IMG/VR virus record: IMGVR_UViG_3300030207_001989
Location: 1 to 25,416 of that record
From: a virus
Lineage: Duplodnaviria > Caudoviricetes
Direction: 5' to 3' (one strand)
Length of the DNA stretch: 25,416 bases
Position numbers and translations under genes: made by a program
Notes under the pieces: generated by a model
Told to the model about the DNA's origin: nothing
The model's database searches: none
What the model saw: only the letters and a program-made list of their open reading frames with translations
Part shown: positions 1-25,416 of the stretch, one piece after another
Numbering within the stretch: the stretch's first letter is position 1
How the letters are laid out: each line of letters begins with the position of its first letter

Positions 1-812
1 GGGCCTGTCTGGTCTTCACTCAAAGCTAAATTAAATGTTGATTGTCCTTGATTTCCAGAAGGTATATCTAAAGTACTGTGTAGTCTGCCTGCTTGTAATG
101 TAGGAGCATTGGTAGCTCCTATGTCAAATAAACCTCCTATTTGAGCGCCACCGTTAGCTGTTATAGTTCCATCACCAGTTATAGTAGTTTTAGTAGTTGG
201 CCTAAAATCATCAGTACTAGTAATCGACCCTCCTATCAATCCAACATTAGCTGGAGCACATTGTCCTGCTACAGTAACGGTTGAATCATTAGCATTGAAT
301 GTTCCATTACCAAAAATATGTCCACCTACTGTAAGGCTAAAAGCACTAGAATAAGGTTGAAAAACTCCTGCCGTTATGGTAAGGGTATTGTCAAGAACTA
401 AACTAGGTGAAAACTCTATCGTATTGTTAGAAGCTGTAGCACTAGTCATATTAATTGTTAAATTATTAATATTTCCTGCAACACCGCTTCCATCTATAAA
501 TAGGCCATTTTGCTGCATACCAGTATTTGTAATTGTAACATTTAAATCACCAGTAATAGTACCATCGTGGTCTAAAGGTTTATTAGAGGTTGCTCCATTA
601 AGTGTTATAGTATTACTACCACCAGCTAAAGTTCCAGTAATTTTTAAAGCACGACACTCAAAATTTGTATTTAACGTAACTGTAGTACTACCTCCAACTA
701 CACATATGTCATCAGTGCCCGGAAAGTCAACACCTGCTGTACCGGGTGAAGTGTTACCATACGTACCACCGTCATTAATATTTCCATCTGTAGTTGACGT
801 AAAAGTTGCCAT
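1..812 (-). CDS. Virion structural protein (Gly/Thr-rich, probably beta-helical fibre or spike); runs off the left window edge
   Basis: Not in the ORF track. ATG at 812 gives MATFTSTTDGNINDGGTYGNTSPGTAGVDFPGTDDICVVGGSTTVTLNTNFECRALKITGTLAGGSNTITLNG..., 4 nt after the stop of the 817..1179 gene. The N-terminus resembles G8-like/beta-helix virion proteins. Confidence 0.7.
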   Translation of the reverse strand, partial: MATFTSTTDGNINDGGTYGNTSPGTAGVDFPGTDDICVVGGSTTVTLNTNFECRALKITGTLAGGSNTITLNGATSNKPLDHDGTITGDLNVTITNTGMQQNGLFIDGSGVAGNINNLTINMTSATASNNTIEFSPSLVLDNTLTITAGVFQPYSSAFSLTVGGHIFGNGTFNANDSTVTVAGQCAPANVGLIGGSITSTDDFRPTTKTTITGDGTITANGGAQIGGLFDIGATNAPTLQAGRLHSTLDIPSGNQGQSTFNLALSEDQTG

Positions 813-816
813 CTAC

Positions 817-1179
817 CTAAGCCTGTCTAAGCATTGCGTGTGTTATGGTACTAGAACCTGCTGCAGGTGTTACCGTAACTCCGACCCAATACAAACCTGT
901 GGTTGATATTGCCTTTAGCGCACTTGAGCTACCTGATACCACAACATCGTCTCCGATTTGTGTCCATTCTGATGCTGCGCCTAGAGTTCCAGAAGTTGCT
1001 GCTAATCTACCATAAACTTTTACTGTGTCTGTATTAGATGGTGTACCATTAGCATTATAGAACTGAAAAGACAATCTGTCTTCGTTTTGTACGTCCATTG
1101 GTGCAATTAATGTTACCTCTGACGTTCCCGTCTTAGTAAGTGAACCTGTGGTTAGTATTGCTGATTTAAAATTTGCCAT
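817..1179 (-). CDS. Small virion structural protein (beta-rich, 120 aa)
   Basis: GAGGT Shine-Dalgarno upstream; Thr/Ser/Gly/Val-rich; located in the morphogenesis block behind its own TATA promoter. Confidence 0.65.
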   Translation of the reverse strand: MANFKSAILTTGSLTKTGTSEVTLIAPMDVQNEDRLSFQFYNANGTPSNTDTVKVYGRLAATSGTLGAASEWTQIGDDVVVSGSSSALKAISTTGLYWVGVTVTPAAGSSTITHAMLRQA

Positions 1180-1231
1180 ATATTATACCTCACTTCGCTG
1201 GCTCGATGCCATACGTTGTATATAGTTATAA

Positions 1232-1260
1232 AATTAATCGCTGATAGTATATAAAGGTTT
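1232..1260 (-). promoter_or_regulatory. Archaeal-type promoter (BRE + TATA) with a downstream GATTAATT element
   Basis: Minus strand reads AAACCTTTATATACT-N6-GATTAATT, the same layout as 12452-12480. Confidence 0.7.
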
Positions 1261-1262
1261 CT

Positions 1263-4200
1263 CTAAGAAGTAGGTCCTACGTCACTTATAGTTAAAACCC
1301 ATATATTAGCATCAATACAAATCAGATGAGCTGTTTTGTGAGTTTCAAGTGATGCGTGACCAGCAGGAGGTGAACCACCACTTAATGAGTTTAGAGCAAT
1401 GTTACTACCAGCAGCAACTGCTTGATTTATAGTTTGACCTGTATTAGGGGTTATTTGAATTAAAGAGCCACCCGGAACAGTAGACTGATACAGACATCTT
1501 GCTACTATGAAATATTCATCGCCTACTTGAGGGTTTGATGGACAAGTTAATGTTAGGGTAGGAATAGTTGTATTATCAGCTGTAGCCAAGTAACGACTGT
1601 AACTATCAGATAGTGTTTCAGAGGCGCTAGCTGCACCGAGGTCAGTCTTCATTGTTTGCTGAACTGCTAATGTTGAACCAGTGACTGATAAAGAACCTGT
1701 AACTCCTAAGTCACCGTTGACTGTTAAAGATGGTGCACTAAAGTCACCCTTGATAAGTGGAGTGTTACTTTGTGAATTGTTTATGTAAAGTTCATTAGAA
1801 GTTGTACTTGTTGATGAAGGTCCTGCGCTAGGTCCTATTATTACATTACTTCCACCAGTAGTTACATTAATACCTGCACTCTTTCCTATGAAAACGTTAT
1901 TATCACCACCATTATTATTATAACCAGCACTGTGCCCAATAAGAACTGATGATTGTGTAACAGCATCTTGTCCTGCTCCATATCCTATCGCTACGGTATA
2001 ACTATGGTCGGCTAAAATACTACCTGCGAGACGACCTATACCTATATTACCATGACCAGTTGTTACACTGCGTAATGCATCTGAACCTAAACCAACATTG
2101 TAATCCCCTGTAGTTATACTGTATCCAGCTTGGTCTCCTACAAGAACATTTTCTTGACCGCTAGTTATACTTGTCAATGCTTCTGAACCTACACCTACGT
2201 TCTGTAGTGCTGTATGAACTCCTGAATTGTCACCTTTACCTGCTTTATAACCTATGAATGTATTGTAATTACCATGTGGATAGTATCCTGCTTGAAATCC
2301 TACTAAAGTACTTCCAGATGATTCTGAACTAAAACCAGCTAAAGAACCTACAAAAACGTTGTCTGATTGATTATTATCATAACCTGCACTGTGTCCTATC
2401 CCTACATTAGATGTTTGTGTATTGATTAAACGTAATGCATTATCTCCCATAGCTATGTTATAGTCGCCGGTTGTTATATTTTGTAATGCTTGATATCCAA
2501 CACCAACATTACTTGTACCATTTGTAATATCTAATAAAGCACTTGTACCTATACCTATGTTTTTATCTGCTTTACCACTAGCACCCATCAAAGCTTGCCA
2601 GCCAATAGCTACGTTGTGTGTACCATCTTCATTCTCTTGTGCTGCATTAGGACCAATGGCTATTATACCTTGTCCTGTAGTAATACCTTTACCAGCATTT
2701 CTACCTATTGCTACAATTTGAGTTGCAGATGAACCAGATAGGTATGCCTCAGAACCAATAGCTACGTTGTCGTTTGAAGTATTTTTCAATCCTGCAGAGT
2801 TACCTATAAATGTTGTATTGTTATGTGTTGAGCCTGAGAATCCTGCTTGAACACCCAAATGAGTATTACCAGCACCTGTAGTCATTGAGTATGATGTCTG
2901 ATAACCAATTGACGTGTTTGAGTAACCGCTAGTAATGCTTATTGCAGATTGGTATCCCATTGCTACATTTAGTTGAGCTGAAGAACCAGCACTAGCACCA
3001 GATAAAGCTTGATACCCTACAGCTACATTATAATTACCAGAAGGTCTAAAACCAGCTTTGTTACCTACATATACACTACCTGTTGCATTAGCATATGCAC
3101 CTGCTCCATTACCTAAAGCTACAGTTTCTTCAACATTAGTACCACTAACCACCGCAGATTGACCAATAGCTATTGTCTTTTTAGCTCCAGTAGCATTATA
3201 CATAGGTTGATGACCTATAGCCATCACAGAACCATAAGAATGTCCACCCGTTACAGCATAACCAGCAGCATGTCCTACGAAAACCCCAAAAGCACCATAA
3301 ACTCCAGAGGTAGTACCAGCATAATTGTATCCAGCATTTTGACCAATCATTACATTTTCAGCTCCTTTAGTAATATTGTAACCAGCTCGTCCACCAATCA
3401 CAACATTACTTGAACCAGTTGATATTTTTTCTCCAGCTTCTCTACCTATTACTACAAGATTACTAGCACTAGTACCACTATAAGCAGCTTTTCTACCTAT
3501 TACTACATTCTGCACACCTGTTGTATTAGTAAAAGCTGCTGAGCTTCCTATTGCTACTGAGTCTCCAGTACCTGCTGTGGGGTTTGTATTATACGCTGCA
3601 TATCTACCAATAGCAACCATATCGTCACCTTCTTGGTTTTCTTGTAAGGCTGAATGACCTACAGCTACATTGTCTTGTCCAGTTGTGCTACCTGTTGCAG
3701 CATAAGCTCCTATAGCTGTGTTACGAAGACCTGAAGTATTATCATACATTGATAAATAACCTATTGCTACGTTCTCCTCACCTGAAGACACACTCAACAA
3801 TGCTTGTCTTCCTATAGCTACGTTGTTTTGCGCGGTTGTAACCGAACTGTTCCCTTTCATAGCCTCTTCACCAATAGCAATATTGTAGTTACCACGTGGA
3901 CGATACAGTGTCTGTTTTCCAATCGCTACAATACTTCCTCCACCACCATTGTACGCTGCTTCATGTCCCATGACAACAACGCTGTCTGATGTATTTAAAC
4001 CATTTGCTAGGGCGTTGTTTCCTACAACTACATTGTTAGAAGTGGTGAGTCCATACCCAGACTGATAACCTAAGTATACGTTATAACCTCCAGTTTCGTT
4101 TGAGTGTCCTGCTGAGAACCCTACAAAAGTATTCTGTATACCAGAACTATTAGAAAATCCGGCATTCTTACCGAGTGCTACAATAGAACTTGCAGTATTA

Positions 4201-7200
4201 TTAGTTCCAGCTTTATAACCCACTAATGTAGATGCTGTTGCTGTAGATTGTGTATAACCAGCTTGATAACCTATATGTACATTATCTCCACCAGTAGTTA
4301 TACCATATCCTGCCGCATACCCTACAATTGTATTACTATCTCCACCTGCATTACTATACATCGTTGATGAACCAATAGCTACGTTGTAATCACTATCATA
4401 TGATGAATTAGCTCCTTTCATAGCTTCGTAACCCATGGCTACGTTATGACTACCTGACTCTGTTCGATGCATTGCATACATACCTACAGCTGTATTACGT
4501 GTATCACCTTCTACAAATTCCAGCATCGCAGAGTAACCAATAGCAACATTTCTACTTGCAGTGGTACCAGCTTCTAATGCGTATGAACCGAATACTGTAT
4601 TATAATTACCAGTGTTTATATTCTGCCCCGCTAAATATCCTCCAAGTGTATTCTCTATACCGTCAGACAAATCTTTACCTGCTTGATAACCGATAGCGGT
4701 GTTTTTGTCTCCGTCATTGATATTCATCAAAGCTTCTCTACCAATTCCTACGTTTAACTCTGCACTACCTGCAGCTGTACCAAATCCAGCATTGTATCCT
4801 ACCCAAGTATTGTAATTTCCAGTCGGATGATATCCAGATTGATAACCTATAGCTACTCCTCCAGCTCCACCAGACACTTTAGTCATAGCTGACATTCCTA
4901 CAGCTACATTGTAATCATTAGAACCAGTTCGTAACGCATTACTTCCTATACCTACGTTATTATCTCCTGAATGATAAATAGCAGCATTATAACCAACATA
5001 AGTATTGTGACTATGTGTACCAACACTTATTCCTGCTTCCTTACCAATAACTGTGTTTTGTCCTCCTGTGGTTACACCACTTCCAGCTTTACTTCCTACA
5101 GCTACGTTATTAACTCCAGTATTGAGTGTGTACAATGACCTATAACCTATAGCAGTATTATCATCAGCCGTAGTTATATCATCTAATGCACCTATACCCA
5201 AAGCTACATTATTACCTGCATCATTTGTTGTAGAAGAAGGGTTAGTCCCTATATAAATAGAATCGACCTCAGTTAATGCATCAACAAAGTTACCTATAGT
5301 ATCTGTGCCTGTGCCTATTGCTAATTTACCAGAAGATATAGAACCACCAAATGTACCTCCTCCTCCTCCGGCGGCAGAACCATTGTTTGTTAATGCAATG
5401 TCGTTACCGTCATCATCTGTAAAATATAAATTAGTAGGGTCGTCATTTTTAACCCATAAAACTCCCCAAGTATCTACGTGGGTAGGAGCCGAACTCTTTT
5501 CTTGTATCTGTATTGTGTCTACTACACTAATACCTGTAGTAGTTGGTAATGTACTACCACCGAACGCTACCTTACCTGTGAATCTTCCTGTTCCAGCAAC
5601 GTGTAACGTTTCGCCGGGAGTAGTTGATAATCCTATACCGAGGGGATTAACAAAGTAAGAATTCCCGCCTGCTTGTATGTAAGTATCTATATTACCAGCA
5701 CTGTCTTTTTGTCTAAAATAGGAGTTTGCTAATGTTGTCTCGTTGGCACCTCCACCACCTGCACCCTGTATAGTAATTACTTGGTCGTGTGTTGTATCTC
5801 CCCAGTAAGTATATGCAGTTGTACCGGCACCTCCATTCCACGGAATAAATCTAAGATAAGAACTACCTGCGTTTCCATCAAAATCCCAGTAAGCGTTGTT
5901 ATTGTTTATTTTACCAAATGTAGTTCCAGCAGATTTAAAAACAAGATTATTACCAGCATAATCTAAAACAATATCATTAGGGGAGTCTATTGTAAAATCG
6001 TCACTTGAATGAGGAGCTAATACTACGCCATCGCCAAGTGTAACTAAGTTATCTGTTATAGATAGTTGAACAGCGTTAGCTGCTCTAATAGCTAGAGTGT
6101 CAGATGAATGTGTATAATCTAATCCTCCTGCTGCATCTGCACCAGAGTCTCCCATATTAAATTGAGCATAACCATCAGTAGCAGACCGCAGTTGTATTCT
6201 AGAATATGCACCACTATCAGAAGATTGTACTCTTACTTCTTGTGTAGCAGTGCCATTAATATGTAAAGGATAAGATGGTGTGGTTCCTATACCTAATCGA
6301 CCGTTAGCTGTATCTAAAGTCATCTTGGTAGAAGTTGCGTTTTTGAATTTTATATTCTGAGAGTTATCAAATTCCATACTAGCAACAGTAGCATCTCTCA
6401 TCATAAATCTAGGATTACCATCTGCTGCACTATATATTTGATATTCATTGTCAAAGAACATATTCAATGAGTGGTGTGAGTTAAGAACCAAATTGTTGTC
6501 ACCAACAGTGTATAAAGATAAATCCCCAGAACTAGCTCTAATGTTTGCGTTTGCATCTCCAGTAGCTCCAATACTATCAGGGAATACTTCAAGGAAACTA
6601 CCTGCGTCAAAACTACCATCGCTAGCTACTGCCCTAAATCTAACAGAGCGACTAGCACTGTGTACCCAGAAATCAGTATAAGAATCGTTTGGATAAAGGG
6701 CTAAACCTGCACTACCAGATATCATACTATATTGGTTATCACCTGAAACAACAAAGTATGGGTCTATAACTATACTTTTACTACTAACCTCTGCCCTAAT
6801 ATTACCAGCTACGTCTAGTTTTTCAGCAGGTGAAGTTTCACCTATACCTACATTACCACCAGAAAGAATACGCATTCTTTCCGTGTCATTTGTACCAATA
6901 ATTATCGGTGCACTATGATTCGTACCAAAAAGAATACCATTACCGGCAGTTGATAGAAGTTCATTATATCCAGCTACTGTTACGCCATATCGAGTAACCG
7001 TTCTAGTATCTGAATGACTCAGAAGCCAACCCACCGCCGTTTGTGATTTAAAATTTAGACCACTATACGAACTTGTTCCGGCGGTAGCGTTTTGTGTTGT
7101 GATAACTAAGGGAGATGTCGAGTCTTTATGTATATCTAATATAGTATCAGGTGAAGTTGTGCCTATACCTACATCACCAGCACCTGTGATTCTCATTCTT

Positions 7201-8285
7201 TCGGTATTATCAGTTGAAAAATTGATATAACCTGCTGCACTCGCGCCTTTTAATTCAATAGTTTTAGTAGCTTTTAATAACATTAAATCAGAAGAATGTG
7301 TATATTGTATATATCCCGGTGAAGAAGCATCTCCATCTCCAAAATTAATTAAACTGTATCCTGTATTAGGGGAAGTAAATTGTAATTGTGCATACGATGA
7401 TGCATCTGATGTTTGAATTTTCACCCCACTAGTTCCATCACTTTTAACGTGTAATGTTTTTTCAGGTGCATTTGTACCTATACCTACACTACCATCTTGT
7501 TTGATTCCTAAAATAGGAGTACTACTTGGGTCTTCACTACCACTCGTCATATAGAACACGTTACCAGATGCACTCATCGAGAAATCTCTACCACTACCAA
7601 AACCTAATACATTAGTACCTTTGAGTTGGAAATACTTTTGAGAAGCAGTTTCAAAAATGATATTATCACCATTAAAGTAAAAGTTACCGTTATCGCGTAA
7701 TGAGACAATAGATTTATTAGTGGAGTTAGCTGTTATATTTAGATAGTTACCGTCAGCTGCAAAATTAAAGTAATTAGAGCCATCGTATGCTAATACTAGT
7801 TGGCGTGTTGTATCGGTTATGGTTGCTCTAGCACTATTTAAAGGTGTATTTGTACCTATACCTACACCAGCAGCTTTGATATTCATAGTGTTTGTATTAC
7901 CAGCGTAAAATCTAATATTGTCAGTCTCGAAACCTAAATAAGTATCTGTATCTCCGTTGTGTACAAGATTGCTACCAAGAAGTAAATTACTAGTCATGGT
8001 CACATTTGTGCCATTATATGTAAAACCTGAGTTACCAGCAAAGGCACCACCATTGTTATATTGTACTTGTGTATCAGAACCACCGGGAGTAGTTGTGCCT
8101 GCTAAAGCACTAAGATTAGCTGTCCATGTAGTGGCTTGTGTAGACCCTGTTAATACATTGTCTCCCCCTAATGTAGCCCCTGTAGTATAATAGTTATTGG
8201 AGGTTCCTCCTCCTCCACTCTCGTTAGTGGCTCTATTGTTAACATTCATTGCTAAACTTTTTAGTAACTTATTATACGATGACAT
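1263..8285 (-). CDS. Giant fibre/spike adhesin, 2340 aa
   Basis: The N-terminal ~950 aa have repeated '(E)RMRIxxxGxVGIGT' fibre motifs. Residues ~1020-2170 are tandem ~14-aa 'NVAIGxxA/NTxVGYxAG' repeats of the YadA-head/Hep-Hag beta-roll type, followed by a short C-terminal beta domain. Confidence 0.8.
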   Translation of the reverse strand: MSSYNKLLKSLAMNVNNRATNESGGGGTSNNYYTTGATLGGDNVLTGSTQATTWTANLSALAGTTTPGGSDTQVQYNNGGAFAGNSGFTYNGTNVTMTSNLLLGSNLVHNGDTDTYLGFETDNIRFYAGNTNTMNIKAAGVGIGTNTPLNSARATITDTTRQLVLAYDGSNYFNFAADGNYLNITANSTNKSIVSLRDNGNFYFNGDNIIFETASQKYFQLKGTNVLGFGSGRDFSMSASGNVFYMTSGSEDPSSTPILGIKQDGSVGIGTNAPEKTLHVKSDGTSGVKIQTSDASSYAQLQFTSPNTGYSLINFGDGDASSPGYIQYTHSSDLMLLKATKTIELKGASAAGYINFSTDNTERMRITGAGDVGIGTTSPDTILDIHKDSTSPLVITTQNATAGTSSYSGLNFKSQTAVGWLLSHSDTRTVTRYGVTVAGYNELLSTAGNGILFGTNHSAPIIIGTNDTERMRILSGGNVGIGETSPAEKLDVAGNIRAEVSSKSIVIDPYFVVSGDNQYSMISGSAGLALYPNDSYTDFWVHSASRSVRFRAVASDGSFDAGSFLEVFPDSIGATGDANANIRASSGDLSLYTVGDNNLVLNSHHSLNMFFDNEYQIYSAADGNPRFMMRDATVASMEFDNSQNIKFKNATSTKMTLDTANGRLGIGTTPSYPLHINGTATQEVRVQSSDSGAYSRIQLRSATDGYAQFNMGDSGADAAGGLDYTHSSDTLAIRAANAVQLSITDNLVTLGDGVVLAPHSSDDFTIDSPNDIVLDYAGNNLVFKSAGTTFGKINNNNAYWDFDGNAGSSYLRFIPWNGGAGTTAYTYWGDTTHDQVITIQGAGGGGANETTLANSYFRQKDSAGNIDTYIQAGGNSYFVNPLGIGLSTTPGETLHVAGTGRFTGKVAFGGSTLPTTTGISVVDTIQIQEKSSAPTHVDTWGVLWVKNDDPTNLYFTDDDGNDIALTNNGSAAGGGGGTFGGSISSGKLAIGTGTDTIGNFVDALTEVDSIYIGTNPSSTTNDAGNNVALGIGALDDITTADDNTAIGYRSLYTLNTGVNNVAVGSKAGSGVTTGGQNTVIGKEAGISVGTHSHNTYVGYNAAIYHSGDNNVGIGSNALRTGSNDYNVAVGMSAMTKVSGGAGGVAIGYQSGYHPTGNYNTWVGYNAGFGTAAGSAELNVGIGREALMNINDGDKNTAIGYQAGKDLSDGIENTLGGYLAGQNINTGNYNTVFGSYALEAGTTASRNVAIGYSAMLEFVEGDTRNTAVGMYAMHRTESGSHNVAMGYEAMKGANSSYDSDYNVAIGSSTMYSNAGGDSNTIVGYAAGYGITTGGDNVHIGYQAGYTQSTATASTLVGYKAGTNNTASSIVALGKNAGFSNSSGIQNTFVGFSAGHSNETGGYNVYLGYQSGYGLTTSNNVVVGNNALANGLNTSDSVVVMGHEAAYNGGGGSIVAIGKQTLYRPRGNYNIAIGEEAMKGNSSVTTAQNNVAIGRQALLSVSSGEENVAIGYLSMYDNTSGLRNTAIGAYAATGSTTGQDNVAVGHSALQENQEGDDMVAIGRYAAYNTNPTAGTGDSVAIGSSAAFTNTTGVQNVVIGRKAAYSGTSASNLVVIGREAGEKISTGSSNVVIGGRAGYNITKGAENVMIGQNAGYNYAGTTSGVYGAFGVFVGHAAGYAVTGGHSYGSVMAIGHQPMYNATGAKKTIAIGQSAVVSGTNVEETVALGNGAGAYANATGSVYVGNKAGFRPSGNYNVAVGYQALSGASAGSSAQLNVAMGYQSAISITSGYSNTSIGYQTSYSMTTGAGNTHLGVQAGFSGSTHNNTTFIGNSAGLKNTSNDNVAIGSEAYLSGSSATQIVAIGRNAGKGITTGQGIIAIGPNAAQENEDGTHNVAIGWQALMGASGKADKNIGIGTSALLDITNGTSNVGVGYQALQNITTGDYNIAMGDNALRLINTQTSNVGIGHSAGYDNNQSDNVFVGSLAGFSSESSGSTLVGFQAGYYPHGNYNTFIGYKAGKGDNSGVHTALQNVGVGSEALTSITSGQENVLVGDQAGYSITTGDYNVGLGSDALRSVTTGHGNIGIGRLAGSILADHSYTVAIGYGAGQDAVTQSSVLIGHSAGYNNNGGDNNVFIGKSAGINVTTGGSNVIIGPSAGPSSTSTTSNELYINNSQSNTPLIKGDFSAPSLTVNGDLGVTGSLSVTGSTLAVQQTMKTDLGAASASETLSDSYSRYLATADNTTIPTLTLTCPSNPQVGDEYFIVARCLYQSTVPGGSLIQITPNTGQTINQAVAAGSNIALNSLSGGSPPAGHASLETHKTAHLICIDANIWVLTISDVGPTS

Positions 8286-8293
8286 TTTAATCT

Positions 8294-8326
8294 AAATAAA
8301 ATTGTGGGGAGATTGTGGTTCTCCCC
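8294..8326 (-). terminator. Hairpin plus T-rich tract after the major capsid gene
   Basis: Minus strand GGGGAGA-ACCACAA-TCTCCCC followed by ACAATTTTATTT. Confidence 0.6.
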
Positions 8327-8353
8327 GTACCAGTTTAAAAAACGTTAGTCAGT

Positions 8354-9460
8354 CTAAGCGTTAATTAAGATTTGTCCAACTTCTGGTCGTACGACCTTTA
8401 GACCGTATCTCATAGACATGTAAGAACCAACAATTCCGAATCCCGGATTTGCTTCTTCTACAGTCAATGCACGTCTCTCGACATATGCCATTGGCTTCTG
8501 AGTTAAATCGAAAATTCCGATTCTGTCAGCAGGACAATATGCGTTGACGATGACGTTACAGCCGTAAAGTGAACCTTTCAAAGCACCAGTTCCTAGCATA
8601 CCTGATAATGGGTTTGCAGGGTCGTAGTTAGAAGGTACTTCGTTACCACCAGCGGTAGCTCCACCAGAACCAGCCATTGTTGCGTCGAAAGCAGTTATGA
8701 AATCTGCCATCTTCAACATTTGCTCGTAGTGGCCGGGTGACATCAAAATTGTATTAGCGTTGTATCCGTGTTTGGACATACGTGTAATAGCTTTTGCGAC
8801 ATCTCCCAATGAGAATGCACCAGCTGTGCTTGAAGTTGTGTTGACGTAAGACTTAGCTCCAGACAAAGTTGCTAGGGTTTGGTCACCATATTGGTCCAAA
8901 CGTCCTGCGAAGGTTGCGTCTGCACCTAAGAAACCACCGTATACATTATCAGAGAAATCTACAATGTTTGCTTCAGTTGTAGCTGCGCCGATGCTTGCAC
9001 CGTCGACACCTGTTCCTAAAGTTGCGTCGTATATTCCGAAGATAGTGTTGATAACGTGGGTTGTTAAGTGTCTGTCGACAGCTCTTCGGGCTTCATTCAA
9101 AGCCATTTCAACTTCGTTGAATCTTGAATCTTCAATCATTCTGCGGGTTACACCTACTGCAAGACCCCACTCTTTAACTGATACTCTCTCGGAGCGTAGT
9201 TTTGTGTGTTGGTATTGCGGAGTGTTTCCTTCATCTATCTGTTCCATTTTCATGGAAGGTTTTGCGAAAGTAATATCAATATTACCCCCTGTATCTGTTG
9301 TCATTGGGTCTGCAAAGAGCTGCATGACTGGAAGGTCTGTAACCTTGTAGTCAATGATTGCGTCTTTATAGTCAATGAGAACTCGCTCACCAGTTCCGCC
9401 AGTGTTGGCGTATGAACCAGTGTTCAGGGTTGTCAATATACCGGGAGTTGCGTCGACCAT
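8354..9460 (-). CDS. Major capsid protein (HK97 fold)
   Basis: 368 aa, downstream of the protease and decoration genes. Motifs 'IDEGNTP', 'KEWGLAVGVTRRMIEDS', 'GSLYGCNVIV' and 'MRYGLKVVRPE' are typical of HK97-fold MCPs. GGTGA SD upstream. Confidence 0.9.
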   Translation of the reverse strand: MVDATPGILTTLNTGSYANTGGTGERVLIDYKDAIIDYKVTDLPVMQLFADPMTTDTGGNIDITFAKPSMKMEQIDEGNTPQYQHTKLRSERVSVKEWGLAVGVTRRMIEDSRFNEVEMALNEARRAVDRHLTTHVINTIFGIYDATLGTGVDGASIGAATTEANIVDFSDNVYGGFLGADATFAGRLDQYGDQTLATLSGAKSYVNTTSSTAGAFSLGDVAKAITRMSKHGYNANTILMSPGHYEQMLKMADFITAFDATMAGSGGATAGGNEVPSNYDPANPLSGMLGTGALKGSLYGCNVIVNAYCPADRIGIFDLTQKPMAYVERRALTVEEANPGFGIVGSYMSMRYGLKVVRPEVGQILINA

Positions 9461-9470
9461 TTAAATCACC

Positions 9471-9872
9471 TTAGTTCCTCATCAAGACAGGATGCATTGC
9501 GTAGGTGTTGGTTGTAACAGTTGCGCCAGTCATGGCTACTCCTACAGTTGTACCTGATGCTGCAATGGTTGCGTCGGTTCCTGCGATTAGAACACCGTCT
9601 GCTACAACATCTAACAATTTTCCTTCGTCTATTGTTCCTGAACAGTAAACATTCAATATGACACCTTTTCCAGTTACTACTGAAACCATGTCGCCTGCGG
9701 CTGCGTCCATAAGGGCTACACCGATTGCATTGTGTGCGTCTGCTCCGGAGTGGTCTACAGCGCCATCGGTAGCTAGAGTTACAACTCTTCCACCGGTAAC
9801 GGCTGTTCCAGCTGTGAATGGTAAAATTCTTGCTGGTGCTCCTCCATCGTTAACTAAAACTTCTGTTGCCAT
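9471..9872 (-). CDS. Capsid decoration/cement protein (DUF2190-like)
   Basis: 133 aa, Ala/Gly/Val-rich, with 'AIGVALMDAAAGDMVSVVTG' and 'VGVAM'; lies between the scaffold and MCP genes. Confidence 0.75.
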   Translation of the reverse strand: MATEVLVNDGGAPARILPFTAGTAVTGGRVVTLATDGAVDHSGADAHNAIGVALMDAAAGDMVSVVTGKGVILNVYCSGTIDEGKLLDVVADGVLIAGTDATIAASGTTVGVAMTGATVTTNTYAMHPVLMRN

Positions 9873-9874
9873 TT

Positions 9875-11140
9875 TTAGTCACCTCTTTTATAGAAAGCTG
9901 GGTTTAGTCTAACTAACCCGTTTTCCATCTTCATACCGAATTCTCTTTTGGTTTCTGGTACTTCACCTTCATCAGATGATTTACCTTTTCCGAAAGAGCG
10001 CTCGACTTCTGCGCTTGGCTCTGGCATTGCTGCTAAAGCGTCGCTAAATCCAGTCAATCTGGATTCATCCCATGCAGAGAGTTCCTCTACACGAGCATCC
10101 TTTTTGTCTTCTTCGATAGTACCGAATAAGATTTCTTTGGATATGATTGCTTCTACTGCTTCAACTTTTCGGGCTTCTGCTTCTTTCTCTAATCTTTCTT
10201 CTTCTGCTTTCTTGAAAGTTTCTAATTCTTTCATAGCTGCTTTAAATTCAGACTCGATTTCTTTCTTAGATGCTTCAGCTGCTTCTAGTTGTGTGCGTAG
10301 AGAAGCGAACTCGCGTTCGACAATGTTCTCTGCCTCGGATTTTACAGTTGTTTCTTTTGTCTCTTCTGACATAATTTCTACCTCTGTCTTCCCGTCTTCA
10401 CATGCACATGCTTCTTCTTCACCACCACAACCACAGTCGTGGTCGTCTTCAGATTTCTGTGCGTCACATTCCTTTCCATCTTCTATAGTACATTCTTTAC
10501 AGACGGGGTCCATTTTTTCATTGTCAATGAAACTTACCTCTGTGGGACGAATGTTGGTGGCGAAAGTGTCACCCATCACATCAATATCGTTTGAAAACCA
10601 ATCGATACTAACATGAGTCATGTCCCCGTCTTTGACTTTGTCCATCACTTCTTGACCGCGACCGTATTTATTAGATACTGTTGCCATCATCTTTACGGCG
10701 GTCTTTCCATTATCCATCTTGATTAGCTCAGGTTTCGTTGCCATGCCGATTAAGTCCTCAGCTGTTCTTTGATGGTCAATATAAATCGGGAGTTCTGAGA
10801 ACTTTTCTAGGTTGTCCTTCAACATACCTCCTTCAATATAAACTTTATGTTGTTCTCCTTCTACCTCATACTCATGAGGTCCGGATGTAATAGCGATTAC
10901 AGGAAACTCCACAGAGTCTATTCCTTCATCACTGGAAAATGTCATCTCATCACCTTCAGCTACATTCATACCGAATGTTCTGCGTGTAGGTTCTGTAGAC
11001 TTACCCTCTGCAAACTCCCGCTCTACGCCATTCTCTTGCGCCCACATGGTACACATGCCAGCTGCAATCTCTTCAGGGTTCTCAAAACCCCTCTTCTTCA
11101 GGTTTGATTTAGTTTGTATCATACATTTTTCAAATGTCAT
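9875..11140 (-). CDS. Prohead protease fused to a Cys-rich linker and a coiled-coil scaffold
   Basis: 'PIYIDH', 'HVSIDW' and 'EVSFID' match the HK97-type protease His/Ser/Glu pattern. The C-terminus is Glu/Lys/Ala-rich coiled coil. ATGA overlap with the portal gene. Confidence 0.8.
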   Translation of the reverse strand: MTFEKCMIQTKSNLKKRGFENPEEIAAGMCTMWAQENGVEREFAEGKSTEPTRRTFGMNVAEGDEMTFSSDEGIDSVEFPVIAITSGPHEYEVEGEQHKVYIEGGMLKDNLEKFSELPIYIDHQRTAEDLIGMATKPELIKMDNGKTAVKMMATVSNKYGRGQEVMDKVKDGDMTHVSIDWFSNDIDVMGDTFATNIRPTEVSFIDNEKMDPVCKECTIEDGKECDAQKSEDDHDCGCGGEEEACACEDGKTEVEIMSEETKETTVKSEAENIVEREFASLRTQLEAAEASKKEIESEFKAAMKELETFKKAEEERLEKEAEARKVEAVEAIISKEILFGTIEEDKKDARVEELSAWDESRLTGFSDALAAMPEPSAEVERSFGKGKSSDEGEVPETKREFGMKMENGLVRLNPAFYKRGD

Positions 11141-12441
11141 GCTCTATCTCCTGTTGCGTTTGCGGAGGGCTGATTGCCCCTATTTTGTGCTCTAGAGGAT
11201 TCTTCCCTTTTATCTTGGTCTTTTCCTCCAGATATGTTTACATTCTTGTCACTCTGTTCTTGTTCGATAGGAGAAGCTTTGATATCTTCAGATGTTTCCA
11301 TATCTAATGTGGCTACACCTTCTGGATTCAAACCTCTTTCCTCTCTTACTTCACCGGGTGATAAAACTCCTTCTGATAAATAAATCATATCTGTCTTAGC
11401 TTTAGTGAATGCATCGTTAACATTAATTTGCCTGAATTTGAATTTAGCCTCGCCAGATTCTAATTGTGGCATAAGTTGTGCGTTTATTGCTCCTTCTACC
11501 ATAGTTTGTAAATATCTTACATATGGTTCAAAAATAGGTCGTGCTTTTTCTGGGTCTGTCCACATAGTTCGTGGTGTTTTCAATGCGACATGTATTTTAT
11601 CTAATATGTCGTCAGTATATTTACCATACTCGAATGCACGTTGGGTTCCTTGTAGTTCTTTAATTACTATGTCGTTACCATGGATAATGTCTTCACCGGG
11701 AGCAAGATTGTTAAAAGCATCTACTATTTCATTAATTTTATCTGGACCATACGGCATATCTGGTAATCCAGCACTAACGTCAAATCTACTAGTAGCATAT
11801 TTGTTTAGCGCAGCACCTATATCTCTTTCTGCATAATCTTTCAAATCAACTAAATATAATATTGGGTGTATGTCTGACAACCCATACGCTAAATCATCAA
11901 AAGAGTTATTATTCAATGCTATTATCTCTTGTTCTTCAAATCTAACGTTTTCTTCATCATCTCCAGTTTTTTGGTAATAATATTCTATTTGTCCATGTTC
12001 GTTTCTTTTAACAAACATATTTTGACTAGAGCGAAGAACTAAATTGTCACCAGTCCACTCTAAGTATCCACTACCAAAAATTCTTGCATTCCTCAACCAC
12101 CCGTATAAAATGTGTTCAATATTAATATCTCTAAACATTTCTTCAACCTCTTCTCTGAGGTTATCGTCATCAGTTACAATATCAAAATTATCTTTGACAG
12201 CGTATAAACATGGTAAGTCAATTAATGTTCTAACTATAGGGTCAGATAAATAAACATTCATATAGGTTCTATTTTTACCTATATGTGGTTCATAGTCCTT
12301 TGACTGACCTGCATTAAAACCTCGATTGATTTTAAGACGTTGTATTACTCCATCACCGTAACTTCGGGGGTCGTCTTTCTTGTACGCAGGATTACTTCCA
12401 ATAGATGCAAATCTGCGTCTAACATTATCTATAAACGACAT
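11137..12441 (-). CDS. Portal protein
   Basis: 434 aa directly after TerL; portal-type motifs 'IFGSGYLE', 'AYGLSDI' and 'GVLSPGEVREERGL'. Confidence 0.9.
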   Translation of the reverse strand: MSFIDNVRRRFASIGSNPAYKKDDPRSYGDGVIQRLKINRGFNAGQSKDYEPHIGKNRTYMNVYLSDPIVRTLIDLPCLYAVKDNFDIVTDDDNLREEVEEMFRDINIEHILYGWLRNARIFGSGYLEWTGDNLVLRSSQNMFVKRNEHGQIEYYYQKTGDDEENVRFEEQEIIALNNNSFDDLAYGLSDIHPILYLVDLKDYAERDIGAALNKYATSRFDVSAGLPDMPYGPDKINEIVDAFNNLAPGEDIIHGNDIVIKELQGTQRAFEYGKYTDDILDKIHVALKTPRTMWTDPEKARPIFEPYVRYLQTMVEGAINAQLMPQLESGEAKFKFRQINVNDAFTKAKTDMIYLSEGVLSPGEVREERGLNPEGVATLDMETSEDIKASPIEQEQSDKNVNISGGKDQDKREESSRAQNRGNQPSANATGDRA

Positions 12442-12451
12442 GGCTTTAAAT

Positions 12452-12480
12452 AATTAATCTTAATGAGTATATAAAGTTTT
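12452..12480 (-). promoter_or_regulatory. Promoter for the portal-protease-capsid operon
   Basis: Minus strand AAAACTTTATATACT-N6-GATTAATT, a short distance upstream of the portal ATG. Confidence 0.7.
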
Positions 12481-12482
12481 TG

Positions 12483-14150
12483 TTAGAATCCACGTAGAGG
12501 CTGCTTATTCAGTGAAACTTTTCGCCTTGCAGTAGCAAAAAGTGGTCCTTTACTGTGTTGAGAACGATTATTATAATTTTTATTAATAGGGCGTGAAACT
12601 ATAGATTGACCAAAGTTACCAGACATAGGTAACATAGATAATGTAGCATGTACACCCATAGCAGAACTATCACAATAATCATCATGTTTACCTGAAGGTG
12701 CAGCTATTTTTTCTGTTTTTTGTGCAGCATCCATGGTATATTCTAATTCTATGTGTTCTCTAGTCCATTTATGTATAAGTTTAGCATCATCTGGTTCTAA
12801 ATTGTCTGGATTTGGTACTTTTATTCTTCCTTGTTGTATATATGAGACAAAATCTCTGTACATTTGTGTTTTAGTACCTTTAGGACCACCTGTGAAAACG
12901 AAAGCAACGAAATGAACACCAACATCTAAACACGCCATCCGTAAATCTTGTTCAACCGCACCACCAATACCAGTACAATCGACAATAAGACGAGAAGCCC
13001 CAAGCTGAGTGGTAATGTCCATAATACGTTGACGTTGGTATGGGATATCGTGTCCCCCAGTTCTAGCATTGATTTCTTCAATGTATACAAGCCGTGCAAT
13101 ATTTTGCTCATTAGACTTATCAAGGGACCATGCACTAATAACAGTAGAGTTAACAGATTTACCAATGTCAACCCCAACAGTAATGTTGCCTCCTCCCTTG
13201 TGTCCATGTTCATCCAATTTAATAATTTCGTAATCATCATAACACCTTTTTATTTTTTCTGCGTTAAAAACATTCGATACAGACTCTACAAACTCACATT
13301 CGTATTCAGTCCTCCAATAAATGGAGTCTTCACCCCATTCTGTCATTTTATCTAACATTTCTTCTTCAGTGTAAGGTGGTGAGTATGCATCCCCTTTCTT
13401 CACTGCGTCTCTCCATGTATAATGTAATCTAGTAAAAGTATCTGAGTAACCCTCATCATATAAATATCTCCACATATGATTGTCTTTTGACTTGGGTGTG
13501 CCTAAATTAATAAATGGTGCTTTATTAGATACTATAGCGGGTTCAACATTATCAATGAACAGTTTATCGTCGATGAGTGGAGACTCATCAACTACTAAGA
13601 ACGTAGGATGTTGTCCTCGTATAGCTTGTCCTTGATTACTAGGCGCCAACGGAGCTCTTCTCATAACTGTGCCCCCCTTAAGTGTTATGTTGGGCTTATT
13701 ATGAAATCTATAATTCTCTACTAAAGCATTTAGGAAAGTGTTATCAGCAAAGTGTCTATACACGTAATTAAAGATTAATGCTGCTTGGTCTTCTGTAGGA
13801 GCCAGTATAAATACTAAATCCCTAAATCTATTAAAAAACATATATATAGTGACTGCTACTGATAAAGCAAAAGATTTACCACTTCCTCGTGGTGCTAAAA
13901 TTGCTAACTTTTTTTGTTTATCGTCATCTCTTTCTGTTAGACATTCTAAAACTATGTCTTCTTGTAGAGGTCTCAAACGAAGTGGGCGTTGTTTATTATC
14001 AATTAGATACGCAGAACAAAAGGCTCTGACCAATTTGCGCATCTTTTCTTTGTCATTTCTGCACTTTTTAAAAATAAGTTCTAATTGTCTTGAATCTAAT
14101 CCACCTTTACCTGTCAGTAGGTTTTTCAAGTGACTTTTTTCCGTCGTCAT
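12483..14150 (-). CDS. terL: Terminase large subunit
   Basis: Walker A 'APRGSGKS', Walker B 'LVVDE', coupling motif 'LGTP', RNase H-like 'GVDIG' and 'HDDYCDS'. Confidence 0.95.
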   Translation of the reverse strand: MTTEKSHLKNLLTGKGGLDSRQLELIFKKCRNDKEKMRKLVRAFCSAYLIDNKQRPLRLRPLQEDIVLECLTERDDDKQKKLAILAPRGSGKSFALSVAVTIYMFFNRFRDLVFILAPTEDQAALIFNYVYRHFADNTFLNALVENYRFHNKPNITLKGGTVMRRAPLAPSNQGQAIRGQHPTFLVVDESPLIDDKLFIDNVEPAIVSNKAPFINLGTPKSKDNHMWRYLYDEGYSDTFTRLHYTWRDAVKKGDAYSPPYTEEEMLDKMTEWGEDSIYWRTEYECEFVESVSNVFNAEKIKRCYDDYEIIKLDEHGHKGGGNITVGVDIGKSVNSTVISAWSLDKSNEQNIARLVYIEEINARTGGHDIPYQRQRIMDITTQLGASRLIVDCTGIGGAVEQDLRMACLDVGVHFVAFVFTGGPKGTKTQMYRDFVSYIQQGRIKVPNPDNLEPDDAKLIHKWTREHIELEYTMDAAQKTEKIAAPSGKHDDYCDSSAMGVHATLSMLPMSGNFGQSIVSRPINKNYNNRSQHSKGPLFATARRKVSLNKQPLRGF

Positions 14151-14442
14151 CCGTTAGTTCCTCTAAAAATGCACCAAAATCCGCAGTATTCTTTTCAACT
14201 TGCGTAGGTACTTCTATGTTAAGCGCTCTGAATTCTGTATGGATATCACGTACTATTTGGTTTCGTTGTCGCAAGAGCTCTGTTCTAGCGTTAACATCCC
14301 GAATACATACAAGAATTTCCGACCACAACAGGTCTTCAAGCGCAAGATTACGTGCCAGAAGGCGGACAAGCTCTTTATGACGTACATATTCTGCTTCTCC
14401 AACCCTCTCGCGTAATCTCGTCTCGTATTCCTCTACGTTCAA
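14107..14442 (-). CDS. Probable terminase small subunit
   Basis: 111-aa helical protein immediately upstream of and overlapping terL; the assignment is positional. Confidence 0.55.
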   Translation of the reverse strand: MNVEEYETRLRERVGEAEYVRHKELVRLLARNLALEDLLWSEILVCIRDVNARTELLRQRNQIVRDIHTEFRALNIEVPTQVEKNTADFGAFLEELTDDDGKKSLEKPTDR

Positions 14443-14864
14443 AGCTCTTTCCCTTCATCGAGGGCTGCTTTGACTTTAGATTTAACAAGACTAGCTAGCT
14501 CGTCATCCTTTTCATCCCAAGCTGTAATTAATACATTTCGGACTAAAGAGTCTTTGACGTGCTTTTGTGCTGTTTCATCTAGCTTTTCAAAAGCTTTTAT
14601 CTGTGCTTTTGTTAGATTCTTATCTAGTAAATCCATTAACTCAGCTTCGTTATTCTTTAAGTATTTAAAAACTAACTCTTTTACTGCAGGTACGGTGTAA
14701 GCTACGTAAGCTCCTAAACCTAATACCAATGCAGCTAATGCTGCTAATAATGGGTCGTCCATCAAAGCGTCTAACATTCCAGATTCTTCTACAGTGTCAA
14801 TGATAGCGGTAAGGTTACCCTCACTGGTCTCATTCCCTGCTGTTTCATTTGTTGTATTGTTCAT
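14439..14864 (-). CDS. Single-pass membrane protein with N-terminal N-glycosylation sequons
   Basis: ATG 14864 (GGAG SD upstream) is preferred over the track start 14894. Sequence MNNTTNETAGNETSEGNLT..., then the TM segment LLAALAALVLGLGAYVAYTV and a helical tail. Confidence 0.7.
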   Translation of the reverse strand: MNNTTNETAGNETSEGNLTAIIDTVEESGMLDALMDDPLLAALAALVLGLGAYVAYTVPAVKELVFKYLKNNEAELMDLLDKNLTKAQIKAFEKLDETAQKHVKDSLVRNVLITAWDEKDDELASLVKSKVKAALDEGKEL

Positions 14865-14966
14865 ATGTTGATATCTCCATATTGGGGCTCCCACGTGGCA
14901 CTTGCGATAAGTAACCTATGGAGCAATGGCCCTGTGGCGGGTGCCCATACATATTTAGAAGTAGTA

Positions 14967-14980
14967 AGTATATAAAGCTT
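14967..14980 (-). promoter_or_regulatory. Promoter for the membrane protein-TerS-TerL unit
   Basis: Minus strand AAGCTTTATATACT. Confidence 0.65.
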
Positions 14981-15275
14981 ACCATTTAACTCGATTAGCC
15001 CAGTAAGCAGCTGACATTTTACCTTTCTTAATGTTCTTAGCGTGGCGCGCTTTAAAACTCTTTCGTCTGGCTTTCTGTCTAGCAGACTCACCTTTCTTAG
15101 GTTTACCTGCCGTTCTAACTCCTTGCTGACCAAATCTAATTAATTTTGTCTTTGTTCCTTCTTTGGCAACAACGACATGAGACTTTTTTGGATGATTAGG
15201 TGTTCTCTTTGGTTTATTATAACCTGATACTCCTGCTCTAACAAGTTTTGGGTCTCTTTTCTTTTTTGGTGCCAT
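14979..15275 (-). CDS. Small highly basic viral protein (98 aa)
   Basis: 'KLIRFGQQG...RRKSFKARH...SAAYWA' is a pattern I recognise from small basic proteins of aquatic phages. TAATG coupling to the upstream ORF. Confidence 0.8.
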   Translation of the reverse strand: MAPKKKRDPKLVRAGVSGYNKPKRTPNHPKKSHVVVAKEGTKTKLIRFGQQGVRTAGKPKKGESARQKARRKSFKARHAKNIKKGKMSAAYWANRVKW

Positions 15276-15448
15276 TATTTACCTCTTTGTTTTCTCGCTG
15301 TAGCTTTTGCTTTCTTTGAGAGTTCACCATAATGAAATATTCTTTTAGATGATTTAGTGTGTGTCTTACCAGAATGTATTTGACCATTTGGCATTTTGTG
15401 TACTTGACCTTTGAATACTTTACCATCCTTGGTGTAGTGTTTTCTCAT
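15275..15448 (-). CDS. Small basic His-containing protein (57 aa)
   Basis: Not in the track. MRKHYTKDGKVFKGQVHKMPNGQIHSGKTHTKSSKRIFHYGELSKKAKATARKQRGK, with TAATG overlaps at both ends. Confidence 0.75.
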   Translation of the reverse strand: MRKHYTKDGKVFKGQVHKMPNGQIHSGKTHTKSSKRIFHYGELSKKAKATARKQRGK

Positions 15449-15495
15449 TAGTACTTCCTCTTCATCTTTTTGGATTTCTTCTTTTTATAAACCAT
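15448..15495 (-). CDS. 15-aa lysine-rich micropeptide MVYKKKKSKKMKRKY
   Basis: Exactly fills the gap between two genes, with TAATG stop/start overlaps at both ends. Confidence 0.6.
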   Translation of the reverse strand: MVYKKKKSKKMKRKY

Positions 15496-15740
15496 TATTT
15501 AGCCCTCCTAACTGCTTTTTTAATTTTCTTAGAATACTTTGCTCTACTACCCACTCCACCAGCTTTACGTTTCTTGCGGTTCGTTGCTGCTTTCTGTCCT
15601 TTGGTTAGTCGAGACCTGACACTTTTAGGTAAGTATCGGCCTCGCTTAGATTTAGGTTTCTTTTCGTCACCTTTTGAAACATAGCCCCATTTCTGTTTGC
15701 CCCACTTCTTCAAAGACTTTTGGGACTTTTTAAGAGCCAT
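15495..15740 (-). CDS. Small highly basic protein (81 aa)
   Basis: 'SQKSLKKWGKQKW...GRYLPK...ATNRKKR'; TAATG-coupled; resembles the C-terminal half of DUF5872-like proteins. Confidence 0.75.
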   Translation of the reverse strand: MALKKSQKSLKKWGKQKWGYVSKGDEKKPKSKRGRYLPKSVRSRLTKGQKAATNRKKRKAGGVGSRAKYSKKIKKAVRRAK

Positions 15741-15925
15741 TAACGATATCCTCCCCCGGCAGCTTTGTATTGCTTAGCTAGCATTTGTGCTTTGCGTGCT
15801 GACCATTGACCGGGAGCTCCACCTTTACTACCTGCTTTGATTTTATTAAATAATCTTTTGCGCATAGTAGGTTTGGTATAGTTACCTGCTTCATTAACTC
15901 TTGACTTGCTTTTTTTCATCGCCAT
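15740..15925 (-). CDS. Small basic protein, DUF5872-like (61 aa)
   Basis: 'NYTKPTMRKRL...GSKGGAPGQWSARKAQMLAKQYKAAGGGY' motif. Confidence 0.75.
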   Translation of the reverse strand: MAMKKSKSRVNEAGNYTKPTMRKRLFNKIKAGSKGGAPGQWSARKAQMLAKQYKAAGGGYR

Positions 15926-15938
15926 GTTTACTCGAGTA

Positions 15939-16049
15939 TTACTTTTTTGCTTTTTTAGCTTTTGGTTTGGATTCTTTCTTAGCCACAGGCTTTTCTTCTT
16001 CGGCTACTATAAGTGAGCCGTCTTTATTTCTCGTTGGTAGTCTTGTCAT
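15939..16049 (-). CDS. 36-aa Lys-rich peptide
   Basis: Not in the track. AGGAG SD, then MTRLPTRNKDGSLIVAEEEKPVAKKESKPKAKKAKK. Confidence 0.6.
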   Translation of the reverse strand: MTRLPTRNKDGSLIVAEEEKPVAKKESKPKAKKAKK

Positions 16050-16057
16050 TGTTTCTC

Positions 16058-16333
16058 CTAGTTGCCTCCGGAAGATAATGTTTGACTTTTACTTCCCGGT
16101 GCATAATTACTTTTATCTGCTATAAAATCAGAATTAGGGTGAGACATTACATCTTTTCCATCCATGTATATTGGTTTCTCCATCGCTGCTTCAGACTTTG
16201 GTATTTCTTCATAGATAGTTGTTGGCTTGTTATAGTTCATCATATCTATTTCTGCCTTGTCTGGCTTTTCGAAGTAGAGTTTCATGTCTGGGTTGTTACC
16301 AGAAAAATGTTCTCCTTTTAATATTTTTTCCAT
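16058..16333 (-). CDS. Hypothetical protein (91 aa)
   Basis: GAGG SD; fits the tightly packed minus-strand operon. Confidence 0.65.
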   Translation of the reverse strand: MEKILKGEHFSGNNPDMKLYFEKPDKAEIDMMNYNKPTTIYEEIPKSEAAMEKPIYMDGKDVMSHPNSDFIADKSNYAPGSKSQTLSSGGN

Positions 16334-16335
16334 AG

Positions 16336-16428
16336 TTATTCCTCTTTAATTTTTTCTTCCAGTGCATTCAAACGCACTTCTAATGCTTGAACTTGATTAT
16401 ACAAGTCTCTTACTTCAAAGTCATTCAT
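16336..16428 (-). CDS. 30-aa coiled-coil peptide
   Basis: Not in the track. MNDFEVRDLYNQVQALEVRLNALEEKIKEE; ATGA overlap with the upstream gene and a GGAG SD. Confidence 0.6.
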   Translation of the reverse strand: MNDFEVRDLYNQVQALEVRLNALEEKIKEE

Positions 16429-16949
16429 TTTTTGTTCTCCATTTTATGTTCTTGTTCTTGTGCTTTAGATTCTATCATCTGAGATTGTTTCTGAGCAGCA
16501 TCGTTATAATCAATAACAGCTTGTGCTTTTATTTTATAAAATGCAGTTTTTTCTGCTTGTTCTTGTTTCCATACATCTAGAGCATCCTTGATAATCAATA
16601 AGGCAGGACCTCCGAGAATAGCAATCAAAGTAGTGTATCCTTCGATTTGGTCAAGAACTGCTGCGTCTTGCAGTCCATGAAATATAACATATCCTGCGAA
16701 ACCAACCCAGAGAAGAACTAAAGGTACAGCAATCATAAACATAAAAAGGTCATTAAATGTGACTCCTTCTTTTGCTACATCTTTATCTCTCATTTTTATA
16801 TTCTCCTGTTTCCATTCCGGTAGCTTTGGTATTGATACTTTTTTTACGGCGCGTGATATAAGAGCCCATATTACTAAAGCTCCTGCAGTTATTGCTAGTA
16901 TCGCCACACCCACAGCTAATATTGTTAATATTTCTATCCACTTTATCAT
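16425..16949 (-). CDS. Membrane protein with about 3 TM helices (holin-like candidate)
   Basis: Hydrophobic runs at roughly aa 5-31, 68-92 and 106-121, and a charged coiled C-terminus. GGTGAGGAGG SD and ATGA overlap. Confidence 0.7.
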   Translation of the reverse strand: MIKWIEILTILAVGVAILAITAGALVIWALISRAVKKVSIPKLPEWKQENIKMRDKDVAKEGVTFNDLFMFMIAVPLVLLWVGFAGYVIFHGLQDAAVLDQIEGYTTLIAILGGPALLIIKDALDVWKQEQAEKTAFYKIKAQAVIDYNDAAQKQSQMIESKAQEQEHKMENKK

Positions 16950-17068
16950 TCCTCCTCACCTACAAAATCATCAAATGTACTTTCCTTTATCATTGCTTTT
17001 ACATCATCTAATTCTGAGATTATCTTTCCTAACATATTTGTTAAGACTAACATTTGGTTAGCCTTCAT
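16946..17068 (-). CDS. 40-aa hypothetical peptide
   Basis: Not in the track. GGAGG SD, then MKANQMLVLTNMLGKIISELDDVKAMIKESTFDDFVGEEE, ATGA-coupled to the next gene. Confidence 0.6.
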   Translation of the reverse strand: MKANQMLVLTNMLGKIISELDDVKAMIKESTFDDFVGEEE

Positions 17069-17121
17069 TCTTCCTCCAATAGAACAATTGCGCGCGCCAT
17101 GTATATTTTTACATGACGCGA

Positions 17122-17134
17122 CTATATAAAGATT
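17122..17134 (-). promoter_or_regulatory. TATA promoter for the small-protein operon
   Basis: Minus strand AATCTTTATATAG, just after the nuclease stop codon. Confidence 0.6.
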
Positions 17135-17137
17135 ACC

Positions 17138-18112
17138 CTAGTCAAAGTCAGGAAACTGAGATTGAGACTCAACGTCTATGTTAATCTTAGTTTTACTATC
17201 TATATCTGAGTAGTTTTCTTTTTTACGTTTCTTAAATTTTGGTTTCCATGTTGGTATCTCTGCATCACAGGGGCCGCCCTGCGATTTGTGGAATGAACAC
17301 CACTTACACAGGTTTTGCGGCTTCTGTTCATATCTATCTTCATATTCCTCTCGTTCCTTTATGCAGTCGTGTACCATCTTAATAAGGTCCCTAGCCTCAT
17401 CAAGTTCGGCCTGACCAACCTTTACAAAAAAGGTATCATCAAAGCGTAGGTAATTAACACCTACAAAGTTTGGCATCTCTCCCATCTCTAGGGTGTATAG
17501 GAAAGCGTAAATGATAAGTTGTCTGTAATATTCTTCTGGTAGGTATGGTCCATACCTTTTTGATGTCTTGTAATCTAACAACGTAGTACCACCATCAAAG
17601 TCATTGCATACTACATCAATAACTCCTACTATTGCGTACTCTTTTGACTTAACCCACTTCTCAGCATACTTAGGTGCTACAGCATTCCAAGCCTGTTGTT
17701 TGTTTTTAAATATCTTCCAATCAACCATTTCACCAAGTTTCTTATTTACTGAGTCAACGAAGTTTTGTAGTAATGCTTCTGTTTCTTTATACATAGCATC
17801 CATCTCTTCTTTGGTGTGTACTTCCCATAACCATTTATGTTTAGCTATCTTCTCTTCCCATCCATCTTCAAACTGTCCTTGTACCCATAACTTTGGTACT
17901 CCTTTCTCCCACTGTGGTAATGTTTTAAATTGTTTTTTAAATAAGTCTTCCAATATCTGGTGTACTAACGTACCACGAAATAGGTGTATAGTTTTCTTCT
18001 GAGGTAGCTTGGCTATGTAGTTATAGTAAAATTCACGAGGACACTTCAGATAAGTGTTTATTTTAGAAGGACTAAGCCTCATATGGCTAGCGGTCCAATC
18101 ACTCATTGTCAC
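17138..18112 (-). CDS. Cas4/AddB-like PD-(D/E)xK exonuclease with Fe-S cysteines
   Basis: 'LSPSKINTYLKCP', 'GTLVHQILE', 'GVIDVV...LLDYKTS', 'QLIIYA' and a C-terminal 'CKWC...C', giving the 1+3 Cys staple. Confidence 0.9.
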   Translation of the reverse strand: MTMSDWTASHMRLSPSKINTYLKCPREFYYNYIAKLPQKKTIHLFRGTLVHQILEDLFKKQFKTLPQWEKGVPKLWVQGQFEDGWEEKIAKHKWLWEVHTKEEMDAMYKETEALLQNFVDSVNKKLGEMVDWKIFKNKQQAWNAVAPKYAEKWVKSKEYAIVGVIDVVCNDFDGGTTLLDYKTSKRYGPYLPEEYYRQLIIYAFLYTLEMGEMPNFVGVNYLRFDDTFFVKVGQAELDEARDLIKMVHDCIKEREEYEDRYEQKPQNLCKWCSFHKSQGGPCDAEIPTWKPKFKKRKKENYSDIDSKTKINIDVESQSQFPDFD

Positions 18113-18554
18113 ACAACTCCGACTTCTTTTCTATTGGCTTCATCTCGTCGCCGGGGTCTGAAACGAACACCCTAGGTGTCTCATGGCTCCACGGGGGTGC
18201 GTAACCTTCAGCATCAAGCTCTACTTGGCAACTACAATTATGCCACCCATGTTCACAATTACACGTGGTCCATACAGTCTCCTTGCTGCCGCTACGCTCC
18301 CGCGCAATTTTGAGAAGTATCATGTAGCCTATGAGGTCATCAAGTGTATCCTCTGTTCTGTCATCAAGTCCCACGTTTTTGATACGTGAAAGCTTGTCAT
18401 CGATACGTGCACAGATAGCCTGTGCTGAATCGAGCTTACTAAAAATATTGTCAGGTTCTAATGCACTGTCGCCATACGCTTTGTTCTTGGCTAGTAGCAA
18501 ATCCCTGATTTCATTACATGTCCACTTTATGGAGTTCTGCGTACTTTTTGTCAT
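18099..18554 (-). CDS. DUF1599 / nucleotide-modification-associated (MazG-like all-alpha) protein with a Cys/His-rich tail
   Basis: 'KNKAYGDS', 'RIDDKLSRI' and 'EDTLDDLIGY'; C-terminal CNCEHGWHNCSC. Confidence 0.75.
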   Translation of the reverse strand: MTKSTQNSIKWTCNEIRDLLLAKNKAYGDSALEPDNIFSKLDSAQAICARIDDKLSRIKNVGLDDRTEDTLDDLIGYMILLKIARERSGSKETVWTTCNCEHGWHNCSCQVELDAEGYAPPWSHETPRVFVSDPGDEMKPIEKKSELCDNE

Positions 18555-18576
18555 ACGTATTATTTTACACAGCTGG

Positions 18577-18590
18577 AGTATATAAAGGTT
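18577..18590 (-). promoter_or_regulatory. TATA promoter, probably giving a leaderless or near-leaderless transcript
   Basis: Minus strand AACCTTTATATACT; the TATA ends about 25 nt before ATG 18554. Confidence 0.7.
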
Positions 18591-18755
18591 GTGGAACCTA
18601 TCTATATTATGCTATGCTATATAGAGCTTATTATATAGGGTTAGTAGTGACCCTATGGTAAATAGCATATTCAAAAAATCACTCGATTTGTTAAACCCCC
18701 TAGACGACGTTTGGCATGGGTGCCCCCTCAGATTTTTAGACGGGGGATAGTGAAA

Positions 18756-18842
18756 GCGCGCCCAAAAAAAATATATTAACGCTTGGCGCCCCAAAAAACG
18801 CGACCGGAACGCCAAAAAGCTCCCCACACGACGCCCAAAAAA
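18756..18842 (+). repeat. Four CGCC(C)-A-tract repeats in the divergence region
   Basis: gcgcgcccAAAAAAAA, ggcgccccAAAAAA, cgccAAAAA and cgcccAAAAAA, with A-tracts starting at 18764, 18793, 18814 and 18837. Confidence 0.7.
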
Positions 18843-18867
18843 TTTTGTCGACGATAGCCCCGACCCC

Positions 18868-18912
18868 AACGCTTATATATAGCGTATACACTGTATTGAC
18901 AGAGGTAAGCAA
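18868..18912 (+). promoter_or_regulatory. First rightward promoter and SD
   Basis: AACGCTTATATATAG...AGAGGT-N6-ATG. Confidence 0.65.
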
Positions 18913-19239
18913 ATGAACGAAAACTATTACATCTATAAATTAGCCAGACAATCAGAAAAGACATCATATCATTTTTATGACATCGAGTCTTTTACACCAT
19001 CTGAGGACAGCATCAGCAAGAACGCTGTATATTACGGACTAACTCAAGACCCGCAATCAAGATTGAGCAAACACCGACCTAAAAAAGGTCATGACATCAG
19101 CTTGATAGTTGTGGCTGAATTTGATAATCCATGGGAAGCTTTAGAACATGAAGCTAAATTGGTAGCTACACACTACCGTGAGTATGGCAGTGAGCCAGAA
19201 CTTCAAGGCATGGCCAACACTGGCCACAGGAGGGCCTAA
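18913..19239 (+). CDS. Stand-alone GIY-YIG-family nuclease domain (108 aa)
   Basis: 'YYIYKL...VYYGLT...RLSKH...ALEHE' follows the GIY-YIG motif order (Y, Y-G, R, H, E). Confidence 0.65.
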   Translation: MNENYYIYKLARQSEKTSYHFYDIESFTPSEDSISKNAVYYGLTQDPQSRLSKHRPKKGHDISLIVVAEFDNPWEALEHEAKLVATHYREYGSEPELQGMANTGHRRA

Positions 19240-19242
19240 GCG

Positions 19243-19287
19243 AAACCTTTATTAATAGGGTCGCTATGTGTAATACGAGGTAAAAAT
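19243..19287 (+). promoter_or_regulatory. Rightward promoter (variant) and SD
   Basis: AAACCTTTATTAATAGGGTCGCTATGTGTAATACGAGGT. Confidence 0.6.
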
Positions 19288-19428
19288 ATGAAACAATTAG
19301 AAATGATAAAATGTGAAATATGCTCAGACTCAGAAGCTGTATGCTTCTTAGACAATGTAAACGAAAACGGTGAAGTATGTCAATCATGCTTTGACGATGT
19401 ATACAACGGACATGGGGGTTACCTATGA
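19288..19428 (+). CDS. C4 Zn-finger microprotein (46 aa)
   Basis: MKQLEMIKCEICSDSEAVCFLDNVNENGEVCQSCFDDVYNGHGGYL; GAGGT SD; two CxxC motifs. Confidence 0.7.
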   Translation: MKQLEMIKCEICSDSEAVCFLDNVNENGEVCQSCFDDVYNGHGGYL

Positions 19429-19511
19429 TAGAGGTCTTAGGTATGGTGTTTGTTGTGAGTGTCTACGCTACCGTGTGGTTTTACTCTATGATGGAGGCAT
19501 TTGACTTATGA
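19425..19511 (+). CDS. 28-aa single-TM micropeptide
   Basis: MIEVLGMVFVVSVYATVWFYSMMEAFDL, with ATGA overlaps at both ends. Confidence 0.6.
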   Translation: MIEVLGMVFVVSVYATVWFYSMMEAFDL

Positions 19512-19750
19512 GCGCAATGTTAGAAAGATATATCAGAAGGGCTGAAGCCAGCCCATCATTAAGCACCGAGCAACTCAGAAATGAGTCCAACGCTTACAAT
19601 AATATCAGGTCACACATAATGGCTTGGGATTCATTAGCAAAAGATTCTAGAAATAAAAATGACTGGAATAACTTTGCTAAGTATGTTTTGAAAGAAATTC
19701 AAAGTATGGCAACAACTATTAAACGAGCAGAAAAGGAGGTGAAAGAGTGA
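19508..19750 (+). CDS. Hypothetical helical protein (80 aa)
   Basis: GGAGG SD and ATGA overlap. Confidence 0.75.
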   Translation: MSAMLERYIRRAEASPSLSTEQLRNESNAYNNIRSHIMAWDSLAKDSRNKNDWNNFAKYVLKEIQSMATTIKRAEKEVKE

Positions 19751-19887
19751 AATTAGAAATCGAATTGGATAAATATGATATCGGTCAAATGCAAAAAAAC
19801 CGATACGGTCATGACAATGTTTTGACCCGTGGTTATATGTTGGATATATTACACGATATCGTAGACCAAATCCACGAACAGCTATAA
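19747..19887 (+). CDS. 46-aa hypothetical protein
   Basis: GTG start with GTGA overlap and a GGAGGTGA SD: MKLEIELDKYDIGQMQKNRYGHDNVLTRGYMLDILHDIVDQIHEQL. Confidence 0.65.
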   Translation: MKLEIELDKYDIGQMQKNRYGHDNVLTRGYMLDILHDIVDQIHEQL

Positions 19888-19934
19888 GTATATATAGCCC
19901 ATTCGCCGGAAAAGAGGGTATATAAAGCCCTCAA

Positions 19935-19957
19935 TTTTTCCACACGTGTGAAAAAAA
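19935..19957. repeat. Palindromic cassette-boundary repeat, copy 1
   Basis: TTTTTCCACACGTGTGAAAAAAA, preceded by the hairpin GAGGG-TATATAAAG-CCCTC. Confidence 0.85.
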
Positions 19958-20093
19958 GCAGCTGGCGCGCCAAAAAACGCGAGCGGGATTTTTTCCTTTA
20001 TATACCCCAATATAGGATTTTAGGGTTCACGACGATAGGCCCCAAGCAAACTAATATATCATCCCTCGCTATAGGTATTATAGAGGTAATCAA

Positions 20094-20207
20094 ATGAAAC
20101 AAATACAAAATTGCGAAGATTGTGGCCTAGAATTTGCCGAGCTATACGGCGGACTGTGTGAAGATTGTGATTCACAAATGTTTATGACATTCTGGACAGG
20201 TGAGTAA
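20094..20207 (+). CDS. C4 Zn-finger microprotein (37 aa)
   Basis: MKQIQNCEDCGLEFAELYGGLCEDCDSQMFMTFWTGE; AGAGGT SD; promoter variant at 20048-20081. Confidence 0.7.
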   Translation: MKQIQNCEDCGLEFAELYGGLCEDCDSQMFMTFWTGE

Positions 20208-20306
20208 ATGAACTGTGAGAATTGTAATAAAGATGTTTCGAAAGTATCATACACACTTTACAACTCAGAACTCTGTTGGGAGTGCTGGGTCGACTTTAGG
20301 GGATAA
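20208..20306 (+). CDS. C4 Zn-finger microprotein (32 aa)
   Basis: MNCENCNKDVSKVSYTLYNSELCWECWVDFRG; AGGTGA SD; abuts the upstream stop codon. Confidence 0.7.
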   Translation: MNCENCNKDVSKVSYTLYNSELCWECWVDFRG

Positions 20307-20347
20307 CCTTATATAGACAGTGCCTATTGGTAATACAGAGGAAAACC
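20305..20347 (+). promoter_or_regulatory. Rightward repeated promoter
   Basis: AACCTTATATAGACAGTGCCTATTGGTAATACAGAGG. Confidence 0.75.
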
Positions 20348-20461
20348 ATGAACACAATACAAATAATGGAAAAGATAGTAAAGGATTGCGACCGAAGAAT
20401 CGCAGAAATAAAATTCAGACAAAATGAATTACTAAGAAAAGGAATGGAGGAAAACGAATGA
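20348..20461 (+). CDS. 37-aa coiled-coil micropeptide
   Basis: MNTIQIMEKIVKDCDRRIAEIKFRQNELLRKGMEENE; GAGGAAAAC leader. Confidence 0.6.
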   Translation: MNTIQIMEKIVKDCDRRIAEIKFRQNELLRKGMEENE

Positions 20462-20529
20462 ACACATACCAAAAATGGTTAATCAGTCACATGGTTAACG
20501 TATCATACGCAACAAGAAAACTAGGATAA
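20458..20529 (+). CDS. 23-aa micropeptide
   Basis: MNTYQKWLISHMVNVSYATRKLG; GGAGG SD and ATGA overlap; shares the GAGGAAAACNNTGAACACA context with the preceding gene. Confidence 0.5.
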   Translation: MNTYQKWLISHMVNVSYATRKLG

Positions 20530-20539
20530 ACAGTTCAAA

Positions 20540-20819
20540 CCTCGAAAGGGTGGGAAGATGAAAATAGCAAAATAGTATTGCACCCACCCCGACGATTATG
20601 TTCCGTGAGTCCCCGAACACTGTAAGATGTGGCCCAAGGAGTAGGCGCACCCAACGGAAAGGGCAAGTGTATGAGTCAGTCTAATAAACTGTCCAGCATC
20701 GGGGACAATAGGAGACGCCTGACAAGTGAAGGCGAAGGGCCGTGCACTTAATGACCGCCCGAACGTTAAACGTAGCGACGTATCTCCAGCCCGGCCGTGC
20801 TGAGGTCAGCCGGGCGCCC
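20540..20819 (+). ncRNA. Candidate structured, multiply pseudoknotted RNA A (~280 nt)
   Basis: GC-enriched and without a credible ORF. Complementary segments: GGGTGGG/CCCACCC, GTCCCCGA/TCGGGGAC, TTCCGT/ACGGAA, GGCCC/GGGCC, AAGTGTAT/GTGCACTT, GGAGA/TCTCC, CGCCT/AGGCG and GCCCGGC/GCCGGGC. Confidence 0.6.
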
Positions 20820-20870
20820 TTTTCCACACGGGTGGAAAAACCTTTATATAGGCAGACCCGTTGGTATATT
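20820..20870 (+). repeat. Palindromic repeat copy 2 fused to a promoter
   Basis: TTTTCCACACGGGTGGAAAAA-CC-TTTATATA-GGCAGACCCGTTGGTATATT-ATG. Confidence 0.85.
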
Positions 20871-21023
20871 ATGACTAGAAAGCATTTTAGAAAGATAGCT
20901 AGCATTCTCAGAGAGAGAAAAGCAGACCCTCTGCTAATAAGGGACTTCGCCAGAATGTGCGCCGGTGAGAATCAATATTTTGATTGGGACCGTTTTTATA
21001 TCGCGGCAGGATTGGAGGAGTAA
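20871..21023 (+). CDS. 50-aa hypothetical protein, leaderless
   Basis: ATG 20871 lies 21 nt after the TATA box and is preferred over the track start 20742: MTRKHFRKIASILRERKADPLLIRDFARMCAGENQYFDWDRFYIAAGLEE. Confidence 0.75.
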   Translation: MTRKHFRKIASILRERKADPLLIRDFARMCAGENQYFDWDRFYIAAGLEE

Positions 21024-21053
21024 AGCTTATATAGGCACACTCATTGGTATACT
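21022..21053 (+). promoter_or_regulatory. Rightward repeated promoter
   Basis: AAAGCTTATATAGGCACACTCATTGGTATACT-ATG. Confidence 0.75.
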
Positions 21054-21263
21054 ATGACAAAAATACAAGACATGAGAAACGACTTTCGTTTCCGCCGAGC
21101 ACCACGCAGAACCCAAACTAAAAACATGGTAGACAAAGGAGTCCTTGACCAATTGACCGCCATCAGAATGGGATTAACAGACGACCCACGTAACCCTTTG
21201 AAGATTGAGGGTGAGGACGAGGAGCAAATGTTCCTACACAATAATGTGAGTGTGTGGGAATGA
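21054..21263 (+). CDS. 69-aa hypothetical protein (basic N-terminus, acidic C-terminus), leaderless
   Basis: The ORF starts at the expected transcription start of the 21022 promoter. Confidence 0.7.
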   Translation: MTKIQDMRNDFRFRRAPRRTQTKNMVDKGVLDQLTAIRMGLTDDPRNPLKIEGEDEEQMFLHNNVSVWE

Positions 21264-21406
21264 GAAGCATCTTAGATATTCTAGACGATATGATTATCTC
21301 TGGTGTGCAAGGAATAGACTACGCAGTTGTATGCGGGTGTGAAGATGCACCCTGCTGTGGCTGTCAGGATACAATATCAGGAGACATGAACCGAGATGAG
21401 TTATAA
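21260..21406 (+). CDS. 48-aa Cys-cluster microprotein (CGCEDAPCCGC)
   Basis: MRSILDILDDMIISGVQGIDYAVVCGCEDAPCCGCQDTISGDMNRDEL; ATGA overlap. Confidence 0.7.
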   Translation: MRSILDILDDMIISGVQGIDYAVVCGCEDAPCCGCQDTISGDMNRDEL

Positions 21407-21470
21407 CACACAAAGGAAAAGAAGCTGGAAGAAAGAAACAAATAAGATTATCAAAAAGGCCAACCAATAG
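21396..21470 (+). CDS. Possible 24-aa basic peptide
   Basis: MSYNTQRKRSWKKETNKIIKKANQ, overlapping the previous gene's end; weak SD. Confidence 0.3.
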   Translation: MSYNTQRKRSWKKETNKIIKKANQ

Positions 21471-21513
21471 CTCGTTTGTTTTCAACCTCTAGGGGGGTAG
21501 GGCCTCCCCCCGC

Positions 21514-21565
21514 TTTTCCACGCGGGTGAAAAAATCTTTATATAGACCCTCACTATTGGTATAAT
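21514..21565 (+). repeat. Palindromic repeat copy 3 fused to a promoter
   Basis: TTTTCCACGCGGGTGAAAAAA-TC-TTTATATA-GACCCTCACTATTGGTATAAT-ATG, preceded by the hairpin GGGGGG-TAGGGCCT-CCCCCC (21492-21511). Confidence 0.85.
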
Positions 21566-21865
21566 ATGACAGAATACAAGGAGTCGAGTGAATATTCACC
21601 AAGCACGAAATACGAAGAATACAAAACAGGCCGAGGTAAAAACCCATGTGGTAAAACTGTAAAGGTTGATAACCCATATGAGATTTACAAGGGCAACGGT
21701 TTTGAATGGAGAGTATTAAAGAAATACCAAATGCCACATATGGAAAAAGCCAATATGTATGCTAGATGGTATTGTGCCGTGAGAAGCCCAATGACTTATG
21801 GTAGTTGGGAATACGGAGACGTCTACGTCCACGACGTCAAGAAATACGGAGAAAGGGTTAAATAG
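21566..21865 (+). CDS. 99-aa Tyr/Trp-rich hypothetical protein, leaderless
   Basis: ATG 22 nt after the TATA box; motifs 'WRVLKKYQ', 'ARWYCAVRSP' and 'WEYGDVY'. Confidence 0.8.
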   Translation: MTEYKESSEYSPSTKYEEYKTGRGKNPCGKTVKVDNPYEIYKGNGFEWRVLKKYQMPHMEKANMYARWYCAVRSPMTYGSWEYGDVYVHDVKKYGERVK

Positions 21866-21885
21866 ACCCTCTCTATTGGTATTAC
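21852..21885 (+). promoter_or_regulatory. Repeated promoter with no downstream ORF (would drive RNA B)
   Basis: AAAGGGTTAAATAGACCCTCTCTATTGGTATTAC, followed by a hairpin instead of an ATG. Confidence 0.7.
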
Positions 21886-22229
21886 AGAGAGAGTTTCAGG
21901 GGCCGAATCCCGACTCTCTCACTTATGGTTATAGACGTATAACATCGTATACGATTAGTGACCTGAGTATTTGAGACCAGAATAGACCATACGCCAGTAG
22001 ACGACAAGCAATAACAAACTCAAGCTGAACAAGTGCTGACCAATCCCTTACCGGTCGATGCGCATCTTAGTTGATTAACGACGTGTAGCTAACATTATGT
22101 ATCACCTTTTGCCTCACTTAGTCCCTGTTATAGACTTCGTCGTCGAAGCTATGAAGTAATTCTCTGCATCTCTTTACGCCCACCTCTCGTGAAGGATATC
22201 CTTTTGATTGGTGGCAGGTCACACCCGGA
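21886..22229 (+). ncRNA. Candidate structured RNA B (~340 nt) with its own promoter
   Basis: 5' hairpin GAGAGAGT/ACTCTCTC, hairpins GTTATA/TATAAC and ATCG/CGAT, long-range GTGACCTG(21958-65)/CAGGTCAC(22215-22), and several internal stems; no ORF. Confidence 0.65.
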
Positions 22230-22281
22230 TTTTCCACTCGTGTGAAAAAAGCTTTATATAGGGTCTCTCTATTGGTAATAC
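22230..22281 (+). repeat. Palindromic repeat copy 4 fused to a promoter
   Basis: TTTTCCACTCGTGTGAAAAAA-GC-TTTATATA-GGGTCTCTCTATTGGTAATAC-ATG. Confidence 0.85.
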
Positions 22282-22518
22282 ATGAGCCAAGCAACTCAAA
22301 CTAAGAGCTCTTTGCCATGGCAAGGAGCAGGAGAGACTGTCGAATACTTCGTAGAAGTCGGCACGACTCCATACGGTAAGTATGGATTATACAAAGAAAT
22401 GATTCCTGTCGGAACAGGAAGCAGAGGAAGACATATGGAAGTTGCCCGTGAGCTTCGTTTGTCAAACCCAGAGGTCTTTGAGAACCTAAACTTAAGACAA
22501 GTCGTCAGCAGGGGATAA
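22282..22518 (+). CDS. 78-aa hypothetical protein, leaderless
   Basis: ATG 22 nt after the TATA box. Confidence 0.75.
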   Translation: MSQATQTKSSLPWQGAGETVEYFVEVGTTPYGKYGLYKEMIPVGTGSRGRHMEVARELRLSNPEVFENLNLRQVVSRG

Positions 22519-22548
22519 GCTTAAGTAGAGCCTCTCTATTGGAGTAGT
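22516..22548 (+). promoter_or_regulatory. Rightward repeated promoter (variant)
   Basis: TAAGCTTAAGTAGAGCCTCTCTATTGGAGTAGT-ATG. Confidence 0.65.
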
Positions 22549-22881
22549 ATGACTAAAGCAAAAATGGATTACCTTTGGGCTCCTAAGTCTGAAGGTGTAG
22601 TAAGCGACATACTAAACCACATTGGTATCATAAAGGTCGGTGAGTCCGACCGATACCCTGCTGGTGTAAAGTATGACACTCTCATCGCAATCTCGGATGT
22701 CATTCATGGCAACGACGATTTCGGTTCGATGGTTGCATCTCGCACTCACGAACTACAAAGCAAACGAGAAACAACACCAAAAGCCCCTTCTGTTGATTCA
22801 GTGGTTGGAGCTTTGGTTACAGGCAGAATGTCTGAAGAAGATTTGAAGAAAGCTATGAAAAAAGCTGGTCTTCTCAAGTAA
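22549..22881 (+). CDS. 110-aa hypothetical protein, leaderless
   Basis: The ORF starts at the expected TSS and has a short helical C-terminus. Confidence 0.75.
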   Translation: MTKAKMDYLWAPKSEGVVSDILNHIGIIKVGESDRYPAGVKYDTLIAISDVIHGNDDFGSMVASRTHELQSKRETTPKAPSVDSVVGALVTGRMSEEDLKKAMKKAGLLK

Positions 22882-22894
22882 GCCAATATATCAA

Positions 22895-23190
22895 GCACCT
22901 GAGCAAGTCAGAAAACTGCTCGCCTTATACTTAAGGAAGTAGCTCTTCCTTATCGGGTATGGCTGAAGAAGTCCGCCACGGACTAAGGCACAGGGCACGC
23001 AAACCAAGAACCGACTGGTGGAGGAATGCGTGACTGGTATGGGTTAATACTGTAGTGGCATAAACCCATTGGAGGTATACAGCAAGGCCTCCTACCCACC
23101 TTACATTGATGCCCCTAGACCATCGTTAACGACGCGAACGAATCGAGATGGAAATGCTTTACCGGCGCCGGTATATAAGTCAGGGGCTCA
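22895..23190 (+). ncRNA. Candidate structured RNA C (~300 nt)
   Basis: Consecutive stems GAGCA/TGCTC, TAAGGAAG/CTTCCTTA, AGTCCG/CGGACT, CACGCA/TGCGTG, ATGGGTT/AACCCAT and GGAGG/CCTCC, then GCCCCT/AGGGGC enclosing CCATC/GATGG and ACCGG/CCGGT; no ORF. Confidence 0.65.
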
Positions 23191-23196
23191 TCTTTA

Positions 23197-23215
23197 TTTT
23201 TCCACGCGTGTGAAA
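23197..23215. repeat. Palindromic repeat copy 5 (no TATA box follows)
   Basis: TTTTTCCACGCGTGTGAAA. Confidence 0.8.
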
Positions 23216-23283
23216 CTTTTTCGCGTCCTCTCAGCTTAGCTCGACTAAGTATTTTTTTTTATCTCAGTAGGGCCTAGGGCCCC

Positions 23284-23407
23284 GTGAGAAAACAACACCT
23301 CAGCACAGTAGGGCAGGGTGAGAAAACAAGTCTCAGCTCAACCTAACCGCTAGGTGAGTTTTTTAGCCCTACTACGCAACGCTCAGGTGAGAAAACAGGG
23401 TGCTCAG
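23284..23407 (+). repeat. Three iteron-like direct repeats GTGAGAAAACA-N3-5-CTCAG
   Basis: Copies start at 23284, 23318 and 23387, followed by an AT-rich tract at about 23520-23700. Confidence 0.75.
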
Positions 23408-23764
23408 TGGGGCTTAACTGAGGTTGGTTCGAAAGCTTTAAAGCTCATCCTCCAAACCGGAACCAGTTCGGGTTCAGTAGAGCGAACTGTGTTCGTGAAA
23501 AGAAAGTAGAGTAAGTAGTTCTCAGTCTATATTATATTATGCTCTATAAAGAATGCTCTACTACGCAAAGCTATACTGAGTAAATTAAGCTTTACTTAGT
23601 TAAGCTCTACTATGCTCTTTACTTACAGCAATAATTAGCATAATAGAGCTATATCTTAATATAGTTAATATAGGGAATACGAACTATATATAGTTTTGCA
23701 TGAAAAAGCACCCCGTTTTTTGTCTCAGTATAGAAATCGTGCGGGGCTCTCAGTCCAACAAGGG

Positions 23765-23799
23765 AAACCTTTATAAAGGGCGTCTACGATGTAGATTTG
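23765..23799 (+). promoter_or_regulatory. TATA promoter of the next operon
   Basis: AAACCTTTATAAAG, 23 nt before ATG 23800; lacks the ATTGGTA element. Confidence 0.65.
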
Positions 23800-24057
23800 A
23801 TGACTATGACCGACATCGACACATTAGCAATACAACTAAAAAGCATGACTGCCAAACAGTTACAACAACTGTTAAGTGCAACCTCGAACCGAGACGGCTC
23901 TGAAGTGAGAGCTCGTAAGATAAGAGCTACTGAGAAGTATTTCAAACACGCTCCGAAACCACATCAGTGTCTCACCTTCGAGAACTACCGTGATACAGTT
24001 AACTACATACACGAGATAGGTGTAGACAAATGGTTAACTAAGAGAGGTTCACTATGA
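23800..24057 (+). CDS. Hypothetical protein (85 aa)
   Basis: Leaderless ATG 23800 is preferred over TTG 23797; ATGA-coupled to the next gene. Confidence 0.7.
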   Translation: MTMTDIDTLAIQLKSMTAKQLQQLLSATSNRDGSEVRARKIRATEKYFKHAPKPHQCLTFENYRDTVNYIHEIGVDKWLTKRGSL

Positions 24058-24404
24058 ACGTAGCAACCTTAAACAAGTTTAATAACTACATGACTCAGCA
24101 TACCGACAAAGTTCCTTTGTTGAGTGTGCAGTCAATTGACGATAAACGTTTCAACGTGCTGAGAGATTTTTTATCTCAGTGCTTCGATGATGTAGAAGAC
24201 AATGCTTGGTCAGTCAGTATGAACTTAGGAAAGTTCGTCGACTCTCTCAGCACAATGGAACAATCAGACAAAGATGCTTTGTCTCGCTTAGTATCTAAAT
24301 ACGAAGTAAAAGGCACCAGCAGTGGTGTCTCAGGTGAGGGGACATATGGTTACGACCGCAGTAGGGTTGACCGTAGTCTCATCAGACGCAGGAGGGCCAA
24401 CTGA
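24054..24404 (+). CDS. Hypothetical protein (116 aa)
   Basis: GAGGT SD; overlaps its neighbours at both ends. Confidence 0.75.
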   Translation: MNVATLNKFNNYMTQHTDKVPLLSVQSIDDKRFNVLRDFLSQCFDDVEDNAWSVSMNLGKFVDSLSTMEQSDKDALSRLVSKYEVKGTSSGVSGEGTYGYDRSRVDRSLIRRRRAN

Positions 24405-24541
24405 TGACAGTAATAGCATGTGCTGATTGTGATACTGTTTTAGTTGAGGTGCCTATGGGTATAGACTCAGATAGTATAGACTTAGATAAATATGATTGTC
24501 CTAATTGTTCAGTCCGAGACGATATCACAGGTGAACTGTGA
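24404..24541 (+). CDS. C4 Zn-ribbon microprotein (45 aa)
   Basis: MTVIACADCDTVLVEVPMGIDSDSIDLDKYDCPNCSVRDDITGEL; GGAGG SD; TGATG and GTGA overlaps. Confidence 0.7.
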   Translation: MTVIACADCDTVLVEVPMGIDSDSIDLDKYDCPNCSVRDDITGEL

Positions 24542-25416
24542 AAACAATAGGGGTATACGATAGCGAAACCATGACACTAAAAAGATATACTGAGGATGAT
24601 ACCGGAAAGCTTATAAAGGCTACCGACCATGAGGATTCAAAGGAAATTGACCCTCACTTCAAAGATGAGGTAAGGAGCATAGTAAAAACAATGGAAAAGA
24701 CCGACATACATGGAGGACTCGACGACTTAATGTCCGGCAGTCCCATGCCAGATGAGGAACCTACCCCCAAAGAAGTGGTAGAAAAAGAGACAGTTATGTC
24801 CAAACTGAGAGGCTCAGTCAATGTGCCCGAAGAGTTTAAGTTCGCTGATGACACGACTTTCTACACTATGTTGAGAAACATATTCCGTGGTAAGAACATT
24901 CTTATCACAGGCCCGTCAGGGTGTGGTAAGTCTAGTCTCGGTAAGATACTAGCCGAGATTACATCAAAAGAGTTTTACTCTTTCAACTTCGGTGACACTA
25001 TGAATCCCTCAGCTAAATTGCTGGGTGATACAAAGTATGACAAAGAATCAGGAACATGGTTCAAGCCCTCTCGGTTTGTGAATGCAATACAGTCTGATTC
25101 ATTCATTATGCTGGATGAGGTTACTCGTGACCGAACAGGTGACCTAGCTAACATTCTCATGCCGGTATTGGATGGTCAGAAGTATTTGGCCCTTGATGAG
25201 TCTGAGGATGCTGACAGCGTCTCAGTCCACAAAGGTGCCTTCTTCTACGCTACGGCTAACATCGGCCGAGAGTATCTCGGTGCGTCTCATGACTTAGACC
25301 GTGCATGGAAAGATAGATTTACCGGAGGTATATACGAACTAGAGTATCTCCCTCCACAGAAAGAGAAAGAACTATTACAGAATCGTAACCCTCAGCTTGA
25401 TGACTACAACGCCGAT
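24538..25416 (+). CDS. MoxR/CobS-like AAA+ ATPase, truncated by the window edge
   Basis: Not in the track. GTG 24538 (AGGTGA SD); 'NILITGPSGCGKS' Walker A, 'IMLDEV' Walker B, 'ATAN' sensor I and 'LDRAWKDRF' arginine finger. Confidence 0.9.
   Translation, partial: MKTIGVYDSETMTLKRYTEDDTGKLIKATDHEDSKEIDPHFKDEVRSIVKTMEKTDIHGGLDDLMSGSPMPDEEPTPKEVVEKETVMSKLRGSVNVPEEFKFADDTTFYTMLRNIFRGKNILITGPSGCGKSSLGKILAEITSKEFYSFNFGDTMNPSAKLLGDTKYDKESGTWFKPSRFVNAIQSDSFIMLDEVTRDRTGDLANILMPVLDGQKYLALDESEDADSVSVHKGAFFYATANIGREYLGASHDLDRAWKDRFTGGIYELEYLPPQKEKELLQNRNPQLDDYNAD

Follow-up and report, generated by a model that had tools for sequence, protein, structure and literature searches.

A palindrome joined to an archaeal-type promoter marks sites of unit gain and loss in a probable archaeal virus of the ocean

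Composition of the array

In the window, the whole stretch of 25,416 nucleotides that was analysed, an array of microprotein genes and structured RNAs sits at the strand switch that separates structural from replication genes (Table 1). It is divided by five copies of a palindrome (pattern TTTTCCAC-N4-GTGGAAAA, up to three mismatches). No further match was found in the window at this threshold, and 100 shuffles gave a mean of 0.15 and at most two copies. The original prediction had named five copies and none elsewhere, which was correct; its starts for copies 1 and 5 were one T too early, as in-register alignment of the copies shows. In register the spacings are 884, 694, 716 and 968 nt, so the inner two of the predicted values (885, 694, 716 and 967) hold. 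The conserved core comprises 20 bp instead of 21, copy 5 ends in GTGAAACT and not in four A, and the central CG of the predicted consensus is present at only 110 of 183 distinct sites of relatives.

Table 1 Features of the array and its surroundings
Feature	Position	Strand	Remarks
AT-rich left boundary	18578..18654	.	diverged inverted copy of 23610-23691, 65% over 83 columns
Palindrome copy 1	19936..19955	.	larger, other joint type; bottom-strand TATA-like box at about 19918; TTTATATA at 19997
Cassette 1 microproteins, 37 (Cys-rich), 32, 37 and 23 aa	20094..20529	+	plain promoter 20305
RNA A	20602..20815	+	multi-junction, 5'-end pseudoknot, 3' GC hairpin; no Rfam family
Palindrome copy 2, BRE/TATA (20843-20850), leaderless start	20820..20870	+	
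Cassette 2 microproteins, 50, 69, 48 and 24 aa	20871..21470	+	plain promoter 21023
G6/C6 hairpin closing cassette 2	21492..21511	+	
Palindrome copy 3, TATA (21537-21544)	21514..21565	+	relatives have an extra GP88 unit here
99-aa leaderless protein	21566..21865	+	conserved, no family
RNA B	21854..22222	+	own promoter 21854, variable leader hairpins, rod-like core 21958-22222; no Rfam family
Palindrome copy 4, TATA (22253-22260)	22230..22281	+	
78-aa and 110-aa proteins	22282..22881	+	own promoter each; no family; no fold match
manA RNA (RF01745)	22932..23102	+	51 nt past the stop codon, then the last palindrome
Palindrome copy 5	23198..23217	.	without promoter; right arm degenerate; T-run extended; likely true terminator
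AT-rich right boundary of the region	23610..23691	.	

The palindrome system recurs: 18 IMG/VR contigs carry it, as do about 160 metagenome stretches; loci counted here are not equal to independent genomes. Array-type copies were confined to the array in five of five related genomes (up to two mismatches), with one two-mismatch site at a contig end as exception. A random scatter across the genome was thus not observed. The joint type of copy 1 is common to 12 distinct contexts. One locus (L223) has this promoter but no palindrome; in a related virus (L147) this palindrome is lacking and a different one occupies the first joint type.

The 23-aa ORF of cassette 1 is conserved in relatives. For the 110-aa protein, the one array protein covered by the fold search, the AlphaFold model (pLDDT 71, pTM 0.47) gave no PDB match. 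The content of the cassettes, described before as unrelated, is not wholly so: small leader hairpins precede RNA A in some genomes, RNA B in others.

Structured RNAs

Structured tails had been predicted for three of the four cassettes, and three conserved structured RNAs were found at unit ends. For RNA A 98.6% of cells are paired, with two-sided change in 19 of 41 pairs; for RNA B the values are 99.1% and 17 of 42. Both structures were derived from the same alignments as the covariation test, and relatedness inflates the shuffle test. Neither RNA matched Rfam at E up to 1. Single-sequence folding gave weak support (z of -0.39 for RNA A, -2.39 for RNA B and -1.34 for the manA stretch). Hence, the case for RNAs A and B rests on covariation. 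RNA contigs cover RNA B, and RNA B was considered as singled out by its RNA depth. This was rejected, since at a head-module gene (about 10.5-10.8 kb) the contig depth is similar (48.2 against 58.1 in X20, 12.5 against 19.2 in X19). No tRNA or tmRNA was found.

The third RNA had been recognized as a structured tail, RNA C, while its identity was missed: it contains the Rfam family manA (62.6 bits with the covariance model, gathering threshold 55.2, model positions 1-192). Seven of 14 related loci scanned scored above gathering (62.1-69.2 bits). In 19 of 20 sequences manA begins 47-66 nt behind a stop codon, the remaining sequence having a mis-called longer ORF. It ends ahead of a T-rich palindrome, the next conserved gene follows 526-657 nt past that palindrome, and a 5'-UTR location was not found. 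In contrast, the available part of PMC2864571 describes manA in cyanophages and gamma-proteobacteria as an element that likely belongs to the 5' UTR. The position at the transcript end argues against a purely cis-regulatory role. All three RNAs are likely free-standing or 3'-processed and not 5' regulatory leaders. Other manA variants form cages, closed oligomers that arise by self-assembly, according to the accessible text of bioRxiv 10.64898/2026.07.01.735769. Here manA is placed at a transcript end in an archaeal-type virus. Furthermore, RNAs A and B are two well-supported folds outside Rfam.

Virus and host

The virus group is characterized by marine runs, genomes of 67-69 kb, PolB, CbbQ together with VWA, and IF-1A. 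Archaea are the likely hosts of this ocean virus. For a complete relative, aIF1A entries are among the top PDB matches of IF-1A, and Deep Vent polymerase is among those of PolB. One member of the IF-1A cluster is labelled as coming from a bacterial MAG. HGTV-1 is the only archaeal virus among 37 terminase matches, and the matches listed contain no named magrovirus (virus of Poseidoniales). The palindrome-plus-TATA pattern had no match in GTDB species genomes, the GTDB scan gave no confirmed relative of the capsid protein, and against cultured phages (50,697 records) the array yielded three short blastn matches at chance level.

Promoters and the putative operator

The array promoter consists of TTTATATAG with an A-rich BRE and a leaderless ATG. 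As predicted, TTTATATA comes 2 nt past the fifth A in all three internal copies, and a leaderless ATG follows the TATA box; this gap measures 20, 21 and 21 nt for copies 2, 3 and 4. In 142 of 142 promoter-linked contexts the TATA box lies at an offset of 24 from the palindrome. The right arm ends in A residues, the last of which fall on the BRE position, and 91 of 91 plain promoters have A there; archaeal BREs are A-rich and adjoin the TATA box (PMC7289017, in the part available). Palindrome-free promoters of the same class are located at 20305, 21023, 21854 and about 22517 (family D10). Upstream of the 50-aa gene the palindrome promoter was found in 31 loci and a plain promoter in 10. Sigma70-like matches number 25 against 14.4 in shuffles, and at two joints they overlap TATA boxes. 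The outer copies 1 and 5 lack an adjacent promoter, as stated before. These two of five window copies, together with the four palindrome-less promoters, count against the joint-and-operator reading.

At the 183 sites the arms are fixed and the 4-nt spacer is free (28 different 4-mers), part of the arm invariance being built in by the search patterns themselves. The outer spacer bases are complementary at 35 sites, compared with 46 expected. Position 16 is A at 144 sites, which would give a C-A mismatch if the palindrome folded as RNA on this strand. Fixed arms, variable spacer and constant TATA offset are what an operator bound at the BRE by a dimeric protein would show, and do not fit an RNA hairpin. 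A dimeric regulator would bind the palindrome beside the BRE and switch on the adjacent promoter, which is likely an early archaeal one. Activation is favoured over repression by the position of the palindrome upstream of BRE and TATA. In the TrmB family, as far as the accessible text of PMC4158304 goes, activating palindromes lie upstream of BRE/TATA and repressing sites downstream. The TrmB operators (TGM TATCAC-N5-GTGATA) share the dyad and the inner triplets CAC and GTG with the array palindrome, and differ by a spacer of 5 instead of 4 and by other outer bases. This likeness is a lead only; the scanned ORFs contained no TrmB-family protein. The conservation pattern supports the proposed operator, while the searches returned no binding protein. 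Pfam and PHROGs detected no HTH or RHH family in the 35 ORFs of the window or in 52 ORFs from a complete relative. The ESM Atlas (best matches 0.87 and 0.76, unnamed) and a profile-free search of representatives (19 unnamed matches) also gave no candidate.

A bound dimer could instead cover the BRE, block TFB and shut the early units off later in infection. The overlap of the A-arm with the BRE position suits such a repressor equally, and the palindrome is dispensable for forming a promoter, since plain promoters of the same class exist. However, these internal plain promoters would escape repression, the TrmB sites argue for activation from upstream, and the base-exact spacing in all 142 contexts suggests contact with TBP or TFB. 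Repression is therefore considered unlikely, although it is the alternative that survives best.

Transcript ends

The predicted stem before every copy is present in the window for all five: at 19914-19932, 20789-20815 and 21492-21511, as the closing stem of RNA B (ending at 22222) before copy 4, and as a predicted long stem (about 23106-23193) before copy 5. According to the part of PMC8716108 available, binding of aCPSF1 requires two U4 tracts. Such tracts occur after manA in 15 of 22 contexts, after the RNA B extension in 7 of 22, after RNA A in 8 of 34, after the G6/C6 hairpin in 0 of 31 and after GP88 in 0 of 8. The T-run has at least five T after manA (22 of 22 contexts) and four in most internal copies. 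After the optional GP88 gene it has only three in 7 of 8 contexts, and no stem of the G6/C6 type is found there. In general, the proposed terminator function is supported for the last copy, where the T-arm likely ends transcription, and weak for the internal ones, where termination likely rests on the upstream structure.

If the palindrome served chiefly as an insulator, transcription from the upstream unit would be stopped by the T-arm, or by a protein bound to the element as a roadblock. A unit end precedes five of five window copies and a promoter follows only three. Upstream 45-mers folding at -10 kcal/mol or below are commoner at promoter-linked contexts (66% of 126) than at plain promoters (25% of 91). 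As a weak hint, one metatranscriptome contig that covers RNA B stops at 22224, which is 6 nt short of copy 4; no RNA contig among the matches listed crosses a palindrome, which is uninformative on termination. We regard the insulator as improbable, because the short T-runs of most internal copies do not agree with the two U4 tracts needed by aCPSF1, and because a pure terminator leaves the conserved right arm and the fixed TATA offset unexplained.

Gain and loss of units

Alignment of relatives, a check named in the original prediction, was carried out, and breakpoints of gain and loss fall in the joint in three close pairs. The pair L190/L201 is identical over 50/50 nt to the left and 90/90 to the right and switches within the 20-mer. 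L137/L206 (50/50 and 89/90) switch in the A-arm despite differing spacers, and L181/L119 (49/50 and 86/90) within the palindrome plus TATA. The informative close pairs are only these three; among the remaining best pairs, several were truncated carriers or too distant. Optional units are placed between two joints in relatives. Downstream of RNA A, five different genes or the other joint type were found (27, 8, 2, 1, 1 and 1 loci), downstream of the G6 hairpin two genes (34 and 10 loci), and one upstream gene is followed by three alternative genes (13, 5 and 3 loci). On a tree of 29 cassette-4 sequences, four changes are needed for the presence of the GP88 unit, forced by starred branches. In DNA run X1 a backward joint from 21483 to 20820 was observed, of the kind that a mini-circle between repeats would leave; its short side has only 31 nt, and a GP88-carrying strain with the same promoter also explains it. 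The order of the right half of the array is fixed, and the palindrome-free promoters form a second class of breakpoints where genes also swap. Within these limits, the palindrome as a recombination point is supported.

Whole units would be gained and lost by ordinary homologous recombination between the repeated 50-bp joints. This is likely, as no integrase or resolvase was found: tyrosine and serine recombinases (PF00589, PF00239) gave no match in two complete genomes, where a host enzyme could still act. Both genomes encode RecU and endonuclease VII-like proteins. A single cut in the A-arm (positions 17-21) could account for all three clean breakpoints, as would be expected if a site-specific recombinase or nuclease cut the palindrome to shuffle cassettes. 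We consider this very improbable: besides the missing enzymes, the spacer is identical in only 22 of 176 adjacent copy pairs, L137/L206 exchanged with unlike spacers, no inversions were seen, the right half kept its order, and swaps also occur at palindrome-free promoters.

That the copies lie in a terminal region and bind a protein for packaging or for the replication origin, with the promoter link secondary, can practically be dismissed: the strand switch, the flanking diverged AT-rich inverted repeat, the higher DNA contig depth inside the array region and a half-site that resembles DnaA-box and archaeal ORB motifs would fit, but the nine-base DnaA-box consensus is found in only 45 left and 58 right arms of the 183, copy number goes with the count of transcription units, and the distance to the TATA box is constant.

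The repeat, its restriction to the array, the constant TATA spacing and the gain and loss of units with breakpoints in the joint are observed. As a whole, we hold it to be reasonably probable that palindrome and adjacent TATA act together as a repeated 50-bp joint, that whole units come and go there, likely by homologous recombination, and that a dimeric regulator likely binds the palindrome and would activate likely early promoters. A wider combination of these elements is doubtful. In it the array would be a long terminal repeat of 5 kb that a marine archaeal virus delivers first, as its host-takeover module. One dimeric regulator would switch on recombining microproteins together with three free-standing RNAs. 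Of these, manA would form cages, RNA A has the pseudoknot, and the rod-shaped RNA B would act through its exposed, invariant AUCACC as an anti-Shine-Dalgarno decoy favouring leaderless early viral messages.

Comparison with known systems

The magrovirus papers whose main text was searched for repeat, promoter and non-coding terms did not describe the array; a prior description elsewhere is possible. Literature on structured RNA in marine archaeal viruses gave nothing related.

The class I intergenic repeats of halovirus HF2 are also repeated archaeal virus promoters, site-specific and conserved in position among relatives, and their promoter activity was shown by reporter assay (PMC8707807, available text). 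Unlike the array, they are dispersed and lack a dyad, and their upstream alpha motif is dispensable for activity; shuffling or RNA cargo is not described in that text.

The closest precedents are the PeSL (promoter-early stem-loop) cassettes of T4-type phages and the TATA-plus-inverted-repeat motif of halovirus HGTV-1. The former had been named before, the closer archaeal one had been missed. PeSLs, according to the available parts of PMC2839356 and PMC4122927, pair a strong promoter with a repeated stem-loop upstream of it and lie among small unknown ORFs in a variable region; the repeat is where indels and replacements map, and homologous recombination was proposed. The array likewise has stem-loop and promoter repeated together between its small ORFs, except after the GP88 unit, where the stem is missing, and gene gain, loss and replacement map to its repeat. 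It differs by archaeal BRE/TATA and leaderless starts instead of a sigma70-like early promoter, by the added dyad at fixed spacing and by structured RNAs as cargo. Mini-circles and terminator activity are reported for PeSLs, whereas the array is known here from assembled DNA and RNA contigs.

HGTV-1 is an archaeal tailed virus with small ORFs near the genome end (PMC3950731, record KC292026). Each of these ORFs is headed by a conserved block of inverted repeat, TATA-like boxes and leaderless ATG, which was likened to PeSLs in the accessible part of PMC3950731; RNA cargo is not mentioned there. Its palindrome is a different, GC-rich one, located tens of bases upstream of the promoter TATA and between two other TATA-like boxes (KC292026), whereas the array palindrome abuts the BRE. 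The array provides a sharply defined putative operator for a regulator in an uncultured, widespread marine virus group. It also adds base-level evidence for a reshuffling of accessory units at repeated promoter joints in a probable archaeal virus; for HGTV-1 this had only been suggested (PMC3950731, as far as available).

The palindromic joint

The array with palindrome joints is a real feature of this virus. All five palindrome copies of the original prediction were present as described, far above chance expectation. The scan of related viral contigs proposed there was answered by five records (50-69 kb, two complete) in which the motif, with two mismatches allowed, was confined to the array; the sole exception was a two-mismatch match at a contig end. 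The palindrome-plus-TATA pattern was found in 18 IMG/VR contigs and, as an estimate, about 160 metagenome stretches. Mapped were 72 loci, not to be equated with independent genomes, namely the window, all IMG/VR contigs but one near-duplicate (17 of 18), 52 of 200 fetched metagenome loci (for each contig the longest locus) and two relatives without the palindrome.

For 183 distinct sites the arms were nearly fixed and the 4-nt spacer took 28 forms. The TATA box started at the identical offset from the palindrome in all 142 promoter-linked contexts; the search patterns favour intact arms, which partly builds in the arm invariance, but not the free spacer or the fixed offset. Position 16 was A at 144 of the 183 sites, thus the hairpin is broken on the array strand. 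The outer spacer bases were complementary at 35 sites (46 expected), so pairing did not exceed chance. Judged from these sequences, the palindrome is probably recognised by a dimeric protein, its half-sites being separated by about one turn of the helix. The dimeric regulator proposed originally fits the fixed arms, free spacer and fixed TATA offset, but no binding protein emerged from the HTH/RHH families in 52 ORFs of a complete relative or from fold comparison of the 110-aa array protein; the regulator could come from the host.

In the most likely mechanism, the host's RNA polymerase would initiate at the successive TATA promoters, and a palindrome-bound dimer would boost the first promoter of each unit. 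Activation is suggested by comparison with operators that lie upstream of BRE/TATA, as treated in PMC4158304. Plain promoters (91 distinct contexts without palindrome) retain just the final A of the arm, and thus the A-arm also serves as BRE. The main rival explanation is repression, in which the palindrome-bound protein would cover the BRE. In the locus L223 the dyad is missing ahead of the 99-aa-family gene.

Termination

A folded RNA or a hairpin closes the units. Upstream hairpins were commoner before palindrome promoters (66%, n = 126) than before plain promoters (25%, n = 91). The terminator role ascribed to the palindrome is best retained for the last copy, with a T-run of at least five after manA in 22 of 22 contexts and two U4 tracts in 15 of them. 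In contrast, the internal copies mostly offer four T, falling to three in seven of the eight contexts that follow the optional GP88 gene; a G6/C6-type hairpin was absent there in the related loci with this unit. For aCPSF1 binding two U4 tracts are the minimum according to the relevant part of PMC8716108. With internal T-runs this short, the palindrome appears conserved independently of terminator function. Bottom-strand TATA-like boxes just before some palindrome copies, also seen at the GP88 unit end in L166 and L190, could be a source of antisense RNA.

Gain, loss and exchange of units

In the right half of the array the order was constant, the 78-aa gene coming after RNA B (or the RNA B extension) at all 38 loci. 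The elements of the left half reassort at joints. The next element after RNA A was the 50-aa gene at 27 loci and the Cys-rich 37-aa gene at 8, with others at 5; after the G6/C6 hairpin it was the 99-aa gene (34 loci) or the 210-aa GP88 gene (10). Three optional units, present in 11, 7 and 3 loci, each start at a palindrome promoter. On a tree built from 29 cassette-4 sequences, the distribution of GP88 requires four changes.

Breakpoints were obtained from 3 of 21 carrier comparisons; the other 18 were unused, as the partner was a truncated carrier or a distant locus. L190 and L201 are identical over 50 nt to the left and 90 nt to the right of the GP88 unit, and the flanks switch inside the 20-mer. 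For L137 and L206 the switch lies within the A-arm despite unlike spacers, for L181 and L119 within the palindrome plus TATA. Breakpoints at the palindrome/TATA block were recovered in three close pairs, but the right half is fixed in order. Single genes lying between a palindrome promoter and the plain promoter after it were swapped too; therefore, the likely exchange substrate is the shared promoter block rather than the dyad alone. Via the repeated 50-bp block, viral recombination enzymes would gain, lose and exchange units with expression signals left intact. Integrase and resolvase families (PF00589, PF00239) had no match in two complete genomes. In L147 a CCTAGG-centred palindrome occupies a thrice-repeated joint of the first type, and the unit order differs.

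Structured RNAs

For RNA A ten helices were supported, pseudoknot included, with 12 two-sided changes at one pseudoknot pair (31 distinct sequences); for RNA B the rod was supported (26 sequences). Paired cells amounted to 98.6% for RNA A (88.0% in shuffles) and 99.1% for RNA B (91.2%), whereby the structures derive from the alignments tested and kinship of the sequences inflates the shuffle test. No Rfam family matched either RNA. RNA B has its own promoter and an AUCACC that never varies and stays unpaired in the consensus fold; this hexamer may resemble the anti-Shine-Dalgarno end of archaeal 16S rRNA. Most relatives carry about 100 nt of extra structure past RNA B, absent from the window.

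Two metatranscriptomes of different studies contained contigs, roughly 250-270 nt long, that match the RNA B sequences of related strains; one covers 21955-22224. Pieces of RNA A and manA were also present. These contigs do not give strand, ends or level, and both metatranscriptomes held a high-depth contig of similar depth at 10500-10804, within a 421-aa ORF of the head module (portal-capsid interval). Thus, the contigs hint weakly at expression.

RNA C includes manA, which was also detected in 7 of the 14 related loci searched for it. A stop codon precedes manA by about 50 nt, and the next conserved gene follows at a distance of over 500 nt. The pertinent part of PMC2864571 describes manA as a 5'-UTR element, whereas here it stands behind a gene, at the transcript end. 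Other manA variants assemble as decamers and a 60-mer cage, as stated in part of bioRxiv 10.64898/2026.07.01.735769.

Region boundaries and host

The window is a piece of a tailed-virus genome; further features of it and its relatives are compiled below.

Features of the window and of related loci (window positions unless a locus is named)
Feature	Position	Strand	Remarks
Tail protein, 2340 aa	1263-8285		many 17-residue (51-nt) repeats
Terminase, portal, major capsid genes	window	minus
AT-rich self-complementary boundaries	18578-18654 and 23610-23691		diverged inverted copies of one another
Second repeated joint type	19914-20093 and 18800-18912		three copies in L147
Plus-strand block	from ~18.9 kb	plus
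GIY-YIG-like protein	18913-19239		first in plus-strand block; kept in relatives
TATA-like boxes before palindrome copies	19918; 23171	bottom
Small leader hairpins	21887-21919, 20547-20590		swapped between RNA A and RNA B units in L111, L128, L129
CTCAG/CTGAG cluster, three GTGAGAAA repeats	23230-23430		past last palindrome
RNA A 3' core with long insertion	L148, 120-340	minus	more distant virus; no palindrome in stretch fetched
Archaeal-type translation initiation factor 1A and squalene/phytoene synthase-family protein	L370, 12917-13249 and 7448-8053		complete relative

The second joint type consists of a bottom-strand TATA-like box, palindrome, GCGAGCGGGATT, TATA and CGACGATAG, in this order. 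At the right boundary in G001 a promoter-like box is directed back towards the array. Relatives such as L116 have GTGAGAAA repeats ahead of the first palindrome as well.

Among the longest pieces listed (at most one mismatch), contigs of the DNA run X1 had a mean depth of 38.4 within 18.66-23.48 kb (range 34.1-43.5, n = 7) and of 25.3 beyond it (range 18.3-30.1, n = 7). For X5 one inside piece reached 115.6, compared with 46.7-59.1 for seven outside. The excess of about 1.5-fold (X1) and 2.2-fold (X5, one piece) among these pieces is not a copy number; the inside also has a slightly higher GC content, and modules shared with other strains could lift depth. A long terminal repeat spanning the whole array is conceivable, though we rather doubt it.

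A complete relative of 67.3 kb codes for PolB, primase, RNR, CbbQ plus VWA, RecU and IF-1A; aIF1A entries were among the top PDB matches of its IF-1A and Deep Vent polymerase among those of its PolB. The array promoters are of BRE/TATA type with leaderless starts. Translation factor, polymerase and promoter type point to an archaeal host. Runs containing the window stretch were mostly marine, and Poseidoniales are plausible hosts.

Comparison with known systems

The joint works like the PeSL of T4-type phages, but its promoter is of BRE/TATA type rather than the sigma70-like type described in PMC2839356 and PMC4122927. An archaeal precedent is HGTV-1, stated in a section of a review (PMC3950731) and visible in record KC292026; its joints also possess a reversed TATA-like box, like the bottom-strand boxes near some palindrome copies here. 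The intergenic repeats of HF2, as far as covered in part of PMC8707807, are a looser precedent than HGTV-1. Compared with this literature, three traits are new: a dyad fused to the BRE, breakpoints located at base level, and structured RNAs as cargo, among them a manA at the transcript end.

Follow-up and report, generated by a model that had tools for sequence, protein, structure and literature searches.

An uncatalogued structured RNA family, resembling self-associating phage RNAs, in a likely archaeal tailed virus

The window analysed here, a 25.4 kb fragment (25,416 nt) of a tailed-virus genome that is about 36% complete, carries a structured RNA, referred to as RNA A, which belongs to an uncatalogued RNA family. 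The family resembles the self-associating phage RNAs without belonging to any of them. The initial annotation had proposed a compact RNA that it could match to none of the classes it considered, and a compact, conserved, structured non-coding RNA with no Rfam counterpart is supported by homologues and pair counts; the 280-nt element that it outlined is indeed a structured RNA, although its true core is 187 nt long (20601-20787) and consists of a pseudoknotted domain and a four-way junction carrying a K-loop. Tentatively, and with somewhat less than even confidence, we regard RNA A as a scaffold or decoy RNA that would be processed, self-associate and, in the lineage of the window, dock L7Ae.

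Genome setting and host

The genes of the window include those for capsid, portal, terminase, exonuclease and an AAA ATPase. Between about 18900 and 23200 it contains short plus-strand genes, each preceded by a repeated TATA-type motif, with a distance of 28-29 nt from motif to ATG in at least eight cases among those listed. The relative G002 is complete, at 67 kb with terminal repeats, and encodes PolB, an AAA plus VWA pair and a GT4 glycosyltransferase (25 of 42 ORFs scanned) as well as a B12-type ribonucleotide reductase (10 of 42 ORFs scanned); neither a primase nor a chaperonin was identified among the 25 scanned ORFs. A squalene/phytoene synthase-like protein is also encoded by G002 (L377:6448-7053).

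The accessible text on magrovirus group E (Krittikaviridae) reports PolB, a CobT-type VWA protein and a GT4 glycosyltransferase in genomes of about 80 kb (PMC11706807), and the genes of G002, compared by description only, include those for PolB, a VWA protein and GT4. On this basis, the host is probably an archaeon, likely of the Poseidoniales. In the magrovirus literature checked, non-coding RNAs go unmentioned, and a term search of PMC10160649 was likewise negative. A search with the capsid protein found no named relative, a GTDB search found no related locus and annotated phages gave no match. The sole exact GTDB match, considered as a possible cellular copy, sits within a long bacterial ORF, which we take to be topoisomerase I-like, and is attributed to chance.

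Two DNA-level features of the region were also observed. A 21-nt palindromic repeat is present in five copies (window 19936, 20820, 21514, 22230 and 23198), three of which lie directly 5′ of TATA boxes, and is likely an operator of the early promoters. The stretch from about 23230 to 23760 contains no genes; its recurring short motifs and A/T-rich tract are laid out as in G002, and it is possibly an origin or genome end region.

The features of RNA A and its surroundings are as follows.

20303..20337, plus strand: TATA-type early promoter, the nearest one upstream of RNA A (repeat family D1)
20348..20461, plus strand: small ORF of 37 aa (from sequence), first gene of the presumed transcript
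20458..20529, plus strand: small ORF of 23 aa, from a conserved early-region peptide family (21-23 aa) often found 5′ of the RNA
20548..20589, plus strand: 5′ hairpin, an optional module that contains an inner hairpin and a conserved A-rich internal loop (18 of 61 homologues)
20595..20600, plus strand: WUUANR spacer, candidate processing signal (37 distinct flanks)
20601..20706, plus strand: domain 1, comprising P1, P2, P3a, P3b and P8
20601..20659, plus strand: supported pseudoknot, 20601-05 with 20655-59 (pair counts and divergent copies)
20681..20687, plus strand: 7-nt anticodon-like loop (YUAAHAM), which we take to be a U-turn
20711..20787, plus strand: domain 2, four-way junction and family core (92.7% paired; in 13 of 18 pairs both partners have changed)
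20717..20733, plus strand: K-loop (CUGA, 5-nt loop, GA-W-G), predicted L7Ae site
20770..20774, plus strand: apical pentaloop of L7, ACGUA, which includes a 4-nt palindrome and is clade-specific
20789..20815, plus strand: optional 3′ hairpin, then a U tract; likely the 3′ end or a terminator (46 of 61 homologues)
20820..20840, no strand assigned: palindromic DNA repeat just 5′ of the next promoter, outside the RNA (repeat family D2, 5 copies)
22932..23102, plus strand: manA RNA, part of one RNA island with RNA A and 2.1 kb downstream of it (Rfam 62.6 bits, gathering score 55.2)

Architecture of RNA A

Domain 1 is made up of P1 (20609-16/20699-706), P2 (20617-21/20666-70), P3a (a variable hairpin at about 20628-49), P3b (20650-52/20661-63) and P8 (20678-80/20688-90), which carries the 7-nt loop. 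Domain 2 contains the stems P4 (20711-16/20782-87), P6 (20737-40/20757-60) and P7 (20763-67/20777-81), and its junction runs in the order P4, P5, GAA linker, P6, GA linker, P7. Invariant unpaired letters (A at −3, UGAG and UAA) cluster at the 5′ edge and at the junctions. We infer the plus strand from the promoter direction, the G-U pairs inside P1-P3 and the UUCG caps; the G-U test is itself not clean, in that three terminal C.A pairs would become G-U on the minus strand.

Further contacts were considered and rejected. By inspection, covariation was absent between the UUA spacer and the U-turn loop and between L5 and L7, and the loop of P3a, tried as an anti-Shine-Dalgarno mimic, is not conserved.

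Homologues and covariation

The neighbouring exonuclease gene gave access to 80 loci, 15 of which had clear nhmmer matches over the core, and further homologues were collected through exact sequence patterns. The final set contains 61 distinct two-domain sequences with a mean identity of 73%, the truncated row L250 having been dropped. To be included, a sequence had to have a 5′ UUCC-N-UGAG, an L7 loop of one of two kinds and the L5 loop, and the invariance of these elements is therefore partly by construction. A scan with a variant L7 loop returned 115 loci and a single real member (the L080 record), whilst six model matches at E 0.01-0.08 were set aside, of which the four inspected were non-members. 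An L7 entry for L048 had picked up the wrong site and was disregarded.

Covariation was assessed with a G-test, background correction and a custom tree-based null of 60 replicates. Thirteen pairs covary significantly among the 61 sequences (E below 0.05), every one of them inside a single model. Separate pair counts gave 94.2% and 92.7% of cells paired, compared with 28-55% in slid controls, and none of 500 shuffles reached these fractions. No protein ORF is conserved across the region: the lengths split 17/29/15 over the three frames, and the stop-free frames present on either strand in 23 of the 61 homologues include none common to them.

All segments quoted in the initial annotation were found in place, and its local helices were confirmed. 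The closing stem of domain 1 is paired in 396 of 410 cells and that of domain 2 in 301 of 305 over five pairs; within domain 2, where CGCCT/AGGCG had been noted, the pairing 20717-19/20731-33 holds, and position 20652-20661 of the CCC/GGG hairpin shows each of the four pair types. The 3′ hairpin recurs in ten stem variants. The 5′ hairpin exists as described, although it is a separate module that is also found in other positions.

The three interlocking pseudoknots that had been envisaged reduce to one. In the first (TTCCGT/ACGGAA), five pairs are present in 61/61 sequences and the sixth in 26/61 only. Position 20605-20655 is G-C in 30 sequences, A-U in 30 and U-A in one, and divergent copies keep the pseudoknot with other letters, over 7 bp in L156 and L160 and over 5 bp in L060 and L213; judged by eye, it is likewise retained in L166 and L394. 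The pairing may form either within one molecule or between two. The second pseudoknot (GGCCC/GGGCC) is paired in 211 of 305 cells and intact in 14 of 61 sequences, with a best E of 390, and the third (AAGTGTAT/GTGCACTT) is paired in 266 of 486 and intact in 4 of 61, with a best E of 900. The strands of both pair locally and their covariation is absent; with the third rejected, its AGTGT strand pairs instead with ACACT at 20617-21 as P2 (286 of 305 cells, three significant pairs). There are no significant pairs between the two domains.

Nor is the density of tertiary-type pairing unusual, as had been thought: across 20540-20819, complementary segments are not above chance when compared with 30 dinucleotide shuffles, whether counted at 5 bp or more (26 versus 20.3±3.5), at 6 bp or more (6 versus 5.4±2.1) or at 8 bp with G-U pairs (3 versus 4.0±2.3). 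The plus-strand folding energy is no better than that of dinucleotide-shuffled controls (z −0.39), whilst that of the minus strand is (z −2.26); values for parts of the stretch (−0.75 to −1.52) are uninformative.

In the window and in 13 relative loci, Rfam 15 at E up to 1 matched nothing but the flanking tRNA and manA, leaving 20540-20819 unmatched; the manA covariance model (RF01745), run on the same interval at E up to 1, also gave no match, and ARAGORN found nothing. No description of RNA A was found in a literature search that lay largely outside subscription papers, supplements and RNA catalogues.

Transcription, flanking modules and processing

RNA A lacks a promoter of its own. Among the 51 homologues with enough upstream DNA, 50 have no promoter within 45 nt and one has a TATA-like motif; in the window, the promoter at 20303..20337 likely drives the transcript that contains RNA A. 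In 33 of the 61 homologues the RNA begins 1-12 nt past the stop codon of a small ORF, and in most of the others a small hairpin module lies in between. The upstream peptides fall into at least four unlike families (judged by eye), and one resembling the product of the 37-aa ORF directly precedes the RNA in L008 and L159.

Contigs from marine RNA libraries, which give neither strand nor ends, cover RNA A in two of four runs at a depth of 3.5-10.5, resembling nearby coding parts, and cover the peptide ORF 20458..20529 in three of four; this suggests that RNA A is transcribed. One contig extends from the peptide gene to 28 nt into domain 1, which is below the 31-letter bridging threshold.

The position after stop codons, the missing promoter and this bridging contig are consistent with a 3′ UTR element acting in cis to protect or boost short early mRNAs, with its stems, a K-loop-bound protein and the hairpin blocking 3′-5′ decay. 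We consider this rather unlikely. The upstream ORF family is freely exchanged, manA likewise sits after stop codons, a stabiliser needs no palindromic kissing loops, and the remote relatives L024, L036, L045 and L054 follow another non-coding RNA, which is manA-like, with no ORF directly in front. Remote members also precede tRNA-Glu(UUC) (L045:1319-1394, L077:1013-1088 and L224:708-785), leaving no room for a promoter behind them. Such flanks point to RNA arrays rather than to a fixed mRNA partner.

The 5′ flank of the pseudoknot has an A at −3 in 37 of 37 distinct flanks and UUA at −5 to −3 in 25 of 37, against a background of about 2%. The same UUA precedes 7 of 9 promoter-less copies of manA and 0 of 3 promoter-bearing ones, as counted in 12 pattern-caught copies that leave out the manA of the window. 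The spacer is thus a candidate processing signal common to RNA A and manA; an A/U-rich stretch overlapping with stop codons would be another explanation. A stop-codon readthrough or frameshift signal was rejected, given that spacer lengths range from 1 nt to more than 100 nt and that frames opened at NUG in the 5′ strand run for 2-38 codons.

Several neighbouring elements were observed in the same island. RNA B (window about 21885-22225) is a conserved RNA with its own TATA promoter and no Rfam match; in each of the four RNA runs, coverage of the region is highest here (depth 7-98, and 39-98 and 60 in the two runs that cover RNA A). The manA RNA (window 22932-23102), here in a likely archaeal virus, often follows a stop codon or small module and lacks a promoter of its own. 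The hairpin module at 20548-20589, whose layout we would liken to the apex of T-box stem I, is mobile and has a covarying inner stem; it precedes or follows several RNAs and was seen in 28 distinct contexts, including after RNA A and, in L022, directly behind a promoter. Other small elements are an interchangeable hairpin module with a T-arm-like loop before RNA B (21888-21919), which precedes RNA A in 5 of 61 homologues, an interchangeable module with a short possible pseudoknot ahead of manA (about 22898-22921), and a small conserved hairpin stretch after manA in some relatives (23110-23160).

Remote relatives and palindromic loops

A covariance model of domain 2 was used to find remote relatives. 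A family member is carried by 25 of 32 exonuclease-anchored loci with at least 3 kb of upstream DNA: 14 are of the window's type, 5 of a second type and 6 of a third, and in 7 none was seen in the DNA available. Most of the remote types lack domain 1, keep the junction and have a longer P6, and they have often lost the guanine of the K-loop; in most remote relatives, a hairpin similar to P8 lies ahead of domain 2.

A hairpin with a 7-nt loop made up of one base and a 6-nt palindrome is present in 19 of 24 variants whose P6 measures at least 50 nt, compared with a mean of 1.3 and a maximum of 5 in 300 shuffles. The remote types have the palindromic hairpin at one site in 15 of 16, with six different palindromes on varying stems, and a seventh palindrome, all-A/U and with a weak self-duplex (0.0 kcal/mol), is found in 7 of the 8 long variants that belong to the window's type. 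These counts come from related, non-independent sequences and overstate the number of events. Adjacent bases cannot pair within one loop, and the palindromes therefore point to pairing between two molecules. Consistent with this, palindrome switching marked intermolecular bridges seen by cryoEM in OLE and GOLLD, according to the accessible part of PMC12286853, and manA is described in the available text of 10.64898/2026.07.01.735769 as building cages via intermolecular kissing loops. We infer from this signature that the long relatives would form symmetric kissing dimers.

Of the initial suggestion of a ribozyme-like or scaffold RNA, it is the scaffold that is backed by palindrome switching in the long relatives, whereas positive evidence for a ribozyme is missing. 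The 6-nt palindromic hairpin occurs in none of 32 short variants, the window's copy among them, and self-pairing of this copy is for that reason a weaker proposition. The window's copy does have a 6-nt palindrome in P6, which most relatives lack, and the pentaloop ACGUA of L7 is a candidate weak self-kissing site. The L7 loop is fixed within clades and different between them; the window has a 4-nt palindrome there, L080, L224 and L024 have different ones and the second type has none. On our own post hoc reading, three of about seven L7 types are palindromic.

The short variants without a kissing hairpin and this clade-wise constancy of L7 could also fit an RNA that acts as a monomer, either sensing a ligand or protein or serving as a decoy, with loops (GACAA, the U-turn and L7) that bind one host factor and with dimerisation as a side feature of long variants. 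We judge this unlikely: the RNA has neither a 5′ UTR position nor an expression platform, and the persistence of GACAA and the GAA/GA junction across the family, which would favour it, is qualified by the fact that the GACAA letters were part of the search patterns. A separate observation concerns a T-loop-like hairpin beside the palindromic hairpin in remote members (L054:3112-3222, L074:134-283, L048:5486-5637 and relatives), the loop of which resembles the pseudoknot loop of domain 1.

The 5′ domain

The invariant unpaired letters at the 5′ edge and junctions, the compact three-way junctions and the retention of the pseudoknot with other letters could be explained if domain 1 were a new ribozyme, freeing the RNA by self-cleavage at the 5′ edge of the domain. 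This is doubtful, since the strand order differs from that of the HDV-like, twister, pistol, hammerhead and glmS folds, there is no Rfam match, the UUA spacer also precedes manA, which has no such domain, and domain 1 is missing altogether from most remote relatives. HDV-like (theta) ribozymes have a nested double pseudoknot in which the 3′ strand of P1 follows P3, and their catalytic C lies in J4/2; RNA A has one pseudoknot, with its 3′ strand inside P2 and P3b, and was rejected as a member of this class. To our knowledge, its fold matches no ribozyme topology.

That the pseudoknot clamps the extreme 5′ strand and starts just past stop codons would also suit an xrRNA-like roadblock at which exonucleolytic mRNA decay stops, leaving the RNA behind. 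We regard this as improbable, given that the remote relatives lack the domain and that aRNase J is, in the accessible text of PMC7144898, reported absent from Thermoplasmatales and Archaeoglobales.

The K-loop

From 20719 to 20731, the K-loop consists of C U G A and G A W G on either side of a 5-nt loop whose last base is U. The tandem G.A (20721/20729) and A.G (20722/20728) pairs are present in 61 of 61 sequences, which is partly forced by the search pattern, and the K-loop was also found in 15 of 15 loci collected via the exonuclease gene; the adjoining pair is U.U in 40 and U-A in 21. L7Ae is described, in the available text of PMC3884654, as reading the guanines of the tandem pairs and binding K-loops, which bacterial YbxF does not bind. 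L7Ae binding is thus plausible in the window's lineage, as judged from this motif. Across 56 distinct family variants, the 1b position is G in 43 and A in 13, and L7Ae binding is consequently not a family-wide function.

The K-loop is of the type found in archaeal box C′/D′ and H/ACA RNAs, according to the accessible parts of PMC3884654 and PMC5539422, with which RNA A shares CUGA, a short loop and GA-W-G on a short stem, the tandem G.A/A.G pairs and the U before the first G. In contrast to archaeal guide RNAs, RNA A has one K-loop on a four-way junction, has no guides, terminal C/D boxes or ACA, and has A for G at 1b in the 13 variants noted above. As general background, a box C/D guide RNA has terminal C and D boxes and unpaired guides of 10-20 nt 5′ of D and D′, whilst a box H/ACA guide RNA has a single hairpin with a pseudouridylation pocket and a 3′ ACA. 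When the alignment was tested, terminal boxes were absent and the segment 5′ of CUGA proved to be the covarying stem P4; for H/ACA, there was a four-way junction and a variable 3′ tail instead. A guide RNA, an antisense RNA or a DNA-level element, which the C′/D′-type K-loop and the well-folding minus strand might suggest, is therefore already largely refuted and very improbable, there being moreover no match of an RNA A loop to an early mRNA start among the matches listed, and the G-U pairs frequent inside P1-P3 and the UUCG caps reading on the plus strand.

Proposed role

Under the tentative scaffold or decoy reading, the early small-gene transcript would carry RNA A as its tail, and the UUA spacer would be the site at which it is cut free. 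The freed RNA would self-associate into a scaffold or decoy particle. In the window's lineage, the K-loop of this particle is predicted to bind L7Ae of the host, and the particle might, as a guess, tie up this RNA-binding protein early in infection. A fuller version, of an undescribed archaeal-virus RNA family that is released at a manA-type signal and forms kissing-loop multimers, with the window's form displaying K-loops to titrate L7Ae, would be an ambitious reading and is on the whole not likely to be right; in this version, the window's lineage would have given up the 6-nt kissing arm in exchange for a form decorated with protein. If true, titration of L7Ae would disturb the assembly of ribosomes, RNase P and guide RNAs.

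Comparison with known RNAs

With four helices around one junction and P4 stacked on P7, RNA A shares features of a tRNA-like cloverleaf; it differs from tRNA in its junctions of 0-1, 3, 2 and 0-1 nt, in having no T-loop at L7 and in a CCA end that is not conserved. The closest setting is that of manA (RF01745), which lies in the same RNA island with the same UUA spacer in front and, in the accessible text of PMC2864571 and 10.64898/2026.07.01.735769, is like RNA A a marine viral, multi-branched RNA of less than 200 nt with loop-loop pairings. RNA A has different stems, together with the 5′ pseudoknot domain and the K-loop, and a likeness based on 12 common letters near 20773 was rejected because the letters pair differently.

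According to the available part of PMC12286853, OLE, ROOL and GOLLD show palindrome switching in a hairpin loop, as do the long relatives of RNA A, and ROOL and GOLLD are phage-borne, lie near tRNAs and have no known function. Those RNAs are several hundred nt long and bacterial (PMC12286853), whereas RNA A has no Rfam match and the window's own copy has no kissing hairpin. Whilst ROOL, GOLLD and manA have solved structures and unknown functions, the RNA A family would be a small and modular example of the self-assembling type in a likely archaeal virus, with a K-loop that names L7Ae as a candidate host partner. Among its natural variants, the kissing arm, the pseudoknot domain and the predicted L7Ae site are each present in some and missing from others, and each of these modules lends itself to separate study in vitro.

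Follow-up and report, generated by a model that had tools for sequence, protein, structure and literature searches.

A conserved structured RNA with predicted self-pairing sites in a virus lineage of probable archaeal host

The RNA B locus and its genomic setting

The window, by which we mean the whole stretch of DNA that was analysed, is a 25,416-nt linear virus record (IMGVR_UViG_3300030207_001989, positions 1 to 25,416; Duplodnaviria; Caudoviricetes). Terminase, portal, capsid and tail genes are located on the minus strand of this 25.4-kb window and short genes on the plus strand. The non-coding element that we call RNA B lies in a cluster with the following features:

20590..20822, plus strand: RNA A, a conserved non-coding element of the same cluster
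21849..21885, plus strand: archaeal-type promoter copy (purine run, TATA box at 21857-21865, TATTGG element), with a start predicted at ~21886
21887..21921, plus strand: exchangeable leader hairpin module, found in 9 distinct contexts
21928..21955, plus strand: P0, the hairpin(s) directly 5' of the closing helix; predicted self-pairing site 1
21958..22226, plus strand: conserved core RNA (about 265 nt; 269 nt in the window), closed by P1 and followed by unpaired ACC
21967-22016 with 22126-22177, plus strand: P2, a long irregular rod of six helical segments that carries the apical domain
22044-48, 22114-18 and 22122-26, plus strand: three UC(A/C)CU motifs of the apical domain; predicted protein-binding sites
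22054..22082, plus strand: P4 junction GTCG/CGAC, 100% paired, containing the 8-mer
22058-22065, plus strand: self-complementary 8-mer; predicted self-pairing site 2, close branch only
22101-04, plus strand: AUCA motif of the apical domain (22044..22126); predicted protein-binding site
22180..22214, plus strand: 3' arm stacked on P1 (5-bp stem, conserved 2x1 internal loop, variable tetraloop cap)
22230..22250, no strand assigned: T-run and palindromic repeat before the next promoter; putative terminator and/or operator
22549..22881, plus strand: conserved 110-aa ORF upstream of manA
22932..23102, plus strand: manA RNA (Rfam RF01745; 62.6 bits, gathering score 55.2)

Promoters in the window are of archaeal type, with a TATA box 29 nt before a leaderless ATG, and the early viral genes lack leaders. 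In the complete genome of one relative (G002, 67.3 kb) there are genes for PolB, ribonucleotide reductase, a GT4 glycosyltransferase and an archaeal-type IF-1A (aIF-1A) that scores over the NF003084 cut-off; aIF-1A was found in 18 of the 22 records searched, and another relative (G001) encodes a CobS-like ATPase followed by a VWA protein. Judging from the TATA-containing promoters of the window and the archaeal-type IF-1A of its relatives, the host is probably an archaeon. Archaeal promoters, archaeal-type genes and genes for terminase, portal and capsid, by which archaeal viruses of the Caudoviricetes are recognised, are all found in this group. PolB, CobS/VWA and GT4 are common to the window's group and to the Krittikaviridae, as that set is given in PMC11706807, and the gene set resembles, in gene content alone, that of magrovirus group E (Poseidoniales viruses) as described there. 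No DNA match was found between the window and GenBank phages, a scan of the genome collection with the CobS-like protein returned no match, and the single archaeal genome match to aIF-1A was a Nitrosopumilales assembly (42%).

Two neighbours of RNA B are themselves conserved. RNA A has homologues in 14 loci, including the window (nhmmer, E below 1e-8), and no match in Rfam, and the 110-aa ORF has 31 distinct homologues in the fetched loci. Its protein, modelled at pLDDT 81, could be assigned to no family and had no clear structural counterpart: Foldseek gave no match, and the best Z was 4.1. manA was matched in 22 of the 30 records searched; PMC2864571 presents it as a motif from marine samples and cyanophages with a probable cis-regulatory role. 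In a preprint (10.64898/2026.07.01.735769) that mentions archaea 0 times, kissing loops are reported to assemble manA in vitro into pentamers, decamers and a 60-mer made of RNA only; here it is found within the RNA cluster of a presumed archaeal virus.

The original prediction held that a dedicated promoter drives RNA B and that the first hairpin belongs to the transcript, and all of the sequence words that it quoted were found where it had placed them. The promoter belongs to a repeat family of six copies (D10), and its TATA box is kept in 12 of 12 rows of alignment A1. Sister copies at 21537, 22253 and 22520 have ATG 29 nt after the start of the TATA box, and the RNA B copy has AGA at 21886, where those three have ATG. 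A TATA copy is present at this locus, but in a distant branch of the family RNA B is located behind an ORF and manA, with no TATA box of its own. One member of that branch (G004) has the order promoter, 110-aa ORF, hairpin, manA, P0, RNA B, further element, with the ORF, manA and RNA B as one unit. The promoter stands directly before P0 in 5 of 20 representatives; no TATA match lies within 140 nt upstream in 11 of the 20, and in two more the only match is inside P0. An own promoter is not a family trait of RNA B. Since the distant branch has none, RNA B is likely released from longer transcripts by cutting, possibly through cleavage 3' of helix ends, such that the RNA would be either transcribed from its own promoter or cut from the cluster transcript.

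The first hairpin (GAGAGAGT at 21887-94 with ACTCTCTC at 21913-20) is indeed present, but it is a separate module rather than a part of RNA B. It consists of a near-invariant 22-nt apex on a variable closing stem (nine different stems), followed by a short CACTTA-type linker, and its contexts (loci L001-L054) place it 5' of RNA B, manA or RNA A, or after RNA B. It is missing where the promoter directly adjoins P0.

Homology among relatives starts sharply at 21958 and stops at about 22226, and the conserved unit, which is narrower than first called, is the core (21958-22226) plus the small hairpin just 5' of it. The T-run and palindrome beyond the core belong to a repeat (D18) that the window contains five times; in 9 of 12 rows of A1, another hairpin element separates the core from this repeat or from the end of the row, and the ORF downstream of RNA B has its own promoter. 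As predicted, RNA B contains no ORF: the longest frames inside 21886-22229 have 20 codons on the plus strand and 34 on the minus strand, and none is conserved.

An RNA family with a three-way-junction layout

Loci were fetched through two neighbouring proteins (26 and 27 loci) and through DNA patterns (23 viral, 41 metagenome and 12 further stretches); stretches among the 23 viral and 41 metagenome that lacked a match to the model were dropped, and 3 of the 12 were unrelated. Alignment A2 is made up of 34 distinct close copies, all full-length, whose identity to the window's copy ranges from 45-94% (median 83%). A motif scan identified the distant branch, which comprises 14 copies that are 48-55% identical in global alignment and match the A2-built model at E from 2e-12 to 0.034. 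The interior of these copies aligns poorly to the model, and its common descent with that of the close copies is suggested by the shared layout and motifs.

RNA B is single-copy in 21 of 27 CobS-bearing virus records, 19 of them recognised by a strong match in a genome search and 2 more by a weak match in a local search (E 7.8e-5 and 0.034). Three of the six records without a match are contigs that end before the site (G007, G010 and G013) and two are partial (G022 and G026). The sixth, G017, is 96% complete and lacks RNA B, with manA joined directly to the next element, indicating that RNA B is dispensable in at least one relative. Three further records, reached only through a 99-aa protein, contained neither RNA B nor manA. 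A search with strict filters and no positive control, which covered 101 genomes from the phylum to which G006 (a Nitrosopumilales assembly) belongs, detected no cellular homologue. The Rfam comparison that had been proposed as a check recognised manA next door and returned no family match for RNA B, whether at E up to 1 (window), at the gathering score (14 loci) or above chance (8 loci, E up to 5).

None of 100 shuffles folded as well as the 348-nt region (z = -2.32; minus strand, z = -1.75), and the 269-nt core has z = -4.3 (25 shuffles). Three elements meet in a three-way junction: the closing helix (P1), the extended rod P2 and, stacked on P1, the 3' arm. Covariation in related viruses, another of the proposed checks, was found: in a hand-built model of 63 pairs, 90% of cells are paired across the 34 copies of A2 and 32 pairs are changed on both sides. 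None of 500 shuffles reached these values. Slid controls were 28-48% paired, a comparison biased towards the model, which was derived from the window's own fold; the copies are also related. Per-helix counts are a better guide than this whole-model score.

P1, which corresponds to the closing helix of the original prediction (GTGACCTG at 21958-65 with CAGGTCAC at 22215-22), ends 7 nt before the T-run at 22230 and is paired in 34 of 34 close copies. It is 6-9 bp long, with G1-C in 20 of 20 representatives and A as the next base in 17. P2 begins 0-1 nt after P1, and its helices (2-7) have 68-98% of cells paired and 12 pairs changed on both sides, with register shifts between sub-branches lowering the pairing of some segments. 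In the 3' arm, 5 of 5 stem pairs covary, the 2x1 loop has the arrangement C-G, (G/C)U opposite U, G.U, A-U, and the C-G pair and the Watson-Crick pair next to it are present in 20 of 20 representatives, from both branches. RNAalifold run on 13 distant copies, which align poorly, recovered only this arm. G.U pairs and UUCG/GNRA caps indicate that the plus strand is the RNA strand.

The seven inner pairs originally listed all exist in the window, but conservation in the 34 aligned copies indicates that many are chance. AAGG/CCTT is kept in full in 34 copies, as is the closing helix (34), followed by CCACC/GGTGG (33), GATG/CATC (28), GACC/GGTC (22), TTAGTTG/TAGCTAA (14), TTGAG/CTCAA (2) and CTTCG/CGAAG (2). 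The proposed loop-loop pair did not survive this comparison either: the words ACGACG (22078-83) and CGTCGT (22138-43) are present, and their pairing is kept in only 2 of 34 copies.

Expression was assessed from contigs. Of 24 runs listed, 17 are on record as RNA, and 8 were examined (7 RNA runs plus X1). Contig depth on the core was 35-98 in X3, X4, X5, X7 and X9 and at most 22 elsewhere; X2 (depth 6.8) and X8 (depth 3.4, with a contig that spans the promoter) showed no pile-up on the core, and X1, which is probably DNA, was flat. The X9 contig extends from one base before P1 to 22223, and adapter sequence follows 22224 in X5 and 22218 in X4. The metatranscriptome check thus yielded contigs on the core in 5 of 7 RNA runs, with ends near the base of P1, but these are a weak hint of a discrete RNA, as they come from runs picked with the RNA B region as bait and cannot show level, strand or ends, three of the five positive runs possibly stem from a single campaign, and contigs can also break at these borders where strains differ. 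No contigs covered manA in the 7 RNA runs. P0 may be removed from the main RNA by cutting: the deep contigs of X3, X4, X5 and X9 start 1-5 nt before P1, and P0 is covered by the X7 contig. A circular RNA, considered for the contig end 'ACACC' before P1, was rejected, this being the genomic leader of some relatives.

The central claim of the original prediction, a stand-alone structured non-coding viral RNA on the plus strand, is borne out by covariation, by the lack of a conserved ORF and, weakly, by the RNA-library contigs. RNA B, at about 270-340 nt, represents a real, conserved and uncatalogued family whose function we infer, and that it is a functional RNA we regard as nearly certain.

We considered several identities for this fold. 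A kink-turn reading of the 3' arm (L7Ae; box C/D, H/ACA) was rejected: A occupies the 2b place in only 12 of 20 representatives, the G forms a pair with C, and the adjacent pair shows Watson-Crick covariation in 20 of 20 representatives and 34 of 34 close copies. Of the features of a tRNA with a large insertion, RNA B lacks the D arm, anticodon arm and T-loop, and it has no RF00005 match. In a test of P1 as a tRNA acceptor, P1 was 6-9 bp long and CCA was not encoded at the tRNA position in 20 of 20, an added CCA being invisible in contigs. TTCRA occurs in 2 of 20 representatives, not in a loop, and the stacked arm ends in an extended hairpin. ARAGORN detected nothing in the window and only tRNA-Glu, at 4 of 29 loci.

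The topology is tmRNA-like, with an acceptor-like stem (G1-C, then A), a stacked 3' arm with a 5-bp stem, and a long irregular helix 2 that lies at the anticodon position and closes a large inner domain. The archaeal ribosome could thus be the site of action of a tmRNA-like or tRNA-shaped RNA B, with the viral aIF-1A taking the place in the decoding site that SmpB has in bacteria. In 13 of 20 representatives there is an NA(A/G)UC motif whose end falls at positions 85-94, close to the location of the resume signal in bacterial tmRNA; the presence of aIF-1A in 18 of 22 records also fits. G3.U70, however, is found in 0 of 20 representatives (the pairs are G:C, U:A, C:G and A:U), and the D-loop, T-loop and encoded CCA are missing, as is a conserved tag. 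Frames that follow NA(A/G)UC range from 2 to over 40 codons, and a tmRNA tag frame was rejected because they are not conserved and share no end. ARAGORN returned 0 tmRNA in the 29 loci, SmpB was detected in 0 of 5 complete relative genomes (the control scored over the cut-off in 10 of 14, all bacteria), and aIF-1A is also present in G017, which is without RNA B. Archaea are not known to have a tmRNA. We consider an action on the ribosome of this kind unlikely, and the specific version very unlikely, in which the acceptor-like stem and stacked arm of a viral tmRNA-like RNA would enter the archaeal ribosome, aIF-1A would replace SmpB at the decoding site, and the RNA, as a dimer, would free or park host ribosomes to the benefit of viral translation.

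Predicted self-pairing sites and a repeated motif

The original prediction missed both the self-complementary sites and the repeated UC(A/C)CU motif. The 8-mer is a perfect palindrome in 34 of 34 close copies, in 7 spellings, and is the only 8-column window that behaves in this way; two other variable loops show no such constraint. When these columns are left out of the tree, changes per position are mirror-symmetric (2,3,2,5,5,2,3,2) and accumulate at an average rate (24 changes over 8 columns versus a mean of 2.7 per column), with symmetry never lost, although the 34 copies are related and look mosaic and the 7 spellings may reflect as few as 6 independent changes. The two centre positions, which are adjacent and cannot pair within one strand, changed together in 11 of 34. 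The 8-mer is unfavourable as a hairpin (+1.3 to +4.7 kcal/mol) and favourable as a duplex (-7.0 to -14.1), and dimer folding of RNA B gains 12-14 kcal/mol. A symmetry that persists while the letters change is what would be expected if two molecules of the same sequence paired. In the distant branch the 8-mer is missing at that site (alignment A3, judged by eye).

P0 has similar properties in both branches. Positions 21944-21955 form a perfect 12-nt palindrome in the window, 31 of the 35 distinct 28-mers that precede P1 contain a palindrome of at least 6 nt (over 300 shuffles, the mean was 13.9 and the highest count 21), and P0 is palindromic in 14 of 14 distant copies; the remaining 4 of the 35 variants hold only a 4-nt palindrome. 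The palindrome often consists of one unpaired base followed by a hexamer in a 7-nt loop, compared with 60 of 1266 ordinary hairpin loops of G002 that are palindromic in this manner. These patterns suggest that RNA B probably pairs with a second copy of itself. Conserved sites of predicted intermolecular pairing, the mark of self-assembling ornate RNAs, are found here as a sequence signature.

Alternatively, the palindromes could belong to a cis-acting element, either a structured leader or processing cassette serving the gene downstream or a set of DNA-level palindromes that are protein sites or products of template switching. The region contains many palindromes, and template switching can rewrite a palindrome in one step. 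On the other hand, the downstream ORF has its own promoter, neighbours differ between the branches, and the G.U pairs and the UUCG and GNRA caps fix the plus strand as RNA. Moreover, the palindromes change spelling, which argues against a fixed protein site, and symmetry in 34 of 34 copies needs selection. The chance that RNA B is such an element appears slight indeed.

UC(A/C)CU occurs 65 times in 20 representatives versus 14.3 +/- 4.0 times in dinucleotide shuffles, an excess that is an upper estimate because the pattern was chosen after viewing these sequences. At least two copies are present in 19 of the 20; the motifs are predicted to be unpaired at 0.51-0.72 versus 0.42 overall, and their complement is depleted (3 versus 7.2 expected). 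A repeated unpaired motif, as expected of a protein sponge, was therefore found. KH domains read such short pyrimidine words, and KH-domain proteins of RNA decay or termination include Rrp4, aCPSF1, aNusA and Dim2.

Our best overall reading, which we hold tentatively and at somewhat less than an even chance, is of a self-pairing RNA that presents repeated predicted protein-binding motifs. RNA B would fold into the three-way junction (P1, P2 and the 3' arm), and two copies would pair, as the covariation suggests, via the loop of P0 in both branches and also via the 8-mer in the close one, giving two contact sites per molecule in the window's branch. With its UC(A/C)CU motifs on display, the dimer or larger assembly would then be a multivalent decoy that engages an RNA-binding protein of the host. 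Binding of a host protein, for which KH-domain proteins would be the first candidates, is the least certain step. A decoy role, one of the suggestions of the original prediction, is possible, though we would not yet bet on it.

The same observations could be explained by a structural RNA that self-assembles, alone or with manA and the cluster RNAs, into a cage, ring or filament in which the motifs are RNA-RNA contacts. The two self-complementary sites per molecule in the close branch, co-transcription beside manA in G004 and G019, and the known cages of manA are all consistent with this idea. It is weakened, however, by depletion of the UC(A/C)CU complement inside RNA B, by the lack in the neighbouring RNAs of any partner sequence tracking the A/C position (judged by eye), and by G017, which keeps manA without RNA B; we therefore see a purely structural role as rather unlikely.

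Pairing of the motifs with RNA rather than protein is also conceivable. AUCACC and CCCUCC-like words presumably resemble the 16S tail, and RNA B could mimic the 16S 3' end, pair with host Shine-Dalgarno sequences and thereby favour the leaderless early mRNAs of the virus. The middle base of the motif switches between A and C, however, which would break such pairing, and the relative's own genes use these sites (GAGG before 11 of 44 and GGTGA before 4 of 44 start codons), making this form of decoy highly improbable.

Finally, in the antitoxin or anti-defence role that the original prediction also proposed, RNA B would neutralise one particular defence nuclease of the host. Its early-region position among short leaderless genes, its modular gain and loss and its repeated motifs would be in keeping with such a function, but there is no repeat-spacer or tandem-pseudoknot layout and no toxin or defence gene was found beside RNA B. 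We think this unlikely, to the same degree as action on the ribosome, and nothing in the analysis points specifically to an antitoxin role.

Significance and comparison with known RNAs

Literature searches found no non-coding RNA of Poseidoniales viruses, no tRNA-like non-coding RNA of archaeal viruses and no RNA-based host take-over route in archaeal viruses. PMC10690425 describes 10,000 candidate viral RNAs; a search of 4 of its 6 text supplements for short words of RNA B found none, and the family may be contained in its alignment archives. RNA B appears to be an uncatalogued family in a marine archaeal virus lineage that combines an intermolecular-pairing signature with a candidate protein-binding motif. 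Were it to titrate an RNA-binding protein of the host or to contact the ribosome, archaeal viruses would have an RNA-based route of host take-over. The structures of ornate self-assembling RNAs (ROOL, GOLLD, OLE, ARRPOF and manA) are known and almost none of their functions are, and natural swap and loss variants of RNA B exist, with manA in the same cluster.

In protein-sponge RNAs of the CsrB/RsmZ type, a short unpaired motif is repeated several times within a single molecule. The motif of RNA B, by comparison, is pyrimidine-rich, is present in 2-6 copies in most members, is not set in regular stem-loops and has only a hypothetical target. The kissing loops that initiate dimerisation of retroviral RNAs present a 6-nt palindrome in a 7-nt loop, and its spelling varies between strains. 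P0 likewise has a palindromic hexamer of changing spelling in a 7-nt loop, whereas RNA B is a stand-alone RNA of a presumed archaeal DNA virus and not a genome.

manA and RNA B are both marine virus RNAs with a 5' hairpin, a closing helix, a stacked last arm and then ACC(U/C). They differ in length (190 versus about 265 nt) and in architecture, with a multi-branch core in manA and a three-way junction with one long rod in RNA B; manA has loop pairs such as L5-L7', whereas RNA B has self-complementary sites, and the manA model does not match RNA B. ARRPOF (a 255 nt dimer), OLE, ROOL and GOLLD are likewise large structured RNAs of microbes or mobile elements that form homo-oligomers via kissing loops or palindromes, as described in PMC12990946. 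RNA B differs from them in that it has no Rfam match, its host is archaeal as judged by promoter and aIF-1A, its oligomer is only predicted, and a tRNA is nearby in only 4 of 29 loci. Palindrome-dependent dimers are also described for HYER1 and HYER5 in PMC12990946, and RNA B resembles these in its palindromes but is no ribozyme. Thus, by its sequence signature, RNA B would appear to work like the self-assembling ornate RNAs reviewed in PMC12990946.

Leader hairpins, linkers and a tRNA in the RNA cluster

The RNA cluster around the conserved, folded core RNA also holds several small modules (window coordinates, or coordinates in fetched loci of related viruses, designated L):

21887-21921: 35-nt leader hairpin, present also in L004, L005, L007, L010, L034, L048, L049 and L051
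21920, 22921 and 23097: short linker of the C(A/G)C(C/T)TTA(C/T) type, after the helix ends of several RNA modules
L047:891-966: single tRNA-Glu(TTC) with CCA encoded, present also in L012, L048 and L053

The leader hairpin changes position within the cluster from locus to locus; its apex is near-invariant and its closing stems are fully exchanged between loci. T-loop-like loops occur in other leader hairpins. The linker yielded 9 matches in 2.6 kb versus 8 matches in 12.9 kb (overlapping matches counted) and is possibly a processing signal common to the RNA modules. The tRNA lies within the cluster in 4 of 29 loci.

Elements 3' of the core RNA and T-run palindromes

In addition to the core RNA, the following elements are present:

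L050:5400-5480, L032:5500-5575 and L152:1810-1855: further conserved elements immediately 3' of the core RNA in relatives
19936, 20820, 21514, 22230 and 23198: T-run with palindrome, in five copies that each lie immediately upstream of a promoter
23200-23760: partly AT-rich non-coding stretch in which CTCAG/TGAG words recur

Relatives whose core RNA belongs to the close branch have a long hairpin directly 3' of it, which the window does not carry; in distant-branch relatives another element takes this place. The T-run palindromes are putative terminators, operators or both. The non-coding stretch is kept in many relatives and may represent a replication origin or packaging region.

Protein genes of the virus group

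L134:11917-12249 (complete relative G002): archaeal-type translation initiation factor 1A (IF-1A) gene, adjoining PolB
L032:13983-14582 and L134:6448-7050: short squalene/phytoene-synthase-like gene, ~200 aa
1263-8285: 2340-aa tail or virion protein containing 17-residue repeats

Viral archaeal-type IF-1A was found in 18 of the 22 records searched. A search for related proteins yielded 286. L137, a contig assigned to a Maricaulis assembly by binning, encodes the viral IF-1A (82% identity) and is probably a mis-binned virus fragment.

RNA A and manA RNA

20590-20822: RNA A, a second conserved non-coding element
22932-23102: manA RNA, a member of the RNA cluster

RNA A has homologues at 14 loci, including the window's own, and some cover by RNA-library contigs. 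A comparison with Rfam returned no match for RNA A, one stretch of which is similar to the manA consensus (5' part). The manA RNA itself, present in 22 of 30 virus records searched, is a regular gene of this virus group, whose hosts are inferred to be archaeal. manA is known as a 5' UTR motif from cyanophages and Photobacterium; here, in contrast, it sits within the RNA cluster and is followed by no metabolic gene.
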